Positions 1-64,000 of a DNA stretch of 64,000 nt are shown one piece after another. Below the pieces are notes generated by a model. That model was given only the letters and a program-made list of their open reading frames with translations. It searched no databases and was not told the DNA's origin. How positions within the stretch are numbered: position 1 is the stretch's first letter; the number at the start of each line of letters is the position of its first letter. This stretch comes from Dicyema japonicum (Eukaryota > Animalia > Dicyemida). Made by a program: the position numbers and the translations under genes. The stretch is taken from positions 2,235,485 through 2,299,484 of the forward strand of contig RDEW01000001.1 of the NCBI GenBank assembly GCA_011109175.1. Reading direction: 5' to 3'.

Positions 1-199
1 CAAGAAAGAAGGAATAAACCACTAATTAAGTGATCCTGGTAAACCTCAAAAGGATCGAGAAGTTTTTCTTATGTTCCTCCAGAGTACCCACGGCTTTCCT
101 GTATCAACGACGATCATTTTTCATTTAGATTTGATGAGGGGTGGGTTTCTTCCCACTTACGTGTATTTGAGGCTTCTAATCTTGAATGGAAGAAACGAC

Positions 200-415
200 T
201 TGTTTCGTGACCACACAGACTGATGAAGCCGGAGCCGTAGTTTCCGATTGAGACGTGGTCAAGCATCGGGGGGAAAGATCGGCAGGAAGATTTGTTAGAC
301 GTACCAATTTGGCTGTTAGGGAATTGATCTTGTACAAGGAAACAAATTGGGATTGCAGTTGTCCGCGGAAACGCTTACTCTGTAATGTCAGCCGCCTTTC
401 CCCGTTATTGTAAAT
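200..415 (+). mobile_element. 3' remnant of CRE-like (RLE) non-LTR retrotransposon
   Basis: Degenerate frame reads ...FPIETWSSIGGK...RKQIGIAVVRGNAYSVMSAA, matching the C-terminus of the element at 2953-3297 (YPIVVETTGGISGK...LISVAIVRGNATSIMSAG). Followed by an AT-rich tail. Confidence 0.6.
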
Positions 416-2812
416 AAATAATATTTTATTGTTAAATAAAACGTGTTTGATTTAAAAAATTATTTATTGTAATACAAAATTAAATATCCCTGAAGGTTTG
501 ATGTTTCGATCTTTGGTAAGAATTTTCGTCAAGAGATATCGCCCTTTTAGCTGAGACTAAGTATCCGTAACGAAGTGGATCGAGAATGAGTTCCCTTGGA
601 GTATGGCAAAATTTTAAAATTATTATTAAAATTTTTTAGTTGAAAAATAATTGCAAAAAATTGCAAATTTTCGAAAAAAATATAACTAAAATTAATTATT
701 CACTACTTTATTATTTATCGAACTTTTATCAAATTATATTTAATTGTGACTTATTCCGATTGGATGCCCTAGTAATTATTATATTCAGAAAGATTAAGTT
801 CCACAAGGACATATGCTAGGACCAGTTCTATTGGTTAATTGACTGGAAGGTTGAACATGCAAAACAGATCTCAATTAATCCTGATCAATGTAACCTCTCG
901 TGTAAATAAATAACTACCTAAAACACATCGGATACTTGATGTTTTTGAAAAATACAAAGGCTAACATTCATTACTCAAATCCACGTCTCAAAAACGAAGG
1001 AACTCAGAAAAATGAGGATAAAAGAATCCTCCCATGAGTATATTATTGGTGCATATTTTAAACAAAGCACCCAAAACAGATCATAGAATACCCGAATGAT
1101 TACATTGATAATGTTTATTGCTAAGGAAAACTGAGATGATTGCTTACGTTTGTTGAATAATTCGGGATAAGAGAAAAAATGTGGATTTATGTTAATATAA
1201 GTTTACAAGAACAGGTATTGAAGAATACTATAAAAGTCGTTAAAATACCCATAGGCAACTCCGAGTTTTCATCACACAGCTTTTCGTTATTGTCAATATT
1301 TGATTCAAACGAGTCGCATGGAGTATCGACTAGAATATTGATTCACCAAGAACATGTAATCATCAAAGGATATAATTTTAAATTCGACATCAATAACTAA
1401 TACAAGAAAATAACAAAACTTGATTTAGTATATCACATGGGTTTCAGGTCAGAAAGCTCCAACGTGTCTAATGAGAACTCAGTCACAAGATGAAAGCCAA
1501 TTAGATTCTTCGGCCACTCTTAGATTGAAACAATTTAAATTTCACGCCACGTGTTTAACTATTATTAGTAAATTATAGTGATTGACTGTCTTGAGGTTTT
1601 CATGTTCTGGAAGGAACCCACGTGACATATTAAAGCCTGTAAATTAAATTAAACTCAAAGCAAAGTCATTATAAAAGGCAAGTTTTGTTAAGTGTTCTAT
1701 GAAAGAAGACTCGATACAAGTGCTGGAGGTATGTGCACATCAAAGACATCCCAATTTATGGGTCATTAAGCTAATCTTGTAAAACTAAGTGTTGGCTAAT
1801 ATATACTCAGCACTCGTTGTTTAGTAATATGAATAGAATGTCCCCCTCAGATAAAGTCTCCATGTTTTATATTTGTAGTGGTTTGCCATTGTGGACGCTT
1901 TGAAGGAAAATATTAGGCCTGGAGACCTTAGATATCGATGGTGGAAGCACAGAAACTGTTTTAGAGCTAACGAAGCTGTAAGTTGTGCTCTGAAATTCCT
2001 AAACGACAATTCCGCCCAATATAAGGAAATATCAAGGTCAGTTTTATTATCAGTCAAAGGGAAAATGTGACTAAGCTTCTCAACTCATTTGTTGAGGTGG
2101 GAGTCATAGAAAAAGTCAAATCCCCATTGTTTCCATCTAAAAGTTCACATTTCAAGGACAACAAAGAATTATACAGGTCATATTGATATCTACCACAGAT
2201 TTGGTCAGGACTCAATTCTCACCACTCCTACGTATTCGAAATATGGGATTCCTAGTAATTCTGGAAAGAAGAGAACAAACGAGTCTATCAAAGAACCCGA
2301 AGAGTATAAAATCATATTTTTTAGGCCAAATGATAATATAATGACTGCCCAACAGTTTGTAGACGGATTCCCACAGAATATAAGAGATTCAATCCATACC
2401 TCACTAAACACTGAGCATGACAATTCTTTGACCAAAAAAGATGAAGAGAATATGCTCATCATAATCAACTTTCATCAAAAAGTCGATAAGTTGGGATTAC
2501 GTGACTACGCTTTGTGGGAGAAAAACTGATAAATTTTTATTTTCGAATATTTTTTTCTTTGTCATTTTGTTTTAGCGTAAAAATAAGTTCAATCTTCAAA
2601 TGAGCAGCAATAAAGGTGTAAAGTGATTTCAGTTTTTGGCATTCTCGTGACTCGCTCGAATAGTACACTCGTTTCCAAAAGAGTCTTCAAGAATATCAGT
2701 TGAAAAACTTGATCAGGGTATTTTTTCTGATGTATGATCGAAGTGTTTTTGCTTAAATGTATCTCTCGGTTTTATACAGAATCACCGGAAATCACGACTC
2801 TCGTCAAATGTA

Positions 2813-4471
2813 CAGTGTTTCCCAACCTTTTTGAGAACAAGGAACTCTATCGACATTTTTATTTTATACGAAACCCTTATATAGTTTTTTAACAAATTAT
2901 TATTAATAAAACAAATAAAATAATCAGTTAATTTATCCCCAGTAAATCATATTTAAAACTGCCATCCATCCAAAGTGGACCCCGCCGACATTATCGACGT
3001 TGCGTTGCCTCTCACGATTGCAACAGAGATCAATTGGAGTAGCCACCGGGTCTCACGTGCGTCGTGGCTTTTTATTGTGGCTAAGCGTCCAAGTTTCTTT
3101 CGGAAGCGAAGCGATTTTCCACTTATTCCTCCAGTTGTCTCGACCACTATTGGATAAAACGCGAATAGGTCGCGTAGCGCTTCGTATTTCTTCTCCTTTG
3201 CCCTCATCGTTTTTTCCGCGGAATACAGTGTGTCTACCGCGCTCCCGACAATGTTGGACGGGCAAAGCGTGTCGACACAAATAGCGTCCCAGACCAAAGG
3301 TTTCCCCTCTTCGAATGGGAAAATTGTGATCCCGTCGGGACGTTTTCCGTCTCCTCTGTCCAGACCAACAGGTTCTAGTATGGCTGGGTATCCCGCAGAC
3401 TCCAGGGCTCGCTTGACAATTCACTCACATAGGCAGTCCGCGACAGATATACGGGCAGCTTTGGGGATCCTAATCAGGAGTCTTCTTGTGTGTGTCAGGT
3501 TGGAGATCAATTCAAGTATTTCCTGATGGTCTAGTGGAACATGTTCAGAAGGGTAGCGTAGGGAAGAGTTTGTCGTATTATCTGGTAGGAGACAAGATCG
3601 ACAGTGCCAATCGGAAATGGCAGCCAGGGCTCTTTTAGTCATTCCGGCACAGGACATGTGGAAGCCATACGAACATGCTGTGCAATGGATCATCCGCTTT
3701 CTTTTGTTCATTATGTTGCACTTTGTGCAGATCTCATATTCTTTTACAGTTTTCTGCATGTTCTTTTCTGATTTTCCTTTCTTATTCTCTTCTTATCCTC
3801 TTCTTTTAGCAACACAACGAGAACAGACGACACAACGTGTTTCATGTTTTTTTTTAACAATTATCAGTACTTACTAATATAAAAAATAAAATTCTAGTTA
3901 GTGAGAGGGTTGAGGCTAATGTTTATTCGCTGAACCAAAGTGGATTCAATGTCATCAGACAAATCCTTGATACGTCTGCTTACAGAATTATTAGAAATAG
4001 GAATTAAGTCGAGCCCAACAGCAGCAATTTCTCCGAACATTTTCTTCGCTACTTTTTGCATGCAGGAAAAATAACAGTTTCGGCGAGAGTATGCGATTTC
4101 ATATTTTTAACGCCAATCTCAGCAAAAGAATAACTGGCATGCAGTGCTTTTTCGTTTATTTTGAATTTTTTGTAAAACGGGATGCTTGAACTTTATTCTG
4201 GTCCAATTTCCGCATAAAATATTTTTTTTTTCTTTGAAAGTTCAGGTGCTTGGTGGAGAAATGACGTCTGAGTTTCGCTGGAGCCTATTCGCAAGTTTTT
4301 CACCGCAAACAACACAAAGTGGTAGAGGGCAATCCATATTCCCAGTCCACGTGAAACCAAAGGCAATATAACTTTCACAAGACTCCATTTAGACACGCAC
4401 AAATTAAATTACTTTTGAAAAAATAATTAAAAAATTTTGGAACTTTGCGGAACCTAGTTTGGGAACCTCTG
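2813..4471 (-). mobile_element. Internally deleted hAT (Buster/Charlie, ZBED5/8-like) DNA transposon
   Basis: Imperfect TIRs: CAGTGTTTCCCAACCT at 2813 and, as reverse complement, CAGAGGTTCCCAAACT ending 4471. Minus strand 3900-4390 encodes GFTWTGNMDCPLPLCVVCGEKLAN...LRRHFSTKH and IPISNNSVSRRIKDLSDDI with frameshifts. No matching TSD seen. Confidence 0.75.
2945..3850 (-). mobile_element. CRE-like non-LTR element with PHD finger joined directly to restriction-like endonuclease (RT deleted), nested in the hAT
   Basis: ORF 3421-3759 has a PHD pattern (CTKC...IHCTACSYGFHMSCAG...WHCRSC) then IRIPKAAR. The adjacent frame reads LEPVGLDRGDGKRPDGITIFPFEEGKPLVWDAICVDT (PD..D RLE motif). Confidence 0.75.
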
Positions 4472-5401
4472 ATCTGGAGATACAAATGACAAGGGATGTA
4501 CTCTCAGAGAAAGGAAGAAGATGCAAAGTTTACAGTTCGATTGAGTTTATTTTCTTGGTCCTCGAAGAGAAAAAATAACCCCCGAGCAGATCATGATCAT
4601 AAGAAATATGAAATGGCGATACAGGATGATGAGGAAGGCTGTAGTTAGGATGGAACTCTTTTTTACAATCACTTTCAACCGCTTCCACATATCAAGTCCC
4701 TAGGCTATAACTTCCTCAACGTAACGTTAGAAATTCACAGTGTCGTAACTGACATTGAAAGAGCATAGATATGTCCTAAGTAATATTTCAGGCTCGCCTC
4801 TGGACCTCCATCAAAAGTGAATGAGTAAATCGTAAAATAAGTAGATCGGTAAAACAATGGTAGATAAGTCGTGCATCAGGCTAATGTGTGACTGACCAAC
4901 AAGGTAGTCATAGAAGGAGATCTATCCCTTCAGACGATGATTAAGTTGTCCTCATATCATAAGAACAACCAAAAATAAATAGAACTCACTATATAAGATG
5001 AAAATCATGTTGTGATGTCTCCACTAATTCAATGTGTTCATGGAAACATATATTAGAAATTACGAATATTAAAATCAATTGATAAGGCTCCTTTGCATAA
5101 ACAAATTACTTAACATTATCGAATTCAACTCTCAACAAAATGCAATGATTATAACTAAAAATACTAATGAATATATTGACTTGCTTATAATTGGAGATTT
5201 AAAAGATATTATGAAGCGACCAAGTAACATCGATAAATTACAGCAAATATGTTGCGAGATAATTATATCAGAATACAAAAATATAATATCATTTAAATAA
5301 TCAAAAAATATATTTGATTAATCAAAGAAGAATTTTTACTAATTAAAAATGTTATTTTAACAAATAAAAAAATTCAAATAAAATAAATAAGTTTCAATCT
5401 T

Positions 5402-8400
5402 ATGCTTGGTGAATCCGGCGAATACCAAAATTTAGAAAACGTTGAATTTGACAGGTAGCTGCCAAAATTGTAAAATAGTACATTTTATGGAATAAATTTA
5501 AACAACATTCTTCAAACCCGAATAAACACAGTTTTTAGCCATTTAACTCCAGAATATTTCCCAGCTGGAGGAACAACTCTCAAGGGACCAATCAGATATG
5601 TCGAATATCCTCCTTAAACTTGGTCACTTGAATCTTATCATTAAAAATATTAAGAAAGGTACCAATATGTAGTTCCCAGCTTTCTCGGCATACCAACTGT
5701 ATTTCAAATTAAACCCAAACGACTGGTGGTACAACCTCAATTTCCTCTACGGATTCGCGATATGCCACTATTACATGGGGTCCCTAGAAAAGTAAGGATT
5801 TGAAGCATTTAGTGCCTTCAAACTGCTAGGACAGCTCACTTTCTCTCGCTCAGCTTTCCCCCGACTTAAGGAAGTACATTTCCTCTCCGCTCTCATTTGT
5901 CTTCAGAGAACGGATTTTTCGGGCTACCTACACGTTATCCTCGTAGTGATTTGTAGTTCCTTAAGCTTTCCCTTTACGAATGCCGGGCCAATAGTCAGCA
6001 GTACTACGAAGGTTTGAGTTGTTAATTACTCCAGTGAAGCTCCACGTGGCTCAGGCGTACGTCTGCAAGGTTGGGGTTGAAAAATTGCAGAGGAAACCGG
6101 AAAAGGCGGTGGAAATTCTAAAGCAGATCCTGGAAGTGCGTTGTCCACGGAGAATCAAGTCCCAGGCTTTTCTACAGACGGGTGAATTGGTAGTTTACGT
6201 CAGCCTGGATGTTGTTCACGGGGGTTGACGTTGGATGCATGGGAATCAAGGAACATATCCCAGACTTGCTCAAATTGGCAATACTTTCTGATCCCGCCAA
6301 CGTGGATGCCTGGTATTTTTACGGAAGGTAAGGTTGAAGAGAATGTAGGTATTTAACGGAAACACGGGACATTCAGATAGCCTTGGATGTGTACCTCACC
6401 GCCATTAACCAAATCTGGGCGACTCCTCGACTCTGGTGCTCTGTCGGGTTGGGGTTTATGTTATTCAGGATTCTCTATCATCACCAATGTCAATACCGAG
6501 ATGCTCTGCAAGCCTACGTCTGCAGTATGAGACAGGACTACTCTAACCCACACACATGGGTGAACATTGGAACCCTGTATGAGTGCACTCTGCAGTATGC
6601 TGACGCACTTGAGTGTACAAACAGGCTTATAATTACCGTTTGATCACTTTGAACAATTTAGTCAAAACACGTTACATTCGGAACAGGATGCGTGTTGTTT
6701 CAAACTCTACCCCGATTCCTCATCACAACGTACTCCCTCCAATAAAAGAATTTATCGCCGAATTTGCTGCCCATTCCTTCAACAGGAGACGGGTACTTGT
6801 TTTACTGAACCAGGAGGGGGAACCTGTGACCAACTGTGACTTTCAAGTTTTGTTCAAAAATTTGAAAACTGGCGTATTTTTCCTACTCATTTGTAGGGGA
6901 CAACAAACCTTAGTCAGCGCCTCAGTCGATATGGTCTTACAATAGATAACTGGCCAGTTTGGATGGTATTAGTGGACTGTCACTTCATTCGCTGGTAAAT
7001 CTCATCCAAATTGTAGTCTGATGCATTCCTTCGCGGATATTCCTTTGTTTGTCGGGCGGATGACTCGGTTCCCGAACCTTTGTCGTTCAGTCCTGTATGT
7101 TTTGAGCTAATCTCAGACTACTGATAATGAAAGTCATTTCAGGAAGCCTACCTACTACTCAATAGACGTGACGGCTTCACGAATGATGACTTCCACCTGC
7201 GCCAGTATGGATGTGAAGTTAACGGAGACTTCTGCGAACATCAAATTACACCGAAAATGCCAGCCATTGGACTTTGGGCTTCTCCGACCTACAAAAATAG
7301 TTTCCGTGGATTGCAAGACCGAATCTTGTTGGCGAGAACTACGAAATGTTTGCTATTCCAACGACTGTGTTGTTCTCAGGAATCTGGGTCATTCTGTAAA
7401 ATTCGGTTGTTTGTGCATTATTCAGATTTCTCCGTTTTTTCCTCCTCATTACTGCAAAAAGCTGTGGGAAACCGAGAAGTGTCAGTCACCACCCACGTTG
7501 GTCCATAAATTTACATTAGTCATGCTATGAGAGGCCGGGGGAGAACCTGAATTCGGAAGGCGACAGAATTTGGAAGATGCCTGGGAAGAAGATGAAGATG
7601 AGTGTCTCTAAGTGCAGCGTAGAGCAGGCTCAAAGCTTCAGGGAGTCCATGAAGGGGTCCTACTCTGCGGAAATGGTAAACATCTGTTCCTTTGTGCTAC
7701 TGTCTCAGAATAGTGACATCAATCTGTGGGCCCTGCAGAAGCAAGAACTGGATAAGTTGCCCAGTTTCCTCAAAGTGACTCCTATATTTACTTCAGATTA
7801 ACTCGGCACTCAATATGTTGAACTACATCCGTTACTGGCCTCCCCAGAGTGGTCCCACGTTGAAGATGCTGGTCTCCGGTTCTCGAATGAGCGGTTAGGC
7901 GAGAAAAATTATCCGTAGCTCGCCAGTCCGACGGAGGCCTGGTTTCCGTGTACCTGAACACTGGGCCTGGCGGTATTGAGTGGTTCTGCATCCCTGGAGC
8001 TTTCGAGGACCAGTTTAGAGCCGCCTGTGAAAGGTAGTATGTTTGATGAGTGCAGGAAGGGTGTGAGCACCGATGACTATATCTGGCCTAGCTTACTGTG
8101 CCTGACCGAACAGAATATTCCTTTCCATAGGTTCATACAAAAGCCTCATGACTTTGTTTGGCTGAACTCTGGATGCTTTTACTACTTTGAATCCAAAGGA
8201 TGGACTAATGCCGTCTGCTGGTCGCTTGCACCGCTGACCTGCAGACACTTGCAGTTCATGGTGGACCGTTATGAGCTGGACAGATTCCAATTCAAGAGTC
8301 CAACTGTGCCAGTGATGTATTTGAGTTGGATGCTGGCTCAGTCGGTGAAGTTTGTGGACATAAAGTTCTTTGACACTGTAAAGTTGGTTTGTGGTCATTC

Positions 8401-8791
8401 AGGTATGTCATCATGCGGTCCTTGATTCATTGCCAGCAGACGTTGGACTATGTGCAATCGGTTAATACGAACTGCCGAATCAGGAGACTGGGTGACAGTA
8501 CAGGGGGTGTTGTGAGGGAGGAAAAGTTTAGGGCCCTATTCTGTGGGGTTTGTAAGGTGGGTTTGTTGTGATGGTCAGAGTGAGATTTTCAATGTTTTGT
8601 TTGCTCCTGTGGATATGAACGATTTATCGTTGAATTTGTCGACTGGGAATGATAGAGTGAGGGTGAGTCTGAGGTGTTTGGATTGTGTTACAAAGTGGTC
8701 TCCTAATTTGGATAAGGTTGTGGTTATTATACAACATGAAATAATCGAACTGACTAATATTTATGATTCTTTTCAGCTTAGTAACGCTTGA
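5402..8791 (+). CDS. KDM6A: KDM6A/UTX-like protein (TPR repeats + degenerate JmjC + C-terminal Zn-binding domain), multi-exon with tiny introns
   Basis: Spliced translation gives FDSTFYG, TPR segments (LWCSVG..YHHQCQYRDALQAY...HTWVNIGTLYE), ELDKLPSFLK, RFIQKPHDFVWLNSG, VPVMYLSWMLA, CGVC...CLDC and IYDSFQL, all colinear with the UTX family. Example introns: 5455-5478 (24 nt) and 7894-7918 (25 nt). There is an apparent 1-nt frameshift near 6615 and the frame is unresolved near 6900-6960. Confidence 0.88.
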
Positions 8792-9169
8792 TTCCTTATT
8801 TTTATTGTATTTTGAATAAGTTCGTTTGTTTACTAAGATTTACCTCTTCATGGAATATCCACTAAGTTATCATCTTTTTTCCTCTCAAGTTATGGAGTCA
8901 TGATATATTGGAAACCCGACGTTCTGAACATAGAAAGTGTCGGATGTACTTAGGATCAAGGTTAGAATCCTGTTATGCACGAAATAGAAAGAATTTTGAA
9001 AAAATGAATCCCGTTAAGCAGAAATCATCAGTCAGAAGCTAGTATTGCATTCAATCTCTCCAGCCATAATAATATCTTCGGCATCGGATTTCCTAGATCT
9101 TCTATTATGGTTGTTTCCATGTCTATTCTCCGAGAACTGAATTCGCCAAAAACAGATTTTTGGTTTATT

Positions 9170-10510
9170 ATTAATAAGCACACCGCAAAACAACGTCAGT
9201 AAAGTTATCTCGCTTGTGCCACCCTCTCCTGGATGCGTTTTGCTAATCGCTTTTAGTTCCCTCTGTTCCTCGATAGGTCCTTCAGGTACTCAAGATCATC
9301 TGCCGACGTCAACCCTTTCCTAATCAAAGTTAGGTCTTGATGTAGAAGGGTTGGTAGAGTAATTCGTGGTCTTCCCCGGAAAGTCGATCCCAGATGAAAA
9401 GCATAGTGGTGTTCCATCGCGAGATTAGCGGGAGTATTCCTGTCCATTCTTAGGATGTGACAAATAAGCCCCTGTTACTTCTTATTTCTCCGTCCAATGG
9501 GTGGATATTGTAATGGAAATAGAGGTATTTGTTTGAGATGTGCTTTGGCCAGGAAATTCTTAGAATGTATCTGAGCTGCATTCTATGAAAGGAGTTCAGA
9601 ATTTCCATTTCAAACATTGTGAGTGCCCAGTAGAAGAGTTGTACAGTAAAACCGCTTTTACGAACATATTGTATAATTTGATTTTTAAAGAGGCAGGAAT
9701 TTGTTTACCTCGTAGCCATACGTTGTTTAGTTTTTAAGAGCGAAAGCTGCTAGTGATTTTCTTTGTAGTATATCTTCTGTATCTCCTAAGAGAGTGCCAA
9801 GTTTCTTCGTATGCCTCCATTTTTCCTCGTGTTGTTGTTTGCATCGCCTTACTATAGTATATTCTGTTGTCTCGGTGTTAATTTTTAGGAATGATTTTTC
9901 AAATGTTTTGGCCAATTTGTCGATAATACCTTCTAATTGTGGTCTGTTGCCGTGAGGTCTATGCGAAGATGACTTCCGTTATATGTCTGGGGATATTATT
10001 CCTGGCATCTCGTAGGGTCGCCTCCAGATATGCGATGAATAAGACCTGGGATTGGGCGTTCCTTGGGGGGCCCTTGTTTGTTCCGAATACTCTGGATTTC
10101 TGATTTCCGAGCTAGATAAATAGTTGAGTGGAGGAGAGTAGATAACGAATTATTCTGATGCAATCTTCCTCGACTAGTAGTGTTAATATTTGTATCATCT
10201 TGACTCTGCTGATTGAGTCAAATGCCTTAGATAGGTCGATTCCCATTATGTGGTACTCCTCTTTATATTTTTGGCATGAAGCACACATCCATTTGTGGCT
10301 CCAAACGGCATCGGTAGTTTATCTGAGACAAACCCACTTTGGCTAGCTCCGATAAATCCACGTAGTGGAACTTTTATTCTGTCCAGAGCAATTAGCGATA
10401 GAATTTTGCGCAGTGAGTTGAATAGTATGATTGGTCTTAAACTGTTTAGCTTTCCTTTTTTCCCCGTTTTATGTAAGGGAATTAATTTTCCGATTCCGGT
10501 TTTTGCTTGT
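9170..10510 (-). mobile_element. Degenerate RTE-like LINE (RT and C-terminal part)
   Basis: Minus strand reads LIPLHKTGKKGK..LRPIIL, GIDLSKAFDSI, KLGTLLGDTEDI and FRGRPRITLPTLLHQDL; similar to the LINE at 31040-33927. Confidence 0.85.
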
Positions 10511-10739
10511 TAAAGAAAATTTAATTAAAAAATTCTGAAATTATAAATGTATGCCTTAAATAGTTTTTATAAATATATTTTTATACTAAATCAAGGCTAG
10601 AGATATCAAGGGTTTGTGGCCGTAATTTGATATTTTATTAAAACTTAGCAATAAGTTTGTATTACTGAGGGACCTAGCTAAGATCAGAAGAGCTTGGAGC
10701 AAGCTAATTAATTCTCATATTTTTTGCTGCATTAGATTC

Positions 10740-11160
10740 AAACTACTTGTTCACTATCGCTATATACAACGTTCGAGGCCTCTCATTTCTATTCAACTAT
10801 CTGAAGATCGGTCACGTTACAAAATTGACATCTGCTGCTTACAAGAGACAAAGAATACCCTTGGATACGAAGGAACCTTTGGAAACTACCGGATTATCAT
10901 ACTCCCATCAAAAATCGTCATGACTCCTTTAAGAGAATTGTCGGAACAGCAGAAAGAAACACGTTCGAAACTGGGAAGTTCAAATTCGAATAAAAATGCG
11001 TCAAAGAGAAAACGTAATGAAATATCACATTTGATAAGAAAACGATCGAATGACCTCTGGCACGAATATTTGGACCATAAGGCGACTGAAGTTGAAAACT
11101 GTCAGTACTGAAGACGAATGTGGGCGAGGATGGCTGTAAAGCATGGCTCAATCAAAACCC
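10740..11160 (+). mobile_element. Internally deleted RTE-like LINE remnant (APE N-terminus)
   Basis: YNVRGL...YKIDICCLQETK, then a jump to LRELSEQQKETR, paralleling the regions at 31080 and 32080. Confidence 0.65.
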
Positions 11161-12674
11161 TTTTAGGGCTATGCGAAGGAGGTTTTAACTAACTTATCAA
11201 TAATTTTATAGAGAATTAACAACTCCTCAGTCAAGGGTAGCTGCTCTCAGAATTGAAAACTATTTCCCCCTCACGATAAGTGACCCAATACAATTCAGAA
11301 GGTTTAGTGATCTGCTTCCAATAACTCCAAATGTTTTAAACAGCAACTGGATCAGAAATCAACTTTCAATCGAGACTTTCGAGGTTGATCCTAGGAGTTG
11401 ATGTTACTGCAAGGTTGAAAGAGAAGCTAACCGGAGAGGCTTGAAAACTTTTTACATCGACCATTATTGCGCATTTCCTTTTATTTATTTTGTCACATCT
11501 TTGACATCTGAGAGGTATAGTCTCTTATGTCTTTTTTAAATGCAACGTAGTTCCCTTCTTCATTATGCTTCACCATTCTGCAAAACGGATTCGATAACCT
11601 AATTTTACGATTTTAAGGACCCAATAACTGGTAGGAATGACTGAAAGTAAATAGGAATAGGTTAATCAAAATATAGCTTTTGCTTAACAAAGTTTTTTTG
11701 TAATCTTGTAGTCCCTGCATAAAGCATAAACACATTGAAAACACCCAGGTTTCTCAACCTAAAAAAAGAACTACTTTATTCCCTCTTGCAGTTTCATTAC
11801 GGCGAGTTAAAAGTCAGATCAACTCGGATCACTGTACACTCTCCTCCGACCATCTTAATACTATTTGGAAAATATTTTTCCTGTCTTTGACCTTCCAAGG
11901 ATACGGGAACACTCAAAAATTTGGCTGGGCAGTCTTCTAGTTGTCGATAAGACTAGGAAAACTAACTAAAAGTAAACTTACACAAAATGATTATATTACG
12001 TAAAAGTGGTTATATGACGTCATTTACTCTAGTTACTAATATTATATCAAATTTTCTAAAGTCAGCGAGTGACGAAAAATCCGAAAGAAAATTTGATTTT
12101 GCTACTAAGGTACTACTATACTCATACGTGAGCTAACAATTGGTATTTGTTGCGGTTCCCATATCGATCCATTAATTCAAGCATTTTTAATTACCCCTTA
12201 TCAGAAACAGATTACTACAGAAATTGATTTTGAACTCTGAGACTGAGAGCATAGGCGACAGACATAATTGAAGGAAATCTGGTTTGAAATACTTGGTGAG
12301 GGTCCGTTTCGAGTCTATAGATGTATTTATGAATTCATATCATTAAAATAATGATTTCCGTAATCTCTAAGTCGATTAATCACTAATTGAGCCATTTAAG
12401 ATAATTCGAATTTATTTGCAAAAATCTCTTCCAACAAAAATCCAATATGCCTTGACAATCCACGTGGTCAAGTCCTTTGAATTGCTTGAGAGGCACTATA
12501 ACAGCAAAGGAACAATAAATCAATATAAAATTCAAATTGATACCAACATGGGGGTAAAAATAAACAAATTTGTACAGCAAAATATAAATAAATAAATTCA
12601 AAATCGATTACGTCATCTACGGGCATGTAAGTCAGATCTTAATTAAGTAAAATGTATAGTTTAAGCCGCTAGTT

Positions 12675-13456
12675 ATGATCAGAATCAACTCGACAGGAGC
12701 AATATTGTCATGCAGCATAGAAAACGTCTTCCTGAAGGAAAGAGTGGACAATTTCAAGGAAATTCTTCCACAACGGTCAAGAAGGAGTTCTTCGTGCGAC
12801 GACATTCACGTCTTTGGGGCTAAAAAGCCCTCGCTCCCCATAATTGATACCTCAGATCAACCACACGGGAAAAGTGCAGAATCTAATCCAGATCAGGAAA
12901 AGACATTAATTAAAATCAAAACTCCAAATAAAAAGAAGAAAGTCAGCTTTGGAAATCCAATGTATGTCGAAATATACTACAAAGAGAGTGACTTGTTTTC
13001 TGGAAGTCAACCCACCGAGAGTTTATTCAAATCCTACAAAAAGGTCTCTGCCTTGCAAGTAAAGATCTGTTTTCCTATGCCAATGTCGAACTTCCTCCAA
13101 TTCAAATATTTACTCGAAAAAAACAAAATCTGTCTTAAAACAGTTAATGTTGCAGGAAATAATGTTTACGGAACCGCCAGAGTGTGTAATCTGGCCTTTC
13201 AAAACAAGTCAAGGTTCGGATGGACAAACACCGACTGGGAAGGATTTCAAAGACCTTCCTTGTTGCTACAGAGAACCAGAACCTGGTGAATATAACAGCA
13301 AATATGATGACTTTAGCTTCAGCTTCAACATCTCCCCAACCAAGGACAACAGAATTCTGTTTATTTGCCAAAATGAGGGAAACTGAATTTTGGGATAACA
13401 ACGAAAACTCAAACTACCGACTTATTTGCTCCAAACAGCCTCACCTTAACAATTAA
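12675..13456 (+). CDS. PP1 glycogen-targeting regulatory subunit (PPP1R3 family; RVxF + CBM21), apparently intronless, with several frameshifts
   Basis: KKKVSF (RVxF PP1-docking motif), GTARVCNLAF (CBM21 G.V.V.N.AF), DDFSFSF and EFWDNNENSNY (WDNN.G.NY signature). The motifs are spread over three frames after about 13200. Confidence 0.85.
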
Positions 13457-13484
13457 CCTAACTGAAAGACTATTTCATAATTTC

Positions 13485-13800
13485 TTTTTATTTATTTAGA
13501 ACCCCGGGATCATAAAGAAAAACAGAAAAAATCAGACAGTCAGGTAATCCCAGTTCCCGCAATCAATCGAGCCATCCAACGTCCGTGGTATTTCATTCTT
13601 CTCACTACCGTACGAAAGAGCCTTCTCTCATCCCTCCAGAGGAATCCGATTGGGGAAGGGAACTAACCAATCGACTTTCTTTTGTCTTGGAAAAGGACAG
13701 GCCAAGTGGGTTTCCATCCTCCCACAGACCCGAAGGATAAATTCCTAGTATTTCTATGATAGAAAAGCTGACTATTATTGACAGTAAGCTCAACAATCAA
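13485..13800 (-). mobile_element. 3' end fragment of APE-LINE related to the 48770-52170 family
   Basis: Ends ...WMARLIAGTGIT* followed by GATCCCGGGG and a (TAAA)n tail, as at 48770-48860; also shares EDGNPL/EDGHPL. Confidence 0.8.
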
Positions 13801-14099
13801 CTTGTACATCTGTCTATAGACTCCTTTACTGATAATCCTGTTGATTAATACGGATTTATTCCTCTCAATAGCTAATTCAATATTTGCGTAATCATTATGG
13901 AAGAAAGATCATGCCTTGACATCTTCGATTTACAGATGAAATGACCTGAGTCATAATATAAGTGGAATCAACATTACTACATAATTGGCCAGCAGATACA
14001 AAATGACGTAAGCTAGTTAAAATTTGTATAAATTTATTCAATTACTAATAAATAAACCAATTTGTCCCTTAATTACATACTAACTCAATTTGAAATTAA

Positions 14100-17010
14100 C
14101 TTTAGCTTCATAACTTTCGTAGACAGAACCTTTCACGGAAATTAATGACCGTCAAAACATACGAGAACCCCCTTCACCAACTAACTTCTCCAGACATCAC
14201 GCTTTGTTCTCCCGGCCTGGCGGTAATATCGACTTGGTCAGTTACTTAAAACTCAAGAAGTGACCATAATGCAGAGTTGTTAGATTTAAATCATTTGATT
14301 TTGATCAACAAAAAAATCATTTAAATTTTTTTAATGTTGGAAGAAAGCGTGATGCCTTGTGGGTTCACTTCGATAAACGTATTATTCCTGGAAAGATCGG
14401 GACTCGAGCCAGATGTCGTAATTGCTGGAAGGAGGTACAAGGTCTCGGATGAGGCAGCATCATTTGTTATGTCGAACTAATATTGATATTCCTGAAAATC
14501 CGTCGAAACCTGAAAGTGATTTGATCAGCGAATTCCTCCCAAGAATGAGGGACCAGTCTTTAAACAATTTCGTTACTGCGACGACGTCATCGAAGAAAAA
14601 TTTTATTGATATGCAACTCGCTAGATACATATATTCCAGTAACACTCCTTTTGCTGCTGTAGAACATCCGGAATTTGTCAAATTCGTCCAAATGCTTCTT
14701 CTTGGGTATCGTTGAACCCCTCGTCATCAAATTGGTGGTCCATTGCTCGATCGTATGTATGACCAAATACATGAAGACTCTCTGCAAAGACTCCAGGACA
14801 AAACAGTGTCTATGATGTTGGACGGGTGGAGCAACATTCATAATGAACCTGTTATTTGTGTGTCAGTTGTAACATCGGATGGAAATTGACACTGTGGACA
14901 CCTCTGGATATAGCCACACCGCGGAGTATCTTCAATCTATTGCTTTAGCCTCTGCAAAGTCCGCAACGGTTTGGATGTAAAATCGGGAGTCTTGTAACGG
15001 ACAATGCTGCCAACATGACTAAAATGAGGCGGATAATGATGCAAGATGACGATGAAATTATACATATGGTTACTCGGCACATTATCTCAACCTTCTCTCA
15101 AAGGATGTCGAAGTAGCTGACGTTAAAGAAACCATCGTAAGAATAAATAAATACTTTCGAAACGTCAATCTTCCAGCGGCATGGTACAAATCTGCTGGGA
15201 GAAAAAAACTTGTTCTTTCGATTGATGTTCGCTGGAACACTTTATCAGACTGTTTTCAATCCTATCTGGATAATTGGTCTATAATTTTGAGAATTTGTGA
15301 GGAACACAGATCGAATATTGGAGATTGCTTCCAAAGTACAAAATATTTGCCTAAAACGACGCGTTGAAAAATATTTGAGGCTGATTAAACCAATTGCTGT
15401 CGTTTTAGACAAAATTCAAAATGATTCTACGACGATTAGTCATGCTGTAGAATTTTGGAAACTTGAACAGACTTATATTGACTATGAATGTACGACTATT
15501 TTAGAAAAAGTGAAAACTCGAGCAGATCAACATTAACACCTTTCCACTTACTTGCGAATCTAATGGACCCAAAATGTTGTGGGAAATCTCTTTCAACTGT
15601 AGAGATTGACCTCGCTTTGGAGTATTGTGCTGAACATTATGAATATGCTCTCCCGACTCTGATTAATTTCAGAGCAAAAGCTGATTTATTCAAACTATAC
15701 ATATTCGCTCCGAATTTATTGAGCAAAGTATCACCTATAGCTTGGTGGGAGTAGAACTCTTACCAGTTACCTTCTGAAGTAATTTTACTCTGCAAAAAAA
15801 TTCTTGGAGCAGTTGCTTCCATAGGTAAAATAGAACGAATTTTTTCGACTTTTGGATTCTTACATCAAATGTACGAAATAGGCTGGGAATTGAAAAAGCT
15901 GCCAAACTTGTCTTTGTTTACAAGCTTTTAAATAATAAATACGATTTCGATTTTTTTTATTTTACTTTGTTTCCGAATAAAAATCATCTAATTCAAAAAA
16001 TCTGATTTAAATAAAAAATCCTGTTTAAATCAAAAAAATCAGATTTTTTCGATTTTTTTCCTAAAAATCATGATTTTTAACAACCCTGCCATAATGCGAC
16101 CCTTTAGTAGATCAAGAGAGAAACGTAAACTAGGAGGAGGTCCCCAGAACAATTCAACTACAAACGCGCAGACTGGAAACTTTACCGTACACATACTGAC
16201 AACCTACTGCAGTACCTGGATGGCATTACTTTCATGGACAAAATAGTCGCTTATGTAAACCACACTATCTTGGATGCGAGATCACTATCTGTACTTAAAC
16301 ACCACCTTTACTACACCAGGGGATATGGCAGGTCGGCATTAACCAAGGAAAGAAGCGAACTCAAAAAGTCTGGCAGATTAACTACTGAGGATAAGTTTAG
16401 GCTGAAGGCTTTGAACTAAAAAACAGGGAGGTAAAAGCACAAATATCTAGATGGAAGCATGTGTTCTCCTCGTTGAATAGAAATAGACCCACTACTGAAA
16501 TTTGGAAGACCATCCGAGACTCCTCAAGAAAGCATGAAAGATCGTCCGAGGAGGATCACAGCCAAAAGGACTTAAACAACCTAATAAAATACTATGTGAA
16601 AATGTCCCATAATAGAGATCATAAGTCGGATGTATCCCCGAAATATCTCAGTAAACCGAAAAAGGAACCGGATACGATTCACTTCACTGAAAACGACGTG
16701 AGATATGCATTGAAGCCATTAAAACAACCTATTCTAACGGACCGGATAAAATCCCAATGATCCTCGTAAAGAATCTGGGAGCCTATGGAATCGGTGCATT
16801 AACGAGGATATTCAACCACTCTATTAACAAAAATTATATTCCATCCTTGCCCACCTACATCCAATTTGGAAACCCGGTAAAGTGAAAAGGGACCCAGCTT
16901 CATACAGATCGGTCGCGTTATTGTGTTCGGTGTCGAAAATTCTGGAAAGGCTGGTTCTTGCGAAAATCACAAATTTCCTACCAGACTGCCCAGCGCAAAC
17001 AGCCATAACT
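14100..17010 (+). mobile_element. Degenerate APE-RT LINE interrupted by a hAT insertion
   Basis: SPDITLCSPGL...SDHN (APE) before 14272. The sequence resumes after 16089 and runs to GPDKIPMILVKNLG...PASYRSVALLCSVSKILERLVL (RT N-terminus). Confidence 0.75.
14272..16088 (+). mobile_element. hAT DNA transposon (BED finger/DUF659-type), structurally complete, transposase decayed
   Basis: TIRs CAGAGTTGTTA / CAGGGTTGTTA. Perfect 8-bp TSD CCATAATG at 14264-14271 and 16089-16096. Transposase motifs MLDGWSN, VTDNAANM, DVRWNT, ERIFSTF. Subterminal AAAAATC/GATTT repeats. Confidence 0.93.
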
Positions 17011-17599
17011 AATTAATCCAAGGAGAACATTGCTTTTGCCAACCAAATCCATCTTACAATAGTACATTACAGGCTTCCGAAGAGAGGTGGAGAGGTAGGT
17101 CCGCTCTCTTCCATTTTCGTAGCACTTTTTACCGTAGCGGAGATCACTTCATTCTTCGGTGGAATAGTTTTCATAATGTAATCTTCACCAGAGGATTTGG
17201 TCAACAGGATGGTAGAAAGATCCCTTTCAACAACTGTGTCGAACCAGAAGGACTAGTCTCCTCACGGGTGGGATCTGTTTGACAAGAATTGACCTTCGCT
17301 GAAAAATCCATCTTCGAATTCACGACCTTCAGATCCGATGTCATCAAACGTTGCGTTTATCCAGAAGGCACTCTCCCCAAATGGGATTGAATTGTCTTCA
17401 AGAACTGAGAATATTTGTTAAAACAGCAAAATTAACTTTAGAAGAATATCTTATTAATTTCTTGGAACCTCGTATTCATTTGTTCACCCACAGTCCTTTT
17501 ATGTGAAGGAGACCGGTGGTTAACAGAAAACTACCTAGAACCTACTTTGATCAGTTAGATGCACTCACGTGCCGCAAAAATCGAAAACAAACAATAAAA

Positions 17600-18200
17600 A
17601 GGGGCGACTCGTCTTAAGGCTGTCTAGAAGACAAAAGTGGTATAATGACGAAAAGGATCGCCAGATTATGTTCGCAAGTCTTGTATAACATTATATTAAC
17701 ATCAATATCTGGGGGTAGAAAAGCATCGCTAACAAGAATTGAATATTTGTTGATTTAAGCAAAAAGTTATATGACTACATACTACTTTCACGAGAATCAT
17801 TTGCTGAGGTGAAAATATTTCGAATGCTTGTGAGTATTCCAAATCAATTCATCATAATCGGGAGAAAATTGAAAACAATGGCCGATCGAAAACCTGCAAG
17901 GGAGCTAAATAAAAGAAATTTGTAGGAAATATAAAAAGAAAGACGACACAAGCAAAACCCTACCTATGAGACTAGCGGGAGTGCTTTTAATTAATAACTG
18001 AATCTCGCAAATCAAATATTGGTTATTCCTCAGAACAACAACATGGAAAAATGTTTACACCTACATATCTGCCGTCAATATGGAATAAAAAAATCTAAGA
18101 AACTGAAAACCCATTCAGTACAATCTGTTGTTGCAAATAAATTTGTGGAGATTCGTGTGGACACGACAATCAGTACGGATACCGCACAGATTTTGATAAT
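17600..18200 (+). mobile_element. R4/Dong-like RLE retrotransposon C-terminal remnant
   Basis: KCLHLHICRQYGIKKSKKLKTHSVQSVVANKFVEIRVDTTISTD resembles the post-CCHC/RLE region of this group. Confidence 0.55.
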
Positions 18201-18679
18201 TAATGTAAGTACAGTCGACCTCGTTTAAGAAAATTCAAACTGCTGAGAAAACCTCTTTTTTGAGAAAACCTCGATTTTGGAGATATTTTATCATTTTAAT
18301 AATGAATTTTTTTAGTAGTAAACCCCAAATGGGGAAAATTAGTAACGAAATATTAATATTCAATCTTGTAAATGATGCCACAATTCTTAATATTTAAATT
18401 TTTATATGAAGGGGTATGACCAGGAAGTTAAATCCAAATGGAAAACTATAATATGTATAAATATGCATTTATTACCTCTACAAGATTCAAATTAAGCTAA
18501 ATTATAACCGGCTTTATATATCTACTGAAAAATCCTCTTCGTCCTTATTTACTTCAGACAAACGACTTGGACAAATGACAATGGATATATTTATCAACCA
18601 AACAAAAATACCTTTCACGAAGAAACTGAAAATCTTGGTGATCACCTTCGACACACAGAGCCCTTTTTTATCTCACGTC

Positions 18680-19313
18680 GACGGCAAAATCTTCGTTTTC
18701 CTTCTTCTAGTAAGTACTGAAATGATGGACTCAGGAGATGAAAACTCGACCTGATGAACAAAGGGAGGAGTGTAATACATGAAATATGGGGATTCAAAAC
18801 CCGTCCGAAAAAATTTAAAAAGAAGAGAATCAACGAGGTTTCGATTTTCTAATTTATTAGTTACCTCCTTAAGCGCTATCTCCTCGGCAATATCAACGAA
18901 ACAGACTGAAATGGAGACTACACTAAAATGTGTGAACAATGATAATAGAATATACTTGAGTGTAAAATTATATTGAATTGTCAGTGGTGGCGATATTTTT
19001 GTTTATAAATTAATGTAGCGTATAAAATTACAATATGAGAATTATGACCACTGAAATGCTCAACATGGATAAACCAGAGTATGTCAATCAGAGAGTAATT
19101 GACGAAATTGTAGAGGTTTTATGGTATTTGGCCAGAGACTTTGATAAAACAATGTTAGAGGAGGTTATGATTTTGTACATTTTAGAAAACTCGCAACAAA
19201 AGAAACAAAGAAATGATAATATTTGTGATTCTTTTTGTTATTTACTTATTCTTCTCAGGTTATATAATTTTTTAATTTTGTTTTTCTTAAATTTGACAGA
19301 TTGCTCTTTATAA
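18680..19313 (+). pseudogene. Spliced gene fragment ending in a basic + hydrophobic tail (possible tail-anchored protein), disrupted
   Basis: Several tiny GT-AG intron candidates (e.g. GTTATGATTTTGTACATTTTAG near 19164-19185). The spliced end reads KTRNKRNKEMIIFVILFVIYLFFS. An RT fragment lies just upstream. Confidence 0.3.
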
Positions 19314-20147
19314 ATTATCTTTATTTTTAATAAAAAACATGATTCTGTTTAATTAAGTGAATGAAAAGGCGAATCATATGACTATTTTCTTAAATTGTAA
19401 GCGAAACTTGCTCGAAAAGCCAGCGGCGCTAAGGAAGATCGTCTGACTCGCAAGTCGATTAGAAAATTCCAGCGTCGGATTTTGACAAAATTACTCATTT
19501 TCTGTTAGTCGTTATTTTTAAGCACAAAAGTTACGATTGAGATGAGAATAATATGAGAAATGCGATATTAGCCTAAAAGATTGAGATGAGAATAATATGA
19601 GAAATGCGAGTTAATAAATAATATTTTATTGTTAATAAATTTTTGATTTAAAAAAAAGAAAAAAAATCCTAAAAGATTATATTCTTGTGGTGACGTATGT
19701 GTTTGTTTCTACTGAACCATGTGAAACGAGCTATTTACAAAGGAACCCGGTAGAGAAACCATCAATAACATACACATAATGGTCCATGGCTGTGTAGAAC
19801 ACAACAATTTGTTATACAACCTCCTAATCTTGCGTCACAGTAGAATTGTCGTTCAACTGTAAAATCGAATGTCATCAGACGTTCAGCCAAAAGGCTTAAA
19901 ATTCTAGTAAATAACGAAAAAACTCGTCATAAAATTAAAGACTAACTTATGTTTTTTTCATAAATTTATTTCTTTAAAATAAATCCCCCAAACAATGATG
20001 CTCCCTACCCCTGGGAAGTTCGTGCGCTTCTTAAAAAATTATATGAACAAAATCTGTTTCATCGATGTGTCCTCATGTCTTTAGACGACCACAAGACAGG
20101 CCATTTCTTCTATTGTAATCCTTCGATTTTTATGCCAATACATCCTA

Positions 20148-20439
20148 TGGCGCAGTGTGACGGTTGCCGGGCAAGAGGTCTGAAGGTCGCTAGTTCGAAT
20201 CACGCATCAATATGCTTTTGCTTGACGAGTGACTCCGTCATCAGTGAACTTCACTGCGAAACCGGATTGTCTATAAAGGACTTACACCCAAGAAAAAGAA
20301 AACAAGGAAGTGAAGATCATTCCTTGATCCTCCCTTGATTAGATATTATTTATGTTCTTTGCATAAAATAAAGTGTGTGTGTTACCTGTGGGGAGCTATG
20401 ACTGATATGGCTCCTCGGAAAGTGCGAATATTATTATTA
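20148..20439 (+). mobile_element. tRNA-derived SINE
   Basis: A-box TGGCGCAGTG (20148), B-box GTTCGAATC (20193) and a (TAT)n tail. Flanking direct repeat AATACATCCTATG at 20137-20149 and 20440-20452. The body is similar to the minus-strand copies at about 47965-48137 and 58723-58895. Confidence 0.8.
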
Positions 20440-21573
20440 AATACATCCTATGATCTCAAAGAGCATACATTTTCGGTTTTCATGTGGGTCATCTGCCCGT
20501 GGATGGAACTGAATACATTTATATCAACAGGACCAAACTATCTTTTTTTAATCAAACTTCTTAATATTTTGATTGCTAGAGGCTACGAGACGAGCACAAA
20601 ACTACAAGGAAGAGCATTTTGGAAGCTACTTTTCTGTTAGCAACCGTTCTTCTCATTAAAAATAGCGAAATAGCTATTTCAACAGAGGCAGAATTGCAGT
20701 AAAACTTCTAAGATTTGAACAGACAGATGATGGGAGACTTATTCGAATATTGTAGTATTCCCAAAATCCCAGTCATTTGAAGTTTTTTTGGAAATATATC
20801 TATTGACTTTACAAAGATCTGTTTTGAAATGACCTTGTAGTAGATCCAAAATGCTTCTTCCATTAATAATCTAAAGTCTGTCAGCCCAAATAATTAGCTG
20901 CAATAGTAAATTGATTTTTTGCCTAAAATAATTTTTAATCCTTAGTTTATTTATAATAATTCTGTTGCATCTAAATTCTGGAACAATCCAAACTATTTCA
21001 GGAAGATCCAAATATTAATATTTTGCTGCGGTTAGCCAACTACCCCTTCTCGTGACAACCTCGTCAGGTGGTCCAATTATAGGAAAGAATTATTTTTTTC
21101 TTTTGTTTTGTACAATCGAGACCTTTATTACCGATATTAATCCGTCAACATCTCCATAATGTGATTTATCTTTAAAGCACAATTGTGCAATAAATACACA
21201 TTTCACAATAAAAAAATAAACCAAAAGTCAAAATTAAACTATTTAAAATTGATTGGCTGTATTAATTTATTCTCTTTCGTTTTGAGCCATTCCTTAGCTC
21301 TCTAACTCCAATCTCTTGGTCACCATCACCTATCTGATCTTCACTCCAGCATTGCTGTTCCATGGGCACGGTTCCGTCATCCTCAACTTGTTGTAGAGAC
21401 TTTCGATGTAGGAAAATGCATGACCTCACTAAACATCACTCTTTTGAAAGTTCATCCCATGTCGGTGCTCCACTAACATTCTTTCAAGAGTTTTCTTTAA
21501 CACAATAGATTGAATATATGCCCTCGGAATTATATCCAGAAAATAGATTACCATAAGCAGAATTAATTCACTA

Positions 21574-24424
21574 CAGTAGTGACACATTTATAAAAAATTA
21601 TATGGGACGGGACAAAATGTATAAATGGGACACTTTAACCAATTTATTAACAATTGTCAATATTTGCATTTTTTGTAGTAAATTTAAATAAATTATTTAA
21701 CAATTTTAAATATATTGCTAATATATGGGACAATTTTTAAAGAATTAAATCAATATTTTTTGTTATTATGTCGCGAGCGCTACTTGCAACTATGCGCTAC
21801 CTGCAATATCGATTTTTTGAATTTTTTGAATTTTTTTTGAATCTATGAAAATTGTTCTTTTGGATTAAAATTCTAATTTTTTAGTAATATAAAATATTAA
21901 TTTTAATGTATAAATTAATATAAACTATTAATTCTAATTTGAATTGTTTGTCACGCTTGTCCACGTTGTTGTGGTGCTTCGTTTGTGCTAATGCTTAGTC
22001 CATATTATTTTTGTATTGTCTTACATTTTCTTCATTAATATATTAGTGGATTCATCAAATAGAGTTGAAAGGCTGTTATCAAAATGTCTAATATATATTT
22101 TGTATTTTGGTATCCTTTAAATATGGATTATTCTTCACTATTTGATTTGTCCCTATTTATATTCTCTCCTCTATATTTCTCTCCAGACTATTTGCTTTTC
22201 AAGAGTCTTCCTTGTTTTTTATCAGATTGTTTATAATGTGGTATTCTTTTGAATAACAGTTTTATCATGCGGATTCCAATATTACCATTCCAGTAGGAGA
22301 TTGCTTTGACTTAATAAAAACGATATTTATATTTCATTCAGAGCACTTCCACGAATTCTTGTGATATTGTCTGTACGAAAACTTCTGACCTGCCCCTTCT
22401 GACTTGTGAGACATGTCTTTTTGCCAGAAGTCTTAAGGAATATGAAGAAAATCATATAATAGCAACTCGGCCCAATGAGAGAGTTCAAATAGATTTAATC
22501 GATCTTAAAAGGTATAAATTTTTTATATTCTTTAGGTTTAGCGAGCATAATGATGGTTATTCGTGGCTTTTAACGGCTATTGATATTTATTCAAAATATG
22601 CTGTTACAAAAGCTTAAAGAAAAAAAGTGATATTTATTCAAAAAGAAAGATTCAATCAGATAATCACTCGAACTTTGTCGAAGATGTTGTTTGATGATCC
22701 AAATAAATGTTGGAAAACAGATTAAAAAAGCTGTCCAATTGTATAATCTTAGTTATCATAGTTCAACAGGTTATATGGCCTTATATATAAATTATGTGAC
22801 AATCCGTTTCGTGGATGTTCATTGCTCAAAATACTCATTCGAGAAAGGAGATGAGGTTAGCTAATTACATTGACAATATAGGTTTGCGTAAAAAAAGACC
22901 ATGGGACAAATCCCTCTCTAAAGTTAGGGAAATTTGAATTTCCCTACAGTGAAAAAGTGAAAGTCGTAGATATATTGTCTAACAAGCGAATGACACTTCA
23001 ATCAAATGAGGGACATAGCGAGATCTTCCACACGAGTCGCGTTAAAAAGCTTAAAAAGAAGTGACTTACCTTTTCTTATAAATAAAATATTTTTTTTGAA
23101 TTTTTTGTCTTAACTGAGTACAATCGTATAACCCGGAATTTTTAATAGTTTAAAATATTGAAAAATGAAGAGTTTTATCGATGAAATTAATTTTTAAATT
23201 ATTTATAATGCTTATCAGTATTATTAATAGTAAGATAATTTAAGAATTTAAAAAATAAATTCAATTTTATATTTTTTAAAGCATAACATAAATCTATATA
23301 TAATTTTAGTTTCATGTTTTTTTGAGTAAAACTGGTTTCTTTAAAATGGTTCGACTTGTGAGTGTCTTAATACTACTCGTTTAATTTCGAGCAAAAAAAA
23401 TCGATATTGCAAGTAGCGCATAGTTGCAAGTAGCGCTCGCGACATATTAACCTTATGACGTCAAACAAGAGAAATGAACTTGATTTTAATACCAAAAACA
23501 AGATTGCTGAGGAATCATAGAACAAAAAAGTTCTTATAGAGTAATTCCCCAACGATATGGAACTAACAAACAGTCGTGGGAAGAATAGCTAAGAATTTAG
23601 ACGAAATATACAAATTTCGATAACGGCGATAATAACAGGCGAATATACAAATCCGGACAAAATATATTCCAAGATTTGGTTCTTTGAACGAATATTTGAT
23701 TGGGGCCATTTCAAAATTAAGATCGCTGATGTGGCTCTCAGCTATTTTAACATTAAAGTTCTCGCACTTAAACATTATGATAATTCACTCAAGGGTGGAA
23801 AACAGTGGTTTTCATCATTCAAATGTCATAATATGAAATATAAACGGTCATATGGAGAAGCTGCAAGTGCTGAATCTGCATCATATTTGCAGAATCATTT
23901 TGTCTAAATCGTGTCTATTCTCCAGAAAATATTTATAACTGTGATGAGACATGCATTTATTTGAGAGGGCAACACAGCTATTCGTATGTACTACAGTCAT
24001 CAAATGCAATGAAAAAAGACAGTGAAAAAATTAGAACATTGTTTTGTTGTTCAATGAATGAGAATTTTGCAATCCATTATTTATTGGTAAAAATCCTCGG
24101 TGCTTTAAGCAATATGATTTTAAAGCAAACATTATTAAATATGTTGCAAATAAGACAGCTTGGTTAACGAAAGAATTATTAAAGTAATTAAAAGTAAATA
24201 CAAAGCTCAACTTTCTTAAAAATTTGGTGTATGAATACGATAGTGATCTATTTGTTCATTTGATGAGGTTTGAATCCAAATTAAATAAAGCTTCAATTAA
24301 TAAAGGAAAAAGTGATATTAGAGTATATTTGAAATAAATTTGTTGATTAAAAAAATTTAAATATTACATGGGTCGATTGTTTAAACATACCCCTTTTTTG
24401 TCCCATATAAACGTGTCACCACTG
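21574..24424 (+). mobile_element. pogo/Tigger (Tc1-mariner) DNA transposon remnant
   Basis: TIRs CAGTAGTGACACATTTATA / CAGTGGTGACACGTTTATA flanked by TA on both sides. Transposase remnants GEAASA, ENIYNCDET, LFCCSM and ANKTAWL. Confidence 0.88.
21769..23444 (+). mobile_element. Ginger-like integrase DNA transposon nested in the pogo element
   Basis: About 50-bp near-perfect TIRs starting TGTCGCGAGCGCTACTTGCAAC. 5-bp TSD TATTA (21764-21768, 23445-23449). rve-type remnant RPNERVQIDLIDLK|RFSEHNDGYSWLLTAIDIYSKYA and IQSDN. Confidence 0.85.
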
Positions 24425-26299
24425 TATATAGATCGTCTTGGAAAGGCAGCATTCCCCATAAGGAAATTATGTATGTAAAAATATCTGATTTTCTCATTCC
24501 ATTTACCGACGCTAGGATCAATGAGGTCACTAGTGCTCACTCGAATATGATTTTCATTAAAGTATTGGATATCGTTTTCTATGCAAAAAACCAAAAAATA
24601 ATTCTGGTCAGAATGAGGAGTTGTCTTGAAGTTGTTAAAAATTATTGTAAATTTTTAAAGTAAAAAATAACTATAATTTTTTATAAAAATAGAATTTTAA
24701 TCAAAATATGCTTGGAAGTAATCTATTAAAAATAAAATACTGAGCAATTTATCAACTATATAATGTCAATATTGGATTATGAATCGATAAGGATGACAGG
24801 AAAAACCTTCTTCACTGTTAAAGACGCAGAATATTCAAAATTGTATTTCAGTAACGATTTATGCGGGATTAAGAAGTATCTGGAATCTATATTTTCTGTT
24901 AATAAATTTTTTATTACAAAAATAGAAAAAACAACATACTTCTTGATGCACATACGACTATTTGAAAAAATCTCATTCCACATTATTATTAAAGGTTATT
25001 ATTATTGTAAAATTATTATCTTAAGACCGAAATGTAACCTGAAAACGTTTTGAATTACAGTATTCTATATTTTAATAAAGTTCTTGATTAGTTTTTTTCA
25101 TATTTGAAAAAAAATTTTCTATAAAAAATTGTAATAAGGTCAAAATTTTGAGATTTTAAAGTCAAAAAAGTCAATTTTAGGTCAAAATTTCGAATTTATG
25201 AGTCAAATAAAAATCGCCCTAATTATTACCTAATGATTTTCCTCAAAAGTTCACATCATAGCTTTTTATTTAAGAACAAATTCCAGAGTTAGTTTTTGTC
25301 CAATTTAAAAAGGAACTTTCTAGCTTAGCAGAAAACAACGAGAAAGAATTAATAGTAAACTGACTAGTTAGGTGATCCCGGTTTCCCTTATCACGCTTGC
25401 CATATTCATCATTTATTGACCTTACTAGAAAATACACATAACCACTATCGCAGAATTTACCAACGGCGCCGTTACACCTACGGACTGTGACATATTTATT
25501 ACTGAAACGAGTGAATTAACTAATTAAGCGAATTTTAATCCAGATTTTTAGTAATCCCTTTCTTCTTAGAAGAAGAGTATGCCATAAACTTCCTGTTATT
25601 CCCCATCTCCACATCAGATTTAAAAATAACAAAATGAAAGAGCCTACTTTTGACTTGGAGCCACCAAAGGCTCGCGATCCAGGTTTTGCCGACCCCTGGT
25701 ATAGACCACAAATATGGAATGACTTCCTTGGACGATTCCCAGAAAACTCACAACCTAAGGGGAACGAATGAAGCAGTATCGTCGTGCCAAGGGGCAAAGA
25801 GGAGAAGAATTAGTTGAAGGGGAAAAGTCACTTAGTTCATTTATTTCTGAAAGTTTTTTGATAATTCAAATGATTCAAAGTCAACTGAGACCAATTATTA
25901 ACAATTAACAAAAGTGATAATTAACTATTATTTTCACTCGCTTTGGATTTTTTAATCGGTTTGAATGAACTTTCTTAATAGACCAGTATATTTGACTGAC
26001 AAAATTGTTAGACAGTTTCTCGACAATAGTACCTGGACCCCTATACGGATATTCAAAAGGATTTGTCACATAATATTTTTGAATACGAACCTTTAAGTAA
26101 TTAAAAATAGAATAAAATATCTCCCAACACCTAGCTTATATTTTGATCTATGCACTCCCATCTTACTATTCATTCTTCTATAATACGAAGACTGCGAATT
26201 AACACCCTCAAAGTTAAACTGGAACTCATCATCCTTACCTGCAAACAGTACTTCTGATTTTCAAATCATGAAAAAATTCATATAGCATCTTCTCACTTA

Positions 26300-27800
26300 G
26301 AAAAGAGATTGAGCGTAGTCCTCTCCCAAAATAATTCCTTGTTAAATAAAGTCTCTGATTGCATGCAGGTTTGAGATGGACTCAATGTTTAATCAATATG
26401 GTGCGAATAGCTGAGTCAATCAACTTGTATTCAAAGGGTTCCACATTAACGAGTCCAATATAATAGTTATAACTCAGAGCATGCTCGTTAATAATCTTAA
26501 ACAAATTCAATGCTCGTTTACTTGCAAAGAAATTATTTTTAACATTTTTGGCTTTTGAATTTTTTCTGGGAGGACCTTCCAATACACAAGGTATTTATAT
26601 CCATCCATTCCCTCTATCAACAACAAGACATTTGTAGCGGACTTTTCTAGATTTCTTTCCATCCTCACAGCACTGAAGTACAAATTAACATCTTCCATCA
26701 TCTTGACAATAACATCTTCACTAGTCGAAGTAAGTTTTAAATCGTCAATAAATAGAAGATGATTAGTTGAGAATGACGAGACAGACTGATCATCATATAA
26801 AACGGAGACTTTTGATGCTTTTTTGACGTCAATCCATGCAGCATATAATCCACCTCCAATTATTTTATTAAGTGATTTATTGACATTTCTTCCTTGTTCC
26901 CATCTGGTTTTCAGAAAAAGGCCAAACTCTTCCACATAATCCGCTAGCTTGGCATTGATACACTTTGTCATTAGTTTATAATGACGACATGCATGTAATA
27001 GGGCGTAGGTCCTTTGGCAATTGTGGCGCTTCAAATATTGGGATCAAGTATGTAATTCCAGTAAAAAACCAGTTTCCAGGGACGTACTCTCCGTTTACAA
27101 TCCTAAGTACTTCGGTATAAATTCATGCAGCGAGGTAAATTTCTTAAGAAAGAAATTGTAGACCCTGTCGCAACCTCGACATTTTTTTCTCAATGACTTT
27201 AATTTTATCTTGGATAAGAGACGTAATTCTGGCCCTTTCTCAGATTGTTTCTTCCTGTATCCAATTAGAGACAAAGCATGACACGCCATAGACTTCTCGT
27301 CAGTAGAAAGAGGCATCGTAAAAATTTTTTAATAAAAACCAAAATGTAATTTCCATTGATCAATTTTTTAGTCACATCGTCCTTCCATTTTTAGGGCTCA
27401 AATTTCTTTGTGGTGAATTTGGTAGGCAGTTTGTCTTGCATAAATAATAGAGGAAATTTGATAATTGATGTTGAGTGATTAACTTTAATCCAAGCATTAA
27501 TAACACGATTCAGGCATTCGAGAATATCCACATCAACTTTTACACATTAATAACACGATTCAGGCATTCGAGAATATCCACATCGTCTAGAACGCGTGCT
27601 TTCAATAACTGAGGCAGTCCATTGTTCTCGACAATCAGCTATTGAGAAAAACATCATTGCTCGTAAAACCGGAAATTTTGTGTTGTTTTGCTAAGGACAA
27701 ATTCTAGAAGCATCCTCGTCGTTAACATGTCGGACGAGCTTGGCGGCCCTTCGACTTGGGTTATCTTTACTCAATTCTGCACAGAAATTTAGATGTTTCT
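26300..27800 (-). mobile_element. Degenerate, internally deleted R4/Dong-like RT retrotransposon
   Basis: WFFTGITYLIP, AWIDVKKA, TNHLLFIDDLKL and YKYL motifs in and around ORF 26507-27034. Confidence 0.75.
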
Positions 27801-30329
27801 TAGCAACAACAACCATTAACCAGAAACGTGTTTTTTAAGTCAACTCATAAATAACAATAAAATCCTTTATAATAAGTGTTGAGATTTTCTACAACTTCAG
27901 ATTCTTCTATATTAAAACTTTCTGGATTTTCGAGAACTGATTCCACAACAGTGGTGAATCCAGGAATACCACGATATCCTTGGAATGGAATAACCTCGAC
28001 AAAAATCTAATTTACGTCATATTATTTCAGTGGCAGTACAGACTGCATATATCGCGGTATATAACCACCATACGAATAACTCCTCTATTAATAAAGCAGA
28101 ATCTTCTTACACAAAAATCCTCAAAAGCATTGTGTCTACAAAAGCGTCATGGATCTCTTTGGCAATTATCCGCATCTCAACACGAAATTATTCACAAACT
28201 TAAGTACTGATTAAGTAATCACTCTCGGCGCTTGCGACAGATTTTAAGCGTTTAATTTTATTTTTGACATTGATTGACATTGACGAATATCGCTTGTGGC
28301 TCGACTTTGCTTGCGGCTCAGCACATTAAAAAACATTGGAGATGGCAGTTCAACGTTAGACAGAGACAAAATTATCGCTGGAGAACTAAATCGCTGGATA
28401 TCCTGTGCAACTGGAACCTCTTACAATCATTCATTATGTCGAAAAATAAAAAATACATGGTTTTAAACACCACGTTTGTCGACGTCTTCTCATTTTCTAA
28501 CCTACCATTGACAGCTACTCATTCAGGATCAGCCACAAATAGTACAAAACTCTTTAAAAGAAGAAAAATGCATTTGATCTAAATGCTACCACAATTGAAA
28601 CCACATTGTAATCAATTTTGACTAATTACGTTATAATGTGTTTCCACTGTAATATTTAATCACATTTAATAGACCGTGGTTAGTTTTATAAAGTTAACAT
28701 TATCTCAACAAATGGAATGCACACAAGAACGACTAATGAATATAATCATGAAGCTGCCACATTTGATCTCACAAAATGACACCAAGAAATTGGTGGATAT
28801 ACCGAAAATCAATCCCGAATTAGGGAATCTGATAATTGTAATGTAAAATACTGATCTTTTAGAATGTTGGACTCTGGGGACTTCTTCCCTTTATCGTTGG
28901 TTTTGTTCTCGTTATTATTATCAACGTCTATTTTTGTTTTGCTAGAGGATCCAAGAAATTGGGAAAGATTCAAAAAGTAATATCTCTGACAACGTTACTT
29001 GGAGTCACGTGGCTGTGTTCATTAATTTTATAGAATCCTCTTGACTTATTCGGCTGTCTCTGTATTGGAAATCAAAAAACAAAACAAAAAGTTACAGAAG
29101 TCATACACTTCATTTATCCAGAAATTTGACAAATTTTCCACACTTATAGTTTTCATTGATTATTAAAATTAGAATAATAACTCGGTATTATTCGATGAAA
29201 ATATGGAAAAACTAAAAATAAAGGTTAAAGCTATAGAAAACTCATCTGACTATAAAGATTTGGTCGCGGTAACAAATAATAACTTTTTGAAAAGCGTTAT
29301 GGGGTCCCTAAACGATACTAAAAATCCGATAGCGAATATACACGACAATTTGTCTGCCTTCAATTTTTCTCAATACGAAGACACAAGAAAACTGATTGAT
29401 TCCACGATAGAAAAATACATGTAATGCTTTGATTCATTCAGAATTCCAACTTTGAGATCAATCTACTCAATCGGAGCACTTTTCTCACTAATTTTAGTGA
29501 TTTCTTCATCTTCTAGGAAAGGCAGCTTAATAAAATTGTATTTTAATCTTTATAATTCTCAGCTGTTCAGGAATTTTAATTTTTCTGTCTCTAATTTTTC
29601 TGATTTTGTCAAGTGTACTTTTGGGAGTTCCTATGGTCTGTTTTTTGGATAACTTAGATTTTGTCGGTTGCTTGTCCTCAGATAAAACCTTTCGTCAAAA
29701 ATTTGGGTAATTTGTTTGTGCATGCTAGGTATTCCATATGTCGCGGATATTATTGACTGTGATCCTAATAAACCAAACCCAATTGTAAAAAATAATTTTG
29801 TATTTTTAGATGGAAAACATTTCCAATATCAACATCACCAATGTTATCCCTCAATTAAATGGTGGTTGTGTTAACGTTACGCCCCCTATTTTAATAAAAT
29901 GCCAGAATGTTGATAATCAATTAATAGTTATGATGGGTCATAGTTTAGAGTCTCCGTGTTGACGCAACGAATTTTTCGAATCGGACGATAGTAGGTCTCA
30001 AAACTAGTTTAAATGTTGTGTTTGGTTGTGATCAACTTCCTCAGACAATTAATGAATTTAAGTGCGTATTTTGCACCAAATTTGCGTATTAGAGTTCATA
30101 ATTTTGTAGAAAAAGTCTTTTCCAGGTTGGATTCTTCTCTTCTATCGGATCCATTGTGTTATTGTTGTTCATGTTTCATATTCCAACCTTCAAAAAAAGT
30201 CTTCTTGTCAATAATTAGTTTAATTATAATTTCTCCACTAATTTAATTCGGTAATTAATTTCTATAAATTCAAATAAAAGTACTCTCTAAACAGTGCAAC
30301 CAGAAAATCTAATAAAGTACTCTCTAGAA

Positions 30330-33300
30330 CAGGGGTGTCAAACATGCGGCCCTCGACAAGCATAAGTGCGGCCCGATTTAATGTCTATAAAACAAAAAAA
30401 TCATTTTGTTATTTTTTACATTCAATTAAATTTTTTATAGTATTTTTAAATCTTGTTTCAATGTCACGTGCTTCTTCTGGTACTAAGAAACGGTGTTTGA
30501 AGATGAACGGAGATAAATGGAAACTTGTATATTTTTGCACAACGTTTGATGTAAAAATACATTGTTTGATATGTAGCCAGTTTATCACTATACCGAAAGA
30601 ATACAACCTAAAAAGGCATTACCAATCTAACAATCGATCATGCAATTATTTCGAAGGTATTATGTTGCTTATTAACCAAGAAGGTCCAATACGTGTTTTA
30701 AAGGTAAATGAATTGCGAAAAGATTTAACTAAGTTACAAACTAATTTCACAAAACATCATAAACGAAATACTGCTTCAGTTATTGCAAGCTATGAAATCA
30801 GCAGAATGCTTGAAGTGAATTTTGCGATGGTGATTTCATCACACAATGTCTTGTAAAAATAGAAAAAAATTTGTCCAGACACCGCCCACTTGTTTAAATA
30901 AACTGCTGATAGATATGAATAATCAGTTCAGCGACATTTTTTATACTCCAATGCGCTGGTTATCGCTTCACAAAGTTGTTAATAAATTTTATTTGTTGTG
31001 ATTTTTTGGTTGAGGTGGTGACGTCCCTCTATAGCACATATGTCTTTCTCACGTCTAATATCTAACTGCCTTTTTTCTGTGGGTACCCTGAATGTAAGAG
31101 GACTCAATCCAACATACAAGAAGCTTCAGCTGTCACGTGATTTGGATCACTATAAGGTATCAGTATGCTGCCTACAGGAAACAAAAATAACTGACAACAC
31201 ATGCATGCGGGTGGGAAATTATCATTTGATTACCCTTCCAACAACGTCACTATGGACTTGGATTTGCTATTCATCACACATTGTATAGTCGTATATCTCG
31301 GATGTGGGTCGTTACAGACAGGATTGCGGTACTGCAAATCCGGTGGGGAAGCAAACCAAACTCTACAGTGACAATCATCAACATATACGCCCCGACTGGA
31401 ATCAGGGCATCTGCCAATCCAGAAGAACTAGACGAATTCTACTCCGCCCTCATAAGGGTTTACAACACTCTCAGTTCTTCATATTTTTGCTTAATTGCCG
31501 GGGACTGGAATGCCAAAGCAGGAAAAGCCAGATCTGGAGAAACTTGTATCGGATCTCATGGAAGAAATCGGCGAAACACGCCCGGAATGGCATTAATCCA
31601 CTTTTGCACTTCCTTGGATCTGTTTTTGTGCAATACGGCATTCCGTCACCCAGCGAGACACAAGACGACGTGGACTGGAACTAGGAAGGATTTGCAAGGA
31701 AATTACATAAAAATATATAATCAAATTGACTAAATACTATGCAGACGAGGTCACAAACATCTCCTCGTAGACTCCAGGTCATATGGAGGATTAGAAACAA
31801 ATAGTGATCATAAAATTGTGGTTACCGCATTGGACTATACAAAGTCCATAACCAAATGAAAACACCTTCCAATAAAAAGCAGGAGCAATTTGATATCCAA
31901 TTATTACATGACAAGTCAACTCAACAGAAATATGCGTATCAACTAAATCTTGAACTTAATGATATCGACGAAACTAAACCTGTTCATATTATTTGGGACA
32001 AAGTCGATAAAAGGTACAGCATGTGATGTGTTGGGAAGTATTACAAAACCCCGTAAATTTTACAATCATGATATTTGCGTCCTATCAGAAAACCAGAAAG
32101 CCTTGAGATTGAAGATAGAAAACTCAAGGTCTCCAGAAAAGGCCAAGGAACTTCGGCAACAACGAAACCGAACATTATTAAAAATCAAGCAAACTCAGAA
32201 ATCCCTAACGGCTAAAGAAATAGAAAAACAAATTGAAGACATTGAAAAATATAAAGATGGAGTGAAAATGTTCAAAGCTATTCAATTAATAAGAAAAAGA
32301 GTGCAAGCCCCATAATAATCAATGACATCCTTGGCAGAATAATTATCGATGAAAAGGACAAAGCAGCTACTATATCTGCTTATTACTATCATATGCTCAA
32401 CTGGGACAACGAAATAGGCTATAAATTTGGTGCACAAGTCAAGCATGGTTTGGACATCCCAATAAACACACAAGAAACACTGGATGCAATTAAAAAATTG
32501 AAAAATGACAGATCGGCAGGACCAGAGAATATCCCAGCCGAACTTATAAAGTATGCTCCAGTGAAGTTGGTAACAATCATTACCAATATACTCAACAAAA
32601 TATTTGAAGAAAACACTACGTTAGACATTGGCAAGGGTTGGTTAATTCCACTGCAAAAACCGGGAAAACCCAAAGGGCCCCTTTCCAACCTAAGACCAAT
32701 CATCCACTAACTACGCTGCGAAAAATCTTGTCAATCATTACATTGGAAAGAATCAAAGACAAGGTGGAGTATTTTCTGTCACCAGGACAAAGTTGTTTCC
32801 GGTCAGGCAGATCCACATTTGGACACACAGATGGTCAAGTGCTCTATGCCAAAAATATAAAACGTGCATAGATATTATCGGAATAGACATGTCCAGAGCG
32901 TTTGACTCAGTTCATAGAGGCAAACTTCTTGAAGTACTCACAAGCTTCCTAACAACGGATGATCTCAAAATTATACAAAAACTACTGCAGAATACGCAAC
33001 TAGCAACCAAACTCGAAAAAACCACTTCAGAATTCTTTTATACTTCACGTGGAATTCCGCAAAGAGACTCTTTGTCACCACTTCTATACATAATCTACCT
33101 GGAGGCGGCACTAAGAGATTTCAGGCCTTTAATTGAAAACAACAAAATAATCGAGTTAATATATGCAGACGATCTTGACTTTGTTTCTGAAAATGTTGAA
33201 ATTCCTTATCACGTTCTCAAGAACTTACCAAATGTCTTTTCTAAATGGTTCTTAGTTGTCAACAAAGACAAAACTGAATATACAATACTTGTACAAGTTG

Positions 33301-34439
33301 TACGCACTTACGATGAACCATTGAAAAGGCATAAAAAAGTTGGTTCACTACTTGGATACTCAGAAGATGTTACCCACAGAAAAATCTTTTCCACTGCTGC
33401 ATATAAAAAATTCTTAACTATCTGGCGTTCTAAGAAGAGCATAAGTACGAATACAAAGCTAAAATTGTATAAAACATTCATGTTTCCAGTCCTGACATAC
33501 AACTGTGGGACATGGGGGATTACGAAACGGGAAATGGACAATCTGGATCAATTTCATAGAAATCAACTAAGAAACATCTTGAGAATACATTTTCCGAAAA
33601 AGATATCAAATTCAGAACTGTACAAGGCCATTATCAGAGGAGATTCTCAAGGCTAGGTGGAGACTTTTTGGTCACATCTTACGAATGGATATGTTGACTC
33701 CACCAAACATTGCAATGGAGAACTATTTCGCACAACTGAAGGGATCATTCCGTGGCAGGCCTAGAGTGACGTTGCCTTCAGTACTAAATGATGACCTAAT
33801 CCGAATAAACAAAACTATACGAAATGGTGAAGATCTTGACTCACTACGAGCAATGGCCCGGAACAGGGGAACATGGAAGATGATGTGTGGGAGGATACTG
33901 GACGTGGTACAAGGGGAACTTAATTAATCTAATTAATTTTTGATTTCCCGGGAGTGCTTAAAAAAAAGGCCAAACACGGACAAAATGAAAAGCAGATGAG
34001 ACTTACAAATGGAACTATTGGAGATCCAATCAGATTCTTTAAAGCTAAATATTTGGAGGTTGGAATACCTGCTTTCTTTTCATATCTTCCTGGAAAGTTT
34101 AAAAACTATGAAGTTAGTGACAAAACTCATTGCTATGTTTAATTCGACATATGTGTGTGAACAGATTTTTTCATTTATGAAATTGACGAAAACTGCCCAA
34201 AGAACAAGACTCATGAAAATTTATCCGCTTTAATAAAAGTCGGAACTACACGAATACTCGAGCCTGACATAGTATCCAAAAAATAAAATTAAAGGGTGGT
34301 AATTAAATGATTAAGTTTCTCTTATTTTTGGTTTTCATTATAATAAATAAATTATTAAAAATAATATTTCAGAACTAATCTTCCCTTGATGAGAAACTAT
34401 TATAAATTAGGCTCGAAGCGAAATGAGTCTGACACCCTG
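30330..34439 (+). mobile_element. hAT (Charlie/SPIN, GTF2IRD2-like) transposon, internally deleted, carrying an RTE LINE insertion
   Basis: TIRs CAGGGGTGTCAAAC / CAGGGTGTCAGAC. TSD CTCTAGAA/CTCTATAA (7/8), matching the NTCTAGAN Charlie target. Motifs CLIC...KEYNLKRHY, MRWLS and MFNSTYVCEQIFSFMK. Confidence 0.9.
31000..33940 (+). mobile_element. Near full-length RTE-like LINE (APE + RT), with stops and frameshifts
   Basis: GTLNVRGL, CLQETK, NIYAPT, GDWNAK, NQID, SDHK, GPENIPAELIK, IDMSRAFDSV, YADD and RGRPRVTL. Confidence 0.93.
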
Positions 34440-34659
34440 CTCTATAAAGTACAAACTGTGAAGAAATCAACTCTAGGTCGTGAAAACACATGTGATTAGA
34501 CTTTGCGTTGCCAGGGGACTTTCTTCTCAATTCATGCAAGATTTTTATAGAATCCTTTATTCGTCAGTTATGGAAATAAAGAAGTAATTATAATGGATTA
34601 TAGAAAAATTAGTACAATTAAAGTGATATGGCCGATATTCTCCCTATGAATCATAAAAA

Positions 34660-36939
34660 TCAGCAGAAACTTGTTTTTAGTCTTCTAAAAGATTTTAAGT
34701 GATTAGATGAAGGTAATTTTCCTCTAAAAGAACGTGAAAAGAGTAACTTGTATAGAATATAAACTGTAAGATAAACAGTTAGGACTACTAGTATTCCGAA
34801 AAATGAGCCAACTCCAACAGAAACTTTGTCATATGTTTTTTCTGAAATAATAGCAGTAAATTGAACGAATAAATTTATCTGAAACTGTTTTATTGGTTGT
34901 AGGTTGAATGGTAGTCTGTGATGATGAACTCGGTTGATTGGTTGTATAACAAACAGGAATATTGTATTCACTGCAGTATTCAGTTCTCCACGTTCCATTC
35001 ATTAGAACCACGATACAGGCAAGTTCTTCATCAAGAGGAAGAGGCTGATCAACCCCCCAATTTGGAGTTATCTAAATATATGACAAAAATAACGGGAGTG
35101 GGATCATCATTCCAAAGAAGTGTCGTATCATTCCACAGTAAGCGGTGATCAATATAAAACCCCTTAAACAAAATTTCTAAATGTGAAAGATCACGTACCA
35201 TTTAGGATAGAATTAACAATATTCTGAGAGATGGGAGTGATTAAAGTTTTGTTTTGCTGATGACAAAGATGATGGGCTTCATAGAAGGTCATTGGCATTG
35301 CATATATGTAAACACTATATTTTCCAATATTTATATTTTTTATAAATTCTTGTTTCACTGATAAATTGATAAAACAGTAAACGGTATTTATGGTTTTTGC
35401 AGTCGGATATTGCATTCCTCTCGACATCTACAAATAAATGCACGAGGACTTTCGTTCGCCTTCTTAATACATGCAAATTTCGAAGGGTAACATTCATCAT
35501 TAGTCCATCTTCCACTTTTAAAGTTCTGGTAGACACATTTCTTGTCATTGCTTTCAATTGGGTATCCATCAGCCCAGTTGGTGTAATTCTTGGAGTAATA
35601 TTAAAATTAACTGAATAAACTAGATTATTTGGGGATAAGACCCCCTCACAAAGTATTCCCCAAAATTAAGCTGGATTGAATAATCGACATTTTCTTTCAT
35701 TAACATTAACTTTTACCAGAAAAAATACAATTTTCCACAGAACTCCTTGCCACGTAAATGATTGCTTGCCGGTAATCGCAAATGTCCTTAGCTTCGGTGT
35801 ACGAGGAGTCAATGTCAAAAATATAATAAGTGGAATGATTGAATGAAAAAATTTGTGAAAAATAATCTACATTTCGCGATGAATATACATTTTCTGTTTG
35901 TAGAGTTGCAAAAGACATATTTTTGGTTGTCATGAATTTCGTCGGTCTCACATGCGAAATGTGATAAAACTCCGTCGCAGGCTGAACTCTGAAACTCTCC
36001 ATTCAAGTTCGACCTCACAACGCACTCCTTGGAAGTAGGGTTATTATCACTCCAAGGTAAATATTTCTATAATTTATATTCACACATAAAACAGCCACGT
36101 AATTTTTGTCAGTCCAAAAAGTAAACCTATCATTCGTTATTCCGACAAAATTGTTCCCCGAAAAGTAATCTACAAGAATCACACCAAATTACCGTGAAAT
36201 GCACAATTTTCGTCTCCGTCATTAGGAATAAATAAATACCCATTGTGATCATTATGGCATATTCTTCTAACCATTCCATGGTCTCGATTTGCCTGATATA
36301 TGTAATATGTATGGCGACGGTAAGTCAAGACATAGTCTGGCTGTACTATTTACGTGTTACCCCAAATTTACTGTTTATTAGTTTTCCTTCGGTTACATTT
36401 ATTCCATTTGTGGAAATTCCATCTAAAAGTTCATTCCTCGGATACCCTGCTCGCAAATGTAATAACCTTGTGCATCTCCACGTAATGGATACCATTTGCT
36501 GCTAGCAGCATCTAATTGTGCGAAGCTGTCCCTCGACGATGGACTAAATTTCCAATTTGTGTATTTCTTGTTTTATCAAACGTTAATATTACCAATTCTT
36601 GACTAGTATGGTAGCTTACCCATTCATCTTTTCTATAAGGTTTTTTCACTCCAATAATGTGGTCGACTCTAAGACTGCCTATAAAATATCAATCTTGGTT
36701 ATTATACTTGCAATTGCAGTATTTTCATTTTCATCAGTTATGTCAATAGGGTACTGATTACCACTACATCTGTATGCAATGTTGTATGGATGTGATATTT
36801 TATCAGAAGAAGGAGTATATGAGTGATTGTTGTAATTATAGACCTCATTTTGTTTGGAATCTGAAATAATTATGAAATTTGTACTTCCAAAAGAAGATAA
36901 AATAGTTATAATTTCACAAATCATTAGACAAGTCAACAA
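34660..36939 (-). CDS. Multi-C-type-lectin-domain type I membrane protein (mannose-receptor-like architecture), frameshifted
   Basis: Hydrophobic N-terminus, then four CTLD-like units (e.g. SYTEAKDICDYRQAII, TFYEAHHLCHQQNKTL, CVYQNFKSGRWTNDEC...FACIK, CLYRGSNEWNVE.CSEYNIPVCY). Then an S/T-rich stalk, a TM helix (VGVGSFFGILVVLTVYLTVYILY) and a short basic tail. Confidence 0.75.
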
Positions 36940-37184
36940 ATCGTTATTTCACAATTTATTTTATACTTGCGTCCATTATTGTTATTAATGTCTCTGTAAT
37001 TTAAATATTTGTCAAATTCCTTAATATTTCAGTTATTCATTACTATTGTAGATAATATAGATATTTCATATTTTAATTGAGTTTCTAGTAGGAATACAAA
37101 ATGAGATTCGGTTTTAAATTAATTATGGATAAAACATTGTTGTATCCCATTTGGGTATAACAATTGTCTCAATAAAAAAATCAA

Positions 37185-37300
37185 TAATGCGGAACACATA
37201 TGCACGCATATAGTCACACATATAGAGACGAATGCATGCACAAATACGCACGCTTATAGACACGCACATATGTGCACATAGAAACGCATATAGATTGGCA
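37185..37300. repeat. Degenerate alternating purine-pyrimidine (CA/TA/CG) low-complexity tract
   Basis: acacatatgcacgcatatagtcacacatatag...gcacatatgtgcacatag. Confidence 0.6.
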
Positions 37301-37863
37301 TAAATAAGATAATTATACAAAAAAATTTAAAACTAATAAATTTATAGTTGGTTACACAAATAACTTAAACAAATATTTTTATTTAGGAATTACTCTATCG
37401 ACCTCAAACAAAGAATAATCTTAAATATTGGAAGCATTTTTAATAACCACACAAAATCATAAAAACACACTTGAATTCTAAGAATGAGAAAAAACTTAGG
37501 AATAGAATTCTTAAGAATGCAAATACAACCTTTATTCAGAAAACATGAAGAACTGCATTATAAAAAGTCAATTTCCCAATATTCACACAAACTAATCATA
37601 CACATTTACACACGTGTGAGAATGCAATCTAATTTCAATCTTAAAAATAGGAAACAGTCTATAAATGAAGCAATCAAATATGTGTTTTATTTATTTCCCC
37701 TCTGTCTTTTCGAGTTAAGGAGGCTATCTGATATGGGGGAGAGCTAAAACTGGAAATGATTATGGGGTTTTGCAACAGAAAACCTAATAGAAATGAAAGC
37801 TAATTTATTGAAAATGACAAATATTCCTGAATTATATTTATAATAAAGAAAAGGATAATAATT

Positions 37864-40800
37864 TTAATGAAAGCCATTTACAATACCATTATGATATACA
37901 GGAAATAACTGACACAAAGCATGACCAACGGGCATTCCAACATAAATTTTAATCATTTCCTTTGAATAAACACAAATATTACATCAAACACACGTTGAGA
38001 GGACACCAACATAGATAATATATTTCTGGCTGACTTGGATAGTCTAGCCTTACTACAACAGACAATGACATGAGGTAACATATCAGCAATAATATAAGTT
38101 GGGAGAATGCAGTCATTCAATAAAAACGCAAGTCCCTGTAATGTAAACACCCTGGCAGTGATAAATCTTGAATTTATGTTCTAAATATACCATAAATATA
38201 CATTATAGAGTGTCTGTAGGAATCGTGAGTTTATAACTCCAGTAAGCTTATATTGGTGACGTAACAGAATGGGAATCATCCTAACAGCAACTAGTTTTAT
38301 ATTTATCTAAATTAGCAGACAGCCAACCTCCTTATCCACATAACACGAAAACAGAGTAGAATTCATGATAGTCCTGAAGAATATGTTTAGTCTACGCATA
38401 TCACGTCTTATAAGCCAATAAAGAGCTCTTAGTCTAAACTCCTTCTGTGGAATAATACACTTATAAGTTTCCTTTATATCTAGGAATAAGACTACCACGA
38501 ACATGGAATCAAATATTCCTTTACTGCCTTATGAAGCTGAACATCGTGAAAATAGGAAAATAAGAGTCCCATAAATTGAGCCGCTCTTTTTTGAATGACA
38601 TGACAAGTATTAAACTCGTATATTAGCAAACTCTCTTGAATGAAAACCAAAGTATTAAATGGGAAATTAATATGTCTTTCAGCAATAGCAGTAAAAGCAC
38701 TCAGAATAGACCCCCTTCAATATTGCAAACACACAACCTGACATCAAGACTCGAAGTCTCCTCATACGACTCAACAAGACAGTTAGCCATTTCATACGCA
38801 TAAGGATCGACCTGAATAGCCTCTCGAATACATCTCACAGTCTTTGTACGAACACAAGCATTAGGGTCAAATATAGTCGTATTTAAAGTCTGTCTTATTA
38901 TAGACATAAAGTAATATGGTATATCCTCCCCAATTCTCTTAATAAGGAGTCTCAATAAATCAAACAATATAAGTTTGCATCTCACAAAGGGAGTAACAGT
39001 GATACAATGAATGATGGGTAAAAATAGATATTCTGCAGAATATAAAAGTGATTCGTCGTCTGTGTGGTTAATAATATCAATCATGATAAGACTATAAATA
39101 CCAGCACATTGACTACTGGGTGTTAGTAGAATAATTTTAAATAAGGGCATAAAACAGTGAATTCCCTATGACTAATAATAATAATAACTTTAAATGGAAT
39201 ACAAAACCCAGGAATTTTGTTTTTATATTGTTTCATTTTAGTACTAACAAGTAGTCTCAACAAAGGTAATGACCTGGAAATGTCCCTCACATTAATATTC
39301 TATAATAAATTAAATAATAACCAGAATGAACATTTTCATGGAACACCAAGCATAGTTGATGATCGTAATATCATAATCACACATGTATTCCAATATAATA
39401 GTAAAAACACTAATGGCCAGTCTGGGTTTGTCAAACCCTGCAGAGCAACAGAGAGATCCAACCAGACGAACATAACAAAATTTGATTTTAAAGTCGTGTG
39501 GTCGATGTGAAGACATTATAAACGAAACTACGTCAACAGAACTCTTAAAATCCTCCAATCCCCTTATCATAGCCTCATACATTTCCATTCTCTAAAATGA
39601 CCCAACAACAAACAGAATCAAAGTTGTCAGTGTTAACCAAATCTTCAACAATACTATTGAGTATTTGTCTAGAATGTACACCAAAACTAATGGGTATGTA
39701 ATGAGAAAGCTCAACCAATGAATCTAGATCAACAGAATCCCCACATAACTAAATAAAATCTACAGACAAACCAAAGGTATCACAAACATAGGTATAATGT
39801 CCTTACAGAATTTCCCAAGCTTACTAACAACATGATAAAGTCTGGGTGACTTTGAGGATATCTTTATTATATTCCAAAACTACCATAATATTCGAAAGAG
39901 AAGGAATAATCATATTAAGTGCAATATTCCCAACAGACCCATAAAACCTAAAAAATACCATAATAGCTGCTTCATTCACGTGTTCATCACAACTTTCGAA
40001 AGCCCTCATTAGAGTATCCACAATCTCATTAGACATAGCAATAGCATGTTCAGAGGGTACAACAGAGATAATATGTTCTAATGATGCAAGAACAGCAACA
40101 GAGGAATCTTCACAAAATCTATGACAAACAAGTCCACTAATAAAGTCGTGTTTAACTTTACTCATTTTTATACAAATGTCATCAAGTGATAGTAGTGTCG
40201 TCTATTTATTACTAAACGACTACTTTATTATTGTGACCTTTCATAACCATAATATTTATGATTACATTGTATAGTGTTGGCATAATCTTTATAAGAATAG
40301 ATGTTGTGTCTACCACAAACACATTCCAAACTCTGTTAGCCACGTGGGCAACCTGACATGCTCCATCAAAACAATTAATATAAACTGCAGAAATTACTTT
40401 CATAAAGGAATGAGAACCAAGAGAAGCAAGTAATAACTGTATTAATAATACCAAATACCTCACAATTATAGGAAGATGGGGTAATACAATCAAACAAGTC
40501 AGTAGTAGAACGTGTAGAATGAGCATAACCTACAATAATTATATGAAATACCAATTAGATGACAAAATAGTCTCCCAATAATATAAAGAGACCCACATCT
40601 CACATGGACATTATCACTAAATAAAACTTGTTCAATCTGTGGGAGAATCAAATCCAAGTGATCTGTCCCATATATAAATATAATGCAGGCTAGTACTCCA
40701 AGACTGGTATTCTTTAGCTCTGTGGAATCATTAGAGAATATCTATATAAAATACAATAATACATTAAGTAGAGAATCCAATATTGGTGGAATAAAAGGAA

Positions 40801-43800
40801 CAAACAGATCCGAGAAGTGATTTATAATATGATTAACTAATAAAAGACATCCATCCTGTACAAATGGATTATCACTGTTTATTATTACTAATTTAATGTG
40901 ATTTAATGTTTCTATAACTTTATGTGCTCCCAACACTTTTATAATCTCAAAATAGCCTATATTATAGTTTAGTAGTAAAACCATTGGCGGAAATGAATCT
41001 ATCACTCATACTGTCCTTATTAGTCAGCAGTTCATATAACCAATTCAGAGTATCATCAATAGCTTGAGTGTCCACTGTTTTGGCTATTGAAGAGAATGCC
41101 TTAGCGGTAATAGCACGGACATTTCCGTCCAAACTTCTCAGAGATAACTTTAAATTGGGAAGTACTTGAGGAGTGTACCTTTTAGTGTCCTAAAATAATT
41201 AATAATATTACTTCAGGATCAGCAATAGCGGCCAAACGAGAGAATATTAAGGAGGACATAAAAGTAGTTTTGGGATTTTGATTTCTGAATCCCTGTAGAA
41301 TTACCGGCATAATTATAGATATTGAGGCAGAGTCTATTAAATGCACGAATTTGAGATGAGATAGTGCATTTAAGGCATCATACGTAGATTCGGGATTAAC
41401 TAAGGCAAGAATGAGCACGTGGATTATCTCTAATAATAATTATTATATCAAACTCATAATTTCCTGGTTCTTAATAACAGATCCAATTCTATTTATAGCC
41501 GACGTGGCTGTCTCACGAACATGCGCGGATACGTCATTAATAGAGTCCAATAACTTGGGATCACATTTGGAAGTGCCTGTGACATTACTTGCGTGGAACT
41601 GTGGGCTATCCAACTTAGAATATCAATGGAACCTTAATAAATATTAATAACAAAACATGCACGTGTTCTCCATGAACGGTCATTAAGGGCATCCAACAAC
41701 TGAGGGAGAATTCTCTCCATTCCATCAGCAGTCAGATTAATCATGATAGTCTTGGCACAATCGTCAGCAGCCTAAAATAATAAACAAATACCACCTTTCT
41801 AACATAAATATTCTGATCTCCAATCAAATTCAACAAAATAGGCAAGAATGCGACAATGTACGACTCAAATGGTTTTCCTATTATCCTACACAACGCCTCA
41901 AATGTAAATGCGGCATCTAATAAACACATTTTTATACTTTCTCGACAAATAAAATGCTTGTTTGAGAAATTTTCGGTCATAAACTCAAAAATGTTGTACT
42001 TTTTTAAACCAGCAATACCCAATCCACGGCAGAACCCAGCCAAACCATAAGCATACCCACGACGTTCTCCATAAACCTCAGAGTTAACTATTCCATTCTT
42101 CATTTTCAAAACAAATGACTTTTCTTTAGACTTTATAGTTTTAGTGAATGTTGGTAAACATTTAGCTACATTTTCTTGTACCTACAATAACATATAAAAC
42201 CAACCATCTGTGAAGGAGTGGAGAGTGTTTCAATAAGTTTATCCAATATTTCTAACATTTTCTTACTGTTCGAGTCAAGATAAGCAGCTAATGACCCCAT
42301 AATGGTGACCAGTGCATGCCTCTTCATGTCAAATTCCACTTGATGAGGGGTCTCTCCCAGAATTCTCTCCAAGACAGGTAACAACCCTCTCACATGTTTC
42401 TAATATATTTAACATTAATCATACTCCTCCATAAGACTGCGTTAAAGTAATTGCCACATTAAAGTAAAGACAAACCACTTCTTGGTTAGAATCATCAACA
42501 GCCAAAGAAAGAATAAATCGAAGAACATCCATAACGAGACCAGATGAATTCCCATAAAATGAAGATAATTCTGTAAACATCAAACCAGTCGCATATCTAG
42601 CCCACCAGTTGTCAACCACCACATCTACAGGGATATCTCCTCTTCTCTCAATCCACTACAAATTATACTACCTATAACAGGTAAGTGTTGACTGTAAATA
42701 TCCTTCACTTTAGTAATCACATCACTTATAGATAGCCCTCTTAGTCTCCCAAATGCAAAATTAAGTCCCTTTGATCCTGCTGTCCTCAACTCAGTTTGAT
42801 CGGACAAAGTCATCTCCATAACGAAATACAAGATATCCTTAGTCATAGAAAAGTCAATATAGTAAAATAATCTAAATATACACAACAAATACTCTTCAGC
42901 AGTCGAACAATCCTCATTGTAAGGCCAGTATATCGAAATTACAAGGATTCCACATAATCTATTGTAAATATCAAGATTTTTTTGCAAACATGACTTTACC
43001 ACAGACTTCATTTTAAGAAATGCCTACAACATAACCACACATTACCCCAAATATGATGGACTTAAACACGTGGTTATCATTTCTCAAGTAAAGGCACTCA
43101 CACATAGTTTTCACCTCTTGATAGCAATCAGGTTTAAATTGACAGAGATATGAAACAACATCAAACAGCTGAATGGCCAGATCAGTCATATCACACAGTT
43201 CAGCAGCCAAAAAGTCCCCAATTTGAATCATTTCTATAATCGGGAGAAGATTACCAAGTTCCTATAATGAGAAAAACAATAAAACTGAATGATAATGTAA
43301 GCATGGTTTAATTTTCTCTAACAAATGAATTAAATGCATAACAGGACGAGTGTAGTGAGAATGAAATGAAAGGGAATAACTCAACTCCCTGCAATAATCT
43401 GAGAAGACTATAGCTTTGGTCAAATAGACCATAAATGATATCTGCGCACATAAAATTTCCCTTCGTTTGTCAATCCCTGATAAAATTTCAGCCTCTTCAA
43501 TAATCCCAACAGTCTTGAGTATATGTTCTTCCAAATTGGGTTGATCACATTCCATTAATAATTTCAATCTGCAGTCATTAACAGTCTCAACTTTACTAAG
43601 AAATAAATCAAACCGTCTAATAAATGTTCGAATGCGTAGTCAATCAGAGCAGCACTCAGTTTATCACCACAATTGTGGACAAGACTATCTTTCATCAAAC
43701 TATCAGATAAACAGAGAAGATGTAAGAAGTTGTGAGAATATATATAACATCCCTTCAATGTATTGAGAACATTTATAAGCCAATTTGGTTTATCAATAAG

Positions 43801-46352
43801 CTCAAATAGTAATACATAATACTTTGTGTAGTTTCACTGACAAATCAGCCTCCTTTGTGATCTGTTCAGTTATTCTACTAAGCTGCAGTTCAGTCATGTC
43901 CACTCCCCCATATGTACAACATAATAATGACTAACATTTTAAACATTAGTAAACCTCATCACTTCTACTGCGTCTATCCTTTGAATTAGTCTCCTTAATC
44001 CTACCAATAATATTTAACATACGTTTCTAGTAGTTTTGTATCAAATAGTACCCCTCTGTCAGCATAATTCATAATATTACGGTCATGTTTACTTACTGAC
44101 ATTTCCAATGCAATATTACACAGTTCAACAAAACGAGAGAGAATAATATCCCCAAATTCTCTGTATATATCAGTGTAGCAACGAATGTAATGTGAAAGAT
44201 TGATTGAATCATCTCCACTACCATTTATGACAAATTCAGCATATATTGACGGTGAAACAAGTGAAAGCCGATAGTTACTACTTATATAAGTGACGTTATC
44301 TACTAATATATACGAACCAATACAAAGTCGAGGATGTGTTAATAACAAAGCAATTTTTGGAAGGAAAACAGTCAACCTATTACTATCCATTCCATTAAAG
44401 ATAGCCCGAATAACCAATCTGAACCTGGATGGAGTAAAGACACAATTAAAAGTAAGGTATTTCCTCTGAAAATTAATCAAAACAAACCTCATTTATGAAT
44501 TGATCAACATTATAAAAAATAAAAAGAACAAAGTCTACAATAAAGGATAACCAATCGTCACTCACACACAAAACAGTCCTGTCCCATAAAAAATACTTGT
44601 GAAAGTGGACAATAACCAATGAATGACACAATAACATCCTGTTGTCGATTCCCAATTTTACAAAATATCTGATTATTCTATTAACCAGTATAACTCCTTC
44701 CTTGTCATACAAGCTAATAGATTTGTCCATTAATATTCCAGATTTAATCACCAAACAAATGTCTGCCTTTTCAATACCACACAGCATATCAATCAAATAC
44801 AAACACCGATTAGTAAAATCCTTATTTGATGGAGTACTCATGATGTAATTGTGAACATATTCAACTACATAATCTCCAATAACAGAGTATTTGTCTTTGA
44901 TTAATACACAAATATACAGTAAAGTAAAAGAACAGCATTCGAGAACATTCTAGTGAACCCAGATACCCCCAAAGTCGACCATTCTCAATGCAATAATCCT
45001 TCAATAGTAATATATTATTACAATCAGAGAATACATTGATTTATCAGACTCACTTAGAGAAGTCACCCAAACATTCAACGCAGAACAAATTGCCTGTAAA
45101 ATACGATTTGAATTTGTATTCATAAATGAAAGAAGATTACTGAGTACAGTACTGCACACATTATTAGAAATGTTCATTCTACGTCCCATTGAAGTCAAAC
45201 ATCCAACAATACATTCCTTTTTGGCAACATCAGCTGGATTTGTCAGTGCTTATTATGATTTACATTCATACATTTATACGTACTGCATATCCGTTCACAG
45301 ACAGAAAGTAAGACATCATCATCACAGAATCTAAGAATAACCCCAAATAGTGAGGTGGCCTGTTGCCTAGACTCAGCCACTCCCGAAACAATAACCTCCA
45401 GAATACCAAACAATAATTTACAATTACATTCAATGTGAGGAACACAATATATAATGACTAGGTAACAACAAAGATTTACCACCACTAATGACATCAAAAT
45501 TTGAACTAATCATTTTGGTAATGGCTGATGCTATCACATCCATTTCACAAACATTGAACATGTGTTTGCTGTAAGTCTGCGAATAAATCAATGGAAATAC
45601 AAAAAGAAGTTCTGAAAACTTATGGGAAGGACATGTGAAGACTTTGGTTATCAAAAACTCAGAGATAAGAACCTTTTGATTAGAAAATAAACAAACATGG
45701 GATTCAGGTGGTAGGTAATTAACGGAAACGCAGCAGAATATGGAGGCGATATAAAAAACATAGTGATTGTAGTCGACACTGCAAATATGTTTCAAAATAT
45801 GAAGACTGAGTATGTTTGGAGAATCCGACTTGTATTGAATAATAAATTTACAGATTCTAGCAGTTCCATCCAAAAATTAGACAAATCAACCCTAAATCTG
45901 ACTTGATACTCCTGAGAGACCATACAATGGCCAACCATTTTGGACAAAAGAGTAACCTAACGTGTTTGATAATGACTAACAATTTCTCGCCAATTCGCAG
46001 TTTCAGTCATCAGAATATATACACGTTCCTTCAAAGAAAATCCGATTACAGTCAGCATTCTGATAATCCAAATTGCATTTGTTTTGGAAGTCGTCTGTTG
46101 CCATAAGTCAAGACAGTCGAGATAAACTTGGATAATTTTAGCGAGGCCACACTCACTCTTTTGAAATAGGTAAAATAATAATAAATATTTCGTTTCATTC
46201 TTCTCTAAGTAAGAGGGTAAAGGAGATGAATAAATAATCCAAAAGTATAGTTCTTCGTATGATAATTCTATATAATAAATTCAGTTGTTACTAGAAATAT
46301 GTTCAGAAAAGCCCGCCAATGATAGACTGAAGAGGTTTGAGTTCTCCATCAT
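37864..46352 (-). CDS. GCN1: GCN1 (HEAT-repeat ribosome collision sensor / eIF2-alpha kinase activator), many tiny introns
   Basis: DNWWAR, LIETLSTPSQ, YGERRGYAYGLAGFCRGLGI, KFVHLIDSASISIIMPV and PGFCIP colinear with GCN1. Putative ATG at 46352 (MMENSNLF..., first intron GTAACAACTGAATTTATTATATAG); putative stop at 37864. Termini are less certain than the core. Confidence 0.9.
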
Positions 46353-46430
46353 CAGAGACTGATAAAACAAGAATAGAAATTTAAATATTATTAAAGTTTT
46401 CATTAATAAATTAGTTAATAATTAAATAAA

Positions 46431-47524
46431 TTAGTATGCATTAAATTCAGCCTTGAATTGCATTAGCATAGATTTAAGTGTGCTTTTTTGAGTTTCATTA
46501 AGGTCTTGCAGTGGAGTTCTGACCGGTCCTCCATATTGTCCTGCCACATCAAGTCCGTATTTGTAAGCAGACGAACATGATTTTTTAGCGATCTTGCTTA
46601 TTTTAACAGCCAAACCATATCATTTAAAGGAATCAGTGCTCGTTGCAGCTTTAATGCTTCTTCAAAGTTAGACTCGTTCATAAGTTTGTACAACCTACAT
46701 GTTGATACGGGGACAAGACCACTCAACGATGTTATGCAATCTCTCCCTCCTATCTTTACTACAACCAATTAACCCATAATATAGGATGAAAGCAACATTG
46801 AGGATGATCCCACAAAAACCCTAAAGTCTAGTTTTTGCGTTCTATCCAAAATAGTTGAGATTTTGACAATCTATGGTTAACACATAGAACTACATCTCCT
46901 CCACTTTCCTTTAAACCAATAATGTTCTGATGACTAGCCAAATCAGAGACCACGTCAACACACAAATCAACTCCAGTGTATGGGGGAATGTTATATAGCA
47001 ATATAGGAAGAGGTGAGGCATCGGCCACCTACATTGACCACTTAGTCTTACCTCAGTGTAAAATCTCTTAAAGGTGTCGTAATTCATCAAAGTCTTGTAA
47101 TAATGGGGGGCCCTCAATAGTAAAGCATCTGCTCCTGCGTCTGCAAATTGTTTAGTCTGCTCAATTGTCATTTTTGATGCTATTTTTAGGCATTTACTAA
47201 CTTTCACACCCTGCTCCAGATATTACAACTTTGTCACTCTTCAGATACTTACGAGCACTGCGGACTACCTCAATTCTCTCAGATTGTTTCAGCAGAGCGT
47301 ACTCTCCATTCGATCCAATCATCGTTACTCCTTTTATTAAACCATTAATTAGTACCATTAATGCCAGTTGTGTTTAAATAAGCGATATTGTCAGCCAATT
47401 TGTCATACCAAATATCTCCATTACTATCAAATGGTGTTGTTATAGGGGGAATGATCCCTTTAATGCTGCTTAGGCATCTTATTTGAACACCAACTTTTTG
47501 GAATTTTCCAACTAATCCTGCCAT
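46431..47524 (-). CDS. HOGA1: 4-hydroxy-2-oxoglutarate aldolase (DHDPS/NAL family), mitochondrial, copy 1
   Basis: Basic leader [20 protein letters not shown], then [30 protein letters not shown] (Schiff-base Lys) and YGGPVRTPL. Tiny GT-AG introns. Confidence 0.88.
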
Positions 47525-47964
47525 TAATTAATATATTTTATTGATTTTATATTTTTTGAATATAAAAAAATGGTTTTTTTAATAAAAAAATAATATAAAA
47601 ATAATATTGTTTTTTTACTAATTTCAAAATTAAAATCATGCTAAATTTTGTCATTAGTTATTTAATTGTGTGATCTTATATTTTAAATTATTCAAAGTAT
47701 CTACTCTAAAACCACTACTTTAAATAAAATTTTTTTGAGTGATTTCTTAGTTACGAATTTCGTGATATGGTCTGATATAACATTTTCACGCCCATTAATT
47801 GTTATTTTTATGTTTAAGGTTGATTTGCATAATTATTATATTAAATGACAAAGACTATAATTTCGATTTATTAGTTTATTACTACAATGCTTGTACTTTT
47901 ACTGCCATTACACCTCCCTCTTGTATTATCAAGAGGACATTGAGAGTTAATACAAATCCTCATT

Positions 47965-48137
47965 TTCACTTTAGATCATATAATAATACTGCACTTTAGC
48001 ACGATTAGCTATAGCTCCCCCAGACAAGACACACACTTTAGTAATGAACAGTTATAACTAATCGTAGAAAGAGAATCAATGAATGCTCTTTACTTTTTTT
48101 TCTTTTTGTTGGGTGCGAGTTTTTTTGGTAGACGAGT
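47965..48137 (-). mobile_element. Diverged, headless copy of the SINE at 20148
   Basis: Reverse complement shares CACCCAA.AAAAAGAAAA, CATT..TTGAT.CTC, TAAAGTGTGTGT, GGGAGCTAT and AAAGTGC..TATTATTA. Confidence 0.65.
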
Positions 48138-48769
48138 ATAAATCATATTTGTTCAAATATCCTCAGGTTTGTGTCGAATAAATCGACTGTGATCCTAATA
48201 AAGCAAACCCACGCAACTAAAAAAAGTTATACCCTCGTCGCTTCTGAAACAACAGAAAAATCTTTAATGTTATATTTCTCCGGCTAAGGACGTCTAGGTC
48301 GTCTGAATTTTCAAGTTTCTTTTGCAGTCTAAGATCATCGTGAATTGCAATAGAGAGAACGACCGGGGTATCCATAACTGCTCTGAATTGAGATAAAGAA
48401 TCTTCTGGAGTACCCCAACATGAGTATGAATTTTTCAGACCGTTCAGGGCCAACTTGGACTCTAATATCTGTGTCTAGTAACAGGACTCTTAGTGAAATG
48501 AATTTAAAATTGATAACTACTTTAATAAAGTGAATGTTAAAATTTTATTTTTTTGACTGTTGCTAAGATATTTTACTATAAAATTAATATTTGTTCAATT
48601 CCCCTTTTTAAGGACAGTTTCTTGTCAATATAATAATTGTTCTTAATAAAATAAAGGTTATTTCAAGTAATAAAAGTAGACCAACTCCCAAAATATAGAA
48701 GATTTGTTGATATCGATTTGTTAGAGTTGTCGCTCGCGTCGAATTTAGCTGTAGGTTCAATTCCCACCC

Positions 48770-51700
48770 TTATTTATTAACCCCGGGATCACCGAGAAAG
48801 AAAGACAAAAGAAACGTCAACTAGTTAGGTGATCCCAGTTCCCGCAACCGAACGTGCCATCCAAAGTTTGTGCGTCTCCATTGTTCTCAATATCAAACGG
48901 AAATGCCTTCTTTGATCCTTGCAAAGGAAGTCGATTGGGTACGAAAATTTCTTAGTCAACCGATTTTCTTTTGCGTGGAACAGTGAGAGGCTTAATGGGT
49001 GTCCATCTTCCTCGCAAATGCGAAGAAAACCGAAACCACATCTACGAGTTGTAAATTCCGTTAGCAGGGGAGGTATTTTTGTTCCACATTGTGGTCCCAG
49101 CATACGTATTGTTTTCTTTTGCAGTAAGTTAAGTTTTTGGATAGTAGCCTCTGATAACGCGAATCTATACGCAGCAGAGGCTTTTTCCACGGCCGGCGCC
49201 ATTGTCCGACGATATATAACTCCGATTGCTTCATTTATATGCACTGGGGTCTTCTGGATAAGAGCCCGTGTACAGCCATTTCTGTAGTCCATTGATGAGA
49301 ACTTGTTGTCATGGTAGGTAAAATTAAGCAGCCTGTCGTAAGTCACTCCAGGATTGAGGGGTTTCTTGTGACAGGTATCCGAGTATTTCATGATGAAGAT
49401 TTCTGGTCCTTCTTTGGACCGACGGTCGGAGGTGAATAGAGTGCATGTTGACTTTGGAGCCGATACCAATAGACGGTTAGCTATCAACCAATCGTGGATA
49501 CAATCCACTTTCTTCTGTGCGAGTGAGACTGCTTCTGATGTCTAACTGCTTTTTGCTGCAATGATGATATCATCAGCATAAGAAAGCAGTAGGAAGTCAA
49601 TGTCTGCTGGCAGGTCGTGAAGAAAAGGTTAAATAGAGTGGGGGACAAAGGCTAACCTCGGGGCATTCCGTTTGGTAGTAAACGTAATCTGAGATGGCCA
49701 CAGATGACTCTCCCACGTCTTCCAGATGAAAAATTGACCAACCATACCTCAAGTTAGGGAGAATTTTTGAATCAAAGATTTTTCCAATGAAATGTTTCCT
49801 CGGTACCGAGTCAAACGCCTTGTTGATGTCAATCGAGACCATTGTTGTCAGCATGTGTTTTGGGGGTAGTGTTGAAACCATCCGCAATGAACTACGAAAG
49901 CGTTGATAAGAAAGTCATGGTTGATCTTCCAGAACGGAATCCGTGTTGAAATCCGGTTGAGTTATGGAAGGAGTAATTTCAAATAGGATCAACTTTTCTA
50001 ACACTTTTGATATAGTAGAGGTTAATGAGATTGGTCTGTATGAACTGGGATCTCCATTTTATTATTTATTTATTAACCCCGGATACACCGAGAAAGAAGT
50101 TAAAGTAAAGAAGTAAACCAATTAAGTGTATCCAGTTTCCACTTCTACAGAAACATAGTCCATCCGGAATCAACATGAAGGGTAAAAGACGTCCATAATT
50201 GCAGTTGTGGAAACCTCTCCAGTGGAGTGGGGGAGAGCAAATGAGCCACCTAGACAGGTGGATCACATGACGCCACTTTAATAGGAAGAGTGAGGTGGAA
50301 CAGACGATCAAACAGAAACTTCAACCAATTAGCCACGAAGCACCATATGGCGTCATGCGGCTTAAAATTTTCCTTTTGGTTTTCCGGCCTTATGAATTAG
50401 AGTGATGAGTAAATTCTTTCATATTTGGGGGATAATGTTTCAGTTAACGGACAGGTTAAAAATTTCCGTTAGGTAGTTAATTGCGTATTTGCTTAGGTGT
50501 TTCAAGTGAATTGAAAGTTCTTTAATCCGGCGATAACTTCTGAGATCTGCTTGTCTGAAAATAGTTTTTTGTAAGGTTCATTTTTTCGGTTTACGGGCAC
50601 GTACTTTGATATTCATTTGTTTATAGAATTTCTTGAAGTTGATCGCATCGTAATGTTTCATAAGCGGATTAGGGTGTATACGACAAATTTGTTCTGGAGA
50701 AGGGTTACAGGTTCCATTCGCATTTTCCAACTCTGATTTAATTTGTTTTAGTGTTTTCCAAAATTGATGACATAAACTTTTTTCGTTAAGGCAATTGACC
50801 ACGTGACGCCACTTCTGATCCTGATGGTCTTTATACTCTGGTTGATACTTTTATTTAGTTGTCTGATGGATTTCAACGCTGTCGGATGGCATCTTTTCAT
50901 TTGGTTTCCTTCGTTTTATGAGTGTAAGTGTCCGGGAATTGAAAGTATAAAATTCGTGCATGATGATAGAGGGATAAATATGTTTCAGCCTTTTGAATTA
51001 CCATACTGATGATTTTTGCAGCTTCATCTATCGAACGTATATGGGATGATAGTTTTTTGACCAATTCCAGGTCTACAAAGTCAGAGAAGCCAAACCAGTC
51101 AACCTTCTTATAATTCTTTAAACTTTTCACTTCGGTCAGCAATGTTCGGCGTCTCCGAAATCCTCTTAACGTAAGAAGGATGGGATTATGGTCGCTGGAG
51201 AAACCATAGTTCACATTCCATGTTGTGATTCCTCCTAAAGAGGGTGAAAATAAGGTTAAATCAGGAGAGGTGCAGCTATCAGTGCTCCTTAAAGTGGTTC
51301 TTGTGTGTAATTTAGGATCATTCAGGATAAACATGTCAATAAGACCGTTTTCGATGAACTCGCCTCGACTGTCAGAGGACTGTGAAGCAAGCCAAACAGG
51401 GTGTCGGGCATTTAGGTTGCCGCATATTAGAGCGTTCTTTACTACTGGGATGTAGGATTTTGGGCAGGATCCTTGTAGTGTAGGTTAATCAAGTTGATCC
51501 AAAAAGATGGGTACAGCTCCATTTTGATGGTGATCTGCTCTATGGTATCGTTTGAGTCCAAAAGTTCTGAGGTCCGTCGACTCGCGTCAATGAAAGGTGT
51601 ACCGTTCTTTATAATTCTGAGTAGTTCTCCACCTGGTCTTCTCTGACGATCCCTACGGATTACTGTGTATCCCGGAAGAGAGGGTGTTGGCGTGGAAGAT

Positions 51701-52170
51701 GAGAGCTTAGATTCCTGGATGATAGCAAGGTCAGCTCGATTTGCAAAGAGGAGAGCTTGAAATTTCAGAATCTTTTTTAATTCCATTTGTATTTAGTTGT
51801 AGAATTATTAAGTCTCCACGTGGACCAGGGTTTGTTTCAATGTCGCCACAAGGATCAAAAGTCCAGAACAATGATGACACAAGACGGAGTCGGAGGCACA
51901 TAAGTTACGGGAACCCCCAAGAGGTGGGGAGAAGTTAATGGCTCTTTTCGTTCCTTTGTGAGCAAGACACCACGAGACACCACGGGTGAGAAATTTTCAC
52001 CCTTATACCTACCTGATAGATGGATTCCCTTTCTGCTTTTTAAAAGGTGTCATCGCATCCACCTAACTCAGGAGAGGCCTAATGCCTGGCTGGCATCCAA
52101 AAGGATCCTTCTCTCCTCTATTCCAGGAGTGGATCTACTAATTCGGAAGCCATGTTGAAAAATTGTGCCT
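48770..52170 (-). mobile_element. APE-RT LINE with N-terminal 2A-like peptide, decayed, copy 1
   Basis: GDIETNPGP|RGDLIILQLNTNG, IIQESKL, SPDLTL, SDHNPI, SYRPISL, SIDINKAFDSV and YADD; (TAAA)n tail at 48770. Confidence 0.9.
50057..50365 (-). mobile_element. 5'-truncated related LINE 3' end nested inside the RT region
   Basis: A second GGGGTTAATAAATAAATAA tail and terminal hairpin interrupt HKAGKPK...PSSYRPISL. Confidence 0.75.
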
Positions 52171-52499
52171 GTAGGTCAGAATAATCATTATAAGAACTAA
52201 CTTCTATACTACCTTTAAGAGAGGGACATATGAGGATGGTCATTCTTGGATTTTCCATGTTTTGGAATAGAGGATAATGATTGAATTTTTTCAGATTTTA
52301 AGGAGGGTGTACGTATTCAAAGAAAGTTGTACATGTCAGTCGATATCAATCTTGCCTGGGGCCCCAAATGCTTCAGGAGACATGACGACACTCCATCAGG
52401 GCAAATGGTACATGAATTCCATGAGGAATAGATTGTCTTCCATGCTCGTTCGGGAGGGAAAAAAGTAGAATTAGGAATTGACATTGGTCTGTATGGGTG

Positions 52500-53060
52500 A
52501 GTATTGATTCTAAAAAACTTTTGGTTGTTTTTGTAACCTCAATAAATAGTAATTGATGTTAGCGAGTGTTAATATATCTTTATTGGTGGAGAAACTGCAT
52601 CATCCTCATCTTCAGGCTGTGTTTGATCCGTTTCCGAATCTTCCAGGAGTTGCATGGTCGAGGCATCCAATTATACGGCTCTATTTTCGTCTAGATTGTA
52701 GTATTTGCAGTGAAATAGAGATTTCAAATTGTCTTGGTGTCAATAGTGCATACATCATGCGTTATTGACTGTTCGAGTATATCTTTCTTCCTAATGAGAG
52801 TAAGCGTGTGCGAACATAGCTTGGGATTGAAGTCTTTATATAAGGACAGGAGAATGAATAATTTATCCGCTTTGAAAATTATAATCTTAAGCATATTTAC
52901 TGCTTTATCAAAAGCGTCACACGCATTCCAGAAAGATGAGAGTCCAAATAATTAGTGAATCTCACTAGAGATTAGTTAGCCTCCCCTCCTCAACGGTTTC
53001 ACCCATTCGATCTCAGCTCGTCCAGATCGTCTCCCGTGAGGGTATTAATAAATATTATTG
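52500..53060 (+). mobile_element. Probable 3' fragment of another LINE
   Basis: Degenerate coding remnant similar to post-RT regions (RLDCSI...LSWC...), followed by a GC-richer 3' segment and a TATTAATAAATATTATT tail. Confidence 0.4.
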
Positions 53061-53141
53061 TGCTTATTTTTAATTAAAGAAAAAAAATATTAAGGAACTA
53101 ATTTAAAGCGTGACAGCCATTTTCCTGTAAAAAATCAAATA

Positions 53142-54420
53142 CAGTAAACCACCATTAATCCGAAAACTTCAATAATCCGAATTTTTTGATGAGTCAGCAA
53201 AATTTACGAAGATTCCATACAAACAGGCTTTAATAATCCGAAACTTCATAATCCGCAATCCGAAAGACATTTATTAAAAATGAAATAAAAATGAAATTTT
53301 ATTTGGGACTTTCGACAGTTTTAGAAATTCTTAAAAATCATGAAAAATAGGAAAACTGTGAAACTATGATTAACAAGCTGAGGCAGTGGTAAACATCATC
53401 AACTTGATAATTCATTTGTTAAATAGATTTCGAGGATTGATGCAATCAATGGTTTCATTAATAATCATTACAAAAGCTTGGTATCAATGATCCTGAATTT
53501 AGTAAAGGCTACACAGATTTAAAGGAAAATTTAATTTTAAACTAAAACTACTTCATTGAGAAACCAACAGCTTAGCAAAAAATGAAATTAATTTGAATAG
53601 ACAAAATATGATTGATAAGTTTAAAAAATTGACCCTGACGTATTGCTAAACATAGATGAAACTGGACTTTTTTACAATCTTTCCCTGCAAGAACAATTTA
53701 ATCTAAAGATATAAAAGGCATAAAGCAATCAAAAGTGAGGATCATTCTCTGTGCTAATACAACTGGAAAAATAAAAATTAAACCTTTTGTTATTTGGGGT
53801 TAGTAAAAGTCTAAGATATTTAAACAATTTTGATTTTGAAAAAATATTGTACTATGTAAATAAAAGGGCTTGGATGACAACATAACTTTTTAATGTCTTT
53901 ATCAGTTATCTTAGTGATGATTAAATTTATTTTTTACTGATTGATGATACTCTAAGCCATGTTTTAACGAAATTTTCTGAAAACGTTGAAATTTTATTTT
54001 TTCAAAAAAAACCAATGGATGCGGGAATAATCAAAAACTTTAAGTATTATTATAGAAAAGGTTTATTTTGATTATATGCTCTTTATTTGGAAAAGAATTT
54101 TTGTTAATTTACGGAAGGCCATCATTATGGTATCTCATGCATGGAATAAAGTAAAAGAAGACAGGGACAATTAAATGTCTTTATTAATTTGTTAATGACG
54201 ATATCATGCAAGATCCTGTTTTGGATGTGTAACAAAAAGAACTGGATGAACTTGCTAATGAGGAAGAAATAATTCAAACAGAAAAGATTTACGAGAAAGA
54301 AATCGTCACCCTTTTTGTGAAGATTATAATATCGACGAGGAAATTATTTCTGAAAATGAAGAGAACAATGGAGAATTTTCGCCAATTGAATTATTAAATG
54401 CAATTAACATTCTGAATGGG
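53142..54420 (+). mobile_element. pogo/Tigger transposon remnant (left TIR + DDE_1 fragments)
   Basis: TA|CAGTAAACCACCATTAATCCG with repeated TAATCCG; IANIDETGLFY, LCANTTGKIKIKPFVI, RAWMT and PMDAGIIKNFK. Confidence 0.85.
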
Positions 54421-55750
54421 ATCTGATCCTTGGTATGTTCAGAGAGATCATTCCGAAAGCCACAGAAACCAAATCAGAAGAACTGGAAATACTTGGATGC
54501 CCTCTTACTGATGCTGGAATCAGTAACACTCTAAGAACAAAAGAACATCAACTAAAAACAACATTCAGACGCTGATATAATATGGAGTCATCGGTGGCTT
54601 ACGGCAATATGTCAGAAGTACAGAAAAACAATGTATATTCTGGGAGTCGACTTATCGAAAGCATTCGACTGTGTCTGCCGAAATAAATACTGCAAGTTCT
54701 CAAGACATAATTGATGAGGACAGTTTGAGGATTGTGCGTTTTTTGCTGGCTGACACGAGCCTCATAGTGAAAGTGGGGAAGGACTATTCGGAAAAATCAA
54801 GACCGGGATTAGTAATCCGAAGGGGATTCGCTTTCGCAGTTCTTTTGCAATCTATTTGGAAGCTGCGTTGAGGGACGTAAGAAAAGAATTGGGTCACTTA
54901 AATAATCATTTTGTGGAATTGATATATGCTGATGACATCGATTTTGTATCTGAGGATGTGGAGGTACTAAGAACTGCTGTAGATAAAGCCACAACGGTTC
55001 TGGAGATGTGGTCTTTGAAGATCAATTCATAAAAAACAGTTAACTTCGATTCAGCGGTTGCCGACACGGATTGATGAGAAATGGAGGTTTACTAAAAGGC
55101 TCGGCTCGTTTTGGGGAAATGCTGAGGAAATTGCTCGTAGAAAAATGTTGGCATCGTGTGCACTGAAAAAGATGTGGAGTATTTGGACTCGCAGAAGACT
55201 TATCTCCTTAAAGCTTTGGATGCGCTTATACAGCGCGGTCATACAACCAGTCCTATTATATAACTCTGGGAACATGAGGACCATCAAAAAAAACCTTGAC
55301 AGAATAGACACGTTTCATAGAAATCAAATGAGACAAATTGCGGGAATCAAATGGCCACAGATTATCAAAAGCGACACTCTCTAACAAATTATGTAAATGC
55401 AAACCGATAAGCAGAGAAGTAATTACCTCACGCTGGCGACTTTTCGGATATGTTCTGAGAATGGACGAAGTGATTCCTTGCAATCAAATCATGGAAGATT
55501 ACTAGTCAAATCACAGAATTGGATTCGAAGTCGGCCAAGATGTGCGCATCCCCTCTGCCTGAATAACGATACGCACGAATTGGCACTCAACTCAAAACTG
55601 GAGACGATCTTGAGGATATTCGTAAACACGCGAGGAACAGAGCTAGATGGAGAGGGCTGACTGGGAGGATAGTCGAGTGTACGGTACGAGCGAACCCCTA
55701 AGCATTTTACGTGCTTTATGGCAACGCGGAAGTGCTATTAACTAACTAAT
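54420..55750 (+). mobile_element. Degenerate RTE-like LINE 3' half
   Basis: LGVDLSKAFD, IYADDIDFV and PVLLYNSG; (TAAC)n-like tail at about 55738. Confidence 0.85.
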
Positions 55751-55754
55751 AAAA

Positions 55755-56358
55755 TGTGTACTCAGATAGAATTTTTCTGCAGACATAAAAAAAGACACTT
55801 CCAGAGTTCAGTTGGATCGCTGGTGGAGTATTTGAGGAGAATTTGAAAGATGTTGGAGGATGGGATCACTTAATTAGCAAGTTAATGCGTTCTTGGTGAT
55901 CTTGGGGTTTTAAAATAAAAAATTTCCATCGTGTCTCTTATTTCTCTCAAAATGTATAGGAATCTATTTAATTTTTACAAAAAACTGATTTTTTCCGACG
56001 TAGTGATCCTTAATGGATCAAGGTGGTGTTGTTGGAAGAGAACCGAATTAGGACACGTTCCGGTATTCTTCGTGATTGTATATTTTAGGTACATGGTTGA
56101 AAAACTCTAATGTGAATTTCGAAGATACTTATTTTTATGTGGAGTTCTAAAATTGCAACGCAGAAAATATTCAAAAACAATCTTGGCTGGGGTTCGACGA
56201 CAACTGTAGACTGGCAAATGTTTATCAGAGAGGTCTGTGCATTGATTACCTTTTTAAAATAAAAAATTGGTAATATCTGTTTAATTAACGATAGGTAGTG
56301 AAGGAATGATCGTAGAAATAGACGAAAGTATATTTTCTTCAGTATCGAAAGTATATAG
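55755..56358 (+). mobile_element. Merlin (IS1016/ISXO2-like) transposase fragment, truncated at the duplication breakpoint
   Basis: Spliced reading TRSG|TWL, TTVDWQMFIREVC and KIG|SEGMIVEIDESIF. Confidence 0.78.
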
Positions 56359-57115
56359 AATACAAAAAGAAGTTCTGAAAACTTATGGGAAGGACATGTG
56401 AAGACTTTGGTTATCAAAAACTCAGAGATAAGAACCTTTTGATTAGAAAATAAACAAACATGGGATTCAGGTGGTAGGTAATTAACGGAAACGCAGCAGA
56501 ATATGGAGGCGATATAAAAAACATAGTGATTGTAGTCGACACTGCAAATATGTTTCAAAATATGAAGACTGAGTATGTTTGGAGAATCCGACTTGTATTG
56601 AATAATAAATTTACAGATTCTAGCAGTTCCATCCAAAAATTAGACAAATCAACCCTAAATCTGACTTGATACTCCTGAGAGACCATACAATGGCCAACCA
56701 TTTTGGACAAAAGAGTAACCTAACGTGTTTGATAATGACTAACAATTTCTCGCCAATTCGCAGTTTCAGTCATCAGAATATATACACGTTCCTTCAAAGA
56801 AAATCCGATTACAGTCAGCATTCTGATGATCCAAATTGCATTTGTTTTGGAAGTCGTCTGTTGCCATAAGTCAAGACAGTCGAGATAAACTTGGATAATT
56901 TTAGCGAGGCCACACTCACTCTTTTGAAATAGGTAAAATAATAATAAATATTTCGTTTCATTCTTCTCTAAGTAAGAGGGTAAAGGAGATGAATAAATAA
57001 TCCAAAAGTATAGTTCTTCGTATGATAATTCTATATAATAAATTCAGTTGTTACTAGAAATATGTTCAGAAAAGCCCGCCAATGATAGACTGAAGAGGTT
57101 TGAGTTCTCCATCAT
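56359..57115 (-). pseudogene. GCN1: 5' fragment of GCN1 (duplicated, truncated)
   Basis: Nearly identical to 45596-46352; reads through into antisense Merlin sequence to a stop at 56085. Confidence 0.85.
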
Positions 57116-57193
57116 CAGAGACTGATAAAACAAGAATAAAAATTTAAATATTATTAAAGTTTTCATTAATAAATTAGTTAATAATTAAATAAA

Positions 57194-58287
57194 TTAGTAT
57201 GCATTAAATTCAGCCTTGAATTGCATTAGCATAGATTTAAGTGTGCTTTTTTGAGTTTCATTAAGGTCTTGCAGTGGAGTTCTGACCGGTCCTCCATATT
57301 GTCCTGCCACATCAAGTCCGTATTTGTAAGCAGACGAACATGATTTTTTAGCGATCTTGCTTATTTTAACAGCCAAACCATATCATTTAAAGGAATCAGT
57401 GCTCGTTGCAGCTTTAATGCTTCTTCAAAGTTAGACTCGTTCATAAGTTTGTACAACCTACATGTTGATACGGGGACAAGACCACTCAACGATGTTATGC
57501 AATCTCTCCCTCCTATCTTTACTACAACCAATTAACCCATAATATAGGATGAAAGCAACATTGAGGATGATCCCACAAAAACCCTAAAGTCTAGTTTTTG
57601 CGTTCTATCCAAAATAGTTGAGATTTTGACAATCTATGGTTAACACATAGAACTACATCTCCTCCACTTTCCTTTAAACCAATAATGTTCTGATGACTAG
57701 CCAAATCAGAGACCACGTCAACACACAAATCAACTCCAGTGTATGGGGGAATGTTATATAGCAATATAGGAAGAGGTGAGGCATCGGCCACCTACATTGA
57801 CCACTTAGTCTTACCTCAGTGTAAAATCTCTTAAAGGTGTCGTAATTCATCAAAGTCTTGTAATAATGGGGGGCCCTCAATAGTAAAGCATCTGCTCCTG
57901 CGTCTGCAAATTGTTTAGTCTGCTCAATTGTCATTTTTGATGCTATTTTTAGGCATTTACTAACTTTCACACCCTGCTCCAGATATTACAACTTTGTCAC
58001 TCTTCAGATACTTACGAGCACTGCGGACTACCTCAATTCTCTCAGATTGTTTCAGCAGAGCGTACTCTCCATTCGATCCAATCATCGTTACTCCTTTTAT
58101 TAAACCATTAATTAGTACCATTAATGCCAGTTGTGTTTAAATAAGCGATATTGTCAGCCAATTTGTCATACCAAATATCTCCATTACTATCAAATGGTGT
58201 TGTTATAGGGGGAATGATCCCTTTAATGCTGCTTAGGCATCTTATTTGAACACCAACTTTTTGGAATTTTCCAACTAATCCTGCCAT
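57194..58287 (-). CDS. HOGA1: HOGA1 copy 2
   Basis: No differences from copy 1 seen by eye in exons or introns; ORF-track translations are identical. Confidence 0.88.
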
Positions 58288-59536
58288 TAGTTAATTTATT
58301 CGTTATTTTTTTTGTAATAATTTTGATATAAGTTTTTTTAATAAAAAATAATATAAAAATAATATTGTTTTTTTACTAATTTCAAAATTAAAATTATGCT
58401 AAATTTTGTCACTAGTTATTTTATTGTGTGATCTTATATTTTAAATTATTCAAAGTATCTACTCTAAAACCACTACTTTAAATAAAATTTTTTTGAGTGA
58501 TTTCTTAGTTACGAATTTCGTGATATGGTCTGATATAACATTTTCACGCCCATTAATTGTTATTTTTATGTTTAAGGCTGATTTGCATAATTATTATACT
58601 AAATAACATAGACTATAATTTCGATTTATTAGTTTATTACTACAATGCTTGTACTTTTACTGCCATTACACCTCCCTCTTGTATTATCAAGAGGACATTG
58701 AGAGTTAATACAAATCCTCATTTTCACTTTAGATCATTTAATAATACTGCACTTTAGCACGATTAGCTATAGCTCCCCCAGACAAGACACACACTTTAGT
58801 AATGAACAGTTATAACTAATCGTAGAAAGAGAATCAATGAATGTTCTTTACTTTTTTTTCTTTTTGTTGGGTGCGAGTTTTTTTGGTAGACGAGTATAAA
58901 TCATATTTGTTCAAATATCCTCAGGTTTGTGTCGAATAAATCGACTGTGATCCTAATAAAGCAAACCCATGCAACTAAAAAAAGTCATACCCTCGTCGCT
59001 TCTGAAACAACAGAAAAATCTTTAATGTTATATTTCTCCGGCTATTTATCGCAGGACGTCTAGGTCGTCTGAATTTTCAAGTTTCTTTTGCAGTCTAAGA
59101 TCATCGTGAATTGCAATAGAGAGAACGACCGGGGTATCCATAACTGCTCTGAATTGAGATAAAGAATCTTCTGGAGTACCCCAACATGAGTATGAATTTT
59201 TCAGACCGTTCAGGGCCAACTTGGACTCTAATATCTTTGTCTAGTAACAGGAATCTTAGTAGAATGAATTTAAAATTGATAACTACTTTAATAAAGTGAA
59301 TGTTAAAATTTTATTTTTTTGACTGTTGCTAAAATATTTTACTATAAAATTAATATTTGTTCAATTCCCCTTTTTAAGGACAGTTTCTTTTCATTATAAT
59401 AATTGTTCTTAATAAAATAAAGGTTATTTCAAGTAATAAAAGTAGACCAACTCCCAAAATATAGAAGATTTGTTGATATCGATTTGTTAGAGTTGTCGCT
59501 CGCGTCGAATTTAGCTGTAGGTTCAATTCCCACTCT

Positions 59537-62500
59537 TATTTATTAACCCCGGGATCACCGAGAAAGAAAGACAAAAGAAACGTCAACTAGTTAGGTGATC
59601 TCAGTTCCCGCAACCGAACGTGCCTTCCAAAGTTTGTGCGTCTCCATTGTTCTCAATATCAAACGGAAATGCCTTCTTTGATCCTTGCAAAGGAAGTCGA
59701 TTGGGTACGAAAATTTCTTAGTCAACCGATTTTCTTTTGCGTGGAACAGTGAGAGGCTTAATGGGTGTCCATCTTCCTCGCAAATGCGAAGAAAACCGAA
59801 ACCACATCTACGAGTTGTAAATTCCGTTAGCAGGGGAGGTATTTTTGTTCCACATTGTATCCAGCATACGTATTGTTTTCTTTTGCAGTAAGTTAAGTTT
59901 TTGGATAGTAGCCTCTGATAACGCGAATCTATACGCAGCAGAGGCTTTTTCCACGGCCGCGCCATTGTCCGACGATATATAACTCCGATTGCTTCATTTA
60001 TATGCACTGGGGTCTTCTGGATAAGAGCCCGTGTGACAGCCATTTTCTGTAGTCCATTGATGAGAACTTGTTTGCGTAGGGCATTGTCGTAAGTCACTCC
60101 AGGATTGAGGGGTTTCTTGTGACAGGTATCCGAGTATGTCATGATGAAGATTTCTGGTCCTTCTTTGGACCGACGGTCGGAGGTGAATAGAGTGCATGTT
60201 GACTTTGGAGCCGATACCGATAGACGGTTAGCTATCAACCAATCGTGGATACAATCCACTTTCTTCTGTGCGAGTGAGACTGCTTCTGATGTCGAATTGC
60301 TTCTTGCTGCAATGATGATATCATCAGCATAAGAAAGCAGTAGGAAGTCAATGTCTGCTGGCAGGTCGTGAAGAAAAGGTTAAATAGAGTGGGGGACAAA
60401 AGCGAACCTCGGGCATTCCGTTTGGTAGTAAACGTAATCTGAGATGGCCACAGATGACCCTCCCACGTCTTCCAGATAAAAAATTGGCCAAACATACCTC
60501 AAGTTAGGGAGAATTTTTGAATCAAAGATTTTTCCAATTAAATTTTTCCTCGGTACCGAGTCAAACGCCTTGTTGATGTCAATCGAGACCATTATCGTCA
60601 GCATGTGTTTTGGGGGTAGTGTTGAGACCATACGCAATGAACTGTGAAAGCGTTGATAAGAAAGTCATGATTGATCTTTAGGAACGGAATCCGTGTTGAA
60701 ATCCGGTTGAGATATGGAAGGAGTAATTTCAAATAGGATCAACTTTTCCAACACTTTTGATATAGTAGAGGTCAATGAGATTGGTCTGTATGAACTGGGA
60801 TCTCCATTTTTATTATTTATTTATTAACCCGGATACACTGAGAAAAAAGTTAAAGTAAAGAAGTAAACCAATTAAGTTTATCCAGTTTCCACTTCTACAG
60901 AAACAGAGTCCATCCGGAATCAACATGAAGGGTAAAAGACGTCCATAATTGCAGTTGTGGAAACCTCTCTAGAGGAGTGGGAGAGAGCAAATGATCCTTT
61001 TTCGTGCCGGCCTGGCACTGTGCGCCACCTAGACAGGTGGATCACATGACGCCACTTTAATAGGAAGAGTGAGGTGGAACAGACGATCAAACAGAAACTT
61101 CAACCAATTAGCCACGAAGCACCATATGGCGCCACGTGGCTTAAAATTTTCCTTTTGGTTTTCCGGCCTTATGAATTGGAGTGATGAGCAAATTTTCATA
61201 TTTGGGGGATAATGTTCCAGTTAACGGACAGGTTAAAAATTTCCGTTAGGTAGTTAATTGCGTATTTGCTTAGGTGTTTCAAGTGAATTGAAGATACTTT
61301 GTCCTGGCCGCAGGCCCGTGAGTTCTTTAATCCGGCGATAACTTCTGAGATCTGCTTGTCTGAAAATAGTTTTTTGTAAGGTTCATTTTTTCGGTTTACG
61401 GGCGCGTACTTTGATATTCATTTGTTTATAGAATTTCTTGAAGTTGATCGCATCGTAATGTTTCATAAGGATTAGGGTGTATACGACAAATTTGTTCTGG
61501 AGAAGGGTTACAGGTTCCATTCGCATTTTCCAACTCTGATTTAATTTGTTTTAGTGTTTTCCAAAATTGATGACATAAACTTTTTTCCGTTAAGGCAATT
61601 GACCACGTGACGCCACTTCTGATCCTGATGGTCATTTATACTCTGGTTGATACTTTTATTTAGTTGTCTGATGGATTTCAACTTTGTCGGATGGCATCTT
61701 TTCATTCGGTTTCTTCGTTTTATGAGTGTAAGTGTCCGGGAATTGAAAGTATAAAATTCGTGCATGATGATAGAGGGATAAATATGTTTCAGCCTTTTGA
61801 ATTACCATACTGATGATTTTTGCAGCTTCATCTATCGAACGTATATGGGATGATAGTTTTTTGACCGATTCCAGGTCTACAAAGTCAGAGAAGCCAAACC
61901 AGTCAACCTTCTTATAATTCTTTAAACTTTTCACTTCGGTCAGCAATGTTCGGCGTCTCCGAAATCCTCTTAACGTAAGAAGGATGGGATTATGGTCGCT
62001 GGAAACCATAGTTCACACCCCATGTTGTGATTCCTCCTAAAGAAGGTGAAAATAAGGTTAAATCAGGAGAGGTGCAGCTAGCTATCAGTGCTCCTTAAAG
62101 GGGTTCTTGTGTGTAATTTAGGATCATTCAGGATAAACATGTCAATAAGACCGTTTTCGATGAACTCGCCTCGACTATCAGAGGACTGTGAAGCAAGCCA
62201 AACAGGGTGTCGGGCATTTAGGTTGCCGCATATTAGAGCGTTCTTTACTACTGGGATGTAGGATTTTGGGCAGGATCCTTGTGGTGTAGGTTAATCAAGT
62301 TGATCCAAAAAGATGGGTACAGCTCCATTTTGACGGTGATCTGCTCTATGGTATCGTTTGAGTCCAAAGTTCTGAGGTCCGTCGACTCGCGTCAATGAAA
62401 GGTGTACCGTTCTTTATAATTGTGAGTAGTCCTCCACCTGGTCTTCTCTGACGGTCCCTACGGATTACTGTGTATCCCGGAAAAGAGGGTGTTGGCGTGG

Positions 62501-62975
62501 AGATGAGAGCTTGGATTCCTGGATGAGAGCAAGGTCAGCTCGATTTGCAAAGAGGAGAGCTTGAAATTTCAGAATCTTCCTTTTAATTCCATTTGTATTT
62601 AGTTGTAGAATTATTAAGTCTCCGCGTGGACCAGAGTTTGTTTCAATGTCGCCATAAGGATCAATAGTCCAGAACAATGATGACACAAGACGGAGTCGGA
62701 GGCACATAAGTTACGGGAACCCCCAAGAGGTGGGGAGAAGTTAATGGCTCTTTTCGTTCCTTTGTGAGCCACAAGACACCACGGGTGAGAAATTTTCACC
62801 CTTATACCTACCTGATAGATGGATTCCCTTTCTGCTTTTTAAAAGGTGTCATCGCATCCACCTAACTCAGGAAAGGCCTAATGCCTGGCTGGCATCCAAA
62901 AGGGATCCTTCTCTCCTTTATTCCAGGGAGTGGATCTACTAATTCTGAAGCCATGTTGAAAAATTGTGCCTGTAG
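59537..62975 (-). mobile_element. APE-RT LINE with mutated 2A-like peptide, copy 2
   Basis: Colinear with 48770-52170, with many indels; motif reads GDIETNSGP. Confidence 0.9.
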
Positions 62976-64000
62976 GTCAGAATAATCATCATAAGAACTA
63001 ACTTCTATACTACCTTTGAGAGAGGAACATCAGTGAAATCGGATCATATGAGGATGGTCATTCTTGGATTTTCCATGTTTTAGAATAGAGGATAATGATT
63101 GAATTTTTCAGATTTTAATGAGGGTGTACGTATTCAAAGAGAAGTTGTACATGTCAGTCGATATCAATCTTGCCTGGTGCCCCAAATGCTTCAGGAGACA
63201 TGACGACACTCCATCAATGGTACATGAATTCCATGAGGAATAGATTGTCTTCCATGCTCGTTCGGGAGGGAAAAAAGTAGAATTAGGAATTGACATTGGT
63301 CTGTATGGGTGAGTATTGATTCTAAAAAACTTTTGGTTGTTTTTGTAACCTCAATAAATAGTAATTGATGTTAGCGAGTGTTAATATATCTTTATTGGTG
63401 GAGAAACTGCATCATCCTCATCTTCAGGCTGTGTTTGATCCGTTTCCGAATCTTCCAGGAGTTGCATGGTCGAGGCATCCAATTATACGGCTCTATTTTC
63501 GTCTAGATTGTAGTATTTGCAGTGAAATAGAGATTTCAAATTGTCTTGGTGTCAATAGTGCATACATCATGCGTTATTGACTGTTCGAGTATATCTTTCT
63601 TCTAATGAGAGTAAGCGTGTGCGAACATAGCTTGGGATTGAAGTCTTTATATAAGGACAGGAGAATGGATAATTTATCCGCTTTGAAAATTATAATCTTA
63701 AGCATATTTACTGCTTTATCAAAAGCGTCACACGCATTCCAGAAAGATGAGAGTCCAAATAATTAGTGAATCTCACTAGAAAGTAGTTAGCCTCTCCACT
63801 CCTCAACGGTTTCACCCATTCGATCTCAGCTCGTCCAGATCGTCTCCCGTGAGGGTATTAATAAATATTATTGTGCTTATTTTTAATTAAAGAAAAAAAT
63901 ATTAAGGAACTAATTTAAAAGCGTAGGACACCCATTTTTAGCCACTGCAAAAAATCAAATACAGTAAACCACCATTAATCCGAAAACTTCAATAATCCGA

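Follow-up and report, generated by a model that had tools for sequence, protein, structure and literature searches.

It is disputed whether KDM6 proteins matter mainly for their catalysis or as scaffolds; the catalysis is largely dispensable in mice. A locus of Dicyema japonicum, a parasite of the octopus kidney, raises this question in a sharp form: what is a UTX protein kept for when every residue of its active site has been replaced? The locus lies in a stretch of 64,000 nucleotides (the window) on contig C1 of an assembly of 67,542,437 bases in 377 contigs. The initial annotation of the window had described a KDM6/UTX pseudo-demethylase at 7840-8200 that might be kept as a COMPASS scaffold or H3 reader. 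We propose that this gene, the sole KDM6 detected in D. japonicum, is an intact gene that has lost its whole active site and is probably retained only for a scaffold use, in an animal that has kept the writer of the Polycomb silencing mark. A fully dead sole KDM6, kept together with KMT2C/D and a PRC2 writer, would be a natural test of enzyme versus scaffold. The surfaces that it retains may mark out the part of UTX that matters apart from catalysis, a question of relevance to Kabuki syndrome and to tumour suppression by UTX. JmjC pseudoenzymes and non-catalytic roles of UTX are already known, and what is notable here is that the dead protein is the sole detected KDM6. The proposal is tempered by the fast-evolving genome, by the incomplete assembly on which the absence of paralogs rests, and by an animal that is hard to work with.

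Gene model and domains of the UTX-type locus

The predicted gene and its features, with residues in human numbering, are as follows.

5402..8791, + strand: UTX/KDM6A-type gene of 23 exons and 968 amino acids (local model with four omitted bases restored and a predicted start codon)
5553..6637, + strand: TPR-repeat region, exons 3-11; last repeats best kept, D336 and A337 retained, G137 to A
6615, + strand: apparent frameshift; one T absent from the assembly (four DNA libraries)
6950 (exon), 6072 and 7417 (introns), + strand: further single-base omissions (four DNA libraries)
6662..7257, + strand: short, poorly conserved linker, where the exon limits are least certain
7482..7490, + strand: E999 to S and R1001 to T (contact of H3R26; substrate cleft lost)
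7700..7708, + strand: N1087 to L and D1089 to Q (contacts of H3K27 and R26 lost)
7797..7893, + strand: JmjC exon with Y1135 to K, K1137 to L, T1143 to M and P1144 to S
7856..7867, + strand: off-frame H-V-E-D; only a 65-nt intron at 7872-7936 would bring it into register with the following exon
7894..7918, + strand: predicted GT-AG intron of 25 nt just 5' of the HxE position (best-scoring splice)
7919..8033, + strand: exon with H1146 to R, E1148 to S and N1156 to Y; S1154, GPG and EWF kept
8056..8382, + strand: end of JmjC and the KDM6 helical domain; H1226 to Y (8180-8182), N1236 to A, A1238 to C and I1267 to T
8403..8791, + strand: GATA-like Zn domain; four Cys and L1342 kept, E1326 to F and E1335 to K

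Searches of the exons against the PDB returned matches only to KDM6A, UTY and KDM6B, the best being KDM6A 3AVR (E = 5e-24, exon 8056..8382), and the alignment to KDM6A/B was gapless over both the HxE and the distal-His motifs. The predicted protein matched Macrostomum UTX end to end (E = 4e-111 over residues 35-965), and in a search of 1.84 billion representatives the best full-length matches to the UTX exon were 33-44% identical. The TPR array is homologous to that of UTX (E = 2e-51 to newt UTX residues 94-411) and keeps 45 of the 87 TPR columns of at least 90% conservation, the last TPRs being the best-kept N-terminal part (43% to Macrostomum). PF02373 scored over its cut-off at the locus, PF21322 (KDM6 helical domain) scored 34.8 bits against a cut-off of 26.8, and PF21326 (Zn domain) reached 24.1 bits on one exon (E = 3e-5), just under its cut-off of 27. 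The Zn cysteines C1331, C1334, C1358 and C1361 are all kept (at 8542, 8551, 8675 and 8684). These profile matches and the four cysteines agree with the initial description of the TPRs, the JmjC scaffold and the CxxC...CxxC Zn domain as kept. The distance from the TPRs to JmjC is 434 residues in the dicyemid protein versus 483-954 in seven homologs. In a tree the dicyemid branch measured 4.7, compared with a median of 0.32, and is too long for placement among UTX orthologs. Judged by these homologies, the locus is a KDM6 member by descent, a UTX ortholog of the KDM6A type.

The reading frame was checked against reads of four DNA libraries from one sample, which is probably the assembly's own source, so that they serve as a check of the assembly and not as independent support. 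No substitution was found at 7840-8200 in the four libraries. At 6072, 6615, 6950 and 7417 all four carried one extra base at full contig depth, and each of the omitted bases lies within a short run. Both apparent frameshifts in exons stem from errors of the assembly, and the one near 6615, which the initial annotation had linked to a possible pseudogene, is not real. With the four bases restored the 968-codon frame is open and has a single stop, at its end; the frame of the uncorrected assembly ends at codon 367. The 22 predicted introns are all GT-AG and 20-25 nt long (44 canonical splice ends), and GC3 is 0.53. Ultra-short introns are already known in D. japonicum (PMC13644364), and the assembly has 5,012 genes, a mean intron of 38 bp, a BUSCO score of 76%, a gap rate of 4.1% and 92% of transcripts mapping (PMC6736024), about 8% of the transcripts being missing from it. 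Four single-base omissions within 3.5 kb also mean that apparent frameshifts elsewhere in the D. japonicum genome warrant a read check.

Could alternative splicing rebuild the metal site, or could the locus be an unexpressed pseudogene? Of 215 possible splice models for the HxE region, the predicted introns 7894-7918 and 7775-7796 scored best (47.9 bits), and the 25-nt intron used in the initial annotation is thus retained; the best model yielding an HxE reached 32.6 bits. The off-frame HVED at 7856-7867 could be brought into the HxE register with Tyr1226 as the third ligand, as PHF2 uses a Tyr as its third metal ligand, and 4 of the 215 models do give an HxE correctly spaced from the GPG motif. 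However, this would require the 65-nt intron 7872-7936 plus one of 17, 44, 75 or 84 nt in a gene whose introns are 20-25 nt. It would also delete at least 22 core residues, including the Y1135/K1137 strand, cost 15-26 bits of score and restore none of the 2-OG contacts. The distal H to Y change, midway in a long exon, is independent of splicing. We therefore regard a rebuilt metal site as very improbable. An unexpressed pseudogene would fit the two frameshifts of the assembly and the lack of an RNA run containing the gene among the runs listed (at most four per study), but with these frameshifts being assembly errors, the frame open, the splice sites intact and GC3 as given above, we see hardly any chance for it.

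Loss of the active site and of the histone contacts

The initial annotation had read all three Fe(II) ligands and the 2-oxoglutarate (2-OG) contacts as replaced, and the gene model bears this out. H1146 is R (CGC at 7921-7923), E1148 is S (TCC at 7927-7929) and the distal H1226 is Y (TAC at 8180-8182), while K1137 is L (7869-7871), T1143 is M (7887-7889) and N1156 is Y (7951-7953). The roles of the last three as 2-OG contacts come from UTY numbering plus 53 (PMC4140284), and those of E999 and R1001 in the H3R26 contact and the substrate cleft from PMC7866879 and PMC4140284. The ionic H3 contacts are E999 and D1089 for R26, E1326 for R17 and E1335 for K23 (PMC7866879). In the dicyemid protein S1025, N1087, P1144 (which stacks on H3P30), E1326 and E1335 are all replaced as well. 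We take Y1135, N1236, A1238 and G1128 to be further pocket or contact residues. Held against what an active demethylase requires, the predicted protein has R/S/Y at the Fe triad, L/M/Y at the 2-OG contacts and S/Q/S/F/K at the H3 contacts. Since mutation of H1146 and E1148 abolishes UTX activity (PMC5788527), the dicyemid UTX is very likely without catalysis. The protein would no longer be able to bind Fe(II), 2-OG or the H3K27 peptide, and no demethylation would result.

To set these changes against the divergence of the whole protein, we used a reference alignment of 54 diverse intact KDM6 proteins. Two residue sets were picked, in part from papers, without regard to the dicyemid state: a pocket set of nine (Y1135, K1137, T1143, H1146, E1148, N1156, H1226, N1236 and A1238) and a substrate-contact set of seven (E999, R1001, S1025, N1087, D1089, G1128 and P1144). 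Not one of the nine pocket residues was kept, compared with 58 of the 90 other columns with at least 95% conservation (Fisher p = 2e-4). When the substrate contacts (0 of 7) were added, p fell to 6e-7, and the loss is therefore targeted. The retained S1154 is less conserved and hence lies outside the tested sets. Across the nine pocket codons at least 15 of the 27 bases must have changed, yet the frame is open, and under simulated neutral decay at 5% per site an open frame survived in 0.1% of runs. This points to purifying selection on the gene and not on the pocket. In keeping with the initial reading, the gene is not a decayed pseudogene: its frame is intact and under selection, and every Fe(II) and 2-OG ligand is gone. 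An intact, selected frame with selective loss of the catalytic residues is, by its sequence, that of a JmjC pseudoenzyme. No other dicyemid ortholog, as a partner for dN/dS, was found among the 1.84 billion representatives or by word search.

Selection does not appear to act on the TPRs only. Identity to the consensus is 0.38 in the TPR region versus 0.41 in the JmjC region, so that the TPRs are no better conserved and selection on both halves is indicated, with the TPRs not singled out. The helical and Zn domains keep 15 of their 25 conserved columns. By these measures selection maintains the C-terminal module too, whether for its fold or for interactions with other partners. The catalytic exons of dicyemid EZH, KMT2C/D and KDM5 are 64%, 58% and 56% identical to human proteins (counted from alignments), compared with 33-44% between the UTX exon and its closest full-length matches. 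Other dicyemid JmjC enzymes, namely KDM5 (with HxE and the distal His), JMJD5 and HSPBAP1, have an intact HxD/E..H, and TYW5 keeps HxD. Ligand loss, as judged from these genes, is not lineage-wide among dicyemid JmjC enzymes.

Erasers, writers and histone H3 in the genome

Genome searches with PF02373, a 17-row KDM6 profile and Macrostomum UTX found no second KDM6 locus, and the window holds neither a second KDM6 copy nor an N gap. A JmjN search of the genome returned KDM5 only, KDM4 and KDM2/7 were not detected, and searches with JHD, Tudor_2 and JmjC_2 added nothing. The paralog search for which the initial annotation had called thus detected no intact KDM6, KDM4 or KDM2/7 in the assembly. 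Run exon by exon, without a positive control and on an incomplete assembly, these searches are moderate evidence; the KDM6 profile missed the HxE exon of the UTX-type gene itself, as short exons escape an exon-wise search.

The search for PRC2 gave a mixed picture. EZH is present, with CXC and SET motifs and a last exon 64% identical to EZH2, and there are two divergent SUZ12 genes (L022 and L023, on contigs C46 and C376). EED was not found with two degenerate motif patterns and a WD40 scan, which did not co-locate, 150 of the 345 WD40 candidates having been scored, and a model of the EED-binding helix of EZH had no match at the EZH locus. At that locus (L006:1459-1668, minus strand) an E replaces the K of the GNKIR motif before RFANHS, which is either real or an assembly error. 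No Polycomb chromodomain was seen among the 30 loci read, which were HP1-like, CHD or SUV39, and CBX7_C and RAWUL searches, run without a positive control, gave no candidate in the genome. HP1-like chromo/chromoshadow genes are greatly expanded (L064-L093, on C24, C315, C51, C74, C301, C342 and others), with tandem copies on C24. There are at least eight SET loci (KMT2C/D, EZH, SETD1, NSD, SET8, two SUV39H and SETDB1), among which MLL1/2, SETD2, ASH1L, EHMT and SUV4-20 were not seen; the two SUV39H genes (L010 and L011, on C323 and C367) are present in a reduced genome.

Histone H3 itself has changed around the substrate lysine. K4, K9, K27 and K36 are kept in divergent H3 tails (L026-L035, L041 and L042, on C343, C223, C20, C268, C345 and C324), R17 and L20 are kept, and both H3 types keep R26-K27, with Ser or Thr at position 30. 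The clustered H3 carries G13A, A15V, A29V and P30S, and the intron-bearing H3 carries Q5H and P30T. Residues 29-32 of the dicyemid tail differ from the usual sequence.

The initial annotation had raised the possibility that H3K27 demethylation was lost or rewired in this lineage. The sole detected KDM6 being without ligands fits the first part, which we refine to an eraser lost and a writer kept (EZH, two SUZ12 and H3K27), the loss being what we infer. With EZH, SUZ12 and H3K27 retained and no further gene for an H3K27 demethylase detected, H3K27 methylation may be lost passively, through dilution at replication or turnover of histones, and not enzymatically. This is the least certain step of the mechanism, and we give it about an even chance. 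Evenly balanced, too, is the broader proposition that dicyemids keep PRC2 and H3K27 methylation without any H3K27 demethylase, the single KDM6 being purely a scaffold and its substrate surface having drifted together with an H3 tail that lost P30. If true, this would be an animal that resets its Polycomb marks without an eraser.

A probable scaffold of KMT2C/D COMPASS and its alternatives

KMT2C/D is encoded on contig C333, with ePHD, FYRN and SET domains, and the genome also has a PA1-like match that is weak and under the cut-off (E = 6e-4). On the same contig a motif search revealed a tandem repeat of about 130 bases in about 17 copies (C333:227166-229678). In the TPR region of the dicyemid protein G137 is Ala and D336 is kept; we take both positions to have a role in TPR binding to MLL3/4, and G137V reportedly impairs that binding. 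UTX binds MLL4 via its TPR-containing N-terminus (PMC7608747). In C. elegans a catalytically dead UTX-1 remains in the SET-16 complex and rescues the animal even without the JMJD3 paralogs (PMC3342935), and in Drosophila, which has one KDM6, catalysis is essential (PMC5788527). We consider it likely that the dead UTX is kept as a non-catalytic TPR scaffold of KMT2C/D COMPASS. The protein would be retained as a non-catalytic subunit of the complex (MLL3/4, Trr), held via its TPR region, and the JmjC-helical-Zn module would stay folded to serve structure or interactions. The Ala at G137, the strong divergence of the whole protein and the fly result count against this reading, as does the equal conservation of the TPR and JmjC halves. 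The other half of the initial proposal, an H3 reader, fares worse: the contacts of R26, P30, R17 and K23 are replaced and P30 is absent from the dicyemid H3 genes. The replaced H3 contacts leave no more than the Zn cysteines and L1342, which makes a role as a canonical H3K27 reader unlikely.

Compared with UTX/KDM6A of human (3AVR), Drosophila (Utx) and C. elegans (UTX-1), the dicyemid protein shares the TPRs, JmjC, the helical domain and the GATA-like Zn domain with its four cysteines, in a genome with KMT2C/D. It differs in the replacement of all Fe(II), 2-OG and H3 contacts, in its short linker and in its extremely long branch. UTY/KDM6C is a KDM6 of low activity, presumed to work mostly without catalysis. 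It has all its iron and 2-OG ligands, shows weak activity (PMC4140284) and stands beside active UTX and JMJD3, whereas the dicyemid protein keeps no ligand and has no detected partner KDM6, so that "more extreme than UTY", as it was first described, is apt. The engineered dead UTX-1 (PMC3342935) and Drosophila Utx (PMC5788527) likewise lost the HxE/D ligands and kept the rest of the protein. The dicyemid loss, however, is natural, fixed and far more extensive, and it fits the worm result and contrasts with the fly. Two other JmjC proteins offer a parallel. Epe1 of fission yeast is a JmjC pseudoenzyme kept in a chromatin complex. JARID2 is an inactive JmjC subunit of PRC2 without two Fe ligands (PMC4140284). 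Both belong to other JmjC subfamilies, and the dicyemid case concerns the KDM6 ortholog itself.

Two further readings have to be weighed against the COMPASS scaffold. The dead enzyme could be kept outside COMPASS, with remodellers, CBP or transcription factors, or as a changed binder whose Zn domain sits on L20 of the altered H3. The JmjC and Zn domains are indeed kept as well as the TPRs (with the Zn cysteines, L1342 and the 15 of 25 columns), H3 R17 and L20 are kept, and G137 is changed. Against this stand the KMT2C/D and PA1-like genes in the genome and, for a histone binder, the replacement of all canonical contacts of R17, K23, R26, K27 and P30, and on balance we judge such a role unlikely. 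A different objection concerns the demethylase and not the scaffold: an active KDM6 (or a KDM4 or KDM7) may have been missed by the assembly or the search, with a division of labour as in the copepods and mites described below. Tigriopus P0185, contig L061 and Fragariocoptes pair a dead TPR copy with an intact one, and the gap rate, the BUSCO score and the missed HxE exon all leave room for such a gene. But three queries found no other KDM6 locus, where an intact copy would outscore the dead one; the window, the JmjN search and the JHD and Tudor_2 searches gave nothing beyond KDM5; and P30, a residue that KDM6 recognizes, is missing from the H3 genes. A missed active copy is in our view improbable, and it would remove only the claim of lost demethylation.

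Dead UTX proteins, as judged from their sequences, are not unique to dicyemids: copepods and mites also carry one, next to a copy that is active. In copepods a TPR-bearing KDM6 with H to R and distal H to Y lies in tandem with a TPR-less, intact JmjC copy. Examples are Tigriopus TCAL_01654 (P0185) and contig L061:3001-8583 (P0020/P0302), the genes of which fall among copepods in the tree. This tandem pair looks like a split of scaffold from catalysis. The gall mite Fragariocoptes setiger (P0046, P0311) has a TPR copy with E to T and H to N, plus an intact copy. Like the dicyemid protein, these copepod (Tigriopus, Caligus) and Fragariocoptes copies are ligand-less TPR-KDM6 proteins, Tigriopus with the same H to R and distal H to Y. 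Unlike it, they show a partial loss (N1156 is usually kept), are far less divergent and have an intact KDM6 in the same genome where this could be checked. If our reading is true, evolution has repeatedly separated the UTX scaffold from catalysis, and dicyemids kept the scaffold only.

The distal His is also replaced in KDM6 of Rodentolepis nana (P0030, F) and Trichuris trichiura (P0143, Y). The losses elsewhere appear independent of the dicyemid one, because they are nested in arthropod, flatworm and nematode clades with intact members. The triad is kept in the free-living and parasitic flatworms Macrostomum, Calicophoron and Paragonimus, and annelids keep a kdm6 gene (PMC12153100). A literature search found no report of a dead KDM6 in dicyemids, copepods, mites, Rodentolepis or Trichuris. 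Further proteins of the copepod-type pair, dead TPR or intact, are P0192, P0008, P0188-P0191 and P0134, and P0041, P0048, P0312-P0318, P0322 and P0325 form what is probably an eriophyoid-mite clade of TPR-KDM6 proteins without most or all of the triad.
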